Below, in pieces: positions 1 to 64,000 of a stretch of DNA of 64,000 bases (position 1 is the stretch's first letter; every line of letters starts with the position of its first letter). Under the pieces are notes generated by a model. It did no database searches. It was given only the letters and a program-made list of their open reading frames with translations, and was not told the DNA's origin. This DNA comes from an uncultured Acidobacteriota bacterium. Lineage in GTDB: Bacteria > Acidobacteriota > UBA6911. The position numbers and the translations under genes are program-made. The stretch lies in NCBI GenBank assembly GCA_963827655.1, contig CAWHCF010000021.1, forward strand, positions 1 to 64,000. The letters run 5' to 3'.

Positions 1-600
1 GGCTGGTATGGGCATCTTTCCGTGATTGCCTGCGTCATGCTCGCCTTTCGGCGCCGCATGATCCATCACGGCGCCGTCGCGGTGCAGCAGTTCGGCAATT
101 CGTATTTTCCCACTCATTCTGTTCGTTGCCATCAGCATCACCGGGCTGATGCGACCGCCAGCTATACCTGGATGAAGGGGTACGCGTATGATTTCCTCGC
201 TATCCTGCACGCCATCACGGTGATCTTCACGCTGTGGTCAGCCTTCTGTTCGGGAAGTTGTTTCGCATCTTCCAGCGGCTCGGCGCAGCTCGGCGTGAGC
301 TTCTACAAGGATGCTGGGCAGCAAACGGAACAGGTCCGCTGCCACCGATGCGGGCAGGCGTTCGCTTCGGCCATGATGGTGCGTGATACCGACCATCGTT
401 CAGAAACAACTCGGGTTCACTTACGAAATCGGCAGCGAAAGCGGCGTTGCCCACCATTACCAGCAGGTGTGTCCCCGCTGTCGTCGGGCCCTTTTCGGCC
501 TCGCGCAGAGGCCGCCCAACGGGAGCGCCACCTTACCCAGCGCATTGCGGAAGAATCACCCGGCAACCAGCAGACGCGGTGACCATCTTGGTAATTCAGC
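1..600 (+). CDS. NarI/DsrM-like membrane protein with a C-terminal Cys-rich tail (5' partial, frameshifted)
   Basis: Pieces across frames give TM helices, '[12 protein letters not shown]', a 'FGKLF' segment and '[12 protein letters not shown]', then CHRC...CPRC. Directly upstream of the Mo enzyme. Confidence 0.6.
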
Positions 601-613
601 CCCAGAGCACTCC

Positions 614-2888
614 ATGGCTACGATCCCCGTTCCCGAGCTGTAACATCATCGAGAAATTCGGACCGCATCTTTCGGTCATGACCGGGTTACAGCTGTCCAC
701 CAGCGTCGAACCGGACCGGCTCGTTCGCACGCATTGTTGCTTCTGCGGCCAGCAGTGCGGTATCCAGTTGAAGGTCAGGGACAACCAGGTCATCGGCTTC
801 GAGCCGTGGGAGGAGTTTCCGTTCAATCGAGGGATGCTGTATCCAAAGGGGGTCAAGCGCTACCTCCAGGGTTCGCACCCCGACCGGCTCCTGACCGCGC
901 TACGGCACGACCCTTCGGCCCCCGGTGGGTTCCGAGCGATCCCTTATGGCGACGGCAATCGCCAGGGTGGCCGCGGAATTCGACCAGATTCAGAAGACGG
1001 CACGGGAACAGCGCCATTGGTGTGCTTGGAGGCGCCAGTCTGACAACCAGAAAACCTGCTGCTGGGCAAATTTGCGCGCGTCTGTCTGAAGACGCCATTC
1101 ATCGACTACAACGGACGCCTCTGCATGGTGAGCGCCGGTGCTGCCAACAAGAAAGCCTTTGGCATCGACCGCACCACGAATCCGTGGTCCGACATGATCG
1201 GAACTGAGGTGATCTGGGTCGCCGGCTCGAACGTCGCGGAGTGCTCTCCTATCACGACTAACTACATCTGGCAGGCGCGCGAGCAGGGGGCGAAAGTGAT
1301 CGTGCAGGATCCACGGATCACGCCCATCGCTCGGACGTGCGACCTGTTCCTGCCCGTGAAGCCGGGCCGCGATGCGGCACTGTTCGCCGGCGTGCTGCAA
1401 CAAATGATAGAGCACGACTGGCTCGACCACGAATTCATCGATGGGTTTACTCTTCAATTTGAGCAGGTTGAAGAGTACTGCCGGTCCTGGACCCTGGCCA
1501 GAACCGCCGAGGTCACAGGCGTGCCCGAGCGGTCGATCCGACAGGCGGCCGAATGGTGGGGCACCGCTCGAAGCAGCTTCCTCTTCCACGCGCGTGGCAT
1601 TGAACATCATTCAAACGGCGTCCAGAACTGCCTCGGGACCGTCAACCTTGTGCTTGCGTCAGGACGGATTGGAAAACCGAAATGCGGGTACGGAACCATC
1701 GTCGGCCAGGGCAATGGCCAGGGTGGCCGCGAACACGGGCAGAAGTGCGATCAGCTCCCCGGCTGGCGCGAGATCGCCAATCCGGCCCACCGCAAGTACA
1801 TCGCCGGGGTGTGGGGAATCGACGAGAAAGACATGCCCGGGCCCGGAGTCGACGCCTACGAGATGTTCCGCAAGATCGACGCCGGCGAAATCCGTGGCCT
1901 GCTAACGATCTGCTTCAATCCGAAGGTTTCGTTGCCGGACAACACGTTTATCACGCGGTGTCTCGAAAAACTGGAATTCTACACCGCGATCGACTTTTTC
2001 CTGAATGACACGGCACATCATGCCAATGTCGTCCTGCCTGGCAGCCTGCACGAAGAAGACGAGGGAACCGTGACGCAGGTCGAGGGTCGCGTGATAAAGA
2101 TTAACAAGGCGGTCGACTGCCCAGGTGAAGCAAGGCAGGATTGGCGGATCCTTCAGGACATTGCCGCCGCGCTGGGCCGACCCAAGGGCTTCACCTTCAC
2201 CCACCCGCGCGAAATTTTCGACGAGCTGCGCATAGCCAGCAAAGGCGGGATTGCGGACTACTCGGGCATAACCTACGAGAAGATCGAGCGACAGATGGGT
2301 GTGTTCTGGCCATGCTACAGCGAGGACCCGGAGACCGGTCGGCCCATCGAGGATCATTCAGGTACGCCCCGATTGTTTGAGCGCGGCAGCTACAATCCGG
2401 TGGCCAAAGGAAATGGACCCTTTTACTTTCCCGATGGCAAGGCTCGTTTCAACATCGCCGAATACCGGCCGCCCGTCGACGATGCCAGCGAGGAGTATCC
2501 CATCTTCCTTACCACGGGTCGCGTCGTCAGCCAGTTCTTGTCCGGCACCCAGACGCGTCGAATCGGCCCGTTGGTGCAGCAGTACCCCGAGCCCCGAATC
2601 GAGATGCATCCGAGGCTGGCAGAGAAGCTGGGAATTCGAGATGGTGACTGGACCACAGCGGAAACGCGCAGGGGCGCCATCACGCTGAAGGCGATGGTCG
2701 TCATGACGATCCGTCCCGACACGATCTTCGTCCCGTACCACTGGCCAGGCAAGAAGTGCGTGAACCAGCTCACGGTTGCCGCCCAGGACCCGATCAGCAA
2801 GATCCCGCAGTATAAGGTTTGTGGTTGCCGCGTTCGCAAGGCGGACGGGACCCCCGACTACGTGGATACTCTCGAGCCGCAGCAATAG
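614..2888 (+). CDS. Mo-bisPGD oxidoreductase catalytic subunit, NasA/NapA/FdhF-like (frameshifts near 640 and 950-1060)
   Basis: N-terminal [11 protein letters not shown]...GMLYPKG Fe-S motif, '[12 protein letters not shown]' Mo-ligand Cys region, [10 protein letters not shown], and a C-terminal LTTGR...molybdopterin dinucleotide-binding domain. No Tat signal seen. Confidence 0.9.
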
Positions 2889-2898
2889 GGAGCGGTTG

Positions 2899-3726
2899 AT
2901 GGGCAAACCCGAGTTTCTGCATTTCTTCATCGATCCCAATCGATGTATTGGATGCCAGGCCTGTGTGCAGGCCTGCACGGAGTGCGATACGCACCGCGGC
3001 GAATCCATGATCCACCTGGATTATGTCGACCGCTCAAACAGCGTGCAGACCGTGCCGGTGGTGTGTATGCACTGCGAGCAGCCGACCTGCGCCGAGGTCT
3101 GTCCCGCCGACGCCATAAAGCGCACCGGTGATGGTGTCGTGCAATCCGCCAGCAAGCCGCGATGCATCGCATGCGGCAACTGCGTGCTCGCGTGTCCGTT
3201 TGGCGTGCCGGAGGTGTATGTGGACCGGCAGATCATGATGAAGTGCGACATGTGCTACGACCGTTCGAGTGCGGGAAAGAAACCGATGTGCGCGACCGTG
3301 TGTCCCAGTCAGGCGCTCTTCTTCGGGACCCGGGAGCAGATCGGGCAACTGCGTCCGATGTCAGTACCGGTGAACACCTTTCGTTTCGGGAACCAAACCA
3401 TCACCACCCGTGTGTTCGCCATGATGCCGGCACGAAAAACGATTTCGCCGTCGTATCTCGATGTCACCGCCGCGATGGAGGAAAAGCCGCAGGCTCGGGC
3501 CGTGTCCCTCAAAGTTCTTACCGGGCCGGTGAGTCTCCAGGGCGCGCCATCGAGAGAGAACAGTGACGCGCGCGATCGCGCTCTCTCGACCCGTTCGAGG
3601 AGGTCGAGATCTGAAGGGTCCGCGCAGAAACAAGTTCCGCATTCTGCTGCAGGACCCCTGGGCGCGATCCTAAACGTGCTAGCTGGTTGGTTCATAATTG
3701 CGATGACGTATTGGGCAGAGCGGTAG
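2899..3726 (+). CDS. DmsB/NrfC-type 4x[4Fe-4S] electron-transfer subunit
   Basis: [37 protein letters not shown] and KCDMC...CATVCP motifs. The true end may be TGA 3612-3614 (DPFEEVEI*) after a frameshift. Confidence 0.9.
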
Positions 3727-3763
3727 GAGTCGGCTGTGTTGTCGCCTGAGGCCGAAGGCCCGT

Positions 3764-3927
3764 CTGAGATTCTCAAAAAACTGTTCTGTGGCGACGGGTC
3801 ATCAGACCCGTCGCCAGTAACGTGATCGGGAGGATTAGCCTTAAAAAGCTCTTTCGTGCCACTAGGGGGCCGGACGGGCTTGATAGCCCGTCCGCACATG
3901 TATCGGGTCGTTCTGCGACAGCCTCTA
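3764..3927 (+). mobile_element. MITE/REPIN-like two-hairpin element, copy 1
   Basis: Hairpins gcgacgggtc-atca-gacccgtcgc and cggacgggct-tgat-agcccgtccg. Collinear with the reverse complement of 28165-28317. Confidence 0.7.
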
Positions 3928-3957
3928 ATGACCCGCGCCACCAAGGAGTCTCCCAGG

Positions 3958-4611
3958 ATGAGTGACAATAAGATGCCCATCGGTCCCCGCGACTCAGTCG
4001 ATGTCCGGGTGGACACGCCTGGGCGCGAAGGGCTGACCGGAACCGCGCCGGCCAGTCTCTATCAGCCGACGATCGAAACCGAGCAGATCACGCTGGCGCC
4101 GGACTGGCGCCCGGCCGAGCAGCAGCCGGCGTGGCGTCGCGACTTCCCGATCGACTGGCCCCAGGACCACTACGTCGCACGCCGCGATTTCATGAAGTTC
4201 ATGGTCCTGACCAGCCTGGCGTTTACCATGGGTCAGTTCTGGATCGCGCTCCAGAACTTGTTACGGAAGGCGCGAGGCAAGCCTGAGCTTAAAAGAATCG
4301 GGTGGCTCAGCCAGGTTCCGATCGGCGGCGTCCTCACGTTCGCATACCCTGGCGAAGAGGACGCGTGCATACTCATCCGTCCGGCGCGCGATATCATGTT
4401 CGCATATAGCCAGGAATGCACGCATCTGGCGTGCGCCGTCATTCCCCGGCTCGACAAGGACGTGATCCACTGTCCGTGTCATGAGGGTTATTTCGAGCTG
4501 CGATCCGGCCGGCCTGTAGCCGGTCCACCTCGGCGTCCCTTGCCACGAATTCAGCTCGATGTTCGCGGCGATGCCATATACGCCGCAGGAGTCGAATGGA
4601 GGACAGTTTGA
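3958..4611 (+). CDS. Membrane-anchored Rieske [2Fe-2S] protein
   Basis: CTHLAC and CPCHEGYF boxes; an RRDFMK twin-arginine-like motif followed by a TM helix. Confidence 0.9.
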   Translation: MSDNKMPIGPRDSVDVRVDTPGREGLTGTAPASLYQPTIETEQITLAPDWRPAEQQPAWRRDFPIDWPQDHYVARRDFMKFMVLTSLAFTMGQFWIALQNLLRKARGKPELKRIGWLSQVPIGGVLTFAYPGEEDACILIRPARDIMFAYSQECTHLACAVIPRLDKDVIHCPCHEGYFELRSGRPVAGPPRRPLPRIQLDVRGDAIYAAGVEWRTV

Positions 4612-4613
4612 GT

Positions 4614-4850
4614 ATGGCCGTCAAACGTCCGTTCACGCGCGAGCAGCGCAGCACCGTCATATACGGAATGATCGCATTCGTGCTGATCCTTGTGATCCTT
4701 CAGCTCTGGCTGCTGACGGCCACCATGAACGCGTATCTCGGCGGCGATGCGTCGGTGATCTGGCCGGCGGCGGGTGCAAGCCTGCTATGCCTGCTTTTAA
4801 ACGTCGGCCTGCTGCGATACCTGTACTACATCGAGCGAGAACGGCGATGA
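4614..4850 (+). CDS. Small two-TM membrane protein (DUF6755-like)
   Basis: 78 aa, two hydrophobic helices, 'QLWLLTATMNAYLGG'; tightly coupled to both neighbours. Confidence 0.7.
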   Translation: MAVKRPFTREQRSTVIYGMIAFVLILVILQLWLLTATMNAYLGGDASVIWPAAGASLLCLLLNVGLLRYLYYIERERR

Positions 4851-5987
4851 GCGCCGACGCCAAGCCGGAATCGATGCCCGCTGCTCTTGCCGGCTCTGTC
4901 GCGCCGGCGGGAAAGGGCGGCGCCCCTGCGGGCCTCGCCGGGCTGCATCCGGCCTACTTTGCCATGGTGATGGCAACCGGGATCGTCTCGATCGCCTCGC
5001 ACTCGCTCGGGTTCCAGACGCTTGCCCTCGTGCTGTTTCCGCTCAATATCATTTTTTATGGGACGCTCTGGGGCCTGACGATCGCGCGCGCAGTGCGGCA
5101 CACCGATCAAGTCATTGCCGACCTGATGCACCATGGACGATCCGTCGGCTTTTTTACGACGGTTGCCGCCACGTGTGTCCTTGGCAACCAGAGCCTGGTG
5201 ATCGGTGGTCTGTGGCGGACGGCGGCGATACTGTGGATAATCGGGATTATCTTGTGGGCCGACATTACCTATGGCGTCTTCACGATCCTGACCGTCAAGG
5301 AAGTCAAACCTACGCTGGCGGAGGGAATCAACGGCGGGTGGCTGGTCGCCGTCGTCGCCGCCCAGTCCGTTGTCGTCCTGGGTGCGCAGCTGGCAACCGG
5401 TTTTACGCCTTACCAGGCACACGTGCTGCTGTTCTGTCTTGCGATGTGGCTCGGCGGCGGGATGCTCTATATCTGGATCATCTCGCTGATCTTCTACCGC
5501 TACACTTTTTTCCCCTTGAGCCCGTCCGACCTTGCGCCACCATTTTGGATCAACATGGGCGCGGTCGCGATTTCGACCCTGGCCGGAACGGCGCTGATCG
5601 GCGCGCGCTCCGCATTCGGGGGTCCTCAGCGACCTGCTCCCATTCCTGAAAGGCTTTACCCTGCTGTTCTGGGCCACGGCAACGTGGTGGATTCCGATGC
5701 TGGTCATCCTCGGAATCTGGCGGCATCTCTACCGCCGGTTCCCGCTCCGTTATGATCCGCTGTACTGGGGAGCGGTCTTCCCTCTCGGCATGTACACAGT
5801 CTGCACATTCCGGCTGGCGCAGGTGATCGAGGCGCCTTTCCTTCTGCGGATTCCCCAGGTGTTCATCTATATCGCGTTGATTGCGTGGTCGCTCACGATG
5901 TTCGGCCTGCTTCACCATCTGGCTGCGTCTGGGCTCAGAAGACTGACGTCTGCGCAACCTCAATCACGCTCCGCGCCCTCGTTGTAA
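4847..5987 (+). CDS. SLAC1/TehA/TDT family anion channel (frameshift near 5610)
   Basis: 'LHPAYFAMVMATGIVS', 'PPFWINMGAVAISTLAG' and 'YWGAVFPLGMY'; about 10 TM helices; ATGA overlap with the upstream gene. Confidence 0.88.
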
Positions 5988-6086
5988 GCTCTGATTTTGA
6001 TCCGGAAACCGGGCCCCGCCGTGGTAGAGTGCCTCAACCGCCGCCTGGCATCAACCAGGCAGTAAAGCTCGCTTCAGGAGGCACCA

Positions 6087-7243
6087 ATGACCCGTCCGTC
6101 CTCGTTCTGCGGAAGGTTGTCGCGGAATCTTCTCATCGTCACGTTTGCTCTCTCGGTCCTGGGGCTGCAGGTTCCGGCGCGAACCGACCCGAGCATTCCC
6201 GCCGCTGAGTTCTCGAGACTGATCCAGCAGTTCTCGGAAGACGACGGCTACTTCCGGTCCGACAACTTCACGTCAAACGAAACCTCCTACCTTCAAGTAG
6301 TCGATCTGTTTCGCAAGTTGGACGTCTCAGGGGGCGCTTACATCGGGGTCGGACCCGAGCAGAACTTCACCTACATCGCCAAGGTCCGCCCGCGCATCGC
6401 CTTCATCGTCGATATCCGCCGCCAGGCGATGATTCAGCACCTGCTTTACAAAGCGATCTTCGAATCGGCCGCCACGCGCGCCGAGTTTCTCGCGGGACTT
6501 CTCAGCCGGCCCATCGCGGGCGAGCGCGCGCCACGAACCGGAACCTCTACGGCCGATCTTCTGGATTACTTCGAGCAGGCCCCGGCACCGGACGAAACCT
6601 TCATCGCAAACCGGGACCGCGTCCGGAAGACGATCCAGGACCGCTTCCAGATCCCCCTTTCCCAGCAGGATCTGGAGCGCCTGGACTACGTCTACTCGTC
6701 CTTCGGAAACAAGGAGTCGAAATCTCGTTTCGCTTCGGCGGACCGAACTGGTCGGGATCGTCAGGCTTTCCGACGCTGAAGGACCTGATCCTCCAGACGG
6801 ATCTCAAGGGTCGGCCCGGTAACTTTCTCGCCAGCGAGGAAGACTATCTGTTCGTGCGCGACCTGCAGCGGCGCAACCGCGTCATCCCGGTAGTGGGAGA
6901 CTTCGCCGGACCCAAGGCGCTCGCGTCGGTGGGCGAGTACCTGCGCAAGAACGGCTACACCGTCAGCGCCTTCTACACATCAAACGTCGAGCAGTTCCTG
7001 TTCCAGAACGGCGTCTTTGCGGTCTTCGCCGGCAATGTCCGAAAGCTTCCGATTGACGGCGGGAGCCTCTTCATCCGGTCGGTTTCATACCGCGGCCAGC
7101 CGCATCCCGCGAACATACCGGGATACCGAACCACGACCGTGCTTCAAAAGATCTCTGTCTTTCTGCGGGACTTCGACGGCGGAACGTTCGAGGACTATTG
7201 GAACCTGGTCACGACCCACTTCATCGCTCCAGAATTGAACTGA
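6087..7243 (+). CDS. Conserved hypothetical secreted protein (frameshift near 6710)
   Basis: Signal peptide; 'FRSDNFTSNE', 'GGAYIGVGPEQNFTYIA', 'VIPVVGDFAGPKAL' and 'FYTSNVEQFL'. ORFs 6087-6779 and 6854-7243 join through one frameshift. Confidence 0.7.
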
Positions 7244-7247
7244 CAAC

Positions 7248-7371
7248 CAGGATTCAGGATTCAGGATCTAGGATTCAGGAAACAGCTGATGCAGCCGGAA
7301 TGCCAGACGATTCGCCAGAATCCGAATCCTGAATCCTAGATCCTGAATCCTAGATCCTGCACTAGATCCTG
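7248..7371. repeat. Heptamer-arm palindromic repeat element (copy 1)
   Basis: (C/T)AGGAT(T/C) arrays facing (A/G)ATCCT(G/A) arrays; the spacer contains CCAGAC. Lies between convergent genes. Confidence 0.85.
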
Positions 7372-7746
7372 CTACTTGGCTCTCTTGGCCGTGAATTCCT
7401 GGCTCCCCTCGCCGCCTTCTCTGGCGCGTGTGAATTTGATCTCGTCGCCGGCAACCTTCCCTTTGAAATTGATTTTTATTTCGCCACCGCCTCCGGTGAA
7501 CTTGGTGGAAAACGCAATCTCGTCCCCTTTCACCGTGCCGTCCGAGATCGGAATTTCGCCTTGCTGCCCTGACATGGTGCCGGTCAACTTGTCCCCTTCA
7601 GCTTTGAAGTTAAACGTGGTCTCGCGGGTTTGCCCGCCGCGGCCCGGAACCTGGGCAGTCCATTTGCCGGTTACATCCGCTGCCCAGGCCACCGCGACCA
7701 GGAAGAAACTCAGGATGAGTGTCACAAGAACTAGTCTCGACTTCAT
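7372..7746 (-). CDS. Small secreted beta-rich hypothetical protein, paralog of 60097-60474
   Basis: Signal peptide, then ADVTGKWTAQVPGRGGQTRETTFNFKAEGDKLTGT...FTAKR; GGAGG SD upstream. Confidence 0.85.
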   Translation of the reverse strand: MKSRLVLVTLILSFFLVAVAWAADVTGKWTAQVPGRGGQTRETTFNFKAEGDKLTGTMSGQQGEIPISDGTVKGDEIAFSTKFTGGGGEIKINFKGKVAGDEIKFTRAREGGEGSQEFTAKRAK

Positions 7747-7819
7747 AGGCTTTGCCTCCTGAAGGAATTCGTTAGAAATCGGCGGAAGACTCAACATGGT
7801 TGGCGCGAGAATATCACGA

Positions 7820-7888
7820 TCAGGATCTAGGATCTGGCATGTAGGATTAAGACAGCACTAATACCACCAAGATCACGAAGATCACAAA
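7820..7888. repeat. Single heptamer arm next to a degenerate nonamer-arm repeat
   Basis: caggatctaggatct followed by aataccaccaagatcacgaagatcac. Confidence 0.6.
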
Positions 7889-7911
7889 TGAAATCGCATG
7901 AAGCCGGCTCA

Positions 7912-8577
7912 TTACCATCGGAACACTAACGGAAGCGACGGGCGGAAATCCTTGGCGCGGCCCTGTGTGCCTGCGTCGAAGGTAACCTCCAGCAGATGTT
8001 CGGAGCCATTCGCCAGCGTGACTATCCCCAGACCCGACACGATGCGCGCAACCTCGGATGCCTCATCTGCGCTCGAGCTTGTGATCCGCACCTGGGTAAT
8101 CTCTTGAAACCCGACCGGATGCTCAAGAGGTTGATGCGCCGGAAAATCCGCGGCATCGGGTCTGCGTCCAAAGCTGAGGTAGCACCACATCGGTTCGGAC
8201 AGCGGAGTGTCTCTTCCTATGTGAAAAGCGTATAGGGCCGGCAAGTATGACGGCCGGTATTCCCTTGAGGGGAACGGCACTTCTTTGGAATCGGCGCGAG
8301 CGGGCCGCAAGCATACCGCGAAGGGAGACGCACCCGAATCTCGCTGCGACCACCGCGGCCATAGTCCGGTCAGCCGGGTTGATTCACTCTGCGCTTCAAC
8401 GGGATCATGCACCCACAGCAGTTCGAGGAACGCGTTGCGGAAGAAGAAGCGCCGGTTGGCGGTTCCCTGACCGGGATGAACGTTGCGTGTGCCTTCCGTA
8501 AGCCCGAACTCGCCAAGCAGTGCGGCTTCGGGAGCGCCCACGTCCACGCAGACGAAGAGATGGTCAAGTTCAAACAC
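7912..8577 (-). CDS. VOC/glyoxalase-like domain protein (Glyoxalase_3 type)
   Basis: 'ELDHLFVCV', 'HPGQGTANRRFFF.NAFLELLW'. Confidence 0.85.
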   Translation of the reverse strand: MFELDHLFVCVDVGAPEAALLGEFGLTEGTRNVHPGQGTANRRFFFRNAFLELLWVHDPVEAQSESTRLTGLWPRWSQRDSGASPFAVCLRPARADSKEVPFPSREYRPSYLPALYAFHIGRDTPLSEPMWCYLSFGRRPDAADFPAHQPLEHPVGFQEITQVRITSSSADEASEVARIVSGLGIVTLANGSEHLLEVTFDAGTQGRAKDFRPSLPLVFRW

Positions 8578-8593
8578 AGAAAAAGATACACGG

Positions 8594-8647
8594 GTCTTCG
8601 TGTCTTAGTGGGCGGGAAAAACAAAAGCTCCACTGAGACACGAAGAC
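8594..8647. repeat. Nonamer-arm inverted repeat element
   Basis: gtcttcgtgtcttagtgg ... ccactgagacacgaagac. Confidence 0.8.
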
Positions 8648-8670
8648 AACCACAGTATGGGCGGGCCTCG

Positions 8671-9525
8671 TTATGGTTTCAGCTCTTTGACGAAGATGTT
8701 TCTGAATTGCAGCAGGGCGGGCGGGCTGTTCCACTTGCCGTCGCGCTTCCCCCCGTGATGCTGAAGACCAATCGGACCCTGGGGCGGAATCCCGGGCATC
8801 TGGGCGTTGTCGATGACCTTGACTCCGTTCAGCTGAACGCTGACGCGGTCGCCGCGCAGCGTGATCTCGTAGTGATTCCACTCCCCCACCGGCTTGTCGG
8901 CCTGCGTGCGCGGCGTGGCGCCGGCGCGCACTTCGGGGGGCTGCTTGCGATCCATCCGGTAGCCATACATTTCCCCTGACCCGATCGGCCAGCACCAGAT
9001 GTTGATCTGGCTCTTTCCCGAACCACGCAGAATGATGCCGGAGTCCGAGTCCGGCAGCGACATGCGCATCTCTTTGCCCTGGATGTCCTTGGCATGGTTG
9101 CCGTCGGGCAGGATGTAGGGCACGTTCGGATTCACGTACGGGGTCTCCTTGATGCGCCAGTCCACCTGTACGACGAAATCGCCAAACTGCCGCTCGGTGT
9201 AGAGGCTCTTATCGCCCTTGGCTTCGCTCTCCGCATCATAGTCGATGACGCCGTCCAGGATTTTCCAGTGCCCTCCGTCCCCCTCAGGCACCTTCCAGCC
9301 GGAGAAATCCTTGCCATTGAAAAGCGCGACGAAGCCAGGCGGCGGATTATCAGCGCCTCGCGTCGCGATGGGCGCGCCCAGGCCCAGGAGAGAGCCTGCC
9401 AGAAGCAACATCGGCAAAAAACGCCGGTCTTTCACGACGATCGCCGTTTTCGAAAAAGCGAAGCCGGTCACTCGCCGCGCGGTGCGGCCAACGGATCGTT
9501 TAACTATAGCCGTGTCGATACCCAT
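8671..9525 (-). CDS. DUF1080 / 3-keto-glycoside hydrolase family protein
   Basis: 'GFVALFNGKDFSGW', 'DSGIILRG', 'GEWNHYEI', 'GPIGLQHHG' and 'FRNIFVKEL'; hydrophobic signal segment. Start codon uncertain. Confidence 0.88.
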   Translation of the reverse strand: MGIDTAIVKRSVGRTARRVTGFAFSKTAIVVKDRRFLPMLLLAGSLLGLGAPIATRGADNPPPGFVALFNGKDFSGWKVPEGDGGHWKILDGVIDYDAESEAKGDKSLYTERQFGDFVVQVDWRIKETPYVNPNVPYILPDGNHAKDIQGKEMRMSLPDSDSGIILRGSGKSQINIWCWPIGSGEMYGYRMDRKQPPEVRAGATPRTQADKPVGEWNHYEITLRGDRVSVQLNGVKVIDNAQMPGIPPQGPIGLQHHGGKRDGKWNSPPALLQFRNIFVKELKP

Positions 9526-9640
9526 AATCGTCACACCTCTTGCTGTCTTCAGCTTTGTGTGGAAGACCTTGTATCCATACAAGGTCGATGAGCATTTGTA
9601 TCAGAGGATCGTTTGGTTTGGCAAGCGGTCGGGTGGGGTT

Positions 9641-9668
9641 GGCAGGCGCCGCGAACGCGGCGCCTGCC
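9641..9668 (-). terminator. GC-rich hairpin after the TonB receptor gene (terminator or mRNA stabiliser)
   Basis: Perfect inverted repeat ggcaggcgccgcg-aa-cgcggcgcctgcc, 14 nt after the stop; no U-tract. Confidence 0.5.
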
Positions 9669-9682
9669 GTGACGCGAGAAGA

Positions 9683-12600
9683 TCAGAAGCTGATGCGGAG
9701 GCCGAAGCGGAACTGGCGCTCGTCAGGCCTCGCGCTGGTTATGCTCATGAAGTTTCCGGAAGACTGGAGACTTCCATCGGGGTTGAAGGTCATATTTGAC
9801 GCGTTCGCGCCCGGGTTGTTGAAGTGCGGCGTGTTGGTGAGGTTGCTGGCGTCCGCTCGGAATTCAATCTCGACATCTTCCGACATGCGGAAAGCGCGGA
9901 AGAGGCCGAAATCCACGGCTGCCGAAACCCGGTCCGCGCAGGCTGTTCCGGCCGACGTTACCGCAGCGGACCTCGGTCACCTGCCGGAAGGCCAGCGGGT
10001 CGAAGAAAGGAACGCCTACTCCGACATCGCCGAGTTTTTTCACTTCGGACAGGACCTGGTCGGCGACCTGCGTGGTGGCCGACAGGCGAATTGAGAGACG
10101 TGCCATTCGCGGTGACGGTGAAGGGTGTTCCGCTATAGGCGCTGAAGATTCCATTGACTTGCCAGCCGCCGAACACGGCCTTGCTGAATCCCTCCTGGGC
10201 CCAGCGCCTGTTCGCGCCGAACGGGAGTTCCCAGATCCAGCCCGACTTGAACATGTGGGTCCGGTCGTAATCCTGAATCGCTCGTTGCCGGTGCATGACC
10301 GACGGGTGGGTAAACGTGCAGCAGCCCTCGCCGCTGTTTGCGTTGTACCCGATCGCCTTCGACCAGGTGTAGGAGTTCTTCATGAATAGCCCGCCGCTGA
10401 ACCGGCGATCCACGGTTGCCTGCAAGGAGTCGTACAGAGAAGTCTGCCAGGGGGAGTGCAGTCCGGTGCTGGCGGTGCGCCCGAATTTCTTGTTGAATTC
10501 CAATCCGGCGGTCCCTCCACCTGCAGGCGCAGTATTGAGTTCGATGGTAGCGAACTGGTGGATGCTGCGCGTTCCCACGTAGCCCACCGATCCAACCAGG
10601 TTGAGCGGGAGCTGGTGCTCGTAGGTAAAGTTCCAGGACTGGATGTAGCCTCGCTTGAAATCTCCCTTCTCTATGGTACGGGTCCCTATCGTCGGGGGAA
10701 TATCGATGATCCCCGAGGAAAGATCCGGGCGCTGACGATCGGAGGTATTCCCGTGGCGAGCGTGCCGCTATACTGGCGCGAGTTCACGGCGAGGTGATCC
10801 GAGAAGATCACGACCGGATAGGGAGAGCGGAGCGGCCGCGCCGTCGGATAGGGATCGACCGTGATCCCGTAACCGGCGCGGAGCACGGACTTGTCCGTCA
10901 GGCGGTAGGCAAATCCCACGCGCGGCCCAAAATTCAGCATGCTGGTGGTAACGCCTACGTTATCTTCCACGCCACCGAACCGGCCGAGATAGACTTTGTT
11001 CTCATCCAGGTCGTAGCGCTCGATTCCGGAGTGAGCGCGGGTCATGAGCGGGTAGTACTCCCAACGCACACCCAGGGTGAGGGTAAGCTTCCGGCTGAAC
11101 TGCCACCGATCGCGGAGGTAGAGACCGATCAGCCACTCGCGCGTGGTCATGGGGTCGTAGTTCTGCAGGGCCGTCCCCATGTTGTCGGTGAAGCCAAGCA
11201 GGAATTGCGCGAGACTGTTGTACCGGTTCGTTCCCGGGCCGCCGACCGTAGTGGTCGCGCCGCCTCCGAATCGAAGGTTGCCTCGCGCGCTGCGGCCGCC
11301 GAGCTCCGGCTGCCAGTGATTCATGTGCTGGCGGGCGACATCCATGCCGAAGCGGACATCGTGCTTTCCTTTCGACCAGCTTGCATTCGTCGTGTAGGTC
11401 CAGCTGTTGTCCCGGCGAAGCACAGGGCTCCAGGTCTCCGTATTACCGATGGGGGCGTAATTGGAAATAGCAAGGATCGGGAAGCCGCTCTGGCGGGGGT
11501 CCGGTCCGTTCGTCCCGGGGATGCCGAGAACGTCCGATCCGATGTTGGTCCCGTAGTCCACTCCTTGCGTCGTGTGGTAGTAGCGGCTGAAACCGATGGT
11601 GCCGTCGACCAGAAACGTGGGAGAAGAAACAAAGGTGGTGCCCAGGGTCGCTACTTGCACCGTTGTGATCGCATCGCCTATGCCCCCGCAGAGGCCGTCG
11701 CCAATCGCTTCCTTCAGCCTCGGCTCGCAGTGGGTGAATGCGTTCATACGGCTGTACTTCGCCCAAATGGTATTTTTCGGAGACCGGACCCAGTCGACCT
11801 TGAAATCATAGTTGTCCCGATTGAGTACGCCCGGCCCCGAGGCGTAGTAGTTGTCCGCATAGCCGGGAAGGTTCGGGAGCGGGACCAGCGCCATGACCTT
11901 TGCGGCGATGGGACTGATCCGGTTGGCAGGGATAATCGAATCAACGAACTCCGTCCGGCCTGCCCCGGCGATATCGCCCGTCAACGGATCAAAAAGGCGC
12001 GCGGCCACATCCCTGAAATCCCCGGCCTTGTGCTGAGCGGTAGGGACGGTTATCAATGCCGAGCCATTCTGCCTTTGACGCAATCCTTCAAAACTCGAGA
12101 AGAAGAACAGCTTGTCCTTCACGATCGGGCCGCCCACCGTGCCGCCGTACATGTTGAGAATGTTCTTCGGATTATCGTTGTTCGGAGGAATGAAGAAGGG
12201 CTTGGCGCGCAAGCTGCTGTTGGTGTGGTGTTCGAAAAGCACGGCGTGGAATTCGTTGCTCCCGGTTTTTGTCTGGACTGTGATCGCCGCGCCGCCCGCC
12301 ATCCCCTGTTCAGCATCGAAGTTGTTGGTGGAGACGCTGACGGTCTCGACCGACTCCGACGGGGAGATATAGAGCGCGTGGTGGGGCAACCAGGTCAGCA
12401 CCGTCGTTGCGCCGTCGAGACGCGTGTTGTTGCTGTTACGGGCGGTGCCGTTGACATTCGTGGTGAGGGCGAGCTCCGGGGTGTCCGCAACTGCATTCTG
12501 GAAAGCGGAAGGCGTGACGCCCGGAACCAGATCGAGCAGGGTCTGGTAGTTCCGGTACTGGTTGAGCGGGAGATTCGTGATTTCCTTGGCGCTGATCTCC

Positions 12601-13055
12601 TTGCTGACATCCGTCTTGTCGGTCTGAAGCGGCGTCGCTATCGCCGCCACGGTGACGGTTTCAGCGAGACTTCCGACATTGAGCGTCGCATCGACCCGGG
12701 TGACGTTGTTGATCGTTACCTGAACATCCGTCTGCGAGAATTCTTTGAATCCCGTAAGACTGACCTTCACGGTGTACGTTCCCGGAAGGACGTTCGATAC
12801 CGTGTAGGCACCCGACTCGTTCGTGATGGTCTCGCGGGAAACGTTGGTTTTCGGGTTAACGATGGTCACCGTTGCTCCAGGCACAGAAGCCTGGCTGGTG
12901 TCCTTGACATTTCCCACGATGGTGCCGTACAGCACTTGCGCTCCGACCGGCTGCGCCAGAATGGCGATGCCCAATGCGGCGACGCAGCAGATTAAACCGA
13001 GATTTTTGCGAGAGCGCACACTTCGAGCGCGGTTGATCCTGAGAGTTGCCTGCAT
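9683..13055 (-). CDS. Oar-like TonB-dependent receptor with N-terminal carboxypeptidase-regulatory-like domain (about 4 frameshifts near 10720, 10590, 10080 and 9916)
   Basis: 'YGTIVGNVKD.SQA.VPGATVTI', 'LPLNQYRNYQTLLDLVPG', 'KTGSNEFH', 'LTLGVRWEY', 'NFGPRVGFAY' and C-terminal 'RQFRFGLRISF'. Confidence 0.92.
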
Positions 13056-13166
13056 GAGCAGCCTCCTTCGAAAGGCTAGTTGGGTGTGGATCCCGTGATG
13101 GGCGCGGATTGTACGCAAAGGGACCAGCAAAGTCAAGTCAATTTGCGAGATCCCGGCAACTAGGCT

Positions 13167-13200
13167 TAAGACACGAATACCACGAAGGACGCAAAGACAC
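13167..13200 (+). repeat. Nonamer-arm repeat
   Basis: aagacacgaataccacgaaggacgcaaagacac. Confidence 0.65.
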
Positions 13201-13213
13201 GTTGCAGGCCGCG

Positions 13214-14663
13214 CTAGGTCTCCTCGGCGCGGGAGGTAGACTCTACGGACCGGTGGATCCTTGAGGAGGCGGCGCGTCTTCGGATCGAAAGCCATCACCT
13301 TTCCCTGCCGGTAGGAGTCCACGCCGAGCTTGATGGCGACCATCACCTGGTACCCCTTGAGGACATCGTAGACCGGCTGCTGGCGGCTGCGCATGCAGTC
13401 AAGCCAGTCGTCAATCAGGTCCGGCCGCTCGCCCGGTTCGATGCGGACTTCGGTCTTGCCGTCGTTGGCTTCCTTGAATTCCTTCTGGAAGGTCCGTTCC
13501 GCTTTGGCGACTGCCACCGTGCGGGCGCGCCGGCGCGGACCGCGCGCGTTGTCGCCCTGCCCGCGGTTCGGGTCATTCTCGAGCTGCTCGGTTACGATCT
13601 CGAGTGTTCCCCAGTTGCCGAATACCGAAAGCGGAGCTGACGTGGAGTTCGCCATGCACGAGATCATGTTGATGGTGTAGTCTCCCGGGTACTCCGCAAG
13701 GGTCATGTAGGTGTCGGGGACCTCGCGGTTCTTCTGGACATAGATTCCGCCGGACCCGACGACGCGGGTTGGAAACTCGAAGCCAAGCATTGTGCTCATC
13801 GTGCCCAGCCGGTGATACAGCAGGTCCGTCGCATTGCCTCCGGAGTAGTCCCAGAACTTGCGCCAGCGGAAGTAGCGTTCCTTGCTGAACGCTCGCTTCG
13901 GCGCCGGCCCGAGCCACATCTTCCAGTCGAGGTTGCGCTGGCTCACCTCCGCCTCGGGCCAGTGTTCGCTGCCGATGCCCGGTATCGGGTAGTCCCACAT
14001 TCCCTCGTTGGTATTCCGGTTGTAACTGATCAGTCCCCAAAGGACCTTCCCGATTTTTCCCGACTGGATATAGTCGCGCGCCTTCCAGTTGAGATCGTCG
14101 CTCGGGCCGCTTCCGCCCACCTGCAGGATCCGTTCGGTCTGCTGGACCAGGTCATTGAGCTTGGCCGCCTCCTCGATCGTGTAGGTCATCGGTTTCTCGA
14201 GGTAGACGTCCTTCCCCGCCAGAAGGGCGTCGCGCGCCATAAAAAAGTGCCATTGATCGGGGACGGCGATCACGACCCCGTCGAGCTCAGGACGCTGGAG
14301 GAGCTCACGGTAATCGCGAAATGTATGGAGCGCCTTGGTCTTCTCCTGACCGTGCTTCAGCCGAGGATCCCAGACGTCGCAGACGGCAAAGTACTCGAAA
14401 TCGTTCTTGTTCTTTTTGCGGTTGTCAAAGCCGCGCTGGAGCAATCCCAGGAACTGCATCCCGCAGCCGATGAAAGCCACATTGATACGGTCGTTCGCGC
14501 CAAGGACTCTCCCTTTCGCGCGCGGCACCGGCTTGGCGGCGAAAGGAAAAGCCTCGCGGCGCGACAGCAGCGCCGTAGTTGCCGCGATTCCGGCAGTCCG
14601 GTTCAAAAATTGACGGCGGCTGGATTTCTTCACATCCTGCGTCCCGGGACTCTCTTTGGTCAT
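13214..14663 (-). CDS. Tat-exported Gfo/Idh/MocA family oxidoreductase
   Basis: 'SRRQFL' Tat motif, 'GANDRINVAFIGCG', 'AGKDVYLEKPMT' and 'FRWRKFWDYSGG'. The likely stop TAG 13214-13216 is missed because of an indel near 13228. Confidence 0.9.
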
Positions 14664-14729
14664 GACCCTCCTCCATGCAAGTATATTGCCGGCGATTGTA
14701 CTCCACCCGGCCGGGCAGCGGCCGAAAAA

Positions 14730-14768
14730 AATACCACGAGGACTCCAAGACACGAAGAAACACCAAGT
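14730..14768 (+). repeat. Nonamer-arm repeat
   Basis: aataccacgaggactccaagacacgaagaaacaccaag. Confidence 0.8.
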
Positions 14769-14789
14769 ACTTTGCCGACCGGAGGAAAC

Positions 14790-15530
14790 ATGTATCGACT
14801 GACCGCCTTGGCTCTCATTGCGCTCACATCCGCAATTTCGACCGCGACAGACGCTCACTGGAATTCGGTCGCGACCTTCTCGATTCTCGGGTTCGATCCC
14901 GCCACGGGAGAGATCGGCGGCGCAGTGCAATCCCGAGTCTTTTCGGTCGGGAACGGCGTGCTCTGGGCGGAAGCCGGCGTCGGCGCGGTTGCCACGCAGG
15001 CGATCGTCGACGTGAGCTACGGGCCGCAGTGCCTCGAACTCCTGAAAAAGGGTATGCCGCCGGAAGACATCATCAAGCGCGTGTGGGAGAAGGATCCGGA
15101 CCCTCGAGCGCAGAACTGGTCGAAGCAGGGTCGCCAGTTCGCGGTGATTGATTCCAGGGGGCAGGCGGCCGCCTTCACCGGCCCCAAGGCCAGTCCCTGG
15201 GCGGGGCACCGCTACGGAAAGTTCTGCACCGCCCAGGGAAACATTCTGGCCGGTGAGGAGGTCGTGAACGGGATGGTCAAGGCATTCGAAGATACAGAAG
15301 GGCCCCTGGCTCTGCGGCTGCAGGCCGCGCTCGAAGCGGGGCAGACCGCCGGCGGCGACAAGCGCGGAATGCAATCGGCAGCGCTGCTGATTGTAAGGAA
15401 GGACGGCGGCCCGTGGCTCCACAATGACGTGGTCTTGCGACTCCAGGTGGACGACAGTCCGGAGCCGATCAGGGAGCTTCGCCGGCTGGTCGAGAAGGCG
15501 ATCGAGCAGCGGCGTGGTTCGCGCAAGTAA
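14790..15530 (+). CDS. DUF1028 family Ntn-hydrolase-like protein with signal peptide
   Basis: 'ATFSILGFDPATGEIGGAVQS', 'GAVATQA', 'AQGNILAG' and 'GGDKRGMQSAALL'; GGAGG SD. Confidence 0.9.
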   Translation: MYRLTALALIALTSAISTATDAHWNSVATFSILGFDPATGEIGGAVQSRVFSVGNGVLWAEAGVGAVATQAIVDVSYGPQCLELLKKGMPPEDIIKRVWEKDPDPRAQNWSKQGRQFAVIDSRGQAAAFTGPKASPWAGHRYGKFCTAQGNILAGEEVVNGMVKAFEDTEGPLALRLQAALEAGQTAGGDKRGMQSAALLIVRKDGGPWLHNDVVLRLQVDDSPEPIRELRRLVEKAIEQRRGSRK

Positions 15531-15536
15531 CCACCG

Positions 15537-15572
15537 AACAAATACCACCAGGACGCGAAGACACGAAGAAGA
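15537..15572 (+). repeat. Nonamer-arm repeat
   Basis: aacaaataccaccaggacgcgaagacacgaagaag, between convergent genes. Confidence 0.8.
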
Positions 15573-15584
15573 ATCTTGCGGGGT

Positions 15585-16035
15585 TCAACGCCGGTAGTTG
15601 AGCGGAGGTCTTCCTGACTGACTCTTCATTTTAAGGGTCAGCGTGGCTATGATTTGTTCCAGCTGTCCCGGGTCACCGGGCTTGACCATATAACCTTGCG
15701 CGCCGGCTGCCATTGCCTGTGCTCGTGAGGTTTCGCGCGCGTCGGCCGTAAGAAAGACTATTGGAGTGGTCGAGTCGAAGGTACGGATCTTGCGGCACAA
15801 TTCAATACCTTCGCCGTCCGGGAGCCATCTATCAATCAGGTACAGGTCAAACCCGACACTTCGGGCATACGTAAACGCCTCGGCCACGGTACCCGCCCCC
15901 ACCACCTCGTAGCCATCCTGTTCCAGGAGAACCTTCAGCAAGGCAGAAGTATCCGCATGATCTTCAACACAGAGGATGCGCTTATGGGGACTGGTCGCGA
16001 AGCGACGTCACGGACGATGTCTGTTCCATTTGCAT
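15585..16035 (-). CDS. Single-domain response regulator (CheY-like; 5' frameshift)
   Basis: 'KRILCVEDH', 'FDLYLID..LPD..GIELC', 'PIVFLTA' and 'YMVKP'. Confidence 0.85.
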
Positions 16036-16138
16036 CTCTCAGGGGGGAAGTTCAGCGAAACTGCGGACGGCATGCGCCCGATTGATCACGCCTCGCCGCC
16101 GCGTTGAATTGTTCGATTCGTATTCTAGCACACCGGGC

Positions 16139-16220
16139 CAGGATTTAGGATCAGGATTTAGGGATCCGGGACCTCCTCCAGACCACCAGGGCTGGATCCT
16201 GAATCCGATCCTGAATCCTA
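16139..16220. repeat. Heptamer-arm palindromic repeat element (copy 2)
   Basis: caggatt/taggat arms facing gatcctg/aatccta arms; core CCAGACCACCA. Contains the stop codon of the M23 gene. Confidence 0.85.
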
Positions 16221-17102
16221 GCTTCTGACTCCTAACAGCGTCATCGGGTTGAGCGTCACACGACCATAGCGCGCGAGCCAGTGGAGGTGGGGACCGGTAA
16301 CGCGGCCCGTGGCTCCCACGCGCCCGATAATCTGCCCACGCTCAACGCGATCACCGGTGGCGACGTCGGTGCGGCTCAGATGCAGGTATCCGGTTACCAG
16401 ACCGGCGCCATGATCGATATAAACCACGTTGCCGCCCAGGTAAAAGTCGTCCACGAGCGCGACCACGCCTCGATTCGGCGAACGCACCGGCGAGCCCTCG
16501 GCGCCCGGAAAGTCGACTCCCATGTGACGGCTCTGAATGACGCCGTTGAACTCGCGGCCATCGCCGAAGCCGCTCGTCACCCGCCCGGGTCGTGGGCTTA
16601 CGAAGGCACCGTGCCAGAGTTGCTTCGTCTCATGCGACCGGCGACTGACCTCAAGGGCGCGTTCTGACTCAGCCTTGATGCGCGCCGCGGTTTCGGGGTC
16701 GGGTGGCTTCCCGAACTTCGGAGCAACGCTCAGTTTTTCCATGGAGTATTTTCCCGGTTTAACCGGGATTTCGATGGTCAGTCTCTCGGCCGGCGACCCC
16801 GCACGCTCGATTACCAGCGGTACCGTGACGGTCTCTTTCGCGTCGATAGGAATCCCGGCTAGAGCCCGAAGAATCGCGGGTCCCGCGGGCATAAAATGCA
16901 AGGGCTCGCCTGCCAGCTCTCCCTGTACATTCACTGTGGAGTCTGGCGCAACAAGACTCACCTCCAGCTGAATGAACGAGCCCTGCAGGGGCTCTTCCGG
17001 GAACCAGCGCGCGCTCAAGGATGCCAATTGGGGCACCGGCGCCGAAGCGATGAGCAGGAGATGAGTGCTACAGGCCAGTAGACAAACGAGGAGTCTTCGC
17101 AT
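16218..17102 (-). CDS. M23 family metallopeptidase
   Basis: HMGVD and HLH zinc motifs, 'GRVGATGRVTGPHLHW'; signal peptide. Confidence 0.92.
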   Translation of the reverse strand: MRRLLVCLLACSTHLLLIASAPVPQLASLSARWFPEEPLQGSFIQLEVSLVAPDSTVNVQGELAGEPLHFMPAGPAILRALAGIPIDAKETVTVPLVIERAGSPAERLTIEIPVKPGKYSMEKLSVAPKFGKPPDPETAARIKAESERALEVSRRSHETKQLWHGAFVSPRPGRVTSGFGDGREFNGVIQSRHMGVDFPGAEGSPVRSPNRGVVALVDDFYLGGNVVYIDHGAGLVTGYLHLSRTDVATGDRVERGQIIGRVGATGRVTGPHLHWLARYGRVTLNPMTLLGVRS

Positions 17103-17243
17103 CACGGTGAAATAGTTTGACAGATCCCGGCAGCGGTCAAGAGATTCTCGAGAACTATCACGATTTCGACCAGGAACTTGAGTGATCCGCGACCATGCAA
17201 CGGCTGGATCCAGCAAAACCTGCGGCGCGCAGCCAGCCCGGAC

Positions 17244-17638
17244 CTACCAGATTGTCCGCAGCAGTGCGCTCCCTTGCAATCGCTGATCTTTCGTCACTAG
17301 CGCCAGGCCATGGACACGTGCGGTTGCCGCGATGATTCGGTCGGCAGGATCTTTGGTAAAGTCGGGTGGAAACTGAAACGCCATCGCAGCGATCTCGGGG
17401 CTTAGATCGAGCACCACAAGTCGCGGGCGCCGCGCAAGCTCTTTCAGGAATGCTTCGATCGACCCGTGCACGGTGACGCGGCGCCCATCGATCAGAAGGG
17501 CGATTTCCCAAAACGTAATCGAGGCGATGGAAACGCCGTCCTCATTCATCGCCCGCCCGATAGCGCGCCCGCGGCCCTCGACAGTCTTTCGGGTCTCAAG
17601 GTGAGGATGAGGAGGGCATTGGTATCAAGGAGGATCAC
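17244..17638 (-). CDS. vapC: VapC-type PIN domain toxin (frameshift near 17560)
   Basis: GTG start 'MILLDTNAL', 'SIASITFWEIA', 'DPADRIIAATA' and 'LVTKD'. Confidence 0.85.
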
Positions 17639-17689
17639 GGGGCTGCGTGGGAAAAAAAAAAAAAAAAAAGAAAGAAAAGAAGAGGAGGA

Positions 17690-18001
17690 TCACCGGCGGC
17701 TCCGCCGGCGTTTGCGCACGGTCCTGCGGCCGATTCGGAGGGGTATCCGCGTTGAGTTCGTCCCATTCTTTGAGACTCTCCCACGCCTCGAAAGGAATCG
17801 CAGGATTAATGAGTCGCCCGTAATCGAACCTTTGTCGCGCAGGCAACCAAAGATGCTTTCCTTAGGCTTGCGCTCCACAGGGACAAGCTTTGCCACCTCC
17901 TTGCCCCTCTTTGTAATGACAAAGATCTCGCGCCGCTCGGCTACGCGGTCCATCAACTCCAAACACCTGGCCTTGAACTCTGTCGCTGGAATCTTGCCCA
18001 T
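17690..18001 (-). CDS. Phd/YefM family antitoxin (frameshift near 17812)
   Basis: 'IPATEFKARCLELMDRV....IFVITKRGKEVAKLVPV'; directly upstream of vapC. Confidence 0.88.
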   Translation of the reverse strand: MGKIPATEFKARCLELMDRVAERREIFVITKRGKEVAKLVPVERKPKESIFGCLRDKGSITGDSLILRFLSRRGRVSKNGTNSTRIPLRIGRRTVRKRRRSRR

Positions 18002-18014
18002 CGCTCTCTCACTA

Positions 18015-18054
18015 AACTGGTCAGATTATACTGACCAGTTGGCTCGAGCGTCAA
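18015..18054 (-). promoter_or_regulatory. Sigma70 promoter of the TA operon with an overlapping operator palindrome
   Basis: Minus-strand TTGACG (18054-18049), 18-nt spacer, TATAAT (18030-18025). The -10 box is the loop of a perfect 10-bp inverted repeat AACTGGTCAG/CTGACCAGTT. Confidence 0.85.
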
Positions 18055-18174
18055 CACGCGACCCAACAGACGGCGCTCTGCGGGCGGATTGGCGCATCAA
18101 CCTCATCCGGTCGTGAAATTCCGGCGACAACTCTTTCGAGTTGAAGGTAGTGTAGTATACAGAAGGTGAAGTAA

Positions 18175-18401
18175 ATGGCACGGAAAGCAATAACACCTTG
18201 GAACAGGCACTCGCTCTTCCTCATCCAGAACCAGGCGATTTCGTCTCGAATCTCAACGAGACGAATCAGCGATTCTCAAGGATTGAAAGCGAACTCGAAC
18301 AAATCAAGGCAATTCTGCTACGGCATGAACAGACTCTGAATACCCTACATGAAGCTAGCAGAGCTATCAGAGACAAGATCGGATTCACGCCGCGTCCCTG
18401 A
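18175..18401 (+). CDS. Small coiled-coil hypothetical protein (probable 5' frameshifts)
   Basis: ATG at 18175 after GAAGGTG; heptad-like 'RFSRIESELEQIKAILLRHEQTL'. Confidence 0.55.
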
Positions 18402-18648
18402 CAAGATCCTGGTAGCCCATCTCCGCAAAGCAAACCTGGCAACGGGAAACTGCAGTTTTCGGTAATGCGGCTTCCACGGAACGGTCGGAGACAATCAGGG
18501 ACCTATTCGTCCTTCATGGAGCCGCCTATGAGGGCGATCAGTTTTCGAGTTCAGTCTTCTGTGCCCCGCCGTCAATTCGTCTCTACCCTGGCAGATAAGT
18601 TTCCGGCAGCCACAGACTGGCCGTCAAGAATACCCAGTGCAGGCGAAT

Positions 18649-19758
18649 TCAGCCGCTCAATCCGTCACCCTGGTTTCGTGCTTCTTGTTCTCCGCTCCAG
18701 GTTCGTCCGCGCGGCCCCACGTACACGCTCTGCGGACGGATGATGCGGTTCGCGCGCCGCTGCTCGAACCCGTGCGCGACCCAGCCGGCAACCCGGCTGA
18801 TGGCGAAAGTGGGCGTGAACAGGGCGACCTCCAGGCCGAGACCGTGCAGGAGAAGGGCGGTGTAGAACTCCACGTTGGTCTGCAAATTCCGGCCGGGCTT
18901 GTACTCGCTCAGCAAACGCAAAGCCACCGACTCGACCCCACGCGCGAGCTGGTAGAGTCCCATGTCGCCGCCCCCGCGAAACATCCGCTCGGCCGCGATG
19001 TTCAGCACATCGGCGCGCGGGTCTCGTACCTTGTAGACGCGGTGGCCGAAGCCCATGAGCTTCTCACCCCGCTCGAGCTTGTCGCGCAGAAATGACTCGG
19101 CGCGTGACACATCGCCGATTTCGAACACCATATCGAGCGCCGGTCCCGGCGCGCCGCCGTGCAGCGGCCCTTTCAGGGCGCCGATCGCGCCGCTGACCGC
19201 AGAGACGAAGTCGGATCCGGTAGAGACGATCACACGCGCGGCGAATGTTGATGCGTTCAGTCCGTGGTCGACGACGGTATTGAGATACGTCTCCAAGCCG
19301 CGCACGCGTTCGGGGAGCGGCACCTCGCCGCTCAGCATGTAGAGATAGTTCGCGGCGTGTCCCAGGTCCGCGCGCGGGGCGATCGGGTCGTGGCCGTGGC
19401 TCAGACGCCAGTACGCGGCCACGGCGGTGGGAAAGAGTCCCACGATATTCCTGGCATCGTCGGCGTCGTTTCCGCTGCTTCCGCGCAGCGACATGCGAAG
19501 AGCGTCCATCGCGTCGACCCGCTCGGCCGCCGCCGACGCAAGCAGCTCCAGCGTTGACTGCGGGAGAGCGCGCCTTGACGCGAAATCGACCGAGTCATTC
19601 CACAGCAGCGCAACCGCCTCTTCGAATGTGGCGTTCAACGCCAGTTCGGCGACGGGATAGCCGGCGATAATGAGCTCGCCGCGTTCGCCGTCGACCATGC
19701 TGAGCGTGGTCTTCGCCGCCACCACCCCTTCCAATCCCTGGTTGACCATCGTGTCCAT
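18649..19758 (-). CDS. Citrate synthase / methylcitrate synthase family enzyme
   Basis: 'GLEGVVA', 'DHGLNASTF', 'GPLHGGA', 'MGFGHRVYK..DPRA' and 'TNVEFY'. Confidence 0.93.
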   Translation of the reverse strand: MDTMVNQGLEGVVAAKTTLSMVDGERGELIIAGYPVAELALNATFEEAVALLWNDSVDFASRRALPQSTLELLASAAAERVDAMDALRMSLRGSSGNDADDARNIVGLFPTAVAAYWRLSHGHDPIAPRADLGHAANYLYMLSGEVPLPERVRGLETYLNTVVDHGLNASTFAARVIVSTGSDFVSAVSGAIGALKGPLHGGAPGPALDMVFEIGDVSRAESFLRDKLERGEKLMGFGHRVYKVRDPRADVLNIAAERMFRGGGDMGLYQLARGVESVALRLLSEYKPGRNLQTNVEFYTALLLHGLGLEVALFTPTFAISRVAGWVAHGFEQRRANRIIRPQSVYVGPRGRTWSGEQEARNQGDGLSG

Positions 19759-19790
19759 GTCGTCAATGTAGCGACACCATGCGCTGATCG

Positions 19791-19817
19791 TCAATATTGA
19801 TTGTATAATCAATCAAT
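19791..19817. promoter_or_regulatory. Divergent promoter with operator-like palindrome ATTGATT-GTAT-AATCAAT
   Basis: Inverted repeat at 19796-19813 overlapping TATAAT (19804-19809); extra TCAAT half-sites nearby. Confidence 0.65.
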
Positions 19818-19831
19818 GTTACCGTTCCAGC

Positions 19832-21022
19832 ATGGTGACGTGGCTGACCTCCGCCGAGGCGTCGGCGCGGTTGGGAGTGAACCGCGCCACGCTCTATGCC
19901 TACGTGAGCCGCGGCCTGATCCGCTCCAGTGCCGCGCCCGGCGACCCTCGCGCCCGTCGCTACGCGGCCGAGGACGTCGACCGCCTGCGTAGCCGCGCCG
20001 AACAGCGGCGCGATCCCCAGAAGGCGGTCGAGCGCGCGCTGCATTGGGGCGTGCCGGTGCTTGAGTCGGCCATAACCCTCATAGCCGCCGACCGTCTCTA
20101 CTACCGGGGTTACGATGCCTGCGAGCTGGCACGATCGAAGTCGATTAAACAGGTCGCATCGCTGATCTGGCTCGGCGGCTTCGACAGCGAAGTCGGCGCT
20201 ACTGATATTCACGTGGTCCCCGGCAAGAGCCTCGACCGGCGGCCGTTCATCGCCCGCGCGCAGTCGATGCTTCTTCTGGTCGCGGCCCGTGATCCGCTGG
20301 CGCTCGATCTACGTCCGCGCCCGGTGGCGCAGAGCGGCTGGCGCATTCTGAACCTGCTGACTGGCGTGGCGGTTGGCTCGTCGCAGCTCGAAGCCAATAT
20401 CGACCAGACGCTGTGCCGCCACTGGGCGCCGCGCGTACCAGACTGCCCTGATCTGTTGCGCGCCGCCCTCATCGTCTGCGCCGATCACGAGCTGAACGTC
20501 TCCTCATTCACCGCCCGCTGCGTGGCTTCGGCCGGCGCGAATCCGTACTCGGTTGTCCTCGCCGGCCTGGCCGCGATCGAGGGGCCCAAACACGGCGGCA
20601 TGACGGCGCGGATCGAGACGATGATGAGTGAACTGCGCCGGGCGCCCGACATCAAGCGCGCGCTCGCCGATCGCCTGCGGCGCGGTGAGCCGCTCTACGG
20701 CTTCGGCCATCCGCTTTACCAGAACGGCGACCCGCGCGCGAGGCTCCTTCTCGACCTGCTGCAAAAGCGTCACGCGCAATCGCCCGAGGTAAAAATGGCG
20801 CGCGAGATCGCCCGCGCCGGCGAAGAAATCCTGGGCGGCGACCAGCCGGCGATTGACTTCGCGCTGGTCACGCTCGCGCGCGCGCTCAAGCTCCCTGAAG
20901 GCGCCGCCATCACGCTCTTCGCCCTGGGTCGATCGATCGGCTGGATCGGCCACGCCATCGAGCAGTACGGGCGCGACGAGATCATTCGGCCGCGCGCGAG
21001 GTACGTGGGAACAATGCCCTAG
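19832..21022 (+). CDS. HTH (excisionase/MerR-like) - citrate synthase domain fusion, probable regulator
   Basis: 'LTSAEASARLGVNRATLYAYVSRGLI' followed by DHELN, KHGG, GFGHP and IDFAL citrate-synthase motifs. Confidence 0.88.
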   Translation: MVTWLTSAEASARLGVNRATLYAYVSRGLIRSSAAPGDPRARRYAAEDVDRLRSRAEQRRDPQKAVERALHWGVPVLESAITLIAADRLYYRGYDACELARSKSIKQVASLIWLGGFDSEVGATDIHVVPGKSLDRRPFIARAQSMLLLVAARDPLALDLRPRPVAQSGWRILNLLTGVAVGSSQLEANIDQTLCRHWAPRVPDCPDLLRAALIVCADHELNVSSFTARCVASAGANPYSVVLAGLAAIEGPKHGGMTARIETMMSELRRAPDIKRALADRLRRGEPLYGFGHPLYQNGDPRARLLLDLLQKRHAQSPEVKMAREIARAGEEILGGDQPAIDFALVTLARALKLPEGAAITLFALGRSIGWIGHAIEQYGRDEIIRPRARYVGTMP

Positions 21023-21067
21023 TATCTTCGCATTACCAGGTCGTAGCCTGTTGTTTTTTGGCAGAGA

Positions 21068-21157
21068 TTCTTGGTGTCTCTTCGTGTCTTTGCGACTTCG
21101 TGGTAATCGGTTAATGATTAACCACCAAGTCTCGAAGGCACGAAGAAACACTGAAGA
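21068..21157. repeat. Nonamer-arm inverted repeat element
   Basis: ttcttggtgtctcttcgtgtctttgcgacttcgtggt ... accaccaagtctcgaaggcacgaagaaacac, between convergent genes. Confidence 0.8.
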
Positions 21158-21192
21158 GCATTTTGGTTGCGGCCTCACGGCTGCGTTGCGTC

Positions 21193-23292
21193 TTAGCGGT
21201 TGCGGCTATTATCCCCCGCGCCTCGGAACAACAAGAATCCGAGCACGCCGAACAACAGCACAGAGACCGCATCCGTCTCCCAGAGGAAGCGAAGATACCT
21301 GTAACCAACCGCGAGTCCGAGAGGCAATCCGGTATTCTCATCGTCAAAGGGGATGACGAAGTGCAGGAACGCAGCGAGCACACCGACCAGCGCTCCCCCG
21401 GCGATCAGCCCGGACGATAGCAGGGTTCCTTCCCTTTCGTCCGCGTCGTCCGGTTTCCTCCGGTAAGTTCTATCCGCAATCTTGCGAACCACACCTCCCA
21501 TGAAAATCGGCAGAGTCGAAGACAGCGGCAAATAGGCGCCGACCGCAAACGTGAGAGAGTGCATTCCGAGCAGCTCGATGAAAAGGGCAAGGCAAACGCC
21601 GATCATGATCAGGCCCCAGGGTAGCTTTCGCTCGAGCAGGCCTCCGATCAGAACCGCCATCAAATTGGCCTGCGGCGCAGCCAGCTCGCGCCCGCCGATT
21701 CCGTCGATGCGCCGCTTGACTGCCAGCCGGGTGTCGGGTTCAACCAGGTAATTTCCCGGTTCGATTCCCGCTACGCCCGCGACTCTGACCATCAGGTAGG
21801 TCCTGCCGTCCTGGGCCTGGATCGTTTCCGCGCTACCGATCGAGATCGACGGGGGTGTGAAGGGCTTTTCCAGCGGAATCTCCCTGGTCTGACTGGTATT
21901 CAACAGAATCATCGTGTACCCGATGACACTTGCCGAGGTTACGACCCCGACCAGCAGGCCGAACTGCTGCGCCCGCGGTGTGGCTCCCACCAGAAATCCG
22001 GTCTTCAAATCCTGGGCCGTAGTCCCGGCATTGCTGATCGCAAGGCAAACAACCGCTCCGATGACGAGCGCCAAATAGGTATATCCCGGACCCTGCCAAC
22101 CCACCGCGAGAAATATGAAACAGGTCCCCATCAACACGGCGATGGTCATCCCTGAAAGCGGGCTCGAGGAGCTTCCGACGATTCCGGTGATCCTGGCAGA
22201 TACGACCGAAAACAGAAATCCGAAGACCACGATCAGGACGGCGCCCAGAAGGTTCATCCGGAACGCCGGCATCAGCCAGATGAAGAGCGCAAGCGCAAGC
22301 GAGCCGATCGCAACCACCGTAATTGGAGTGTCTCGTTCCGTACGCGGGAGCGAAGCGCCGCCGGCAATTCCGGTTCCTTCGCCGGCGAGCTGCCGAATCG
22401 AAGCGCGGAGCGAATCCCAGATTGCCGGAAAAGCACGCGCGAGTCCCACAATTCCGCCGGTGGCGACCGCGCCCGCTCCGATGTATTTCGTGTAAGAGCG
22501 CCAGATCTCATCGGGACTCATTTCGCGGATCAGCCTGGTTGCAGGATAGATGGCTTCACTCGAACCGGCGCCCGCGAACGCTATGATGGGACCAATGATG
22601 AATGACGAAAGCAAGCCGCCCGCTACCATGATGACCGATGTCTGCCACCCGATGATGTAACCGACTCCCATCAGTTCGGGAGAGACATCCATTGCAATCG
22701 AAGCGCCCGGATAAAAAGCCAAACTACGTCCCGGAACTGACTTCCAGAACCCCAGCAGCGCCGGGCAAGCCTTGAATACGGCGCCGGTTCCCATCCCTCG
22801 GAAAATCTTGGCCGCGCTGGTTCCGCCGGTTTCTCCGGCTTTCAGGATTTCGGCACAGGCCGTGCCCTCCGGGAATCTAAGCTTGCCGTGTTCTTTCACG
22901 ATCAAATAACGCCGGAGCGGGATCATCATCAGGACCCCGAGAATTCCCCCCGTCAGCGCGATCAGGAGAGTGAGCGACGCGCTCAGCGCGTAGCCGAGGA
23001 AGATAAGAGCCGGAACGGTAAAGACGACCGCGGCCGCAATCGACTCGCCGGCAGAGCCGACGGTCTGGACGATGTTGTTCTCCAGAATGGTCGATCGGCC
23101 GAGCTTCTTGAGAATCGTTATCGCCATGACCGCTATCGGTATCGATGCCGAAGTCGTCAAGCCGACGCGCAGACCGAGGTAGACCGAAGCGGCCCCGAAG
23201 ATGATGCCGAGGATTGAACCCAGCAGAAGAGCGCGAAAAGTTGCCTCCGCCGGGGACTGCTCCGCGGGAACGTAAGGTTTGAAATGTTCCAT
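21193..23292 (-). CDS. OPT family oligopeptide transporter
   Basis: 'YLGLRVGLTTSASIPIAV', 'ENNIVQTVGSAGES', 'FPEGTACAE', 'QDLKTGFLVGATP' and 'APQANLMA'. Confidence 0.95.
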   Translation of the reverse strand: MEHFKPYVPAEQSPAEATFRALLLGSILGIIFGAASVYLGLRVGLTTSASIPIAVMAITILKKLGRSTILENNIVQTVGSAGESIAAAVVFTVPALIFLGYALSASLTLLIALTGGILGVLMMIPLRRYLIVKEHGKLRFPEGTACAEILKAGETGGTSAAKIFRGMGTGAVFKACPALLGFWKSVPGRSLAFYPGASIAMDVSPELMGVGYIIGWQTSVIMVAGGLLSSFIIGPIIAFAGAGSSEAIYPATRLIREMSPDEIWRSYTKYIGAGAVATGGIVGLARAFPAIWDSLRASIRQLAGEGTGIAGGASLPRTERDTPITVVAIGSLALALFIWLMPAFRMNLLGAVLIVVFGFLFSVVSARITGIVGSSSSPLSGMTIAVLMGTCFIFLAVGWQGPGYTYLALVIGAVVCLAISNAGTTAQDLKTGFLVGATPRAQQFGLLVGVVTSASVIGYTMILLNTSQTREIPLEKPFTPPSISIGSAETIQAQDGRTYLMVRVAGVAGIEPGNYLVEPDTRLAVKRRIDGIGGRELAAPQANLMAVLIGGLLERKLPWGLIMIGVCLALFIELLGMHSLTFAVGAYLPLSSTLPIFMGGVVRKIADRTYRRKPDDADEREGTLLSSGLIAGGALVGVLAAFLHFVIPFDDENTGLPLGLAVGYRYLRFLWETDAVSVLLFGVLGFLLFRGAGDNSRNR

Positions 23293-23296
23293 CGTT

Positions 23297-23338
23297 GTGT
23301 CTTGGTGTTTCTTCGTGTCTTGGTGTCTTCGTGGTTAG
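23297..23338 (-). repeat. Nonamer-arm repeat
   Basis: Reverse complement reads ctaaccacgaagacaccaagacacgaagaaacaccaagacac, immediately upstream of the OPT start. Confidence 0.85.
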
Positions 23339-23349
23339 TCAAAACCGGC

Positions 23350-25311
23350 TCAGCGAGCCTTCACGACTGCGACCCAATCCTGGTCCGCTTCCGCAGGCGG
23401 AGGGCCGAGACTCACTTTTCCCGGGCCCTTGACTTCAGCGATACGCCCCGTCTGAAGGCCGCCGCCGGCGCGCGGGTTGAACCAGTGAACCGTGAAGGAC
23501 CTGGCTGTGGCGCTCAGGTCGAGCTCGCTCGCGCCGCCGCCGGGCAGATAAATCAGGTAGAGTTCCCCCGGCCGAGCCAGGCAGTAACGGCTGTTGTCGT
23601 TGTCCGGGTTGCCTGCCAGCGCATTGAAATTCTTCATGTCCCAGAACGGAATCTTTTGGCGGGCGAAGAAGTCGAGCGCAATGCGGCAGTAGTCCCACGA
23701 TTTATCGCGGCTGCGCCAGTCATCGCAAGCCAGGTCGTTCTGGGGAAGCTGATAACCGAAGTAGTATTCGACTCCGGCCCCGCCGGCCATCAGGTTTCCC
23801 CAGAGCGTCATCTTGCGGATATCATGAAGGTCATAGGCCTTGTCGCCTTCCCCGGCCCGGCCGCTGTGCCCCTGGAATCCCGGGTCCGGCGGGACGCCCA
23901 AACCGGAAGGCCCCTGCTCGTCGCTGGCCACGACCCACGGCCGCCCGGACTTCGCCGACTCGGTCACCCATTTGAGCGTGCGCTGGTGCGCCGCGTTCCA
24001 GGCATTTTGCAGAGAGGCGCCGGTGAGGACCGACTGGTCACCGATGAGTTGAGAGTAAACCCTGTCCTGGGCCTGTGGAAACGTGTGCACGACGATGTGG
24101 TGGCGGTAGGGATCGGTGTCGTGAAGGTATTTCGCCATGGCCCGCTGTTGCTCGGCCGACTGAGTGTTCTCTTCGCCAAGGTTCCAGTTCAGCGCGAGCG
24201 CGTGTCCGAAGCGGGCGATGAGTTCGCGGCAGTAGAGCTTGCGCGCCGGGCCCAGGTCGCCGCCATCCAGCGCAGCGGGGATATCGGCGCTCTCCCCCTT
24301 GTCGCCCCGTCGATTGTCGTCGTTCTCCTGCTCCTGCATTTTGAAGTGCAGATAGAGACCGAGGGTCTGCGCATGCTGGAAGACGATCTGCCATTGATCG
24401 AGCTTGGAGCAGTCGTAGTGCAATTTGTCCTCGGGCGCTGCAAAGGGCCATACGTCATAGCCGTCGCCGCCCACGTTGTAGGTAAGAAACGAGAAGACAT
24501 TGCACCCTTTGCCCGCCAGATAGTTCAGGGCGCCGATCAGCCCCTTCCCTTTTCCTCCCTTCCAGGAAGGATCCCCCGGACGCCAGTCCTTGACGTGCGG
24601 CTCATATCGATGCAGTCCGGCGGGAGCGGCTTCGCCTTCGCGGCGCGGCGCGCTCTTGCCCGAAGAAGTCCCGTCGAAGTCGGCATAAGCAAGAAGGTTT
24701 TCGGGCGAGTCGGCTCCGGCCTTGAGGAAGTATTCGCCGCTGCCGGCGAAGCGCAAATGGTGCTTCCCGACATATTGCAGCCTCCCTTTGCCGCGCAGAT
24801 CACGGCCGGCCTTGTCGGTGGGCGCGATATTGAAAGATCCGGTCTTGCCGTCGAACCGCGCCAGTCGATCGCCCGCCATGGCAGGATCGAGCGCCGCGTT
24901 CTTCCCCTTCACGGCCGAAACGCGATAGCTCCACTTTCCGGGTTTATCGGGCGAAAGGTGCGCGCGCCACGTCGTGCCGGAGTCGGCCGACGAGTTGGCC
25001 GCGTCGCCGTCGGCGGCGAAATAGCCGGGAACCCTGTAATCGGGCGAACCGGATTCGTGACGGAAACTCACAGTGATCCGGTAGTCGGTGAACGGATTGG
25101 GCTCGTTGTCGAGTTCGTGGGCATAGGGACCATCAAGCGTGAGGGTGACCTTGTGCCACTGCATCAGTTCGCCTTCAAGCTTGACGGAGCCAGTGCCGTC
25201 CGGCTTTCGTGGCTGGGTCCCCTGAGCAGGCCCTTGATTTACCGCCGGGTCTGCGACTGAGCCTGTCAGCAAAACTGCAGCAAGCAAGACCGACCTGAGT
25301 GACGCGCGCAT
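23350..25311 (-). CDS. Secreted DUF5060 + TIM-barrel + putative collagen-binding domain protein (glycoside hydrolase-like)
   Basis: Signal peptide, 'PNPFTDYR', 'VPGYFAADG', 'WNLGEEN' and C-terminal 'WFNPR.GG...DWVAVV'. Confidence 0.8.
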   Translation of the reverse strand: MRASLRSVLLAAVLLTGSVADPAVNQGPAQGTQPRKPDGTGSVKLEGELMQWHKVTLTLDGPYAHELDNEPNPFTDYRITVSFRHESGSPDYRVPGYFAADGDAANSSADSGTTWRAHLSPDKPGKWSYRVSAVKGKNAALDPAMAGDRLARFDGKTGSFNIAPTDKAGRDLRGKGRLQYVGKHHLRFAGSGEYFLKAGADSPENLLAYADFDGTSSGKSAPRREGEAAPAGLHRYEPHVKDWRPGDPSWKGGKGKGLIGALNYLAGKGCNVFSFLTYNVGGDGYDVWPFAAPEDKLHYDCSKLDQWQIVFQHAQTLGLYLHFKMQEQENDDNRRGDKGESADIPAALDGGDLGPARKLYCRELIARFGHALALNWNLGEENTQSAEQQRAMAKYLHDTDPYRHHIVVHTFPQAQDRVYSQLIGDQSVLTGASLQNAWNAAHQRTLKWVTESAKSGRPWVVASDEQGPSGLGVPPDPGFQGHSGRAGEGDKAYDLHDIRKMTLWGNLMAGGAGVEYYFGYQLPQNDLACDDWRSRDKSWDYCRIALDFFARQKIPFWDMKNFNALAGNPDNDNSRYCLARPGELYLIYLPGGGASELDLSATARSFTVHWFNPRAGGGLQTGRIAEVKGPGKVSLGPPPAEADQDWVAVVKAR

Positions 25312-25322
25312 AAGTGTACCCC

Positions 25323-25414
25323 AAGGATAGGATTCAGGGTCAGGATCTAGGATTCAGGCCGAGTCAGAATACCAGACTGAATCCTAAATCCTGAATCCTA
25401 AATCCTAGATCCTG
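25323..25414. repeat. Heptamer-arm palindromic repeat element (copy 3)
   Basis: taggatt/caggatc arms, spacer with ACCAGAC, and aatccta/aatcctg/gatcctg arms. Confidence 0.85.
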
Positions 25415-25416
25415 AT

Positions 25417-27288
25417 CGCTACCGCTTCGTGGCTGATGTGAGAGAGGCGCCGGAGGAGAAACCGGAGCCTCTCATCGAAAGGCAGCCCGGAGCGCTCGAA
25501 CACGCCGCAGCGAGGAAAGGCCGCTTAGTTGGACCGGCGGTCTTCTTCGCGCTGGCGTTGGGGATAAGCGCCGCGGGCTGGCTCATCATCTCTGGTCTCA
25601 TACCCAAACCACCATCGCCGCCTCTGAGAGTCGTTCCCATGACCAGCTATCAGGGCGCTGAGCGCTTCCCGAGCTTTTCTCCCGATGGAACCCAGGTAGC
25701 TTTCACGTGGGATGGCGAGAAGCAGGACAACTTCGACATCTACACGTGCCCGGTCGGGAACGAGGCGCCGTTTCGCCTGACCAACGACCCGGCCATGGAC
25801 TTGAGCCCCGCATGGTCTCCGGACGGCCGTTGGATTACCTTCCTGCGCTTCCGGTCGGACGGAAAAGGCGGAGTGTTTCTGACCACGCCGCTGAGCCGGG
25901 CCGAGCGGCAATTGACTGAGATCGCTTCTCCCTGGATACGCGTAGGATTTTTCGGCCCTTTTCTCGCCTGGTCTCCCGACAGCAAGTGGATCGTCACCGC
26001 CGACACGAATTCTCCCGAATTGCCTTTTGGCCTGGTCCTGATTTCAGTTGAGACGGGTGAAAAGCGGGCACTGACCTCTCCTCCACAGAAGGGAGGAAAT
26101 GATATTGCCCCCGCATTTTCCCCCGATGGTCGCTCGCTGGCTTTCATCCGAATCCTCAGTTTCCCCGTCAGCGAACTCTATCTGCTCAGACTGACCGATG
26201 ACCTCAAGCCGAGAGGGGAGCCCGTCCGCCTCACGTATGAAGATCGGCGGACGACCAGCCCCGTCTGGAGTCAGGACGGGCGTGAAATTATTTTTGCTTC
26301 AGGCGATGTGTTTAACAGCCGCCTCTATCGCATCGCGGTTAATGGGCCTGGCAAACCCCGCGAGATCGAATCGGTCGGAGAGGCCGGCCCCGTTCTGGCC
26401 ATTTCCCACACGGGGCGCCGACTCGCCTATGTGCGGGAGGTCTTCGACCCCAACATTTGGCGCTTGCAGATTGGCGCTGATGGAGCGGTAGTCGGCACTC
26501 CGGCCAGCTTAAGCCTTCGACGCGCGTTGATTTCAGTCAGCAGTTTTCGCCGGATGGGAAGAAGGTCGCCTTCGTGTCGAACCGCTCGGAGCATACCGAA
26601 GTCTGGGTGTGTGATAGTGACGGTGCGAACCTCGCCCGGTTGACCTCGTTTGGCGGCCCATTAACTGACTGCCCGCGTTGGTCCCCGGACGGCGAGCGCA
26701 TCGTCTTCCAGTCACACTCGAATGGACAGTTGGACGTCTCCCTGATCAATGTCCGCGGGGGGACGCCGGAGCGACTCACGCATGAACCGAGTGACGAAAG
26801 CGCGCCGAGCTGGTCGCGCGATGGGCGTTGGATCTATTTTCACTCGAACCGCAGCGGCACCTCGCAGGTCTGGAAAATGCGCACCGACGGCAGCGGAGCG
26901 ATTCAGGTGACCAGGCAAGGAGGCTTCGCCGCGTTGGAGTCACCGGACGGCAAGTTTCTCTACTACTCGAAGGGTCCGGCCCACGGCCCCGCGTTGTGGA
27001 GAATTCCCGTGGATGGCGGGGAAGAGGTTGAGGTTTTGAAAGGCATTTCTGACTGGAGCACTTTTGCCCCCGTCGATCAGGGCATCTATTTCGTCCCGCG
27101 GAGGGAGCCTACTGCTCCAGGTTCCATCCAGTTTCTCAGCTTCGCCGATGGCCGGATCAAGACCATCATCCCGATTGCGAAGCCGGTGTTTGTTGGTCTC
27201 ACGGTTTCTCCGCGACCGCCAGTCCATCCTCTACACGCAGATGGATCAGGAAGGCAGCGATCTGATATTGGTTGAGCATTTTCGCTGA
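25417..27288 (+). pseudogene. TM-anchored TolB/PD40 beta-propeller protein missing its N-terminal winged-helix domain (frameshifts near 26510 and 27210)
   Basis: Repeated 'P.(W/F)SPDG..(I/L)AF' blades after one TM helix. It begins 'RYRFVADV', which resembles the end of a CadC/OmpR-type wHTH domain. Confidence 0.7.
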
Positions 27289-27320
27289 AGGAAGAACTCC
27301 TGAGGGCCGTGATGTTTAGT

Positions 27321-27358
27321 CTTAGTGTTTCTTCGTGTCTTCGTGTCTTCGTGGTGAG
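27321..27358 (-). repeat. Nonamer-arm repeat
   Basis: Reverse complement reads ctcaccacgaagacacgaagacacgaagaaacactaag. Confidence 0.85.
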
Positions 27359-27378
27359 TGCGGTGTACAATCGCCCGC

Positions 27379-28140
27379 ATGCGTGTGCGCGGCAAAGTCG
27401 CGGTCGTGACGGGTGCGGGCTCAGGGATCGGGCGGGCCGCGGCCTGCGCGCTCTCCCGCGAAGGCGCCCGCGTCGTGGCTGTCGATCTGCGGGAAGATAC
27501 GGCCCACGAGACCTGTGAGCTGATTCGGAAATCGGGCGGCGCCGCCGTCGCGTGCCAGGCGGATGTCTCAACCGCTGAGGGCGCGGAAGAAATGATCTCG
27601 CGGGCCGTGCTCGAGTTCGGCTCGCTCGACGTTCTGCACAACAACGCCGGCATCGCGGTGCGGGGCACGATCACCGACCAGGACGAAGAAGGCTGGGAGC
27701 GTTGCATCCGGATGAACCTGAAGACCGTCTATCTCGGCTCGAAGCGCGCCATTCCGCACATGCTCGAACGCGGAGGCAGCATCATCAATACCTCGTCCGT
27801 GACCGGCTTGATTGGATTTCGCAACCGCGCCGTCTACGCCATGACCAAGGCTGGAATCGTCAGCCTCACTCGCGGCATGGCGCTCGACTACGCCCGCTCG
27901 GGCATCCGGGTCAATTGCATCTGTCCCGGATTTGTGCGGACCCCGCTCATCGAGCGGCTGCTCGAGGACCCCGGCAAGGCAAAGCGGCTGACCGCCATTC
28001 ACCCGCTTGGGCGGCTGGGAACACCGGAGGACATCGCGCACGCGGTGGTGTTTCTGGCTTCCGACGAGTCGGCCTGGATGACGGGCCAGGCCCTGGTGGT
28101 TGACGGGGGCCTGGCTGCCGGCTGCGCCGAGGATATCTGA
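27379..28140 (+). CDS. SDR family NAD(P)-dependent oxidoreductase
   Basis: TGAGSGIG, NNAGI, YAMTK catalytic motif, 'IRVNCICPG'. Confidence 0.95.
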   Translation: MRVRGKVAVVTGAGSGIGRAAACALSREGARVVAVDLREDTAHETCELIRKSGGAAVACQADVSTAEGAEEMISRAVLEFGSLDVLHNNAGIAVRGTITDQDEEGWERCIRMNLKTVYLGSKRAIPHMLERGGSIINTSSVTGLIGFRNRAVYAMTKAGIVSLTRGMALDYARSGIRVNCICPGFVRTPLIERLLEDPGKAKRLTAIHPLGRLGTPEDIAHAVVFLASDESAWMTGQALVVDGGLAAGCAEDI

Positions 28141-28164
28141 GAGATTGCCTGTCGCGCGGTCACC

Positions 28165-28317
28165 GGAGGCCGTGCAAAGCCGATCATGTGCGGACGGGCT
28201 ATCAAGCCCGTCCGCCCATGGCACATGACTTAAGTAAATCTACGATACGTACTTGCGACGGTCCATGGCCGTCGCCACAGGTCTGGAAGTGTAGAGTTGG
28301 TTTTGCGAAGCCTCTGA
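28165..28317 (-). mobile_element. MITE/REPIN-like two-hairpin element, copy 2
   Basis: Imperfect terminal inverted repeats GAGGCCGTGCAAAGCC / GGTTTTGCGAAGCCTC. A 30-nt hairpin block is the exact reverse complement of 3871-3900. Confidence 0.7.
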
Positions 28318-28332
28318 TGCCCGCGCCAATTT

Positions 28333-29847
28333 TCATCGGCGAGGTCGTGCGGAGGTCAACTTTGCGGTGCTACGGCCCGGTAGGGGACGTTCCGCCCTGA
28401 AGCAGTACAGCGCGCCGTTGGTTCTGACGTAGAGAGAGTCATCCACGATAGCCGGAGTGGCATAACACTCATCCTCGAAATCGTTCAGCGCGAGAATCTC
28501 CCATTGGCCATCGGCCTTGAGCACGGTCATCTTGCCATTCTGACTGGTGACGTAGACGTAGCCGGCGCCGGCGACCGGCGATGCGTAATATGTGTCGAGC
28601 GCCCCGGGAAGACGTCCCTGTTTGAGAATCCGCCCGGTGTTTGGATCAAGGCTGGTGAAAATCCCGCTGTCTTTGATCAGATACAACACTCCTCGGTAAA
28701 GCAGCGGCGATGGAACGTTGGGAAGATACTTCTGCAGGCTCCATAGAACGCTGGCGCTCCCGGTCAAGTCGCCCCGCCCGCCATGGCGCACCGCGATCAA
28801 GGCGTTTCGGGATGCGCGGCGCGCGCGGTAGAAGTTCCAGTCTCGCTCGTCCGCGGTCCCATCGCTGTCGAGATCGATGGTATAGAACGTCTTTTGGATG
28901 CGTGGTTCGGACGCAAATTCTTCGGCCGAAAGCTTCCTGTCGCCATTGGCGTCGTAACGCGCGACGGTCTCGGCAAAGGTTGGGGTTTCGGTCGGCTGTT
29001 CCGCCTCGCCTCCCATCTCCCACCAGTGCGCGTAGATGATTTCTCCGTCGATGATCGGCGTCGACTTGGGCTGCCAGGACATGCCGGTGATCCACCAAAG
29101 TTTTTCGCCCGTCCGCGCATCATACGAAATGAGTTGATAAGAACCGGGGACGATCAGCTCTACCGGACCAACCTTGGGCCGTAAAACCGCGGGCGTGGAG
29201 TAGGAGCGGGTCGATTCAGGCCGGGCGACTTTCCAGCTTACCCGGCCTGTTTCTTTGTCGACGGCAAGCAGATACGAGTCCGTATCCTGGTCGCATAGCA
29301 AGACCAAAAGATTGTCGACCAGAATCGGCGAGGAGCCATGTCCGTTGACGTTATTAAACGGTCCGAGCGGCAGCCGCCATCGTTCCCGACCGTCCAGCCG
29401 GTAAGAAACCAGGCCGAAGTCACCGAAGAAGACGTAGACGCTGCGGCCGTCGGTTACCGGACTGGGCGAAGCCGGCGAGTTGGTCGGCTGATAACGCTCC
29501 AGTCTGGGCCGCGGCACTTCGCGCCTCCACAGGACTTTCCCCGTGCGCCGGTCCAGGCAGAAGGTGTAGAGCTTTCCACCGGGGTCAACGACCTTCTCCC
29601 GTCCGGCATCGGCCCGTTTACCGCCCTCGGCGGCCGTGACAAAGATGCGGTCACCGGAGATCACAGGAGACGAGTGTCCCGGAGGCAGTTCAGTCCGCCA
29701 GAAGACGTTCTGCCGTGGACCAAACTGCACTGGCAGACTGGCAACCTCTGCAACTCCGGTGCCGTTCGGGCCGCGGAACTGCCGCCAATCGGCAAAAGCC
29801 ACGCCAAGCGACACCAGCACACAGGCGATCAAACGCATCATCATCAT
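28333..29847 (-). CDS. PQQ-binding-like beta-propeller protein (BamB-like) with an EF-hand insert
   Basis: Signal peptide, 'DWRQFRGPNGTG', repeated 'SSP(V/I)' and 'GK..W' blades; DANGDRKLSAEE and DLDSDGTADERD loops. Confidence 0.88.
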   Translation of the reverse strand: MMMMRLIACVLVSLGVAFADWRQFRGPNGTGVAEVASLPVQFGPRQNVFWRTELPPGHSSPVISGDRIFVTAAEGGKRADAGREKVVDPGGKLYTFCLDRRTGKVLWRREVPRPRLERYQPTNSPASPSPVTDGRSVYVFFGDFGLVSYRLDGRERWRLPLGPFNNVNGHGSSPILVDNLLVLLCDQDTDSYLLAVDKETGRVSWKVARPESTRSYSTPAVLRPKVGPVELIVPGSYQLISYDARTGEKLWWITGMSWQPKSTPIIDGEIIYAHWWEMGGEAEQPTETPTFAETVARYDANGDRKLSAEEFASEPRIQKTFYTIDLDSDGTADERDWNFYRARRASRNALIAVRHGGRGDLTGSASVLWSLQKYLPNVPSPLLYRGVLYLIKDSGIFTSLDPNTGRILKQGRLPGALDTYYASPVAGAGYVYVTSQNGKMTVLKADGQWEILALNDFEDECYATPAIVDDSLYVRTNGALYCFRAERPLPGRSTAKLTSARPRR

Positions 29848-29862
29848 TTCGCGCTTCGCGTT

Positions 29863-29891
29863 CCCTTGTGTCTTCGTGTTTTGGTGGTCAG
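29863..29891 (-). repeat. Nonamer-arm repeat
   Basis: Reverse complement reads ctgaccaccaaaacacgaagacacaag. Confidence 0.7.
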
Positions 29892-29893
29892 CG

Positions 29894-30515
29894 TCACTTC
29901 GCCGCCGGCGGCTTTGCGGGCACCGTCCAGAAAAAGACCTGCCGGCCGTTCCACGTCAGCGGTTTTTTCAGGCTGCCAATCGCCCATACGGAAAGCGTGC
30001 GAGACGATGCGCGTTCCCGGCTTCAATTCGCGCCAGAGCTTGGGACGCAGTTTCTCGTTGAGCGAATCGAGCAGGTAGAGAGTAACCACCGTGGCTTCGC
30101 TGATGTTGGCGGTAAACAGATCCTCGTTACGGAATTTGACGAGTTTGGTCACGCCCGCGGCCTGGGCATTCTGCTCCGCTTCCTTGATGCGCTCAGGGTC
30201 GATGTCAATGCCGACCGCGCGGACGCCGAATTTCTTTGCGGCGGCGATGGGTATGCGCCCGTCGCCCGAACCCAGGTCGTAAAGCACGTCGTCTTTCTTG
30301 ACATTGGCCATCTTCAACATTTCATCCACGACTTCCGGTGGAGTCGGAACGTAATGCACGTCCGGGCTTCGCTTCTCCGCGGCCTTCTGTTCCTGGGGGT
30401 TGGCTACAGCGTTCGATTTTTGCGGTTTGGCCTGGTTTTGCGCGCCCGCCCGGTTGGAGCCGGCGGCCATGATCGAAACAGCTAGCAAGAAGAGGAAGAT
30501 CGTTTTGAGGCGCAT
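29894..30515 (-). CDS. Class I SAM-dependent methyltransferase with signal peptide (3' frameshift near 29950)
   Basis: 'PDVHYVPTP', 'YDLGSGDGRI', 'ATVVTLYLL' and 'PGTRIVSH.F'. Confidence 0.88.
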
Positions 30516-31068
30516 TGGACCACCTTTCGTGTAATAAGTTAGAGCGCACACTATACACGAAAAGAATCGGTGACAGGCTACCCTTTTCCCTTTTTCGGCA
30601 GGTGTAGAATTTATGACTGGTAAAAGGGAAAGCCCGTGGATCTTGTCCTTGGCCCTGCCCGGAGGAAGATGAACGTGGTGTCGCGCAGCGGCCTGACCAT
30701 CTCGAACCTGTCCATCTCCGATTCTCAACCAAGACAGGCTGGAGAGCCGCTAACCATTTCACATGCCATCATCCACCGACTCCCGGCCTACCATTAACGC
30801 TACGAATTCCCTGGGCCTCACAGTGCCGCTACAAACTGTTCCTCTTCCAGGAGCCCGCGATGTACTATTGGACGCTCCGACCCGGAAAGATCCGCATGTG
30901 AGACAACTTGTCCGCCAACCTGGCTACGGCGAAGCGCTCCCGTGGCGGATCCGCAACCCGAGTCGATGTCGCTGGGCGCGTCCCGTTGAAACCGGGATGC
31001 CTGCGCCGCTTTCGAAACCAATGACGTACGCGTCCGGAACATAAACCCGTTCCATTGCGGACTCTGCC

Positions 31069-32634
31069 ATGAGAGTAACCCTCAAGTCGCTGCTCGCGCT
31101 CCTATGGTTCCTTTGCGCCAACACCGCCTCCGCGCAGCGACCTGACATTCTCATAGTCATAGCCGACGACTGGGGTCCGCACGCGGGCGCCTACGGCACG
31201 CGCTGGATCAAAACACCAGGCTTCGACCGTGTGGCGCGCGAGGGACTGTTGTTTAAGAACGCCTACACACCCAACGCCAAGTGCGCGCCGTCCCGCGCTA
31301 TCCTGCTCACCGGCCGGCATTCGTGGCAGCTCGAAGAGGCCGGCAACCACATGGCCTATTTCCCTGCCAAGTTCAAAAGCTTCCCCGAGGCGCTCGCCGA
31401 ACGCGGTTACTTTGTCGGCACCACCGGAAAAGGCTGGGGGCCGGGCATCGCGAATGACGCCAGCGGAAAACCGCGCGCCATCTGCGGCACTCCCTTCCAG
31501 GGGCGCAAAGCGCCTACGCCTACGCAGGCGATAGGCAACAATGACTACGCCGCCAACTTCAAAGATTTCCTCGACGCGGCGCCCCCCTCGCAGCCGTGGT
31601 GTTTCTGGTATGGCGCCACGGAACCACACCGCGCCTACGAATACCGCGCGGGGGTCGCGAAGGGCGGCAAACGGTTGAGCGATATCGACCGTGTACCCGG
31701 CTATTGGCCTGACCTGGAGACCGTGCGCTACGACATGCTCGATTATGCCTTCGAGGTCGAGCACTTGGACGCACACTTCGTGCGCATGCTGGAGGAATTG
31801 GAAAAACGAGGTGGGCTCGACAACACTCTGATCGTCTATACCTCCGACCATGGGATGCCTTTCCCCCGCGTCAAGGGCCAGGCCTATCCCGACTCGAACC
31901 GCGTGCCGCTCGCCATCCGCTGGCCCAGGGGCACCAAGAACCCCGGCCGGGTTATCGAGGACTTCGTGGACTTCACCGACCTTGCGCCCACGCTCATTGA
32001 TCTGGCCGGCCTCAAGTGGTCCGAAACAGGAATGGCCCCCGCCACCGGGCGCAGTTTGCGGCCGATTCTAGAGAGTGGCAACTCCGGCCGGGTCATCCAA
32101 GCGCGCGATCATGTCCTCATCGGCAAGGAACGTCACGACGTCGGCCGCCCCGGCGACGTCGGCTACCCGATTCGCGGCGTGATCAGGGATGGCTTCCTCT
32201 ACCTGCGCAATTACGAGCCGGACCGGTGGCCGGTGGGAAATCCGGAGACTGGCTACCTCAACACCGACGGCAGCCCCACCAAGACCTTGATCCTCGATGC
32301 CCGGCGCCAGAATCCGGCGGACAATTTCTGGAGGCTGAACTTCGGCAAGCGCCCCGCCGAGGAACTCTACGACCTTCGCCGCGATCCCGACTGCGTGCGC
32401 AACCTCGCTGCCGACGCGGCATACGCCGGACGCCGCGCGAGGATGCACGAGCAGATGACAGCCGAGCTGAAGGCGCAGGGCGACCCGCGCATGTTCGGCC
32501 GGGGCGACATTTTCGACCGTTACCCCATTTCAACCGAGGCCGTGCGCAACTTCTACGAGCGCTTCATGCGCGGAGAGAATCCGAGGGCCGGCTGGGTGAA
32601 CGAAACCGATTTCGAGAAGACACCGCCAAAATGA
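31069..32634 (+). CDS. Sulfatase (formylglycine-dependent, N-sulfoglucosamine sulfohydrolase-like)
   Basis: '[11 protein letters not shown]', CAPSR motif followed by LTGR, '[11 protein letters not shown]' and 'EELYDL..DP'; signal peptide. Confidence 0.93.
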
Positions 32635-32761
32635 GCTGGAAACCGGGATGGTTAAAGACGAGCGCCCGCCACGCCTCCCGCGGGAGCGACTTTCAACTCA
32701 GCACTTTTACTTTCCACTGAATCCGAGTTTCACGGTTGCGCGAAGGGCCCAAGGCGGCCGG

Positions 32762-33188
32762 GCTCCGGTTTCAGGTCGCGGTGAACGATTCACCTTTTTG
32801 ATGGGTCGGCGCGCCAGTCCGTGCGCTAGCTGGATTGCATACTCGATCGCTTTGCGCGAGGAGAGTCAGAGCCAACCTTCGGCGACGGCGCTCGCCGAGT
32901 GTTTCCCCTTCAAGCAATTCAGACACGACATAAAGTGATCCAAGCTCCGTACCGGTGTCGTAGACGGCCAGGATATTAGGATGGTTGAGCATCCGCGGCT
33001 GCGCGAGCTTCCTGCTCGAAACGATGCAGGCGATCCGCATCATTACTACAGGCCGCGGGAAGAACCTTGAGCGCGACTTCTCGGCCCAGGCGGGTGTCCC
33101 TCGCTCGATACACCTCGCCCATGCCGCCGGCGCCAATCGCCGCGACGACTTCATACGGGCCAAGCCGCGTGCCTGGAGGGTGTCGCAT
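32762..33188 (-). pseudogene. Truncated, frameshifted Hanks-type Ser/Thr protein kinase
   Basis: 'GTRLGPYEV...[23 protein letters not shown]', '[11 protein letters not shown]' and 'IVHRDLKPE', after which similarity ends. Confidence 0.85.
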
Positions 33189-33318
33189 AGAAGTGCGTAG
33201 GGATTATAGTCCAAGACGCAGGTTGATGAGTTCGCTTTCAGTCTCAGGAGCAACCAGGCATCCGACAGATCGACCGGGGTCAAGGCGTGGAGTCGGTGCC
33301 GGTTTCCCACCGAGATCG

Positions 33319-35487
33319 TTACGTCTGGCGCAGGGCGGCGCCGCGGATGGGCATCGAGCGAAGCCGCACGGAACAAGCGTCAAAAACGGCATTCGCGATT
33401 GCCGGCGGCACGGCAATCATCGGCGTTTCACCGGCGCCTGCCGAGGCGAGGTCGGGCCGGTTGACCAGGATAGTCTCGATCGGTGGGACGTCCTTGAAGC
33501 GGGGAACCTGATATTGAGAGAACCGGGCGTTCAGGATGCGCCCGTCTTCAAAGTGAATCTCCTCACTTAACGCTCCGCCCAGGGTCATCACGATGCAGCC
33601 ATCCACCTGGGCGCGGAGGTTATCCGGATTCTGGATGGCTCCGCACTCGAAAGCCTGGTAGATCTTCAGCACGCGGACGGCGCCGCGCCGCCGGTCAACG
33701 TCCACTTCGACGCAGGCTGCAACGTAGGAACCCTTCTCCGTCCCGCACGCCAGGCCGATGCCCTTGCCGGGGCCTCGTTCTTTGCCGCGACTCCGCCAAC
33801 CGGAACGTTCGGCGGCTGCCTGCAAGACTGCGCGAAGCCGCTCGTTTTTCAGATGGCGCAGCCGGAAATCGAGCGGATCCGCCTTTGACGCCGAGGCGAG
33901 TTCGTCCATGAAGGACTCGCGTGCGAATGTGTTGGCCGTGCTCGCAAGAGCCCGGTAGGAACCTTCGCGCAACGGCGATTCGCAGTAGCAGAATTGTTCG
34001 CGCGCGTGAGGAATCTCGTAGGGAGACTCGAGCGCCGACGCGCCCGAGTTGAAGTTGGTAAAATCCCAGGCCACCAGGCGCCCGTCGGCATCCATGCCCG
34101 CACTCACCTCGATCAGGCCGGCCGGTCTGAAATACGCCCAGGTGAACTCCTCTTCTCGCGTCCAGCGCAGCGAAACAGGCCTCCCCGCAGCTTTGGACAG
34201 ACGCGCCGCTTCGACGGCGGCCTCGCCCGTGTGTCTGCCTCCGAATCCTCCGCCGGTGTCGGGCACCATGACCCGCACCCGGTCCTCAGACAGACGGAAG
34301 GCCTCTGCCAGTTCGCGCCGCACCCGCTGAGGCTGTTGCGTTCCGGTCCAGACCGTGAGCCGGTCGTCCTGCCACTCGGCCACGGCGGCCCGAGGCTCCA
34401 TGGGCGCATGCTGAATGAAGGCGATCTCGTACGCGGCGCGGGCCACCTGTTTGGCGGAGGCCAGTCCTTCCTCGAGCGAGCCCCGGTTGCGGACGCGCGG
34501 CCTGCGCGGGCTCGATTCGTCTGTGACCGCCTTCTGCTTGAGATAGGAGAACAACTCCTTGCTGGAAGGATGGGACGTCCGTTTCCATGCGGCCGTGGCC
34601 AGAAGCGCATCGATGCCCTGCTGTGCCTGAAACGACGTGGGAGCCGCGCAGCCGACGAAGTTGCCATCACGCGCCACGGCAACTCCTGTCATTGCTTGCG
34701 CCGGGGACAGATCGATACCGGTCAGAGTAGCCCCGTACGCCGGAGGGCGCAGGACCTTGCCGTAAAGCATGTTGGGACGCAACACATCCGAGGGATAACG
34801 GTGAGCGCCGGTGACGATGTCGCGGCCGCCGGCCTTTCGCACTGAAGTCCCCAGGACCTGCCAGCGGTCCACCGGCGTGATGCTCACGTCTTGAGCGATG
34901 CTTTGTTCGAAACGCTTGGCGAGATCGGCCGATCGCGCTAACTCGCCATAGCTCAGGCTTCGCCCGGTGGCCGGATCGACGATCTTACCGGCTTCGACGC
35001 GTAATGCCTGGCGATCTGAACCCCACTGCTGCCGGGCCAACTCGATCAAGATTTCGCGCGCCGCGGCGGCGGCCCTACGAACCGCAGGAACCGTGCTGGG
35101 CGTGGTGCGGCTGCCGGAAGTGCCGCCGTCATCGGGAACCTGCGCCGTGTCTGCCATCACCAGGCTGATGCGATCGACCGGAACCCTCAGCTCTTCGGCT
35201 GCCGCCTGCGCCAGCTGGGTGCGGGAACCCTGGCCGACCTCGACCTTGCTCGTCAGGATAGTGATGGCGCCGTCGTTCGCGATGTGGAGTCGCGCGGAGA
35301 CGCTTTCCTTCTCACGAGTGTTCTGAGCGGCAGCATCGCCGTCGGTTGCCAGGATCAGCAAGCCGGCGCCCGTCACGCCCAGAAAATCTCTCCGGCTGAA
35401 ATCGAAGCGGTAGCGGCGGGCCTCACTCAGTTCGTAGCGTTCCGGCTCGAAGACACCGTCGGGTTCTTGGGAGTCTGGCATTCTCAT
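33319..35487 (-). CDS. Xanthine dehydrogenase family Mo-binding subunit (isoquinoline 1-oxidoreductase beta-like), copy 1
   Basis: 'SRRDFL', 'KVEVGQG', 'HAPMEPR', 'GGGFGG', 'WTREEEF' and 'GAGE'. Confidence 0.92.
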   Translation of the reverse strand: MRMPDSQEPDGVFEPERYELSEARRYRFDFSRRDFLGVTGAGLLILATDGDAAAQNTREKESVSARLHIANDGAITILTSKVEVGQGSRTQLAQAAAEELRVPVDRISLVMADTAQVPDDGGTSGSRTTPSTVPAVRRAAAAAREILIELARQQWGSDRQALRVEAGKIVDPATGRSLSYGELARSADLAKRFEQSIAQDVSITPVDRWQVLGTSVRKAGGRDIVTGAHRYPSDVLRPNMLYGKVLRPPAYGATLTGIDLSPAQAMTGVAVARDGNFVGCAAPTSFQAQQGIDALLATAAWKRTSHPSSKELFSYLKQKAVTDESSPRRPRVRNRGSLEEGLASAKQVARAAYEIAFIQHAPMEPRAAVAEWQDDRLTVWTGTQQPQRVRRELAEAFRLSEDRVRVMVPDTGGGFGGRHTGEAAVEAARLSKAAGRPVSLRWTREEEFTWAYFRPAGLIEVSAGMDADGRLVAWDFTNFNSGASALESPYEIPHAREQFCYCESPLREGSYRALASTANTFARESFMDELASASKADPLDFRLRHLKNERLRAVLQAAAERSGWRSRGKERGPGKGIGLACGTEKGSYVAACVEVDVDRRRGAVRVLKIYQAFECGAIQNPDNLRAQVDGCIVMTLGGALSEEIHFEDGRILNARFSQYQVPRFKDVPPIETILVNRPDLASAGAGETPMIAVPPAIANAVFDACSVRLRSMPIRGAALRQT

Positions 35488-35972
35488 TCTCGCTTGGTCG
35501 TAGCTCTCATTTTCGCGGCTCGGCTGACCGCCGAGAGAATGTTGGGGTAGCCGCAGCAGCGGCAAAGATTGCCGTTCATCCATTCGACGATTTGTTCCTG
35601 GCTTGGGTCCGGATTCTTTTCCAGCAGGCTGACGGCGCTCAGGATCATGCCCGGCACACAATAGCCGCATTGCATTGCGCCCTCGAGCATGAACGCCTCC
35701 TGGACAGGGTGCAGGGTGCCACCATGCGCCAGGCCTTCAATGGTGACGACGTCCTTGTTCTCGGCGCGCTTGAGCGGTACCAGACACGAAGTCACGGGCC
35801 TGCCGTCCATCAAGACCGTGCACGCCCGGCATTGGCCTTCACCACAGCCATACTTTGTGCCTGTGAGGTGCAGATCCTCCCGAAGCACGTCCAACAGCAT
35901 TCGCTCCGGATTGGTCTTTACGGTTTTGGCGGTGCCATTGATCTTCAGGTTGATCTGGGCATCCACGGGCAT
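35484..35972 (-). CDS. (2Fe-2S)-binding small subunit (IorA/CoxS-like), copy 1
   Basis: 'GTKYGCGEGQCRACTV', 'QCGYC.PG' and 'NLCRC'. Confidence 0.93.
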   Translation of the reverse strand: MPVDAQINLKINGTAKTVKTNPERMLLDVLREDLHLTGTKYGCGEGQCRACTVLMDGRPVTSCLVPLKRAENKDVVTIEGLAHGGTLHPVQEAFMLEGAMQCGYCVPGMILSAVSLLEKNPDPSQEQIVEWMNGNLCRCCGYPNILSAVSRAAKMRATTKRE

Positions 35973-36196
35973 CCCTCCAGGAAAGGGAAAGACTGCCATG
36001 TCTGAGGCAGGACTGGCAGATGACCGGCAAAGATCCCTCCGCATGATGCGAAGATTGGTGAATTATACAATCGCACCAGCCACGCCTACAACGAGCTTCT
36101 TTTCCCCTCCGGGGCTGCTTCCCGGCAAGCGGCGTCCGCATCCCGAGATTCGTAAGACCAGGGGAAAAGTGATAAGGTGTGTGAGAAAGGGCTCTC

Positions 36197-36568
36197 ATGA
36201 AACATACGCCTGAAGAAATCCGGCGGATTCTTTTGAGGCTGCGGGCCGAGATGCTCTTGTACCTTGGACGCACCGAGCAGGATACTCTCTTCTGCCATCG
36301 CTGCCTGCTGCCTCTCCCCGAAGGTGAGTTTGAGTCTTATAGCTTTTGCCCCTGGTGTTCGATGTCTCTGACTGGCTGTGCCCCGCGATATGACGAGTCC
36401 CGGAGGATCATCGAAAACGAGCGGGGTAATCAAACCGAGATTCAATGCGGTGAATGCGGAGGCGAATATGAGCAACCGGCGCGTTATCCCTTTAGGTTTT
36501 GCGCCCACTGCGGCGCCCCCTTTGCCGCGGAGGATGAGCTGGTCATTGTATTACCCTTCCAGGTCTGA
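36197..36568 (+). CDS. Double zinc-ribbon hypothetical protein
   Basis: Four CxxC motifs (CHRC, CPWC, CGEC, CAHC) after an N-terminal helix; a duplicate lies downstream. Confidence 0.75.
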   Translation: MKHTPEEIRRILLRLRAEMLLYLGRTEQDTLFCHRCLLPLPEGEFESYSFCPWCSMSLTGCAPRYDESRRIIENERGNQTEIQCGECGGEYEQPARYPFRFCAHCGAPFAAEDELVIVLPFQV

Positions 36569-36713
36569 ATGCCGCGAGCCGTCGTCGCAAGAGAGGGCCC
36601 AGCAGTCTGAAAAGCGCCGGACGCGTGTCTAATCGATTTCGGTGGCAAGCTCACAATCCGGGGCACGGATAGGAACATCGATAAAGTCTGGGCGGCCGCC
36701 ACGCCCGTGATGG

Positions 36714-36756
36714 GCAATCAGCTGTCAGCTCTCAGCCTTCAGCAATCAGCGGTCAG
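36714..36756 (+). repeat. Tandem heptamer array (GCNNTCA)x6
   Basis: gcaatca gctgtca gctctca gccttca gcaatca gcggtca. Confidence 0.85.
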
Positions 36757-36946
36757 GCCGGCGAAAAAGCCGAGTCGCACTTCTAGTCGCGCCCGGCTAA
36801 CTTACCGCTTCAGTCGCTACTCCCTGCGGGTGCAGGTGCAGCCCGACAAATCCCAACCGACTCGCGTCCTGGTAGCGTCGGCAAGAATCGTGGGAGCCAA
36901 GGACTATGAACCGCTGATAAGATGTGTCTAGGAAAATGGGCTCCTT

Positions 36947-37232
36947 ATGAAATATAATTCCGAAGAAATCCGGCGCCTCCTTCTGAGGCTCCGGGCTAAG
37001 ATGTTGTGGTACCTTGGGCGCACCGAGCAGGATATTCTCTCTTGTGATCGCTTCCCGAAGGTCCCGGAGGATCACCGAGAACGAATGGGGCGATCAAAGC
37101 GAGATCCAATGCGGCGAATGCAGAGGCGAGTATGAGCAACCCGCACGTTATCCCTTTCGGTTTTTGGCTCACTGCGGCGCTCCGATTGCCGCTGAGGATG
37201 AACTCATCATTGTCTTACCCCTCCGTGTTTGA
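36947..37232 (+). pseudogene. Degenerate duplicate of the zinc-ribbon gene
   Basis: 'MKYNSEEIRRLLLRLRA.ML.YLGRTEQD', then an internal deletion and frameshift, then 'CGEC.GEYEQPARYPFRF(L)AHCGAP'. Confidence 0.8.
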
Positions 37233-37630
37233 ACGCCTTCTCACAGGTGTTCGTTTCAGTGAATACTCGGTGCGCCGAACTTGGTGGAGGCACCAAAGGC
37301 ACCGGCCTCTCGAGCAGATGAAGGCCTAACTGCGGCGACCGCGGCTACAGTACGTTTCCCACGAGCAGGCCCGGCTTGTTGAAGAGCACCTCCGGCGCCT
37401 GCCTATCTGACGAAAATCCGTCGTGATCCGAGCCAGAGAGCTCGCTTGGATGTGTTTTTACCTAAATGGCTCAAGAATAGAATTTTATATAGAGCTCTTT
37501 TCACGGGTCACGGGGAATTCTTTTGATATGACACTAATTCCGGTCCGGGTGCCGGTTATTAAAGCTCTTTCATGATTTACAGGTCATCGATAGAGGACTT
37601 CATTCGCACTTTATACTAACAGGAGCGCTC

Positions 37631-40228
37631 ATGTCGCCGATCGAGATTTCTCTCGACTGTGCAATCCAAGAAGCATCATCTTCGGTTCCAAACAAATTCG
37701 GAGTCGACCGACAAACGGGAGGTACTAGAAGGCCCAGGGTAAAGGGGAAGTTTCTTTTTGCTGGAGATGAAAAGATCTGGGTCCGTGGCGTCACTTACGG
37801 GCCATTTCGCCCGGACGCAACGGGAAGCGCATATCACGATCGGGAAGTTGTCGAGCGTGATTTCGCCCAAATCAAGGCCAACGGAATGAACGCGGTGAGA
37901 ACGTACACCGTGCCGCCGCGCTGGTTGCTTGACATCGCACATAGAAATGGCCTTTACGTGATGATCGGTCTCCCCTGGGAACAACATGTGGATTTCCTCG
38001 ACAACAGAGCGGGGGCGCGGTCGATAGAGGACAGGCTGCGACGCGGTGTGTACGCCTGCGCTGGCCACTCGGCAGTTCTCTGCTATGCGATCGGCAACGA
38101 AATCCCGAGCCCCATTGTGCGCTGGATCGGCCGCCGCTGCACCGAGCGATTTATCGAACGGTTGTGCCGGTCTGCGAGAAAAGAGGACCCCGGCGCTCTC
38201 TTCACCTATGTCAACTATCCCTCGACCGAGTATCTCCAGCTTCCTTTTATCGATCTGGTTGCGTTCAACGTCTATCTTGAATCTCAGGAAAGTCTCGAAG
38301 CCTATCTCGCTCGCCTCCACAATCTGGCCGGGGACCGGCCGCTTCTTGCCGCGGAGATCGGCCTCGACAGCCTTCGTCATGGCCAGCATGCGCAGGCGCG
38401 GGCCCTCGATTGGCAGGTCCGGGCGATTTTTTCGGCAGGCTGCGCGGGTACTTTCGTCTTTTCCTGGACCGACGAGTGGCACCGCGGGGGCCATGATATT
38501 GAAGACTGGAAGTTCGGACTTGTCAGTCGAAACCGCCAGCCCAAGCCCGCGCTGGCGGCTGTGCGTAAGGCTTTCGCTGAAACCCGGCTTTCCTCGGATG
38601 TCGATTGGCCCCGAATTTCGGTAGTGGTATGCAGTTACAACGGAGCGCGCACCATCCGCGGCTGCCTCGAAGGATTGCGAAAGGTTCGATATCCAAATTT
38701 TGAAGTCATCGTGGTAGATGATGGATCAACCGACTCAACCGCTGAAATTGCGGACGAGTACGGGTTCGTAGTCATACGTACCGAAAATCGCGGCTTATCA
38801 AGCGCCCGTAACACCGGGATGGAAGCAGCAACCGGCGAAGTCGTCGCTTACATTGACGACGACGCCTCCCCCGACTCTGACTGGCTTACCTATCTGGCCA
38901 CCACGTTCATGCGGACCAAACACGTCGCTGTTGGTGGCCCCAACATCGCTCCGGAGAACGATGGATTTATCGCCCATTGCGTGGATCAATCCCCAGGGAA
39001 TCCGGTTCATGTTCTTTTATCGGATGGAGAGGCCGAGCACCTTCCCGGATGCAACCTGGCGATCCGCAAAGCCGCCCTCCAGGCAATCGGTGGCTTCGAC
39101 CCGCAGTTTCGTACGGCCGGCGACGACGTCGACGCGTGCTGGCGGTTGCAGCAAAAGGGGTGGACTCTGGGATTCTCACCTGCTGCCATGGTCTGGCACC
39201 ATCGCCGTAATTCGATTCGCCAGTTCTGGAAGCAGCAATTGAATTACGGCAGAGCCGAGGCGATGCTGGAAAGAAAATGGCCGGATAAGTATAACGGCGC
39301 TGGTCACCTCACCTGGGTGGGACGAGTCTACGGGAATGAACTCCAGTTTACCCTGGGGCTAAGGGACCGAATATATCACGGCACTTGGGGCAGCGCTCCG
39401 TTTCAGTCTCTTTACCAGCCTGCCCCGAGCTTGCTCGCGGCCCTTCTAACACTGCCGGAGTGGTATCTGGTCAACATAGCTCTCGTTGCTCTCTCAGGGA
39501 TCGGCATTCTCTGGAAGCCTTTCCTTATGGCGCTGCCCATGCTGGGCCTCTCCGCTGGCTTGCCCTTTATCCACGTCGTGATACGTGTAGCTCGCCTGAG
39601 GTGTAAGACCAAGCCTCAGAGATATTTTCATCGGCTTAAATTCCGGCTGGTCACCGCTTTCGTCCATATGTTGCAGCCGCTGGCGCGGCTGTATGGGCGT
39701 CTCATGTGGGGTTTGACACCGTGGCGGCGCAGCCTCACCGGGTTTTACCCTCCCTGGCCCAGTGGATTCACGCTCTGGAGCCAGCGCTGGCAGGCCGCCG
39801 AGGAAAGACTTCAATTACTTGAGGCTACACTACGCACAGAGCGTGCGGTCGTGCTGCGCGGCGGCGCCTATGACCGATGGGATCTTGAAGTCCGCGGTGG
39901 TTTTGTCGGAGCGACCCGAACCCAGATGGTGATTGAAGAGCATGGCGCGGGCCAGCAGTATATCCGCTTTCGCTTCTGGCCTCGCTGTTCCCCTATCTGG
40001 GTGGTGTTCACAACTCTATTTGCTTCCCTGTCCGCCTGGGCGGCGCTCGACCAGGCCTGGTCGGCTTCTGCGTTGCTGGCGACAATCACGGTCCTGATGG
40101 CACTTCTCCTGGTACGAGACTGCGCCGCCGCGACCGACGCCCTCACCCGCGCCGCCAGACAATTAAGAGATGACAATGCGAGCGCTTGCCGCTCACAAGG
40201 AATACTGGAGCGAGGAGAGCCCGCATGA
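37631..40228 (+). CDS. GH-A clan (GH2-like) TIM barrel - GT2 glycosyltransferase - membrane domain fusion
   Basis: 'GVTYGPF', 'AIGNEIP', 'AEIG' and 'FSWTDEW'; then 'ISVVVCSYNG', 'VVDDGSTD', 'YIDDD' and 'GDDVD'; C-terminal TM helices. Confidence 0.9.
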   Translation: MSPIEISLDCAIQEASSSVPNKFGVDRQTGGTRRPRVKGKFLFAGDEKIWVRGVTYGPFRPDATGSAYHDREVVERDFAQIKANGMNAVRTYTVPPRWLLDIAHRNGLYVMIGLPWEQHVDFLDNRAGARSIEDRLRRGVYACAGHSAVLCYAIGNEIPSPIVRWIGRRCTERFIERLCRSARKEDPGALFTYVNYPSTEYLQLPFIDLVAFNVYLESQESLEAYLARLHNLAGDRPLLAAEIGLDSLRHGQHAQARALDWQVRAIFSAGCAGTFVFSWTDEWHRGGHDIEDWKFGLVSRNRQPKPALAAVRKAFAETRLSSDVDWPRISVVVCSYNGARTIRGCLEGLRKVRYPNFEVIVVDDGSTDSTAEIADEYGFVVIRTENRGLSSARNTGMEAATGEVVAYIDDDASPDSDWLTYLATTFMRTKHVAVGGPNIAPENDGFIAHCVDQSPGNPVHVLLSDGEAEHLPGCNLAIRKAALQAIGGFDPQFRTAGDDVDACWRLQQKGWTLGFSPAAMVWHHRRNSIRQFWKQQLNYGRAEAMLERKWPDKYNGAGHLTWVGRVYGNELQFTLGLRDRIYHGTWGSAPFQSLYQPAPSLLAALLTLPEWYLVNIALVALSGIGILWKPFLMALPMLGLSAGLPFIHVVIRVARLRCKTKPQRYFHRLKFRLVTAFVHMLQPLARLYGRLMWGLTPWRRSLTGFYPPWPSGFTLWSQRWQAAEERLQLLEATLRTERAVVLRGGAYDRWDLEVRGGFVGATRTQMVIEEHGAGQQYIRFRFWPRCSPIWVVFTTLFASLSAWAALDQAWSASALLATITVLMALLLVRDCAAATDALTRAARQLRDDNASACRSQGILERGEPA

Positions 40229-40839
40229 GTCTCACGTTAAAGAGTATTTATCCCGTAAATCCAGACTACGGAGTTTATCAGGGGGTACCTATAGCCCGTT
40301 ACTATATCGACAAATATATGGCGGCGAATGCGTCAAAGATCTCCGGCAGTGTCCTCGAATTTGGCAGCCCGACGTACGCGGCAAACCTCAATTGCAGTTA
40401 CGACATTGTGGACATAGATCGCAACAATTCTGTTGCGAATGTGCACCTGGACATATGCGACGATCTGCGACGCGGATTCCCATCGAAGCAGTATGATTTT
40501 ATAATCTGCACTGCGGTCCTCCAGCTTGTGTCCAACCCTCAGAAAGCTCTAGACAACATGCACGCTCTCTTAAACCCGGGAGGAGCGCTGATTCTGGCCG
40601 AGAAATGTCTGTCAAAAATGGATTCATGGTTTGCTTCTGTCGATAGGTGGCGCTTCACGCCGAATGGGCTGCAGCTTCTGTTAGCGGCCTTCTCGCGCGT
40701 GCAAATAGCCTCGTTCGGTAACGTGTACGCTATATGCGCTTACTTGCTTGGTATACCCGCAGGAGAGATAGAAAAGGATAAGCTGGATTATGTCGACCCT
40801 GAGTATCCTTTGGTGTCGATAGCCTATGCCGAGAGGTAG
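40225..40839 (+). CDS. Class I SAM-dependent methyltransferase
   Basis: 'G.PIARYYIDK', 'VLEFGS', 'YDFIICTAVL', 'LLNPGG.LI' and 'WRFTP'. Confidence 0.8.
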   Translation: MSLTLKSIYPVNPDYGVYQGVPIARYYIDKYMAANASKISGSVLEFGSPTYAANLNCSYDIVDIDRNNSVANVHLDICDDLRRGFPSKQYDFIICTAVLQLVSNPQKALDNMHALLNPGGALILAEKCLSKMDSWFASVDRWRFTPNGLQLLLAAFSRVQIASFGNVYAICAYLLGIPAGEIEKDKLDYVDPEYPLVSIAYAER

Positions 40840-41731
40840 CTTGTTCAAGAATGCTCAGGCTCCTCTGGACCTAACGACCTACGATGGCAGCGGCCAGTGC
40901 GTGCATCCAGACGTCATCGCCATCAATCATGTCTTTTATGACTTCAAATACCTGATGGTGATGGAACCCTATCCGTTTGGCAACGATCTCTTTGAAAACC
41001 CCTCGCTGCTTTGCAGTGATGACGGAATCACCTGGACTGTGGCTCCGGATACAGATTCGCCTCTCGTACCCCCGCCCCAGGACGGCCGCGGTTGGAATTC
41101 AGACGCAGATCTTCTCAATCAGCGGAATCAACAGCTGGCACTCTACTATCGCTATAACAGCGGCGCCGGCGAAACGACCCTGTTCAGGGTCATTACCGCC
41201 AATGGCACCGAATGGAGCGAACCGGAAAGAATCCTCACTTGCGCCATTTCCGGACACTTTGCTTCCCCTGCTCTGGTCGCTCGCGATGGAGAATTCTACA
41301 TGTTCTACGTGGACACCCTGCGAACCTCCATCAATCTCCTCAAGAGCACAGAGGGACGAAACTGGAAAGAAGAAGACCTGGCGTTCACGTTTCCGAACGT
41401 TTGGCATCTTGACGCATTGATTTCCGATGGCGTCTTCTATCTTTTGATTAACGACAAACATCGTCTGTTTCTGGTCAAGAGCGATGATCTCAGGACCTGG
41501 TTTACCTATGACAAAGGCGAGCCGCAGGGAGAGTGTGGACGCTGGAGCAGCCTATCGGGCGCACCCCTGTTGTCTCCGCTGCTATCGCCGTCGCCGACTG
41601 GATGGGACGACGACTTTCTATACCGGAGTACCTTCTTGATCGAAAATGGCGTCCTGAGACTTTGGTACTCCGCCAAATCAAGTGCGAATGTCTGGAGAAT
41701 CGGATACACAGATGGCCGGCTTTGCGCGTAG
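40826..41731 (+). CDS. Putative five-bladed beta-propeller glycoside hydrolase-like protein
   Basis: 'TYDGSGQCVHPDV', 'PYPFGN..ENPS...S.DG..W', 'WDD..LYRS' and 'LWYSA'. Confidence 0.65.
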   Translation: MPRGSLFKNAQAPLDLTTYDGSGQCVHPDVIAINHVFYDFKYLMVMEPYPFGNDLFENPSLLCSDDGITWTVAPDTDSPLVPPPQDGRGWNSDADLLNQRNQQLALYYRYNSGAGETTLFRVITANGTEWSEPERILTCAISGHFASPALVARDGEFYMFYVDTLRTSINLLKSTEGRNWKEEDLAFTFPNVWHLDALISDGVFYLLINDKHRLFLVKSDDLRTWFTYDKGEPQGECGRWSSLSGAPLLSPLLSPSPTGWDDDFLYRSTFLIENGVLRLWYSAKSSANVWRIGYTDGRLCA

Positions 41732-42581
41732 GAAGGTGATCGTCGGTTCCGTCGCCGTACCGCCCTATACCAACTACGGAAATCGGCTGATCGAAGAGTC
41801 GACCTTCAAGCTTCTAGCTTTACCGGAGTCGACCCCCAAGTTTTCGGTCTTTCAGAAAATGACCGATGAATTGCTGGAATTCATCAATTCGCATGAATAC
41901 CTGATCATCACCGGATGCACGACTCTACAGGATGATCCTGGTCACCAGGTTTGCTTTGACTCGCAGTTCGAAAAAATAAAGATCAGGAAGGTCTGCTTTG
42001 GGGGCGCCTTTTACTGCGAGTCGAACGACAATCCTTCGTTGAGGATAGCGAGACTGTATGACACACCGATAGGCGCAAGAGATCCCTGGACTGCCGAATA
42101 TCTGGCGAAGAATCACATCGAGTCCTGCCTGGTTGGCTGCCCGACATTGCTCGAAGGCGCCGATCTGGTGGATTGGAAAGATGATCCGAGCGGGTTTGTT
42201 CTGGTGTCCTCCTCCCCAGAACTGATGCTGGACTATTCCTTTCTTGATGGCAGACGTGTGAGATTCATCAAACACGATTCCTGGTCCCGCGGCGAAGAAC
42301 TGAGGGATTCCAGTCTGTTCGAGGGTGCGTCACTCGTGATAACCGGGCGCCTTCACGCCGCCTTGCCCGCGTTGGCACGGGGGATCAGGGTCAGATTCTA
42401 CGGTCAAGAATACTGGCATCCTGATGTTAAACCTTATTCGTGGGGGAATATGAGATATAGCCTGTTGCAATACCTGAAGCTCGATTTGGAGGGCAACGAA
42501 TGCTCAGCCTACCCGGCAGCGCAGATCAGGCACCTGAGAGATAACTGCGAGAATTGGCTGCTGCAGGTCGCGCGCTCATGA
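41712..42581 (+). CDS. Polysaccharide pyruvyl transferase family protein
   Basis: 'NYGN.LI', 'IGARD..T', 'GCPTL' and 'VITGRLHAALPALA.G'. Confidence 0.82.
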   Translation: MAGFARRKVIVGSVAVPPYTNYGNRLIEESTFKLLALPESTPKFSVFQKMTDELLEFINSHEYLIITGCTTLQDDPGHQVCFDSQFEKIKIRKVCFGGAFYCESNDNPSLRIARLYDTPIGARDPWTAEYLAKNHIESCLVGCPTLLEGADLVDWKDDPSGFVLVSSSPELMLDYSFLDGRRVRFIKHDSWSRGEELRDSSLFEGASLVITGRLHAALPALARGIRVRFYGQEYWHPDVKPYSWGNMRYSLLQYLKLDLEGNECSAYPAAQIRHLRDNCENWLLQVARS

Positions 42582-44413
42582 ACCTCAAGACGAAGTCGGC
42601 TCTCTTTACCGGGGTACTTCCATATCTCTGGCCACACAGAACACAACTGGCGCTGTACCTCGGGATAACCTTCTCAGCCACGCTACTGGAGCTGCTGGGC
42701 CCCTGGCCCATGAAGATTCTGGTCGACAGTGTCCTGGGAGACCACCCGCTGCCCGGCGCCTTAGAACAGATGGCCCGCCCGGTCCTGAACAATAGCAAAA
42801 TCGCCCTTCTCGCCATCACGGTGCTGGCAGGAATCGGGCTGAAATTGGTGCTGTCGCTCCTGAAGGTTTGTAACTCATTCATTTCAGTGACGTGAGGCAG
42901 AAAATTGTTTTGGAGTTAAAGAGCACGCTCTTTTACCACTTACAAAATCAGTCTCTCAGCTTTTACGATCGCCGAAGACTAGGCGATATTGTGTCCCGGG
43001 TAAATAACGATGTATGGGGCATCGATGAGAGCATCCTTACTGTAATGCCTTTGATAGCGGCTTGTATCAGCTTAGCCGGGATGTTCTGGGTGATGGTTTA
43101 CCTGAACTGGCAGCTGGCTCTCGTATCGTTGGCTATCGTGCCGTTGTTCTATGCCACGTATGGGTTTTATTCCAAACGTTTTGACGAGCAGGTAGAAGAG
43201 GTTCAGAGACTGGAAGGTGAATCCGTTTCCATCGTGCAAGAGGTTCTCGCGGGCCTTCGAGTAGTCAAGGCTTTCACGCGGGAGAAGCACGAACACTCGC
43301 GCTTCGTACGTCAAGGGCGCTCTGCGGCAGATGCCCGTATCAGGCTCACAAACCAGCAGGTCATATACTCCGCAACCGTCGGGTTAATCACCACGGCAGG
43401 CACATCCATAGTCCTGGGACTCGGTGCATATCAGATCCTTCGGGGTTCTCTCACGCTGGGCGAACTACTGGTGATGTTGTCCTACCTCGCTTCCGTGTAT
43501 GGGCCTTTGGAGTCTATTAGCACGGCCGCAACCTTTATGCATGGCTATCTGGCGAAGCTGAGGCGGATCTTTGAGATTCTCGACATCGCCTCCCGAGATC
43601 GAGGACAGACCGCGAGCCAAGGCTCTGCCCAGTGCGAAAGGAAGGGTGGTGTTTGAGAGGGTGAGTTTCGCCTATCCCGAACGGGAGTGCGTCTTGCGTG
43701 ACATCAGCTTCAAGGTAGAACCGGGGGAGCTGATTGGAATTGTCGGACCGACGGGCGCCGGAAAGACTACGCTCGTGAGCCTGATTCCCCGCTTCTATGA
43801 TCCCGTCGCAGGTCGCGTCCTTGTAGACGACCGAGACGTCAGGGATGTCCGCGTCAAATCTTTGCGACGGCAGATAAGCAGCGTTCTTCAGGAGTCGATT
43901 CTGTTTTGGGGCACGATTCAAGAGAACATCCAGTATGGAAGGCTCGAAGCGACCCAGGAGGAGGTGATCGAGGCCGCCAAGCTCGCCAATGCGCACGAGT
44001 TCATCAGTCAACTCCCTGAAGGATATGCAACGCACGTCGGCGAGCGAGGTCTGACGTTGTCCGGAGGTGAGAAGCAGCGGCTCTCCATCGCACGCGCGTT
44101 TCTGAGAAATGCTCCGATACTGATTCTGGATGAACCGAGCTCGGCCCTCGATGCGCTGACAGAGTCTCAGCTGCTGGAAGCGATTGAGCGCCTCATGAAG
44201 GGTCGTACGACTTTTATTATCGCCCATCGGCTCTCCACCCTTCGCAGTGCCAACCGGATTCTCGTGCTAGACCACGGCGAGATCGTTGAGCAGGGGGTCC
44301 ACTCCGAGTTGATCGAGCGGGCCGGGCTCTATGAAAGCCTCTATCGACACCAGACCGAATTTGCCGGCGCGCAATCCCGTCCTGATTCGGAGCCGTCTCG
44401 AGGTGATTGGTGA
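42578..44413 (+). CDS. MsbA-like ABC exporter, permease + ATPase (frameshifts near 42890 and 43590)
   Basis: TM domain, GPTGAGKT Walker A, LSGGEKQR signature, ILILDE and IAHRLST. Confidence 0.92.
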
Positions 44414-45600
44414 GCAAGAACCTTCAGCTGGTAGTGCTGGGAATCATGGGCCGGATGCCATTTGCAGGTGTCGCGTGGCAGACCTTGCATTACCTTGAGG
44501 GTTTCCGGCGGTTGGGCTGTGATGTCTATTACGTCGAAGACACGTCGGACTGGCCGTACGACCCGGAGAAAAACGCGATCACAGGAGACTGCAGCTACAC
44601 CGTTCGGTACCTTGAGCGGCTCATGACCTGGTTGGGCATGGCGGATCATTGGGCCTACCGCTCGGCGGCTGACGGCGGCCGCACCTTCGGCCTCTCGGAA
44701 CCTCAGGTCTCGCAACTGTTCGATCGAACGGAAGTTCTGGTCAATCTTTGTGGAGCGACGCGGTTGCGCGATGAGCACCTCGGTGTTCCGGTTCGAATTT
44801 ATCTCGAGACAGATCCCGTCGTACCCCAGATCGAGGTCGCACAAGGCCGCGCATTTACTATCGATCTGCTGGGCGCTCATACACACCATTTCACATATGG
44901 GGAGAGCCTCGGTTGTCCCGATTGCGACGTGCCCCTGGACCGGTTCGAGTACCAAGCGACACGGCAGCCGATCATTCTTGATTGGTGGACCTCGCCTCAC
45001 TCGAACGGGAAGAAACCGCCGCCACCCGCCGGTTGCTTCACCACCATCGCCAACTGGTATCAATCGGGCAAGAACATCCAGTGGAACGGCGAGACCTATA
45101 CTTGGAGCAAGCATCTCGAGTTCTTGAAATTCATCGATCTCCCGCGCAGGACGCAGGACCGGCTTGAGTTGGCTCTCGCCAGCGTAGATACCGAAGCGGT
45201 CCGGATGCTGACAGCGCACGGATGGCAAATCGCTGACGCAATGGCTCTCTCGAAAGACATCTTACCCTACCGAGACTATATTCTCGGCTCGCGCGCAGAA
45301 TTCACAGTGGCCAAGGATCAGAACGTTCGACTGCGCTCGGGCTGGTTCAGCGACCGGAGTGCCTGTTACCTGGCTGCCGGTCGACCCGTAATCACACAGG
45401 AGACGGGTTTCAGCCGCTTGTTTCCCACCGGCAAGGGGCTCTTTGGCTTCACGAAAATGGATGAAATCCTGGCGGCGGTGGAGGCGATCGCGAGCGATTA
45501 CGATGGAAATTGTCACTCAGCCCGTGCCCTGGCAAGCCGAGTATTTCGCTGCAGAAAAAGTGCTTGGCCGTCTACTGGCAAGGGCTGGCCTGTGACGTAA
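44410..45600 (+). CDS. GT-B glycosyltransferase-like protein (CgeB-like; 3' frameshift near 45535)
   Basis: 'P.AGVAWQ.LHY..G', 'TDP..PQ', 'SRAEFTVAK' and 'GWFSDRSACYLAAGRPVITQETGF'. Confidence 0.75.
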   Translation: MSKNLQLVVLGIMGRMPFAGVAWQTLHYLEGFRRLGCDVYYVEDTSDWPYDPEKNAITGDCSYTVRYLERLMTWLGMADHWAYRSAADGGRTFGLSEPQVSQLFDRTEVLVNLCGATRLRDEHLGVPVRIYLETDPVVPQIEVAQGRAFTIDLLGAHTHHFTYGESLGCPDCDVPLDRFEYQATRQPIILDWWTSPHSNGKKPPPPAGCFTTIANWYQSGKNIQWNGETYTWSKHLEFLKFIDLPRRTQDRLELALASVDTEAVRMLTAHGWQIADAMALSKDILPYRDYILGSRAEFTVAKDQNVRLRSGWFSDRSACYLAAGRPVITQETGFSRLFPTGKGLFGFTKMDEILAAVEAIASDYDGNCHSARALASRVFRCRKSAWPSTGKGWPVT

Positions 45601-45615
45601 GATGAAGACCGACAC

Positions 45616-46620
45616 ATGCGCATTGGGTTAGTCTCGACCATGAGGACTGCCGTTCCGCCTCGGAAGGCAGGTTCAGTGGAACTCATAGTCGGGCTGATGG
45701 CAGAAGAACTTGCCCGCCGTGGACATGAGGTCACGGTCTTCGGACCGGAGGACTCTCGGGTTTCGACGCGCGTGATATCCCTGCTTCCGAAGGGCTACCA
45801 TCACGACCCGACAATCTGGGATTGGCAACTGGCGGAGTTTATGCAGATGGGACTCGTGTATGAGCACGCAGCGGAGTTTGACGTCATCAACAGCCACGTC
45901 TATTGCTATGCCCTCCCATTCACTCGCCTGGTTAAGACCCCGACGGTTCACACTTTTCATATTTGCCCGACGCCAGACTTCCTGCGCTTTTGCAGGATGT
46001 ACCCGGATGGCTCCTACGTGCTGATTTCGGAGTTTCAGCGCAGGTTTTTCGACGGCGTACGGATCTCTGGCGTGGTCTACAACGGAGTTGACACCGCATC
46101 CTTCCCCTTCAACCCCGAACCTGGAAGCTATTGCGTTTACCTCGGCGATTTCCGCCCGGATAAAGGCCCGCTGGAGTCCATCCGGGCTGCACGAAGCGCG
46201 GGAATTCCAATCCGGCTTGCCGGACCCGAATCGGAATACTTCCATCAGATGATCAAGCCTGAGCTCGATGGGTTCAATGTTGAATATGTGGGTGAGGTTG
46301 ACCACGCCGGCAAAGTCGCCCTTCTCGGCGATGCGTTAGCCATGCTGTTTCCGGTCAGCGGACTGGAGGCTTGTCCACTCGTACTACTGGAATCTATGGC
46401 GTGTGGGACTCCCGTCTTGGCGATCGATAGCGGGCCGGTGCCGGAGATCGTGACCCAGGGAGTCGGAGGTATCTATGTCGGGGAGCTGGCCTCGCTGGAA
46501 GAGCAGTTGAAGCATATCGACAAGCTCGACCGGTCCGCCGTCCGTCGCCTGGCCGTCGAGCGTTTTGATGTCTCGCGCATGGTAGACGATTATCTTCGTA
46601 TCTTTGAGCTTGTCGCGTGA
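45616..46620 (+). CDS. GT4 family glycosyltransferase
   Basis: 'VPP...GSVE', 'RGHEVTVF', 'VYNGVD', 'KG' and 'EACPLVLLESMACGTPV' (E-x7-E). Confidence 0.9.
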   Translation: MRIGLVSTMRTAVPPRKAGSVELIVGLMAEELARRGHEVTVFGPEDSRVSTRVISLLPKGYHHDPTIWDWQLAEFMQMGLVYEHAAEFDVINSHVYCYALPFTRLVKTPTVHTFHICPTPDFLRFCRMYPDGSYVLISEFQRRFFDGVRISGVVYNGVDTASFPFNPEPGSYCVYLGDFRPDKGPLESIRAARSAGIPIRLAGPESEYFHQMIKPELDGFNVEYVGEVDHAGKVALLGDALAMLFPVSGLEACPLVLLESMACGTPVLAIDSGPVPEIVTQGVGGIYVGELASLEEQLKHIDKLDRSAVRRLAVERFDVSRMVDDYLRIFELVA

Positions 46621-46826
46621 CGGGCGCCCGGTCGCTGGATGTACGGGCTGCCGCCAGGACTCTTCTCAAAGATCGCGCCAGCCTTTACCTTGAAGGCAGG
46701 TTCTGCCTCACATAAGATTTTGTTATTCAAAAACGCGGGACGAAAGGACTCGAAGCATTCGAAGAACCTGAATAACGTGACACAACTTTTCGACACCTCC
46801 TGGCCCATCACCTCTTGCGGATCTTG

Positions 46827-48488
46827 ATGAGACACCTGAGCTTCGTCACTAGAATCTGGACTTATCTGTGGCAAGAGCGACTACCTTTGCTCATCATTCT
46901 CGGCTGCTTTATTTTCTCCGGTTTTCTTGTCTCACCACTACGCAACGTCCCGCTCATTGATGATTGGACCTACGTCTGGAGCGTTGAAAATCTAATCAAG
47001 ACAGGTCACCTGGCTGTGCTGGACTGGAATGGCCACTACCCAATTTTACAAATTCTCCTGGGGGGTCTCGTTTCTCTCTTGTTTGGTTTCTCGTTTGGTG
47101 TACTCAGGGTCTTGACTGTCTCACTGGCCATTGTCGGCTGCATGGCGCTATATCTAACTCTGCGTGAGGCTGAGCTGGACCGCGAACGCAGCCTGCTCGG
47201 CGCCCTGACCCTTGCGGTCAACCCGGTATTCTTCTGCTTGAGCTTCTCATTCATGACGGATGTTCCGTTTTTGAGCATGATGACGATCGCCCTGCTGTTC
47301 TATGTTGCAGGAACCAGGCGCGAAAGCCAGGCGTTGCTATGGATGGGGAGCTTATTTGCGGTGGCCGCATTTCTTTCAAGGCAGATCGGCTTTATCATCC
47401 CGCTGGTCCTGGTCCCCTGCCTGGTGAAGCGCAAAACGGGGCAACCGGGGTTGTGGAAAAAACTTATGCCGCTCGCGGCTTCCCTGAGCGTCATGGGAGT
47501 CTTGTGGCTGTGGATGTTGAAGAGTCTGGGCAGCACCAGCGTCATAGCGAAGAAAGTGCAGGAAATGCGGTACCTGTTCTTGATCAGTCCCGGAGAATAC
47601 CTGGATTTCAATATGGGACTGCTGCTTAACGTGACGTTCGCAGTTTTTCCACTGCTGATTGCCGGAATTGTTTTCAGGCCAAGATGGTGGCCCCTTGCTG
47701 TTGCGCTCTTGACGATCGGCGGCGCATTGCTGCTGCAGATACGCTTCGGCGAGGTGCCGTCTCCTATATCCGATCGGGGGACCTGGAGCTTGCAAGAGCT
47801 CGCCGATGTACGCGGTCTGATCCAGGGAAGTCTGACCGCGCCAGGGCCGCTTGACCGGTTCTCTTTACCAATCAGCGCGCTCATGCTGACTTCAGCTTCG
47901 ATTCTGGCCGCCGGCACTCTGCGCCTCTTTATCAAGGCTCGAGGCAGGATGAGTCGACCGACAATGATTATTATGACAATCGGATTATTGCACTTTATTC
48001 TCATCAACGCGCTATGGTTCTACCATGATCGATATTACCTGGTGCTGCTGCCCTCACTTATCTTTCTATCCTTGAAACTCACCGCTAAAACTGGATTCTC
48101 AAGGAGCGTGGCCTTGAGCGGCATTCTCATGTTGGGCTTCGTTTCCGTTTCCGGAACGTGGGATGCTCTGCGCTTCAACCAGGCCTGCCTGGAGGCGTTT
48201 CACTACCTGCGGAGTGCCGGGGCCCCGGTTGCCGAAATAGATGCGGGATATTCCATTACAGGCTGGATGCTTTACGCCCATCCTGAAAACTTGCCACCGG
48301 CTGCCAACCCGGCTGAAGATGTCCCGTGGATAACATCGAACGAGAAGTTGCCTTATGTCATTTCAAATACGCCTCTCCCTGGGCATAAGGTCCTCAAAGA
48401 ATTCTCCTGGAATGGGTCTCTGTGGGCCGTTTCAAATACTGTGTACGCCCTGCACAAGCAAGATAGCGGAGTGAATACGGTCCCGTGA
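46827..48488 (+). CDS. GT-C (ArnT/PMT-like) integral membrane glycosyltransferase
   Basis: 'VPLIDDWTY', 'SFMTDVPF' and 'DRYYL'; more than 10 TM helices. Confidence 0.8.
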   Translation: MRHLSFVTRIWTYLWQERLPLLIILGCFIFSGFLVSPLRNVPLIDDWTYVWSVENLIKTGHLAVLDWNGHYPILQILLGGLVSLLFGFSFGVLRVLTVSLAIVGCMALYLTLREAELDRERSLLGALTLAVNPVFFCLSFSFMTDVPFLSMMTIALLFYVAGTRRESQALLWMGSLFAVAAFLSRQIGFIIPLVLVPCLVKRKTGQPGLWKKLMPLAASLSVMGVLWLWMLKSLGSTSVIAKKVQEMRYLFLISPGEYLDFNMGLLLNVTFAVFPLLIAGIVFRPRWWPLAVALLTIGGALLLQIRFGEVPSPISDRGTWSLQELADVRGLIQGSLTAPGPLDRFSLPISALMLTSASILAAGTLRLFIKARGRMSRPTMIIMTIGLLHFILINALWFYHDRYYLVLLPSLIFLSLKLTAKTGFSRSVALSGILMLGFVSVSGTWDALRFNQACLEAFHYLRSAGAPVAEIDAGYSITGWMLYAHPENLPPAANPAEDVPWITSNEKLPYVISNTPLPGHKVLKEFSWNGSLWAVSNTVYALHKQDSGVNTVP

Positions 48489-48552
48489 GAGCTGCGCACA
48501 ACCACGGACGGATCGAGGGACTCAAGTCCCGCAAATTCTGAGGGACATCAGC

Positions 48553-49038
48553 ATGAATTCGCCTGAGGAAAGCGTCCTCGAGGCGCTACGGAATCTCGGC
48601 GTGCCCTATGAGGCGATCGAGATCGATCCGGCCTTCGCGGACACGGCCGCATTCTGCGAGAAGTATAGGTATCCCGTGGAGCGCGCGTGCAACACCATCA
48701 TCGTGGCCTCGAAAAAGGAGCCGAAGAAATTCGTTGCCTGCGTCGTGCTGGCCGATACGCGCCTCGACGTAAACAAGCGGGTCACGAAGCTGATGGGTGT
48801 TCCGAAAGCGTCTTTCGCCTCCGCTGATGAAATGATGGCGCTGACCGGCATGCTGGTCGGTGGAGTGACGCCCTTCTGTCTGCCACCCGGAATTCCTCTT
48901 TACGTCGATGACCGCATCATGGCGCTCGACTGGATCATTCTCGGCGGCGGCGGCCGCAGCCTGAAGGTCAAGATATCTCCCGCGGTGTTTGAAAAGCTCG
49001 GCGCCGAAGTGATTTTCGATTTAGGATTTAGGATCTAG
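48553..49038 (+). CDS. YbaK/ProX aminoacyl-tRNA deacylase family protein
   Basis: 'DP.FADTA.FC', 'KASFA', 'TGM.VGGVTPF' and 'GGG.RS.K'. Confidence 0.88.
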   Translation: MNSPEESVLEALRNLGVPYEAIEIDPAFADTAAFCEKYRYPVERACNTIIVASKKEPKKFVACVVLADTRLDVNKRVTKLMGVPKASFASADEMMALTGMLVGGVTPFCLPPGIPLYVDDRIMALDWIILGGGGRSLKVKISPAVFEKLGAEVIFDLGFRI

Positions 49039-49136
49039 GGCTCTATCTGGTGGTCTGGCGGGTTACACTAAAACTTGCGCTGAATCCTGAATCCCTGGGT
49101 TTTGCCTGAATCCTAAATCCTGAATCCTAGATCCTG
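49018..49136. repeat. Heptamer-arm palindromic repeat element (copy 4)
   Basis: taggatt/taggatc arm, core TGGTGGTCTGG (reverse complement CCAGACCACCA), aatcctg/aatccta/gatcctg arm. Confidence 0.85.
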
Positions 49137-49138
49137 GC

Positions 49139-51934
49139 ATGAGACACAATCCATCGTCGGCGCTGAGCCGCGACATCCACCTGCTCGGCGATTTACTCGG
49201 GGACGTGCTGCTCGATCAGGAGGGGCGGCGCGTATTCGAAATTGAAGAAAGTCTGCGCAGCTCCGCGAAGCGCATGCGGCGGCGTTTTTCCCGCGAGGAA
49301 GTCCGCGCAATGGAGCGCCTGGTGCGCCGCCTCGACGTCGAGACGGCGGCGGCCAGCCTGCGCGCCTTCACCGTTTATTTCCAGCTCATCAACGAGGCCG
49401 AGCAAAAAGAGATCGTACGGGTCAACCGCGCTCGCGAGTTCGAGTCGGGCGCGAAGCCGCGCGCCGAGTCCATTGCCGAGGCGGTCTACTGGGCGAAGAA
49501 CGCGGGCCTCGGGAGCGCCGAGTTCCAGGATCTTCTGCGACGCCTGAAAGTGCAGCCGGTTCTTACCGCGCATCCCACCGAGGCGAAGCGCCGGACCGTG
49601 CTCGAGAAACTGAAACAGATCTCGGCGCTTCTGTTCGCGCTCGATGTCCCGGTCCTGCTGCCCGGCGACCAGGAGCGCATCATCGCCGGGATCCGGCGCC
49701 AGATCGTTGCGCTCTGGCACACCGACGAAGTCCGAGCCACGCGGTTGACCCCGGTGGACGAGGTCGACAATAGCCTGTACTTCTTCGACCAGACCATCTT
49801 CGCCCTCGCTCCCGAGCTCCACCGCGACATGGACCGCGCCCTCCGGCGCTACTATCCCGGGCATCGGTTTGAGATCCCGCCTCTGGTTCACTTCGGCTCC
49901 TGGGTGGGCGGCGATCGGGACGGCAACCCCAACGTCACACCGGAGATTACCCGGAGCTCCGTTCGGGCACATCTCGCGCTCTCGCTGCGGCGCTATATAG
50001 AGGCGATCGGCAACCTCCGGCGCGATCTGAGCGAATCGATCCGTCTCGTGAATGTGAGTGATGAGCTCCTGGCGTCCATCGACGAGGACCGCCGCGTGAT
50101 CACCCTGGACCAGGAGACGATGCGTCGCTATATAGTCGAGCCTTACCGCCTCAAGCTCTGGTTTGTCGAACGGCGCCTCCGCCACACGCTGGCTGCCGTC
50201 GCCGAAGGAAGACCGGCGGACGCGCCGGGCTATCCCTCGGCTGCCGCTTTTCTCGCCGACCTCGAACTGATCCGCGACAGCCTGCGCGCAAACAAGGGGG
50301 CGGCGCTGGCCGACAGCGGCCTGCTCCCCGACCTGATGCTTCAGGTCGGGACCTTCGGTTTCCGGCTGGCCGAGCTCGACGTGAGGCAGCACAGCGAGGA
50401 GCACGAGCGCGCTCTCACCGACATCTTCGCCGCCCTGCGGATGCTTCCAAAGCCCTACTCGGAGCTGGGTGAAAGCGAAAAGGCCAGGCTTCTCACGACG
50501 ATTTTGCTGGAGCCGCGGCCGCTGATCAGCCCGGTGGTGGCGCTTCCGCCCGAGACTCAAAAGACCGTCGACGTTTTCCGCGCCATCCGAGAGAGCCAGG
50601 CAAGCTTCGGCTCCGACGTGATTCGCTGCTATGTCATCAGCTTCACGCACGCGGTCAGCGACGTGCTGGAGGTGTTGCTTCTGGCCAAAGAGGCCGGGCT
50701 GTTCCGCTGGCGCGCCGGCGGCGGGGGCCTCGCCTCGGAGAGCGACATCGATATCGCGCCGCTCTTCGAGACCGTCGACGACCTGCGAGGCGCCGGCCGG
50801 CTGCTCGACGCCCTCTTCGCCAATCCGGCCTACCGGCATCAGCTCGACGCCCGGGGCCGCTTTCAGGAAGTGATGCTCGGCTACTCGGACAGCAATAAGG
50901 ACGGCGGCTATCTGTCGGCCAATTGGGAGTTGTACAAGGGGCAGGACACGATCGTCCGGACCTGCCGGAATCACAGCGTTGCCTGGCGCTTCTTTCACGG
51001 GCGCGGCGGAAGCATCGGCCGTGGCGGTGGCCGCGCCGGTCAGGCGATTCTGGCGCAGCCGAACGGGAGCGTGGCCGGGCGCTTCCGCTTCACCGAGCAG
51101 GGGGAGGTGATCTCGTTCCGCTACTCGCTTCTGCCCCTGGCCCACCGGCACGTGGAGCAGATTCTACACGCCGTCCTGCTCACCAACGCCCCTGAAACCG
51201 AGAAGCGCTGGCACCGGCACGTCCGCCGGGATTGGCTCGAGGAGATGGAAGAGGTGGCTGAGATTTCGCGCCGGGCTTACCGCGAGCTGATCTACGACGA
51301 CCCGGAGTTCTGGAGCTTTTACGTGCAGGCGACGCCGGTCGGCTACATCAGCCGCCTCCCCATTGCGTCCCGTCCTGCGCATCGCAAGGGACTCGAGCAT
51401 CTCGAGGATCTGCGCGCAATCCCGTGGGTCTTCAGCTGGACCCAGACGCGCATGATGCTACCCACCTGGTACGGCGTCGGGACCGCCCTCCATGACCGCC
51501 TCCACAAGGCGGCGGGCGCCAGGAGATACCGCGAGATGTACCGAAGCTGGCCTTTCTTTCGCACCGTCGTCGACAACTGCGCCATGGGAGTGGCCAAGGC
51601 CGACATGCACGCGGCGCGGCAGTACGTCCGCCTGGTGGAACCTCCCGCGCTCGGGCGCCGCATCTTCCGAACGATCACCCGGGAATTCGAGCGTACCCGC
51701 GGCGTGCTGCTCAAAATCAGCCGTCAACGGCAGATCCTCGACAATGCGCCCGCGATCCAGCGCTCGATCCGGGTGCGCAATCCCTATACCGATCCCTTGA
51801 ATTTCATCCAGGCCGAGCTGCTGCGGCGCGCGCGGAACCTCGAGGGCAAAGGAGGACCGGAGCTCGAGCGCCTCAACTCCGCGATTCTACTGAGCATCAA
51901 CGGTATCGCCGCGGCCATGCAGGAGACAGGGTAA
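49139..51934 (+). CDS. ppc: Phosphoenolpyruvate carboxylase
   Basis: VLTAHPTE, SWVGGDRDGNP, PLFET, VMLGYSDSNKDGG, FHGRGGSIGRGG, LRAIPWVFSW and C-terminal 'GIAAAMQETG'. Confidence 0.97.
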   Translation: MRHNPSSALSRDIHLLGDLLGDVLLDQEGRRVFEIEESLRSSAKRMRRRFSREEVRAMERLVRRLDVETAAASLRAFTVYFQLINEAEQKEIVRVNRAREFESGAKPRAESIAEAVYWAKNAGLGSAEFQDLLRRLKVQPVLTAHPTEAKRRTVLEKLKQISALLFALDVPVLLPGDQERIIAGIRRQIVALWHTDEVRATRLTPVDEVDNSLYFFDQTIFALAPELHRDMDRALRRYYPGHRFEIPPLVHFGSWVGGDRDGNPNVTPEITRSSVRAHLALSLRRYIEAIGNLRRDLSESIRLVNVSDELLASIDEDRRVITLDQETMRRYIVEPYRLKLWFVERRLRHTLAAVAEGRPADAPGYPSAAAFLADLELIRDSLRANKGAALADSGLLPDLMLQVGTFGFRLAELDVRQHSEEHERALTDIFAALRMLPKPYSELGESEKARLLTTILLEPRPLISPVVALPPETQKTVDVFRAIRESQASFGSDVIRCYVISFTHAVSDVLEVLLLAKEAGLFRWRAGGGGLASESDIDIAPLFETVDDLRGAGRLLDALFANPAYRHQLDARGRFQEVMLGYSDSNKDGGYLSANWELYKGQDTIVRTCRNHSVAWRFFHGRGGSIGRGGGRAGQAILAQPNGSVAGRFRFTEQGEVISFRYSLLPLAHRHVEQILHAVLLTNAPETEKRWHRHVRRDWLEEMEEVAEISRRAYRELIYDDPEFWSFYVQATPVGYISRLPIASRPAHRKGLEHLEDLRAIPWVFSWTQTRMMLPTWYGVGTALHDRLHKAAGARRYREMYRSWPFFRTVVDNCAMGVAKADMHAARQYVRLVEPPALGRRIFRTITREFERTRGVLLKISRQRQILDNAPAIQRSIRVRNPYTDPLNFIQAELLRRARNLEGKGGPELERLNSAILLSINGIAAAMQETG

Positions 51935-51940
51935 AAAAGC

Positions 51941-52051
51941 TACCACTAAGACGCGAAGACGCGTGAAGCGCCTCGGATTATTCGTGTCCCGCTTCGCACC
52001 ATTACCGTCTTAGTGTTTCTTCGTGTCTTTGTGTCCTGGTGGTATTTGTTT
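51941..52051. repeat. Nonamer-arm inverted repeat pair
   Basis: taccactaagacgcgaagacgc ... gtcttagtgtttcttcgtgtctttgtgtcctggtggtatttgtt, between convergent genes. Confidence 0.8.
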
Positions 52052-52056
52052 CGAAG

Positions 52057-53061
52057 TCAGCGGGAAGAACGAAACCACACGACTTTGTCGGGTCGCGCGC
52101 CGGTCAGCGGCTCGCCATCGGAGTTTACATCCACCGAATGATGTCCCTTCGATTCGACACAGCCGATGATTTTTCCGGTTTTGCGATCGACTTTCACCAG
52201 CCAGGGCTCGACGCCGTTCGCGACATTGTGCGGCTGCGTACCGATCCAGAGGTCGCCGCCCGGTGTCACCGTGATGGAGAAGGTTTTGCCGAGATCATTC
52301 CACTCGCCCAGATAGCGGCCTTCGAGGTCGAACCGCTGGATACGGCCATTCTCGCGATCGGCGACGTAGATGATGCCCTCGCGATCTATGGTGAGGCCGT
52401 GCGGCAGCCTGAACTCGCCCGGACCTGTTCCGGGGCTTCCCCACTCACGGATGCGCTTCCCGTTCGCGCGGTATTCGAGGATACGCGCGTTGGCGTATCC
52501 ATCGGAAATGAAGACCCGCTCGCCCGGACCGAAGGCGATGTCGGTCGTGCCGCAAAACTCGCTCCTCGGATTAGTGGGAAGCCCGCCAACATTGATCTCA
52601 AGCAGGAGTTTGCCCTCGGGAGAGAACTTGTAGACCATCGAACTGGCCGCATCCGCCGTCCAGACATTCCCGGAGGGATCGATCCGGATGCTGTGCGGAA
52701 TCTTGTAGAGCCCTTTGCCCCACGAGCGCAGGATCCGGCCGTCGCGATCCACGACGATGACAGGGTCAGCCTTCGCTCCGCGCTGGAGCAAATAGATGAT
52801 GCCCTTGCGATCGACGGCAACGGAAGAGACCATCTCCAGGCTCCAGTCAGGCCGCGGAGCCTGGACCGTAAGCTCGCCCATCTTCAATGGCAGGCGGGGC
52901 GAACCGCGCAGCAGCACGCGCAGTTTCTCGGCCCGAGCGTCCAGTTCCTCCTTACTCGGAGCCTGGGCGAAGAGCGGCAGCGAAAGGAACAGCGCGGCGA
53001 AACAAATACCACGAAGACGCGAAGGCACGAAGAAACACCAAGAATATGACTCGACACTCAC
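52057..53061 (-). CDS. NHL-repeat beta-propeller (peptidyl-alpha-hydroxyglycine lyase-like)
   Basis: 'PHSIRID..GNVW..D', 'DGYANARI', 'PGEFRLPHG' and 'ADRENGRIQ'; the GTG start overlaps the upstream stop. Confidence 0.88.
   Translation of the reverse strand: MSVESYSWCFFVPSRLRGICFAALFLSLPLFAQAPSKEELDARAEKLRVLLRGSPRLPLKMGELTVQAPRPDWSLEMVSSVAVDRKGIIYLLQRGAKADPVIVVDRDGRILRSWGKGLYKIPHSIRIDPSGNVWTADAASSMVYKFSPEGKLLLEINVGGLPTNPRSEFCGTTDIAFGPGERVFISDGYANARILEYRANGKRIREWGSPGTGPGEFRLPHGLTIDREGIIYVADRENGRIQRFDLEGRYLGEWNDLGKTFSITVTPGGDLWIGTQPHNVANGVEPWLVKVDRKTGKIIGCVESKGHHSVDVNSDGEPLTGARPDKVVWFRSSR
53000..53043 (+). repeat. Nonamer-arm repeat inside the 5' end of a coding sequence
   Basis: aaacaaataccacgaagacgcgaaggcacgaagaaacaccaag. 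Confidence 0.85.
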
Positions 53062-54017
53062 GAGGACTTCTTGCGCGCGTCGAGAATGGGGATGACCGTG
53101 ACCTTGCGGAACCAGACCCTCTCATGATCGCCCTGAACCATGATCGGTCCCGGGTCCAGTTCGTTCGCGTCGAGGGCGCCTCCGGTGAGGCCTTCGATCA
53201 CGGCATTGTCGTGCACCTTCTTGCCGTTAAGGAAAATTGTCACTCGATTGCCTACCAGCGTAGCTTCCATGGACTGCCATTCGGCGGGCGGCTTGCTGGC
53301 GTTTACGTCCGGCGCCTTGCGCGCGTAAATGGCCATATGGCCATGGCTCTCCGGCTCTTTGCCGGCGTCGTCGAGCAGCTGCAGCTCATAACGCCCGCGC
53401 AGATAGATGCCGCTGTTGCTTCCCTTCTCGAGCTTGTACTCAGCCTGGATCCTGAAGTCCTGAAACTTTTCCTGCGAAACCAGGTTGTTGGCGTGCGACT
53501 CGTTCGTCATGACGCCGTCCTCTATCTTCCAGCCCATGGGCTTCTCTTTGTGCTGAACCGTCCATGCGTCCAGAGACTTGCCGTTGAACAACTCGACCGG
53601 TTTTCCCAGAGTGTGTTTCGCGTTAGCGTCGTACGAGCCCCATTGGGGCGGACGCACGCCGGCAACATTCACCGCATCGCTGCCCGATTTCACGGTGCCG
53701 GTGAGTCCTTTGCCTGCCGCCTTGAGCTGTACCTCCGGCGCCGGCCGGTCCGGGCGGGAACGAAGCGTGAACGTCAGCTGGTCTTTCTCGAGCTTGATGT
53801 TCTCGACCGGGACGGGGCTACCGCCGCGGTTCAGAAACAGCGCGCTGAGTTTCCCTCCGTCCTCTTTCACTTCCAGCCAGTAAACCTGATTCGCGTGTGG
53901 CCCCTGGCCGGTGATGTTCCATTTGCCGAGGAACGGATTCTGTTGCGCATGCGTCATCATCACTCCCGTTACCAGAACCAGAATTGCTGCCAACCGTCTT
54001 GCAAGCCGCATTCCCAT
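53058..54017 (-). CDS. DUF1080 / 3-keto-glycoside hydrolase family protein with an N-terminal beta domain
   Basis: Signal peptide, 'LFNGKSLDAW', 'NSGIYLRGRYELQ', 'GPIMVQGDH' and 'FRK'. Confidence 0.88.
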   Translation of the reverse strand: MGMRLARRLAAILVLVTGVMMTHAQQNPFLGKWNITGQGPHANQVYWLEVKEDGGKLSALFLNRGGSPVPVENIKLEKDQLTFTLRSRPDRPAPEVQLKAAGKGLTGTVKSGSDAVNVAGVRPPQWGSYDANAKHTLGKPVELFNGKSLDAWTVQHKEKPMGWKIEDGVMTNESHANNLVSQEKFQDFRIQAEYKLEKGSNSGIYLRGRYELQLLDDAGKEPESHGHMAIYARKAPDVNASKPPAEWQSMEATLVGNRVTIFLNGKKVHDNAVIEGLTGGALDANELDPGPIMVQGDHERVWFRKVTVIPILDARKKSS

Positions 54018-54302
54018 AAGCCTCCTTCCAGGTGAGAAAATGCTCCTCGGATTATTCGCCACGTGGCCTGTGAGATCAACTCCAATCGGCGCAAGGCATG
54101 GACGTATCCGGTCGGTTGGTTGTTTGACGAGGAGTTTGATTCGTTTTGCCATTCTCATTCTCCGTATTCTGGGCCACACCTACAAAGCCGCGAAGGGCTA
54201 GGAACGACGACCGATTATCTGGTATCGTACGCGAAAGCGCAGCGGCGGGTACGGAAACGAGGTTCACCGTCGTCCGAGAGATTTCAAAGAGGGAAACCAG
54301 CT

Positions 54303-54530
54303 ATGGAGATTTTTCCAGGCATCTCAATGGATCCGGCGATACGCTTCGGCAAACCGTGTCTCATCGGTACTCGCATAGACGTCGCTACCGTTATGGGCGC
54401 ACTCGCGGCCGGTGAGAGCTTCGATGAAGTGGAAAAATCGTACCGTCTTACCCGAGAACAGATCCTGGCTGCGCTTCGTTACGCCGCACACGTTGCTGCT
54501 CATTTGCCGCCAGCGGTCGAAGTCTCGTGA
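54303..54530 (+). CDS. DUF433 family antitoxin
   Basis: 'DP.IRFGKPCLIGTRI.V', 'Y.LTREQI.AAL.YA'. Confidence 0.9.
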   Translation: MEIFPGISMDPAIRFGKPCLIGTRIDVATVMGALAAGESFDEVEKSYRLTREQILAALRYAAHVAAHLPPAVEVS

Positions 54531-54892
54531 AAATATTGCTCGACGAGAACTTCCCCCTCCAGCTCTACGATCGTTTGCGACTGGAGGGTTACGAGGTAGA
54601 GCACATCATTGTTCTCGGCCAACGGGGGCTTTTAGACTCTGCCATTCGAAAGCGGGTGGCATCTGAGGAACTTCTCCTGCTCACGCAGGACGCAGAATTC
54701 GAAGACATACCGGGCAACTACCGTGGGACCATCATCATCTCACGCGTGCGGCAGAGCCTGCCAATTCAAGATAGAACTGCAATCTGGTTTGGAGCAATCG
54801 AGAGATTCATTGCGCAGAGGCCCGCGGGAAAGCTGTTTGACCTGCTCGAAACAGGCGAGATCGTAGCGTGGGACATTCGTCACACGGAATAG
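54527..54892 (+). CDS. DUF5615 / Mut7-like PIN toxin (VapC45-like)
   Basis: 'KILLDEN', 'G..DSAI' and 'LLTQD.EF'; GTGA overlap with DUF433. Confidence 0.88.
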   Translation: MKILLDENFPLQLYDRLRLEGYEVEHIIVLGQRGLLDSAIRKRVASEELLLLTQDAEFEDIPGNYRGTIIISRVRQSLPIQDRTAIWFGAIERFIAQRPAGKLFDLLETGEIVAWDIRHTE

Positions 54893-54941
54893 CCTCCCCA
54901 GTTCTTGGATTTGCTAGCACCAATCGATACTGTGACAAAGT

Positions 54942-55020
54942 TTCTTGGTGTTTCTTAGCGTCTTCGTGTCTTCGTGGTTAGCGCTGCCAAACAAATACCG
55001 CTAAGACACGAAGAAACACC
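54942..55020. repeat. Nonamer-arm inverted repeat element (complete form)
   Basis: cttggtgtttcttagcgtcttcgtgtcttcgtggttag-cgctgcca-aacaaataccgctaagacacgaagaaacacc. Confidence 0.85.
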
Positions 55021-55022
55021 TT

Positions 55023-57212
55023 CTATCTCAGGAATCCGTCCGGCAGTCCGCCATCGACGGGGAGAACGTGACCGGTGGTTTTGGACAGCTGCCGCGAAAC
55101 CAGCAGGAAGATAGCTTCGGCCTGGTCATCGGGGTAGATGGGAGCCTGTGTCAGCGAGCGTTTGGCGTAGAATGCAGCCAGCTTATCCCGCAGTTCTTCG
55201 GTCGCTTCCTCTTCGCCGAAGGGAATCTGGTATTTCACCAGAGCCGAGATCACCCGTTCGCGGGAGAACATGGCGCTGCCCTTGATGACCGTCGCGGGAG
55301 CCACAGCATTCACCCGCACCAGCGGCGACATCTCAATGGCCAGCTCGCGCACCAGATGGTTGGCCGCCGCCTTGCTGGTGTCGTATGCCAGGCTTCCCTT
55401 CTTGGCCACGATTGCGTTGGCGCTCGTGGTCATGACGATGCTGGCCGGCAGGCCCTGACGCTGGAAAACTCTGTACGCCTCATCAGCCACGAGATAGGCT
55501 CCCGTAACATTGATGGAGAACGTGCGCACCCACTGGCTGTCCTCGATGCGACCGGATCTATCCGGCGGAACGAAGATCCCTGCCGTGATGACAACCGCGT
55601 CCAGGCCACCGTAGGCAAGCATCACGTCGCCGAACATCCGGGCGACACTCTCACGGCTGGTGATGTCGCACGCAAGTCCCGTGGCCGGCCCGCAGCTGCT
55701 GATGCCGCTGCCCGCGAGGCCAATCCCCGCGCCATAACGGGCAATGATCTCCTGCGCCGTCGCCTTCGCTGCCGTTTCATCCAGGTCGACGCACACCACG
55801 TGCGCGCCTTCCTTCACCAGGCGGTGCGCGCTCGCCTTTCCGATGCCGCTCCCGGCTCCCACGACGGCGATGATTTGACGGTCAAGCTCTTTCTCCGGCG
55901 GCAGCCGTCGAAGCTTGGCTTCTTCCAGCGACCAGTATTCGATGTCGAAGGCCTCTTGTTCGTCCATGGCCTCGTACCGGTCGATCGCCTCCGCCCCGCG
56001 CATCACCTGGACGGCCCCGTTGTAAAACTCGGCGGTCACACGCGACTCGCTCTTGTTCTTTCCCCAGGCGATCATTCCCAGCCCCGGAATCAGCACGACC
56101 GTCGGGTTCGGGTCGCGCATCGGCGACGAGTCGGGACGCTTGCAGCGGTTGTAGTAACGTTCATAGTCCTGTCGGTACTGAACCAGCCCTTCCGCCAGCG
56201 AGGATTTGAGAGCCTCGATGTCGCCCGTCTCCGGATCCCAGGCGGCAAACAGCGGCTTGATCTTGGTGCGCAAGAAGTGGTCGGGGCACGAGGTGCCGAG
56301 CGCAGCCAGGCGCGGACCATCCACGCTGCTCGTGAAGCGCAGCATTTCCGGGTCATCCTGCACCGTAGCCACAAGCCGCTTGTTGACGGACACCTGCCCC
56401 CGGAGCCAGGGGAGAATCTCGACGATGATACGATGTCTTTCAGACTCCGGCACGGGCCCGAACTTGGGCCCGCCGAAGGTCATCTTGCCGCGGTCCCGCT
56501 GCGCGATATAACGCGCCGCCCGATTGATGATCTCGAGCGCGGTCTCGTAGCAGGTCCGGTCGTCGTCGCTCCAGGAACTCATCCCGTGATGACCGAGCAG
56601 AACCCCTTTGGCCTTTGGATTCTCCTTGATGAGAGACTCGATCAGAAGCCCGATGTCGAACCCCGGACGCTGCCAGGGAACGTAAATCACGTCGTCGCCA
56701 TAAATCTCATGGCAAAGCCGCTCCTGGTGGACCGAAGCCGCGACGGCGATCACCGCGTTCGGATGCAGGTGATCAACATGCTTGTAAGGAACAAAGGTGT
56801 GCAGCGGTGTATCAATGGAACACGCGCGCGGGTTCAAGTTGAAGACGCAATGGCTGTACAGGGGGTACATCTCATCTTCGATCCTGGTCTTCGGTCCCCT
56901 CTCCGGATCGTTGAGATAGAGCGGCCTCATCCTTCGAACCTTCTCGAGATAGAGTGACGCGAAGCCGTCGCGTTTGGCCGTCCGCAGATCTCCCCCGGAA
57001 CCCTTGATCCACAACACCTCCACGCCTTCTCCTGTGAGCGGATCGCTCTCCATGAGCTTGGACGACGTGTTCCCGCCGCCGGTGTTGGTCAGGGTCAGAT
57101 CATCACCGAGCCGGTTGGAGCGGTATACCAGACGGTCCACGCCCGACAGCTTATCGGCGGCCTCTTGCTCCCAGAGGTACTTCACGAACTCGAACGAATC
57201 TTGTTTGCTCAT
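55023..57212 (-). CDS. Bifunctional rhamnulose-1-phosphate aldolase / short-chain dehydrogenase (RhaEW-like)
   Basis: 'TNTGGGNTSSK', 'KGSGGD', 'SIDTPLH', 'HLHP', 'GTSCPDHFLRTK' and 'EYW.LEEAKL'; C-terminal SDR domain with GAGSGIG and YDTSK. Confidence 0.93.
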   Translation of the reverse strand: MSKQDSFEFVKYLWEQEAADKLSGVDRLVYRSNRLGDDLTLTNTGGGNTSSKLMESDPLTGEGVEVLWIKGSGGDLRTAKRDGFASLYLEKVRRMRPLYLNDPERGPKTRIEDEMYPLYSHCVFNLNPRACSIDTPLHTFVPYKHVDHLHPNAVIAVAASVHQERLCHEIYGDDVIYVPWQRPGFDIGLLIESLIKENPKAKGVLLGHHGMSSWSDDDRTCYETALEIINRAARYIAQRDRGKMTFGGPKFGPVPESERHRIIVEILPWLRGQVSVNKRLVATVQDDPEMLRFTSSVDGPRLAALGTSCPDHFLRTKIKPLFAAWDPETGDIEALKSSLAEGLVQYRQDYERYYNRCKRPDSSPMRDPNPTVVLIPGLGMIAWGKNKSESRVTAEFYNGAVQVMRGAEAIDRYEAMDEQEAFDIEYWSLEEAKLRRLPPEKELDRQIIAVVGAGSGIGKASAHRLVKEGAHVVCVDLDETAAKATAQEIIARYGAGIGLAGSGISSCGPATGLACDITSRESVARMFGDVMLAYGGLDAVVITAGIFVPPDRSGRIEDSQWVRTFSINVTGAYLVADEAYRVFQRQGLPASIVMTTSANAIVAKKGSLAYDTSKAAANHLVRELAIEMSPLVRVNAVAPATVIKGSAMFSRERVISALVKYQIPFGEEEATEELRDKLAAFYAKRSLTQAPIYPDDQAEAIFLLVSRQLSKTTGHVLPVDGGLPDGFLR

Positions 57213-57248
57213 AAGTCCTCAACACGAAGACGCTCTGTTTTCATTCCA

Positions 57249-58998
<1,750 letters not shown>

Positions 58999-59018
58999 AG
59001 CGTTTTCTGACCTTTTTT

Positions 59019-59045
59019 CCTGGCGTCTTCGTGTCTTTGCGGTTA
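59019..59045 (-). repeat. Nonamer-arm repeat
   Basis: Reverse complement reads taaccgcaaagacacgaagacgccagg. Confidence 0.75.
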
Positions 59046-59088
59046 TGCGGAAGAATCGCTACGGTCACAAACGGACGGAATTGCGCAT

Positions 59089-59868
59089 TTAGTGGGTCAT
59101 CGCGTATTCGATGACGTTGATGCCTACCCGGTATGCAGCCAGCCCGTATTTCATCGGGTAACGCTGATCGTCGATCCACTCCCAGGCGTCGCCCAGATCG
59201 CAGTTGCGGGCGATGAAGGCGAGCAGCCGCCCTTTCTGGTCTTCGATGCCCATGTAGTGAGGGACAATCCCTCCCTTCTCGTAGGTGATGCCGCGGCCCA
59301 ACCATGCTCCAATGCCCGGCACCTGTACGACCTCGTCGATATCGAAGTAAGAGTGAAAAATCGAATGATCGAGCGGCAGATCTCTTATGTCGCAATCAGG
59401 GAACACCTTCCTCATCTGAGCCCGGACATTTTCCCATTCATAGTCGCCCCAGAAGTCATCCAGAAAAAGGAAACCGCCGCGCAATACGTATTCACGCAGC
59501 CGCTGGGCTTCTTCGTCCGCAAGCTCCATGTAGCCCGGCTCGACAAAGTAAATCAGCGGATAGCCAAAGAGCTTCTCGTCCATGATCTGCATCTGCAGGG
59601 GCTTCTCGGAAATATCCAGATTAGCGCCCGACCAGTAGCGAACTCCCAGAACAAAGTGGTAATCCGCTTCCGGGAAATCTGTCGCCCAGGAGCCTCGCCA
59701 GCCTCTGAACGGAGAATTGTAAATCGTTCGGACGAAGGTAAACTCAGCCGGCCCTTTGGAAGGCTTCCGCTGGCGGCCAGGGGGGCCCGGGGGCTTGTCG
59801 AGCCTGACTTGTCCGATTGCGGATACGACCAGTAGAAGTGCGGCAATGGCTACGATACGTCGTTTCAT
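59089..59868 (-). CDS. DUF4159 domain protein
   Basis: 'W.TDFPEAD', 'YFVEPG', 'LREY.LRGGFL..DDFWG', 'H.IFHS.F' and 'N.DLGDAWE'. Confidence 0.88.
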   Translation of the reverse strand: MKRRIVAIAALLLVVSAIGQVRLDKPPGPPGRQRKPSKGPAEFTFVRTIYNSPFRGWRGSWATDFPEADYHFVLGVRYWSGANLDISEKPLQMQIMDEKLFGYPLIYFVEPGYMELADEEAQRLREYVLRGGFLFLDDFWGDYEWENVRAQMRKVFPDCDIRDLPLDHSIFHSYFDIDEVVQVPGIGAWLGRGITYEKGGIVPHYMGIEDQKGRLLAFIARNCDLGDAWEWIDDQRYPMKYGLAAYRVGINVIEYAMTH

Positions 59869-60096
59869 AGGCGCGTCACCGGCAACCTCAGGGTAAAACG
59901 GTCCTTTACTGATATTGACAGAAACGACTGCAGTGTACTCAATAGTGGGCGTGGTTGGCCACCTTCTTCTGTCAGTCGCGGACGCTGTCGATCGGGAGAC
60001 CCGGTGAAAAAAGCTTCTCGCTCGGTTCGAAACATCATTTCAAGTTCGGAGTATTTCTTGACTGAAGGTATCATTCTAATCAGAGGAGACAATCCA

Positions 60097-60474
60097 ATGA
60101 ACCAACGAGTAGCAAGGTGTGCAGCGGCGATTCTGATTCTGGCCCTCGTCCCGGCCTGGGGTGCGGACGTGTCCGGAAAATGGACGGCACAGGTAGCGGG
60201 GCGCAACGGCCAGACCCGCGAAACCACCTTCACCTTCAAGGTAGAAGGCACCAACCTGACGGGCACGATCTCCGGAAGGCAGGGGGATACCCCGATCGCA
60301 GACGGCAAGGTCAGCGGCGATGAGATCTCCTTCACCGTGACCCAGGAACGGCAAGGCAACAAGATCAAGACGACTTTCAAGGGAAAGGTCTCAGGCAGCG
60401 AAATCAAGTTCACCCGGTCAAGGGAAGGCGGGGAGCAGCCGCAGGAGTTTACCGCCAAGCGAGCCACCACCTAG
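60097..60474 (+). CDS. Small secreted beta-rich hypothetical protein, paralog of 7372-7746
   Basis: GAGGAG SD; signal peptide; ADVSGKWTAQVAGRNGQTRETTFTFKVEG. Confidence 0.85.
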   Translation: MNQRVARCAAAILILALVPAWGADVSGKWTAQVAGRNGQTRETTFTFKVEGTNLTGTISGRQGDTPIADGKVSGDEISFTVTQERQGNKIKTTFKGKVSGSEIKFTRSREGGEQPQEFTAKRATT

Positions 60475-60547
60475 CGTCTTCGAGTCTTCGTGGTTAGCAT
60501 TGCAAAACCAATACCGCTAAGCCACAAAGACTCGAAGAAACACCAAG
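60472..60547. repeat. Nonamer-arm inverted repeat element (complete form)
   Basis: tagcgtcttcgagtcttcgtggttag-cattgcaa-aaccaataccgctaagccacaaagactcgaagaaacaccaag. Confidence 0.85.
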
Positions 60548-60554
60548 AGGTTGA

Positions 60555-62720
60555 TCAGGCTTTCAGGCCGTTGGGCATCATCGGAAGCGCCCTGAGCCGA
60601 TTGCCCGTGGCATCGAAGATGGCGTTGCTGATGGCCGGAGCCAGCCCGACTATGGGAGCCTCCCCTGCGCCGGCTGACGGAAGATCCCTGCGGTCGACCA
60701 GCACGGTTTGGAGAATCGGAACATCGCCGAAACGCGGGACGCGGTAGCGCGAGAAGCGTGGATTGAGAATCTTTCCGTCCTCAAACTCGATGGCTTCAAA
60801 TAGCGCTCCTCCGAGACCCTGAACCACCGCGCCCTCAACCTGGTTCTTCAGGCCGTCGGGATTGATAATTCCACCGCACTCGAAGGCGGTCACGACGCGC
60901 ACGACCTTCACCTTGCCGGTCGAACGATCCGCCGCAACTTCCGCGCAATTGGCCACGTACCCCCCTTTTTCAAATCCTCCCGCGATTCCATAGCCATGAT
61001 CGGCTGAAACTTTGGCTTTGCCCCACCCGAAGGCTTTGGCTGCCGCGTCAAGCACGGCGCGCAGCCGCTCGTCTTTCAGGTTCTTCAAGCGGAATTCGAG
61101 CGGATCGATCTTCAGGCTTTGCGCCAGCTCATCGATGTGAACTTCACGCGCAAAATGGTTGGCTGTGGCAGCCAGGGCGCGATAAGAACCCTGACGCAAG
61201 GGCGAGCGCGCGGAATGAAATTCGATTCGCTGGTGTGGAATCTCGTAGAGCGGGCGAATGGCCGACGAGCCGGAGTTGTAGTTATGAAACTCCCAGGCCA
61301 GAATCGTGCCGTCTTTGCTCACCGCGCTCGCAATCTCGATCACGCCGGCGGGCCGGAAGTACGCCCAGGTGAATTCTTCTTCGCGCGTCCAGACAAGCTT
61401 GACGGGCTTGCCCGCTCCCTTTGCCAGGCGCGCCGCCTCGAGCGCGGCCTCACCCGTATGCTTGCCGCCGTACCCGGAACCGGTGTCGGGAACAATCACG
61501 CGGATGCGGTCTTCCGGAATTCGAAATGCCGCAGCCAGCTCACTGCGGACCCCAAACGGGCGCTGCGTTCCGGTCCAGACCGTGAGCTTGCCCTCGTTCC
61601 ATTCTGCAACAGCCGCGCGCGGCTCGAGAGGGGCGTGAGCGATATAAGCTACGGTGTAAGTCCGTTCAAACTTCTGATGAGCGGACGCCAGTCCTTCGCC
61701 AATCGAGCCGCGCGTGTAGTTGGAGCGGCCTTCGAATCCCTGAGCCTCGACCGGATTCTTTTTCAAATAATCGAAAAGGTCCCGCCCCGAAGGCTGCGGA
61801 CCCGTTTTCCACTCTGCGCGAATCGCCGCCACTGCCCGTGAGGCCATGGGTTCGCCGGGCGCACAGACGCCGACGAAATCACCATCACGCACGACGGTCA
61901 CACCGCTCAGGCTTTCAGCTTCTCGTATATCAAGGGAAGCGAGCGTGGAGCCGAAGGCGGCAGGGCGCAGAACTTTCCCGTACAACATGCCGGGCCGTTT
62001 CATGTCCGAGGTGTATTGGTGCTTTCCGGTGACGATCTCGCGGCCATTGACCTTGGGCACCGCCTTTCCGGCAATCTGCCATCGATCCGGAGGCGTGATC
62101 GGCGCGCTTTCACTCATCGTCTTCGTGAGCTTCTGGCCTTGGCTGAGTTGTCCGAAGGTGAACGACTGTCGGGTCGGAGGGTGTGTGACCTTCCCATCGG
62201 CCGCCACAAGCGAGCTTCGGTCTACCTTCAAGCGCTCTGCAGCCAGATCCGTCAGCAACTCGCGCGCGACGGCGGCCACCTTGCGCAGTTGCGGGCTCAT
62301 GGTCGGCGTGGTCCTGCTTCCGAACGTCCCCGCATCAAAGGGCGTCAGATCGGTATCACCCATCACCATACGGATGGAAGTCAGGGGCGCGCGCAACTCT
62401 TCTGCGACGACCTGAGTGAGCGACGTGCGGATGTCCTGGCCTACCTCGGCTTTGCCGGTGTAGACCGTCACCACGCCATCCTCTCCGATATGGAGCCAGG
62501 CTCCGATGTCCTGTGGCAGCTGTCGGCCGGGTCCGCGGCCGCGCCCTCCCCCCGACTCTTGCTGAGCCAAGCCTTCTTCGAGCGCGAGGACGATCAGAAT
62601 CCCGCCGCCCATTACCTTGAAAAAATCGCGCCGTGCCAGCTCGAAATGATAAGCAGGCCCAGCAGCCAGCTCGTACCGTTCAGGTTCCAATGAGATTTGA
62701 TCCATCGATCTCTCAGTCAT
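60555..62720 (-). CDS. Xanthine dehydrogenase family Mo-binding subunit (IorB-like), copy 2
   Basis: 'ARRDFF', 'GKAEVGQ', 'HAPLEPR', 'GSGYGG', 'WTREEEF' and 'GAGE'. Confidence 0.92.
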   Translation of the reverse strand: MTERSMDQISLEPERYELAAGPAYHFELARRDFFKVMGGGILIVLALEEGLAQQESGGGRGRGPGRQLPQDIGAWLHIGEDGVVTVYTGKAEVGQDIRTSLTQVVAEELRAPLTSIRMVMGDTDLTPFDAGTFGSRTTPTMSPQLRKVAAVARELLTDLAAERLKVDRSSLVAADGKVTHPPTRQSFTFGQLSQGQKLTKTMSESAPITPPDRWQIAGKAVPKVNGREIVTGKHQYTSDMKRPGMLYGKVLRPAAFGSTLASLDIREAESLSGVTVVRDGDFVGVCAPGEPMASRAVAAIRAEWKTGPQPSGRDLFDYLKKNPVEAQGFEGRSNYTRGSIGEGLASAHQKFERTYTVAYIAHAPLEPRAAVAEWNEGKLTVWTGTQRPFGVRSELAAAFRIPEDRIRVIVPDTGSGYGGKHTGEAALEAARLAKGAGKPVKLVWTREEEFTWAYFRPAGVIEIASAVSKDGTILAWEFHNYNSGSSAIRPLYEIPHQRIEFHSARSPLRQGSYRALAATANHFAREVHIDELAQSLKIDPLEFRLKNLKDERLRAVLDAAAKAFGWGKAKVSADHGYGIAGGFEKGGYVANCAEVAADRSTGKVKVVRVVTAFECGGIINPDGLKNQVEGAVVQGLGGALFEAIEFEDGKILNPRFSRYRVPRFGDVPILQTVLVDRRDLPSAGAGEAPIVGLAPAISNAIFDATGNRLRALPMMPNGLKA

Positions 62721-63201
62721 TGGACACCCCTTTCTGGGCCTTGTCGCCGCTCGTAGCCTGGCGAATGGCCGCCACGATCCGTGGATACGTACCGCAGCGG
62801 CAGATGTTGCCCTCCATCGCGCGCGCGATATCCGGTTCGCTCGGATGGGGATTCTTCTTCAACAAGCCGACGCCCGACATGATCATTCCCGGAATGCAGT
62901 AACCGCACTGCATGGCGCCGGCTTCGAGAAAGGCTGCTTGCAACGGATGCAGCCGGCCGCTCTGCTCCAGGCCTTCGATGGTGGTAACCTGTTTGCCTGC
63001 GATCGCACTCACCTTCGTTACGCAAGACCGCGCAGGTTGCCCGTCGATCAGCACTGTGCAGGCGCCGCACTGCCCCTCGCCACAGCCGTATTTCGCTCCG
63101 GTAAGATCGAGGTCATCGCGCAAGACGCTGAGAAGACTTCTCTCGCTTTCCAGGTCAACGCGCCGTCTGGTTCCGTTGACGCGAAGCTCAATGACCTTCA
63201 T
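62713..63201 (-). CDS. (2Fe-2S)-binding small subunit (IorA/CoxS-like), copy 2
   Basis: 'GAKYGCGEGQCGACTV', 'QCGYC.PG' and 'NICRCGTY'. Confidence 0.93.
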   Translation of the reverse strand: MKVIELRVNGTRRRVDLESERSLLSVLRDDLDLTGAKYGCGEGQCGACTVLIDGQPARSCVTKVSAIAGKQVTTIEGLEQSGRLHPLQAAFLEAGAMQCGYCIPGMIMSGVGLLKKNPHPSEPDIARAMEGNICRCGTYPRIVAAIRQATSGDKAQKGVSND

Positions 63202-63396
63202 AAGAACCCCCCACGGCTCGAGCCGAAGAAATCGTGCCCCAAGCTGCCTCGAATGACCTGACAAGGCGGAAGCCGTCAAGCGCGGGACGCTGTCGAGTGA
63301 ACCACGCGAACGGTCCAGAATTAAGCCCGTCGAATTATAGCGTTGCCATTTGAAAAAGTGTGCTTGAAATTCCAAGCCGCCAGGTAGGTTATAATC

Positions 63397-63421
63397 CCAC
63401 CGCCAGGACGCGAAGACGCCA
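63397..63421 (+). repeat. Nonamer-arm repeat (short)
   Basis: ccaccgccaggacgcgaagacgcca, just after a TATAAT at 63390-63395. Confidence 0.55.
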
Positions 63422-63444
63422 AAAAATCAGGAGGAAATCCAACG

Positions 63445-64000
63445 ATGCCAAATCTCAAGCGATTCTTGTTGCTCCACTGCGGGCTTCTCGGTCTCATTCT
63501 TTCTTCACCCCTGGGCGCTTCCCTCCCGCAGGACTCCGGCTACCTCCGAGACCACTACGAAAAAAAGGATTACATGATACCGATGCGTGATGGTGTGAAG
63601 CTCTTTACCATCGTCTACGCTCCGAAGGACACCTCGCAGAAGTATCCGATCATGCTCTTTCGAACGCCCTATTCGATCGCGCCCTATGGTTCGTCGGATT
63701 ACCCCTCCCGGCTTGGCCCTGCGCCCGAATTCGATCGCGACGGCTACATTTTCGTGTTCCAGGATGTCCGCGGAAAATTCCGATCCGAAGGGGAATTCCT
63801 GGTGATGAAGCCGTACAAGCCGGGGAAGAAAAGCCCGCAGGACACGGATGAGAGCAGCGATACCTATGACACCATCGAGTGGCTCCTAAGGAACCTGCGG
63901 GGTCACAACGGACGCGTGGGACAGTGGGGCATCTCTTACCCCGGATGGCAGACGGTCATGGGAATGATCGACGCTCACCCTGCGCTGAAGGCCTCGTCAC
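63445..64000 (+). CDS. CocE/NonD family hydrolase (3' partial; 5' frameshift)
   Basis: GGAGG SD; 'MIPMRDGVKLFT', 'RTPYS', 'QDVRGKF.SEG', 'DTYDTIEWL' and 'GQWGISYPG' nucleophile elbow. Confidence 0.9.
   Translation, partial: MPNLKRFLLLHCGLLGLILSSPLGASLPQDSGYLRDHYEKKDYMIPMRDGVKLFTIVYAPKDTSQKYPIMLFRTPYSIAPYGSSDYPSRLGPAPEFDRDGYIFVFQDVRGKFRSEGEFLVMKPYKPGKKSPQDTDESSDTYDTIEWLLRNLRGHNGRVGQWGISYPGWQTVMGMIDAHPALKASS

Follow-up and report, generated by a model that had tools for sequence, protein, structure and literature searches.

The 64,000-nucleotide stretch analysed here (the window), from an uncultured Acidobacteriota bacterium, begins inside an operon that links an assimilatory-looking nitrate reductase to the membrane via haem, iron-sulfur and Rieske proteins. 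Operons of this type are widespread across bacteria, and the function given here is a predicted one. We consider it reasonably probable that these genes specify a membrane-bound nitrate reductase, dependent on quinol and distinct in architecture, with a Nar-like redox loop, a cytoplasmic active site, a periplasm-facing Rieske protein and a probably dissimilatory role. What was observed directly is which genes are present, their synteny, the clade, the motifs, the likeness in fold and the contacts in the model. The operon copy in the window is defective as assembled.

Gene content and subunits

An earlier note, made from the letters of this DNA, had described a mostly tightly spaced run of co-oriented genes. 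This was partly confirmed: the genes are real, lie on the + strand and include all those named, but the gene list, the spacing and the frames needed correction. A two-TM DUF6755 gene at 4596-4850 had been overlooked, a repeat insert of 325 bp parts the FeS and Rieske genes, and the gene frames are actually interrupted many times. The features are as follows.

1..560, + strand: NarI-like di-haem membrane subunit, C-terminal half with Cys4 tail, codons ~175-345 (tblastn with the intact ortholog from genome G033, three-frame reading)
614..2888, + strand: NasC-clade Mo-bisPGD catalytic subunit (Pfam, NCBIfam, tree)
2899..3726, + strand: four-cluster [4Fe-4S] electron-transfer subunit, DmsB/NarH type (Pfam Fer4_11, NCBIfam DmsB/HybA matches)
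3618..3942, no strand: 325-bp insert that separates the FeS gene from the Rieske gene, built of dispersed repeat units (soil-contig joint, depth, blastn)
3958..4611, + strand: Tat-type, membrane-anchored Rieske [2Fe-2S] subunit (Pfam Rieske; tblastn 3985-4608; family motifs; complex model)
4596..4850, + strand: DUF6755 protein, 84 aa, two TM (PF20540, 121.9 bits)
4847..5987, + strand: SLAC1/TehA-family anion channel (PF03595, E 3.4e-35; second piece 4.5e-10)

The DUF6755 gene overlaps the Rieske stop, and the channel start overlaps the DUF6755 stop.

Because the window begins at the start of contig CAWHCF010000021.1, it holds only codons ~175-345 of the membrane gene; the N-terminal half lies on contig C53 of the source genome, G000 (93649-94151). 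The part in the window was read through frames 1>2>1>3>1>2 in a three-frame reading, with indels relative to soil contigs at 96, 102, 152, 280, 388, 452 and 507, and its end at 560 is approximate because the indels blur the stop. In the family alignment H113, H242 and H260 are invariant, H171 is nearly so, and the protein ends in the Cys4 tail. A structural search with the AF2 model (pLDDT 87.9) returned only three chains with Z of at least 8, headed by EtfD (Z 11.9 and rmsd 4.7 over 230 aligned residues) and including NarI (1q16_C, Z 11.0 and rmsd 4.9 over 181).

The catalytic subunit has Fe4S4, Molybdopterin and Molydop_binding domains, an N-terminal CxxCxxxC cluster motif, and a Mo-ligand Cys followed by Met. 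Its frame is broken at ~641, 953, ~1005, 1048 and 1057, and is intact from 1125 to 2888. The best NCBIfam match of a 587-aa piece is the NasC model (640.8 bits); the narG model scores 21 bits against a cut-off of 1084, and the AioA model 105.4 bits against 359.05. The motif GR(L/F)CM is present in 30/30 complex-type Mo subunits and likewise in annotated or nirB-linked Nas enzymes, and formate dehydrogenases have U/C-H where these have C-M. No Tat signal was found before the Mo subunit; among the N-termini of 78 relatives an RRxhh string occurs in six, in each case inside the upstream gene or without a hydrophobic core. In the tree, 29 complex-type rows form one side of a branch (SH-aLRT 95), a 30th from Brevibacillus, which has the partner genes, joins them at SH-aLRT 88, and the sisters are nirB-linked NasC enzymes. 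As the complex-type Mo subunits are a separate clade, they do not nest within characterised NasA clades. The earlier note had proposed this phylogeny, and its descriptions of assimilatory-type catalytic motifs, of a subunit lacking a Tat signal and of a system matching none of Nar, Nap, Nas or Aio all fit these results.

The FeS subunit is DmsB-like, as first proposed, with 16 invariant Cys across 29 aligned relatives, and has neither signal peptide nor TM helix. Its likeness to relatives stops near 3576 (tblastn extent 2896-3576), and the ORF continues to 3726 through the repeat insert. The Rieske protein combines a conserved N-terminal WRRDFPIDWPQD peptide, a Tat-like ARRDFMKF motif, one TM helix, and cluster loops CTHLAC...CPCH with disulfide cysteines. 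Across 62 family frames, the Tat-like RR motif is found in 60, the N-terminal W..DFP in 61 and the disulfide cysteines in all 62. The PF00355 match of this protein and the PF03595 match of the channel agree with their original naming. The channel gene is frameshifted at ~5605, with tblastn pieces at 4844-5605 and 5601-5912. DUF6755 was found in 55/80 loci using the window's own protein as query.

Modelling of the complex, another of the checks suggested, gave an ipSAE of 0.84 versus 0.54 for the best control; the ipSAE mark is reached by 58/80 solved complexes and 2/110 mismatched pairs, counts that are only rough for the alignments used here. At least 89% of contacts agree between runs, with a partner pLDDT of 77 or more. 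In the model the TM helix of the Rieske protein lies against DUF6755, whose contacts have the lowest error, and DUF6755 is predicted to clamp this helix. The interface list also includes residues 136-147, 161-170 and 223-236 of the membrane subunit, residues 58-79 of the FeS subunit and, from the Rieske protein, N-terminal residues 17-32 together with the cluster loops; their pairing is a reading from topology. Based on the topology of fusions, the Tat-like motif and the model, the most likely place for the Rieske head is the periplasmic side.

Recurrence across bacteria and neighbouring genes

Among 80 loci from other genomes, 49 had enough flank, and the order membrane subunit, Mo, FeS, Rieske is present in 47 of these, from at least ten phyla (Mo in 49, FeS in 47, Rieske in 47). 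Within the phylum, the same order occurs in 19 of 20 loci around membrane-gene matches, and the 20th ends after the FeS gene. The synteny survey that had been called for thus finds the order kept, and its recurrence in 47/49 loci is far beyond chance.

The adjoining transporter in the 49 loci is NarK in 31 and SLAC1 in 13, with both in none and neither in five. A same-strand NarK lies directly upstream in 24 loci, and in 19 of these the membrane-gene frame has at least 389 open codons, which we read as putative NarK-haem-protein fusions. Fusions of DUF6755 with NarK are found at four loci (L093, L106, L127 and L136), and the G033 transporter scores 221.8 bits with the NarK model. The mutual replacement of the two transporters, and the NarK fusions, support the earlier suggestion that the SLAC1 channel moves substrate or product.

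The operon neighbours are nitric-oxide-stress and Fnr/NsrR-type genes. The clusters with the highest locus counts are hemerythrin (16), ScdA/YtfE (12), Crp/Fnr (8), Rrf2 (8), MoaA (7) and NnrS (6). No complex-holding locus among 103 searched had a NIR_SIR match, the search being one tblastn query (the G000 sulfite/nitrite reductase-like protein) plus clustering, which distant forms could escape. The sole match was at L014, which holds a partner-less NasC. No nitrite reductase cluster is present among the named neighbour families (10 scanned of the 12 clusters in at least four loci).

Carriers are mainly soil heterotrophs. In Apibacter mensalis the single PF00384 match is the complex Mo subunit, its only molybdopterin enzyme, and this genome, of completeness not given, has no NIR_SIR match and hence no sirohaem nitrite reductase by this search. 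The type strain of its sister species A. adventoris reduces nitrate; the phenotype thus comes from A. adventoris and the searched genome from A. mensalis. Pontibacter and Deinococcus wulumuqiensis also carry another Mo enzyme, apart from the complex, with a NIR_SIR gene 2-4 kb away. NarG is present in 15/51 complex-bearing Acidobacteriota genomes versus 19/350 others, and in one acidobacterial family narG lies 5-29 kb from the complex in 10 genomes. Because it is co-located with narGHI in that family, the complex cannot be regarded merely as a replacement for Nar. The main reading does not account for its particular role beside Nar, which is a point against that reading.

State of the copy in the window

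A repeat interrupts the membrane gene, whose two parts lie on separate contigs. Twelve frame-disturbing indels were found in the window, or 13 counting the in-frame 3-base deletion at 452. Eleven of the 12 fall within 1.06 kb of the contig start; in the remaining ~4.9 kb only the ~5605 frameshift falls in a coding frame. The eight listed in the soil-read overlay are corrected, or show a same-site variant, in every covering metagenome (four independent). At 11 of 12 listed indel places (18 more are unlisted), every covering soil run differs from the window by the indel in question or, at 1057/1058, by a variant of it. The exception is 452, where one of three covering runs does; at 3834 only part of the depth does, in three of four runs. 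In place of the repeat insert at 3618-3942, which has 240 blastn hits in G000, soil contigs carry 32 other letters; runs X1 and X3 show the joint 3617>3943, with a depth of 740-2000 in the 3801-4000 bin.

The operon may be non-functional in the source genome. That it is a decaying pseudogene operon and not an assembly artefact, with a repeat inserted in the haem-protein gene and indels following later, is possible although we hold it to be somewhat doubtful. On contig C53, codon ~172 of the membrane gene is followed at once by a palindromic repeat of 78 bp, with 237 blastn hits, beyond which lie unrelated genes. The half of the gene on C53, 8 kb from a contig end, is also frameshifted, and the insert between the FeS and Rieske genes is a second repeat insert. 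Moreover, the indels lie outside homopolymers, and intact ORFs of 1620, 931, 865 and 783 aa occur in other parts of the window. However, the concentration of indels beside the repeat-caused break (12/13 with position 452) and the agreement of the soil runs argue against decay. Since the indels crowd at the contig end, a poor consensus fits better than neutral decay.

Proposed function and known systems

In the reading that we favour, the NarI-like di-haem b protein would oxidise quinol near the outer membrane face, and electrons would pass inward across the membrane from haem b to the four-cluster FeS subunit and on to the NasC-type Mo-bisPGD subunit, the cytoplasmic site at which nitrate would become nitrite. 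The two anions would be exchanged by a dedicated transporter, NarK in most relatives and the SLAC1/TehA channel here. The Rieske protein, inserted by Tat and held by DUF6755, would place its bc1-type [2Fe-2S] head on the periplasmic face above the outer haem, and its conserved N-terminal peptide would reach the FeS subunit on the cytoplasmic side. Such a complex would form a NarGHI/NarK-like redox loop despite a catalytic subunit of 'assimilatory' NasC lineage. Substrate, quinol donor, sidedness and what the Rieske centre does are inferences. The earlier note's membrane-linked, quinol-coupled reductase of nitrate or another oxyanion with a cytoplasmic Mo centre gains support from synteny, transporter exchange and clade. 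It counts against this reading that a linear chain from quinol through haem b and FeS to Mo offers no evident position for a Rieske centre of high potential in the periplasm.

The lineage of the catalytic subunit also speaks against this reading, and the enzyme might instead be an assimilatory nitrate reductase fed by the quinone pool rather than by NAD(P)H, ferredoxin or flavodoxin, its nitrite going to a sirohaem nitrite reductase encoded elsewhere. The sister position to nirB-linked NasC, the best score of the NasC model and the soil-heterotroph carriers are consistent with this, as is the source genome, which has one NIR_SIR gene (contig C25) and no NarG above the family cut-off. We nevertheless regard it as unlikely: NIR_SIR is absent beside the complex-holding loci searched and from the A. 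mensalis genome, the named neighbour families hold NO-stress and Fnr/NsrR-type genes instead of a nitrite reductase cluster, Pontibacter and D. wulumuqiensis have a nirB-linked enzyme in addition, and one acidobacterial family has the complex adjoining narG. The neighbour genes, the absence of NIR_SIR from the complex-holding loci searched, and the Apibacter, Pontibacter and D. wulumuqiensis genomes point to a role that is probably dissimilatory.

Two further readings change the site or the substrate of the reaction. Mo, FeS and Rieske subunits could be co-exported on the Rieske Tat signal, as AioA is with AioB, and would then work in the periplasm, either reducing nitrate or oxidising another oxyanion. 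The Tat-like motif and the bc1/Aio-type disulfide cysteines would suit such export, the arsenite oxidase small-subunit model gives the G033 Rieske protein 66.4 bits (below its cut-off of 95.65), and Wells et al. derive AioA from the Nas lineage. We consider this very improbable, however. A nitrate/nitrite importer adjoins in 44/49 loci, fused to either membrane partner in several, and a periplasmic active site is disfavoured because the importer would then be needless. The interface list, as we read it, sets FeS against the Rieske N-terminal peptide, before the TM helix, with the head predicted on the opposite face, and the Mo-ligand Cys present here is absent in AioA. Still less credence is due to action on another oxyanion (tellurite, selenate, chlorate or iodate), as a TehA-type channel might suggest. 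Mo-bisPGD enzymes are promiscuous, and the channel's family is that of tellurite-resistance/dicarboxylate transporters (TIGR00816, E 2.1e-17, under cut-off). But a NarK-family transporter replaces it in most flanked loci, the active site carries the nitrate reductase motif, the operon has NO-stress genes around it, and the A. adventoris type strain reduces nitrate.

Compared with known systems, the favoured nitrate reductase shares with E. coli-type NarGHI and NarK a di-haem b anchor with the NarI fold, an FeS subunit of four clusters, a Mo subunit without export signal and a linked NarK-type transporter. It differs in that the Mo subunit belongs to the NasC clade, with a Cys ligand, and not to NarG, the anchor has six helices and a Cys4 tail, and Rieske and DUF6755 proteins are additional; a gene of narJ type was not noticed among its genes. 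With NasC, NarB and NasA of Bacillus, Paracoccus and cyanobacteria it shares the catalytic lineage and active-site motif. Here there is neither a nirB/nirD nor a diaphorase partner, and the partners are membrane-bound. NasG, a Rieske-type ferredoxin of Paracoccus, is a precedent for a Rieske protein near a NasC enzyme; the one here is instead TM-anchored, with a Tat-type motif and bc1/Aio disulfide cysteines. The abstract of PMC5424462 names nasABGHC, and according to Wells et al. the Nas clade has no association with four-cluster or membrane-anchor subunits. AioAB likewise joins a Rieske protein bearing a Tat signal to a Mo-bisPGD subunit that has none of its own, with the sub-threshold AioB-model match as a further likeness, but here the Mo ligand is Cys, the AioA model stays below cut-off, and four-cluster, haem-b and transporter partners are extra.

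Haloarchaeal pNarGH with a Rieske/cytochrome b module (as cited in bioRxiv 10.1101/2020.09.30.321786) and Streptomyces Nar1, which is reported to depend on the bcc complex, are also nitrate reductases functionally tied to a Rieske centre; they combine a NarG-type enzyme with a bc-type cytochrome b, whereas the present system combines a NasC type with a NarI fold. The same preprint describes an Apibacter cluster as 'NAR lacking narI' with a Rieske protein instead, its subunits labelled NarG and NarH. At the A. mensalis locus (L129) a NarI-like gene is in fact present directly upstream, where the preprint treats NarI as absent; two NarK matches are followed by membrane, Mo, FeS and Rieske genes, with MoaA nearby. 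The system, for the earlier note the best candidate here for an undescribed one, had therefore been noticed once in print. The preprint is the one published description that we found, and the Apibacter cluster is the same as that at L129, with which its description otherwise agrees.

Gene layout and state of the operon copy

The window is the opening 64 kb of contig C21 in the source genome (G000; 8.18 Mb, 53 contigs), and the operon comprises the following genes.

1 to about 560, + strand: polytopic membrane protein, C-terminal half
614-2888, + strand: Mo-bisPGD subunit
from 2899, + strand: four-cluster FeS protein
3958-4611, + strand: Rieske protein
4596-4850, + strand: DUF6755 protein (PF20540), 84 aa; 121.9 bits, above the cut-off of 27
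4847-5987, + strand: SLAC1/TehA-family channel (PF03595); 122.2 bits, above the cut-off of 27.9

The co-oriented gene set described in the earlier note is present on the + strand at 1-5987, and the DUF6755 gene, which that note overlooked, has to be added to it. As assembled, the copy is incomplete and frameshifted. Based on three-frame translation and tblastn with intact orthologs, the membrane gene runs through the frames 1>2>1>3>1>2, the Mo gene, within its first 450 bases, through 2>3>1>2>3, and the channel gene has a single frame change near 5605, beyond which the SLAC1 piece yields a further 39.6 bits to PF03595. We rejected a selenocysteine codon at the stop at 1041-1043, which is a product of the frame changes 3>1>2>3.

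Contigs from four soil or rhizosphere metagenomes (four studies) were overlaid on positions 1-6000. Relative to the window, twelve indel places are listed (96, 102, 152, 280, 388, 452, 507, 953, 1048, 1057/1058 and 3834), and the overlay holds 18 further places. At 11 of the 12, all covering runs carry the indel, or a variant form of it in the case of 1057/1058. At 452 it occurs in one of three covering soil runs, and at 3834 it is carried by part of the depth only, in three of four soil runs. Judged from three-frame translation, the net effect of the listed indels is to restore the reading frames, and therefore soils harbour intact versions of these genes.

Codons 1-172 of the membrane gene are on a separate contig (C53:93649-94151) with one frameshift. 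There the gene gives way abruptly to a palindromic repeat of 78 bp, which has 237 blastn matches genome-wide and is followed by unrelated genes, and C21 picks up the gene a few codons past the C53 break. A second insert, at 3618-3942, consists of dispersed repeats (240 blastn matches), and two soil runs have 32 other letters in its place. The short dispersed repeats are hairpin-forming and REP/MITE-like, fall into two or three families with about 240 blastn matches each in G000, and lie at these sites.

G000:C53, about 94143-94222 (outside the window): dispersed repeat
window 3614-3661: dispersed repeat
window 3786-3941: dispersed repeat

One repeat interrupts the membrane gene and another separates the FeS and Rieske genes. 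In the bin 3801-4000 the depth in soil metagenome contigs is 740-2000.

Both assembly error and true inactivation could underlie the broken frames. Elsewhere in the window there are intact ORFs of 1620, 931, 865 and 783 aa, so the assembly is not error-ridden in general. Eleven of the 12 counted frame-disturbing indels fall within the opening 1.06 kb of C21, whose start lies at a repeat, and this crowding favours a poor end-of-contig consensus. The repeat within the membrane gene, together with the frameshift in the half of that gene lying in mid-contig, favours real inactivation. Weighing these, we regard true inactivation of the operon copy in G000 as possible but doubtful. Just downstream, a DUF7790 / LIC_10091-like gene seems to have been broken into two ORFs that share a strand but not a frame (window 6087-6779 and 6854-7243), which may reflect another indel. 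In two RNA runs (X19 and X20), 6-7% of the sampled words were present.

Descent of the catalytic subunit

The top model for the Mo subunit is assimilatory NasC, with 846.5 bits for the ortholog from G033, a relative with an intact operon whose proteins served as queries; this is under the equivalog cut-off of 1100. Lower scores come from the models for formate dehydrogenase, Nap, Aio and Nar. The window's Mo gene is not of the NarG type (TIGR01580; 21.2 and 18.9 bits, cut-off 1084.15), and the scores are also under the cut-offs of the NapA model (TIGR01706; 161.1 bits against 930.55) and, for the G033 ortholog, of the FdhF model (TIGR01591; 625.3 bits against 666.25). The AioA type does not fit either, with a Cys ligand present and 105.4 bits against a cut-off of 359.05. 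In an alignment with five solved formate dehydrogenases, these have Sec/Cys-His at the Mo ligand, whereas the window's protein has Cys-Met. The motif GR(L/F)CM is found in 30 of 30 complex-type sequences and is shared by seven Nas enzymes that are either nirB-linked or annotated. Among solved structures, the closest are those of cytoplasmic formate dehydrogenases and of Desulfovibrio NapA, with no Nas-type structure among the matches. No Tat signal was found among 78 N-termini, consistent with what had been read from the window's copy; 6 of the 78 contain an RR string, and each of these strings either falls in the gene upstream or is not accompanied by a hydrophobic core.

A quick maximum-likelihood tree of 50 rows, rooted on a single NapA and with SH-aLRT as the sole support measure, sets apart 29 complex-type rows on a branch with a value of 95. 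With a support of 88 these rows are joined by Brevibacillus laterosporus, in which the membrane, FeS and Rieske genes occur as well. The sisters are nirB-adjoining enzymes of Skermanella, Paenibacillus, Deinococcus grandis and the acidobacterial genome G032 (clade support 100). The references are annotated plasmid records, B. subtilis NasC, Synechococcus NarB and Klebsiella NasA are absent from the tree, and the rows L159, L156 and L162 have long branches. The earlier note had staked its reading on the enzyme not nesting within characterised NasA clades whose orthologs lack the Rieske and membrane genes. Because the complex-type rows stand on their own branch, beside nirB-linked NasC enzymes as sisters, such nesting was not seen and the reading stands. 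Based on these comparisons of sequence, the catalytic subunit is assigned to the Nas lineage, with a predicted Cys-Met at the Mo ligand.

The Mo subunit most similar to the window's belongs to a MAG titled Tepidisphaeraceae (Planctomycetota; 85% over 582 columns), followed by those of MAGs titled Acidobacteria and Acidimicrobiia (loci compared: L146, L077 and L086). The Mo gene tree departs from the organism labels, by lateral transfer or mis-binning.

Recurrence and membrane partners

At E <= 1e-5 the G033 membrane query had a match in 65 of the 401 genomes sampled from the phylum, and tightening the threshold to E <= 1e-87 left 51. None of the conclusions depends on the unpublished genome G034. 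The order membrane, Mo, FeS, Rieske is kept in 19 of 20 fetched phylum loci, and the twentieth (L047) ends after the FeS gene. The same order is found at the G033 locus; in the relative G035 the contig ends inside the FeS gene. With a profile of 18 membrane proteins, at least 588 relatives were retrieved from species-representative genomes. The titles among the relatives listed include Acidobacteriota, Planctomycetota, Bacteroidota, Verrucomicrobiota, Armatimonadota, Myxococcota, Chloroflexota, Actinomycetota, Bacillota and Melainabacteria, with Pontibacter ummariensis and Apibacter mensalis among the cultured members listed.

From the at least 588 loci the best 80 were taken, of which 49 have at least 6.5 kb downstream and at least 1.5 kb upstream. 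The synteny that the earlier note proposed to survey is borne out among these 49: the core order is kept in 47, with the Mo gene in all 49 and the FeS and Rieske genes in 47 each. DUF6755 was found in at least 37 of the 49 with a weak query and in 55 of the 80 when the window's own protein was used. The transporter is NarK in 31 of the 49 and SLAC1 in 13; both occur together in none and neither in five. The operon is also present on megaplasmids of four cultured Deinococcus strains (Mo identity 61-63%). In the RefSeq annotation of D. wulumuqiensis, the Mo and FeS genes are named 'molybdopterin oxidoreductase family protein' and '4Fe-4S dicluster domain-containing protein', and are followed by a 'Rieske 2Fe-2S domain-containing protein', a 'DUF6755 family protein' and a 'nitrate/nitrite transporter'. 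By tblastn, the 'MFS transporter' of that annotation is the NarI-like haem subunit (L152 5856-6968, plasmid pDrdI), a label probably carried over from NarK-fused family members. In two loci labelled Planctomycetota (L078 and L088), membrane and Mo genes are present but neither an FeS nor a Rieske match lies within 19 kb; the membrane and Mo genes of L078 are separated by a hemerythrin gene and about 2.7 kb.

The FeS subunit has 16 invariant Cys in four cluster motifs (29 sequences) and is of the four-cluster NarH/DmsB type, with DmsB, HybA and FDH-beta models matching below their cut-offs. It has neither a signal peptide nor a TM helix. The Rieske protein has the anchor, loops and disulfide of the bc type: a Tat-like RRDF(T/M)KF motif in 60 of 62 frames, one TM helix, and, in all 62, the CTHLSC...CPCH loops with the additional disulfide cysteines that characterise bc1, b6f and Aio Rieske proteins. 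An N-terminal peptide W-R-x-D-F-P-I-D is present in 61 of the 62, and the AioB model gives 66.4 bits, below its cut-off of 95.65. For the SLAC1 piece, a PDB sequence search returned no solved relative.

Six helices are predicted for the membrane subunit, with a beta-sheet lying between the third and the fourth, and the protein carries a Cys4 tail. In this subunit the histidines H113, H242 and H260 never vary and H171 hardly does. Its profile found one meaningless match in the PDB by sequence (E 0.95). The AF2 model (pLDDT 87.9) was placed by VIA-align closest to mycobacterial EtfD (Z 11.9) and E. coli NarI (1q16_C; Z 11.0), ahead of the rest. Over 1q16_C, 181 residues are aligned at an rmsd of 4.9, and Z reaches at least 8 in only three chains; Foldseek returned EtfD and NarI at E 0.03-0.2 only. 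The modelled fold is that of NarI, and the subunit is a predicted di-haem b anchor. It is not a bc-type cytochrome b, as it belongs to no Pfam family, gives weak QmoC/TcuB matches and has the NarI/EtfD fold.

In 24 loci the membrane gene is directly preceded by a NarK match on its own strand, and in 19 of these the membrane frame has at least 389 open codons; from their sequences, the 19 are read as NarK-membrane-protein fusions. In four loci DUF6755 is joined to a 12-TM NarK-like protein. Both ends of NarK are cytoplasmic. From the fusions and these ends we therefore infer that the six-helix haem protein has its N-terminus and its Cys4 tail in the cytoplasm, and that DUF6755 has both of its ends there.

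We modelled four chains together: the haem protein, the FeS subunit and DUF6755, with the Rieske protein as the scored partner. The ipSAE was 0.84 against 0.54 for the best control; the mark used for this score is reached by 58 of 80 solved complexes and by 2 of 110 mismatched pairs, counts that are rough for our own alignments. At least 89% of the contacts agree between runs, and the partner pLDDT is at least 77. The contacts of lowest error are between the Rieske TM helix and DUF6755. On the Rieske side the interface comprises the cluster loops (112-120, 133-137 and 148-153) and N-terminal residues 17-32, and on the partners' side residues 136-147, 161-170 and 223-236 of the haem protein and 58-79 of the FeS subunit. 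By topology, the haem-protein residues would belong to outer loops and to the ends of helices close to H171 and H242; the Rieske cluster loops are therefore read as docking there, and the N-terminal peptide as extending to the FeS subunit on the inner side. The model supports binding of the subunits in a complex.

Role and relation to known systems

Flanking ORFs from the 80 loci were clustered, and 10 of the 12 clusters found in at least four loci were scanned. The commonest are hemerythrin-domain proteins (16 loci), PAS histidine kinases (13) and ScdA/YtfE-type di-iron repair proteins (12), followed by the regulators Crp/Fnr (8) and Rrf2 (8), and by MoaA (7) and NnrS with DUF1858 (6). No nitrite reductase is among these named clusters. 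A NIR_SIR tblastn with a single G000 query, of limited reach, matched no complex-holding locus among 103 searched; its sole match lies beside the partner-less NasC of G032. The arrangement is thus not that of a soluble, nitrite-reductase-linked Nas system with NAD(P)H, ferredoxin or flavodoxin as donor, as the complex's partners are membrane proteins. In Apibacter mensalis the one Molybdopterin-family match genome-wide is the complex's Mo gene, and the genome has no NIR_SIR match. PMC7442301 gives the A. adventoris type strain as positive for nitrate reduction. According to a preprint on Apibacter (bioRxiv 10.1101/2020.09.30.321786, 'NAR lacking narI'), every Apibacter isolate retains the cluster, and genes for nitrite detoxification are missing. 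Pontibacter ummariensis and D. wulumuqiensis have the complex and a second Mo enzyme 2-4 kb from a NIR_SIR gene.

NarG is present in 15 of 51 phylum genomes with the complex and in 19 of 350 without it, counts that are descriptive and not a test because kin are not independent. We rejected exclusion of NarG, with the complex as a replacement for Nar, since the two co-occur. In ten genomes of one acidobacterial family (f42) narG lies 5-29 kb from the complex (e.g. G148:C2:1265126-1274139), a region read as a nitrate-respiration island. In G000 itself there is a single NIR_SIR gene, and no match reaches the NarG cut-off. The narG matches of G125, G235, G253, G365, G273, G050 and G032 have one in-frame TAG each, as do the FdhF-like matches of G018, G015 and G024 (genus g2).

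A different role would be that of a bc1-like bifurcating quinol oxidase on a NarI scaffold, coupling the first step of denitrification stoichiometrically to later periplasmic steps. Oxidation of a quinol at the outer face would send one electron by way of the Rieske head to an acceptor in the periplasm, such as cytochrome c or a cupredoxin, which would in turn supply NirK/Nor or an oxidase; the second electron would reach nitrate in the cytoplasm via both haems and the FeS subunit. Such bifurcation, if true, would account for the NO-stress genes surrounding the operon. We consider it quite unlikely. Our main reading is a quinol-linked nitrate reductase with a cytoplasmic active site. The earlier proposal of a membrane-linked Mo oxyanion oxidoreductase is supported and is sharpened to a nitrate reductase with a Rieske module, and the evidence supports the system as a new nitrate reductase variant.

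The cluster was found described only in the Apibacter preprint, in a literature that leaves aside about 1.7 million PMC articles and subscription journals; searches of the same literature for 'DUF6755' or subunit-name combinations found nothing further in print. The preprint names the genes narG and narH and takes narI as replaced by the Rieske protein; contrary to this reading, a NarI-like gene lies directly upstream in A. mensalis. A Caldithrix cluster of Nap with Rieske/cytochrome b (PMC5317091) was set aside as a different system.

If our reading is true, the complex adds another structural type to the bacterial nitrate reductases Nar, Nap and Nas. The catalytic gene is annotated as 'molybdopterin oxidoreductase' or assimilatory nitrate reductase; with this label, and with the haem subunit named 'MFS transporter' in D. 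wulumuqiensis, gene-based nitrogen-cycle surveys would count a probably dissimilatory enzyme as assimilatory or overlook it entirely. For bacterial SLAC1/TehA channels, nitrate or nitrite becomes a testable physiological substrate. For bioenergetics, a Rieske centre docked, as modelled, on a NarI-type cytochrome would be a new combination.

The wiring of the complex is like that of NarGHI/NarK. It shares the anchor fold and the four-cluster subunit with NarGHI but not the NarG-type catalytic subunit, which is instead of Nas descent. Wells et al. (PMC7331816) describe the Fdh/Nas/Aio/Nap clade as not associated with canonical four-cluster or membrane-anchor subunits, and the operon is an exception to that statement. 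The Rieske subunit is similar to its counterparts in bc complexes and Aio. With Aio the likeness is limited to these Rieske features, and with bc1 and b6f the complex shares the Rieske type but not the bc-type cytochrome b.
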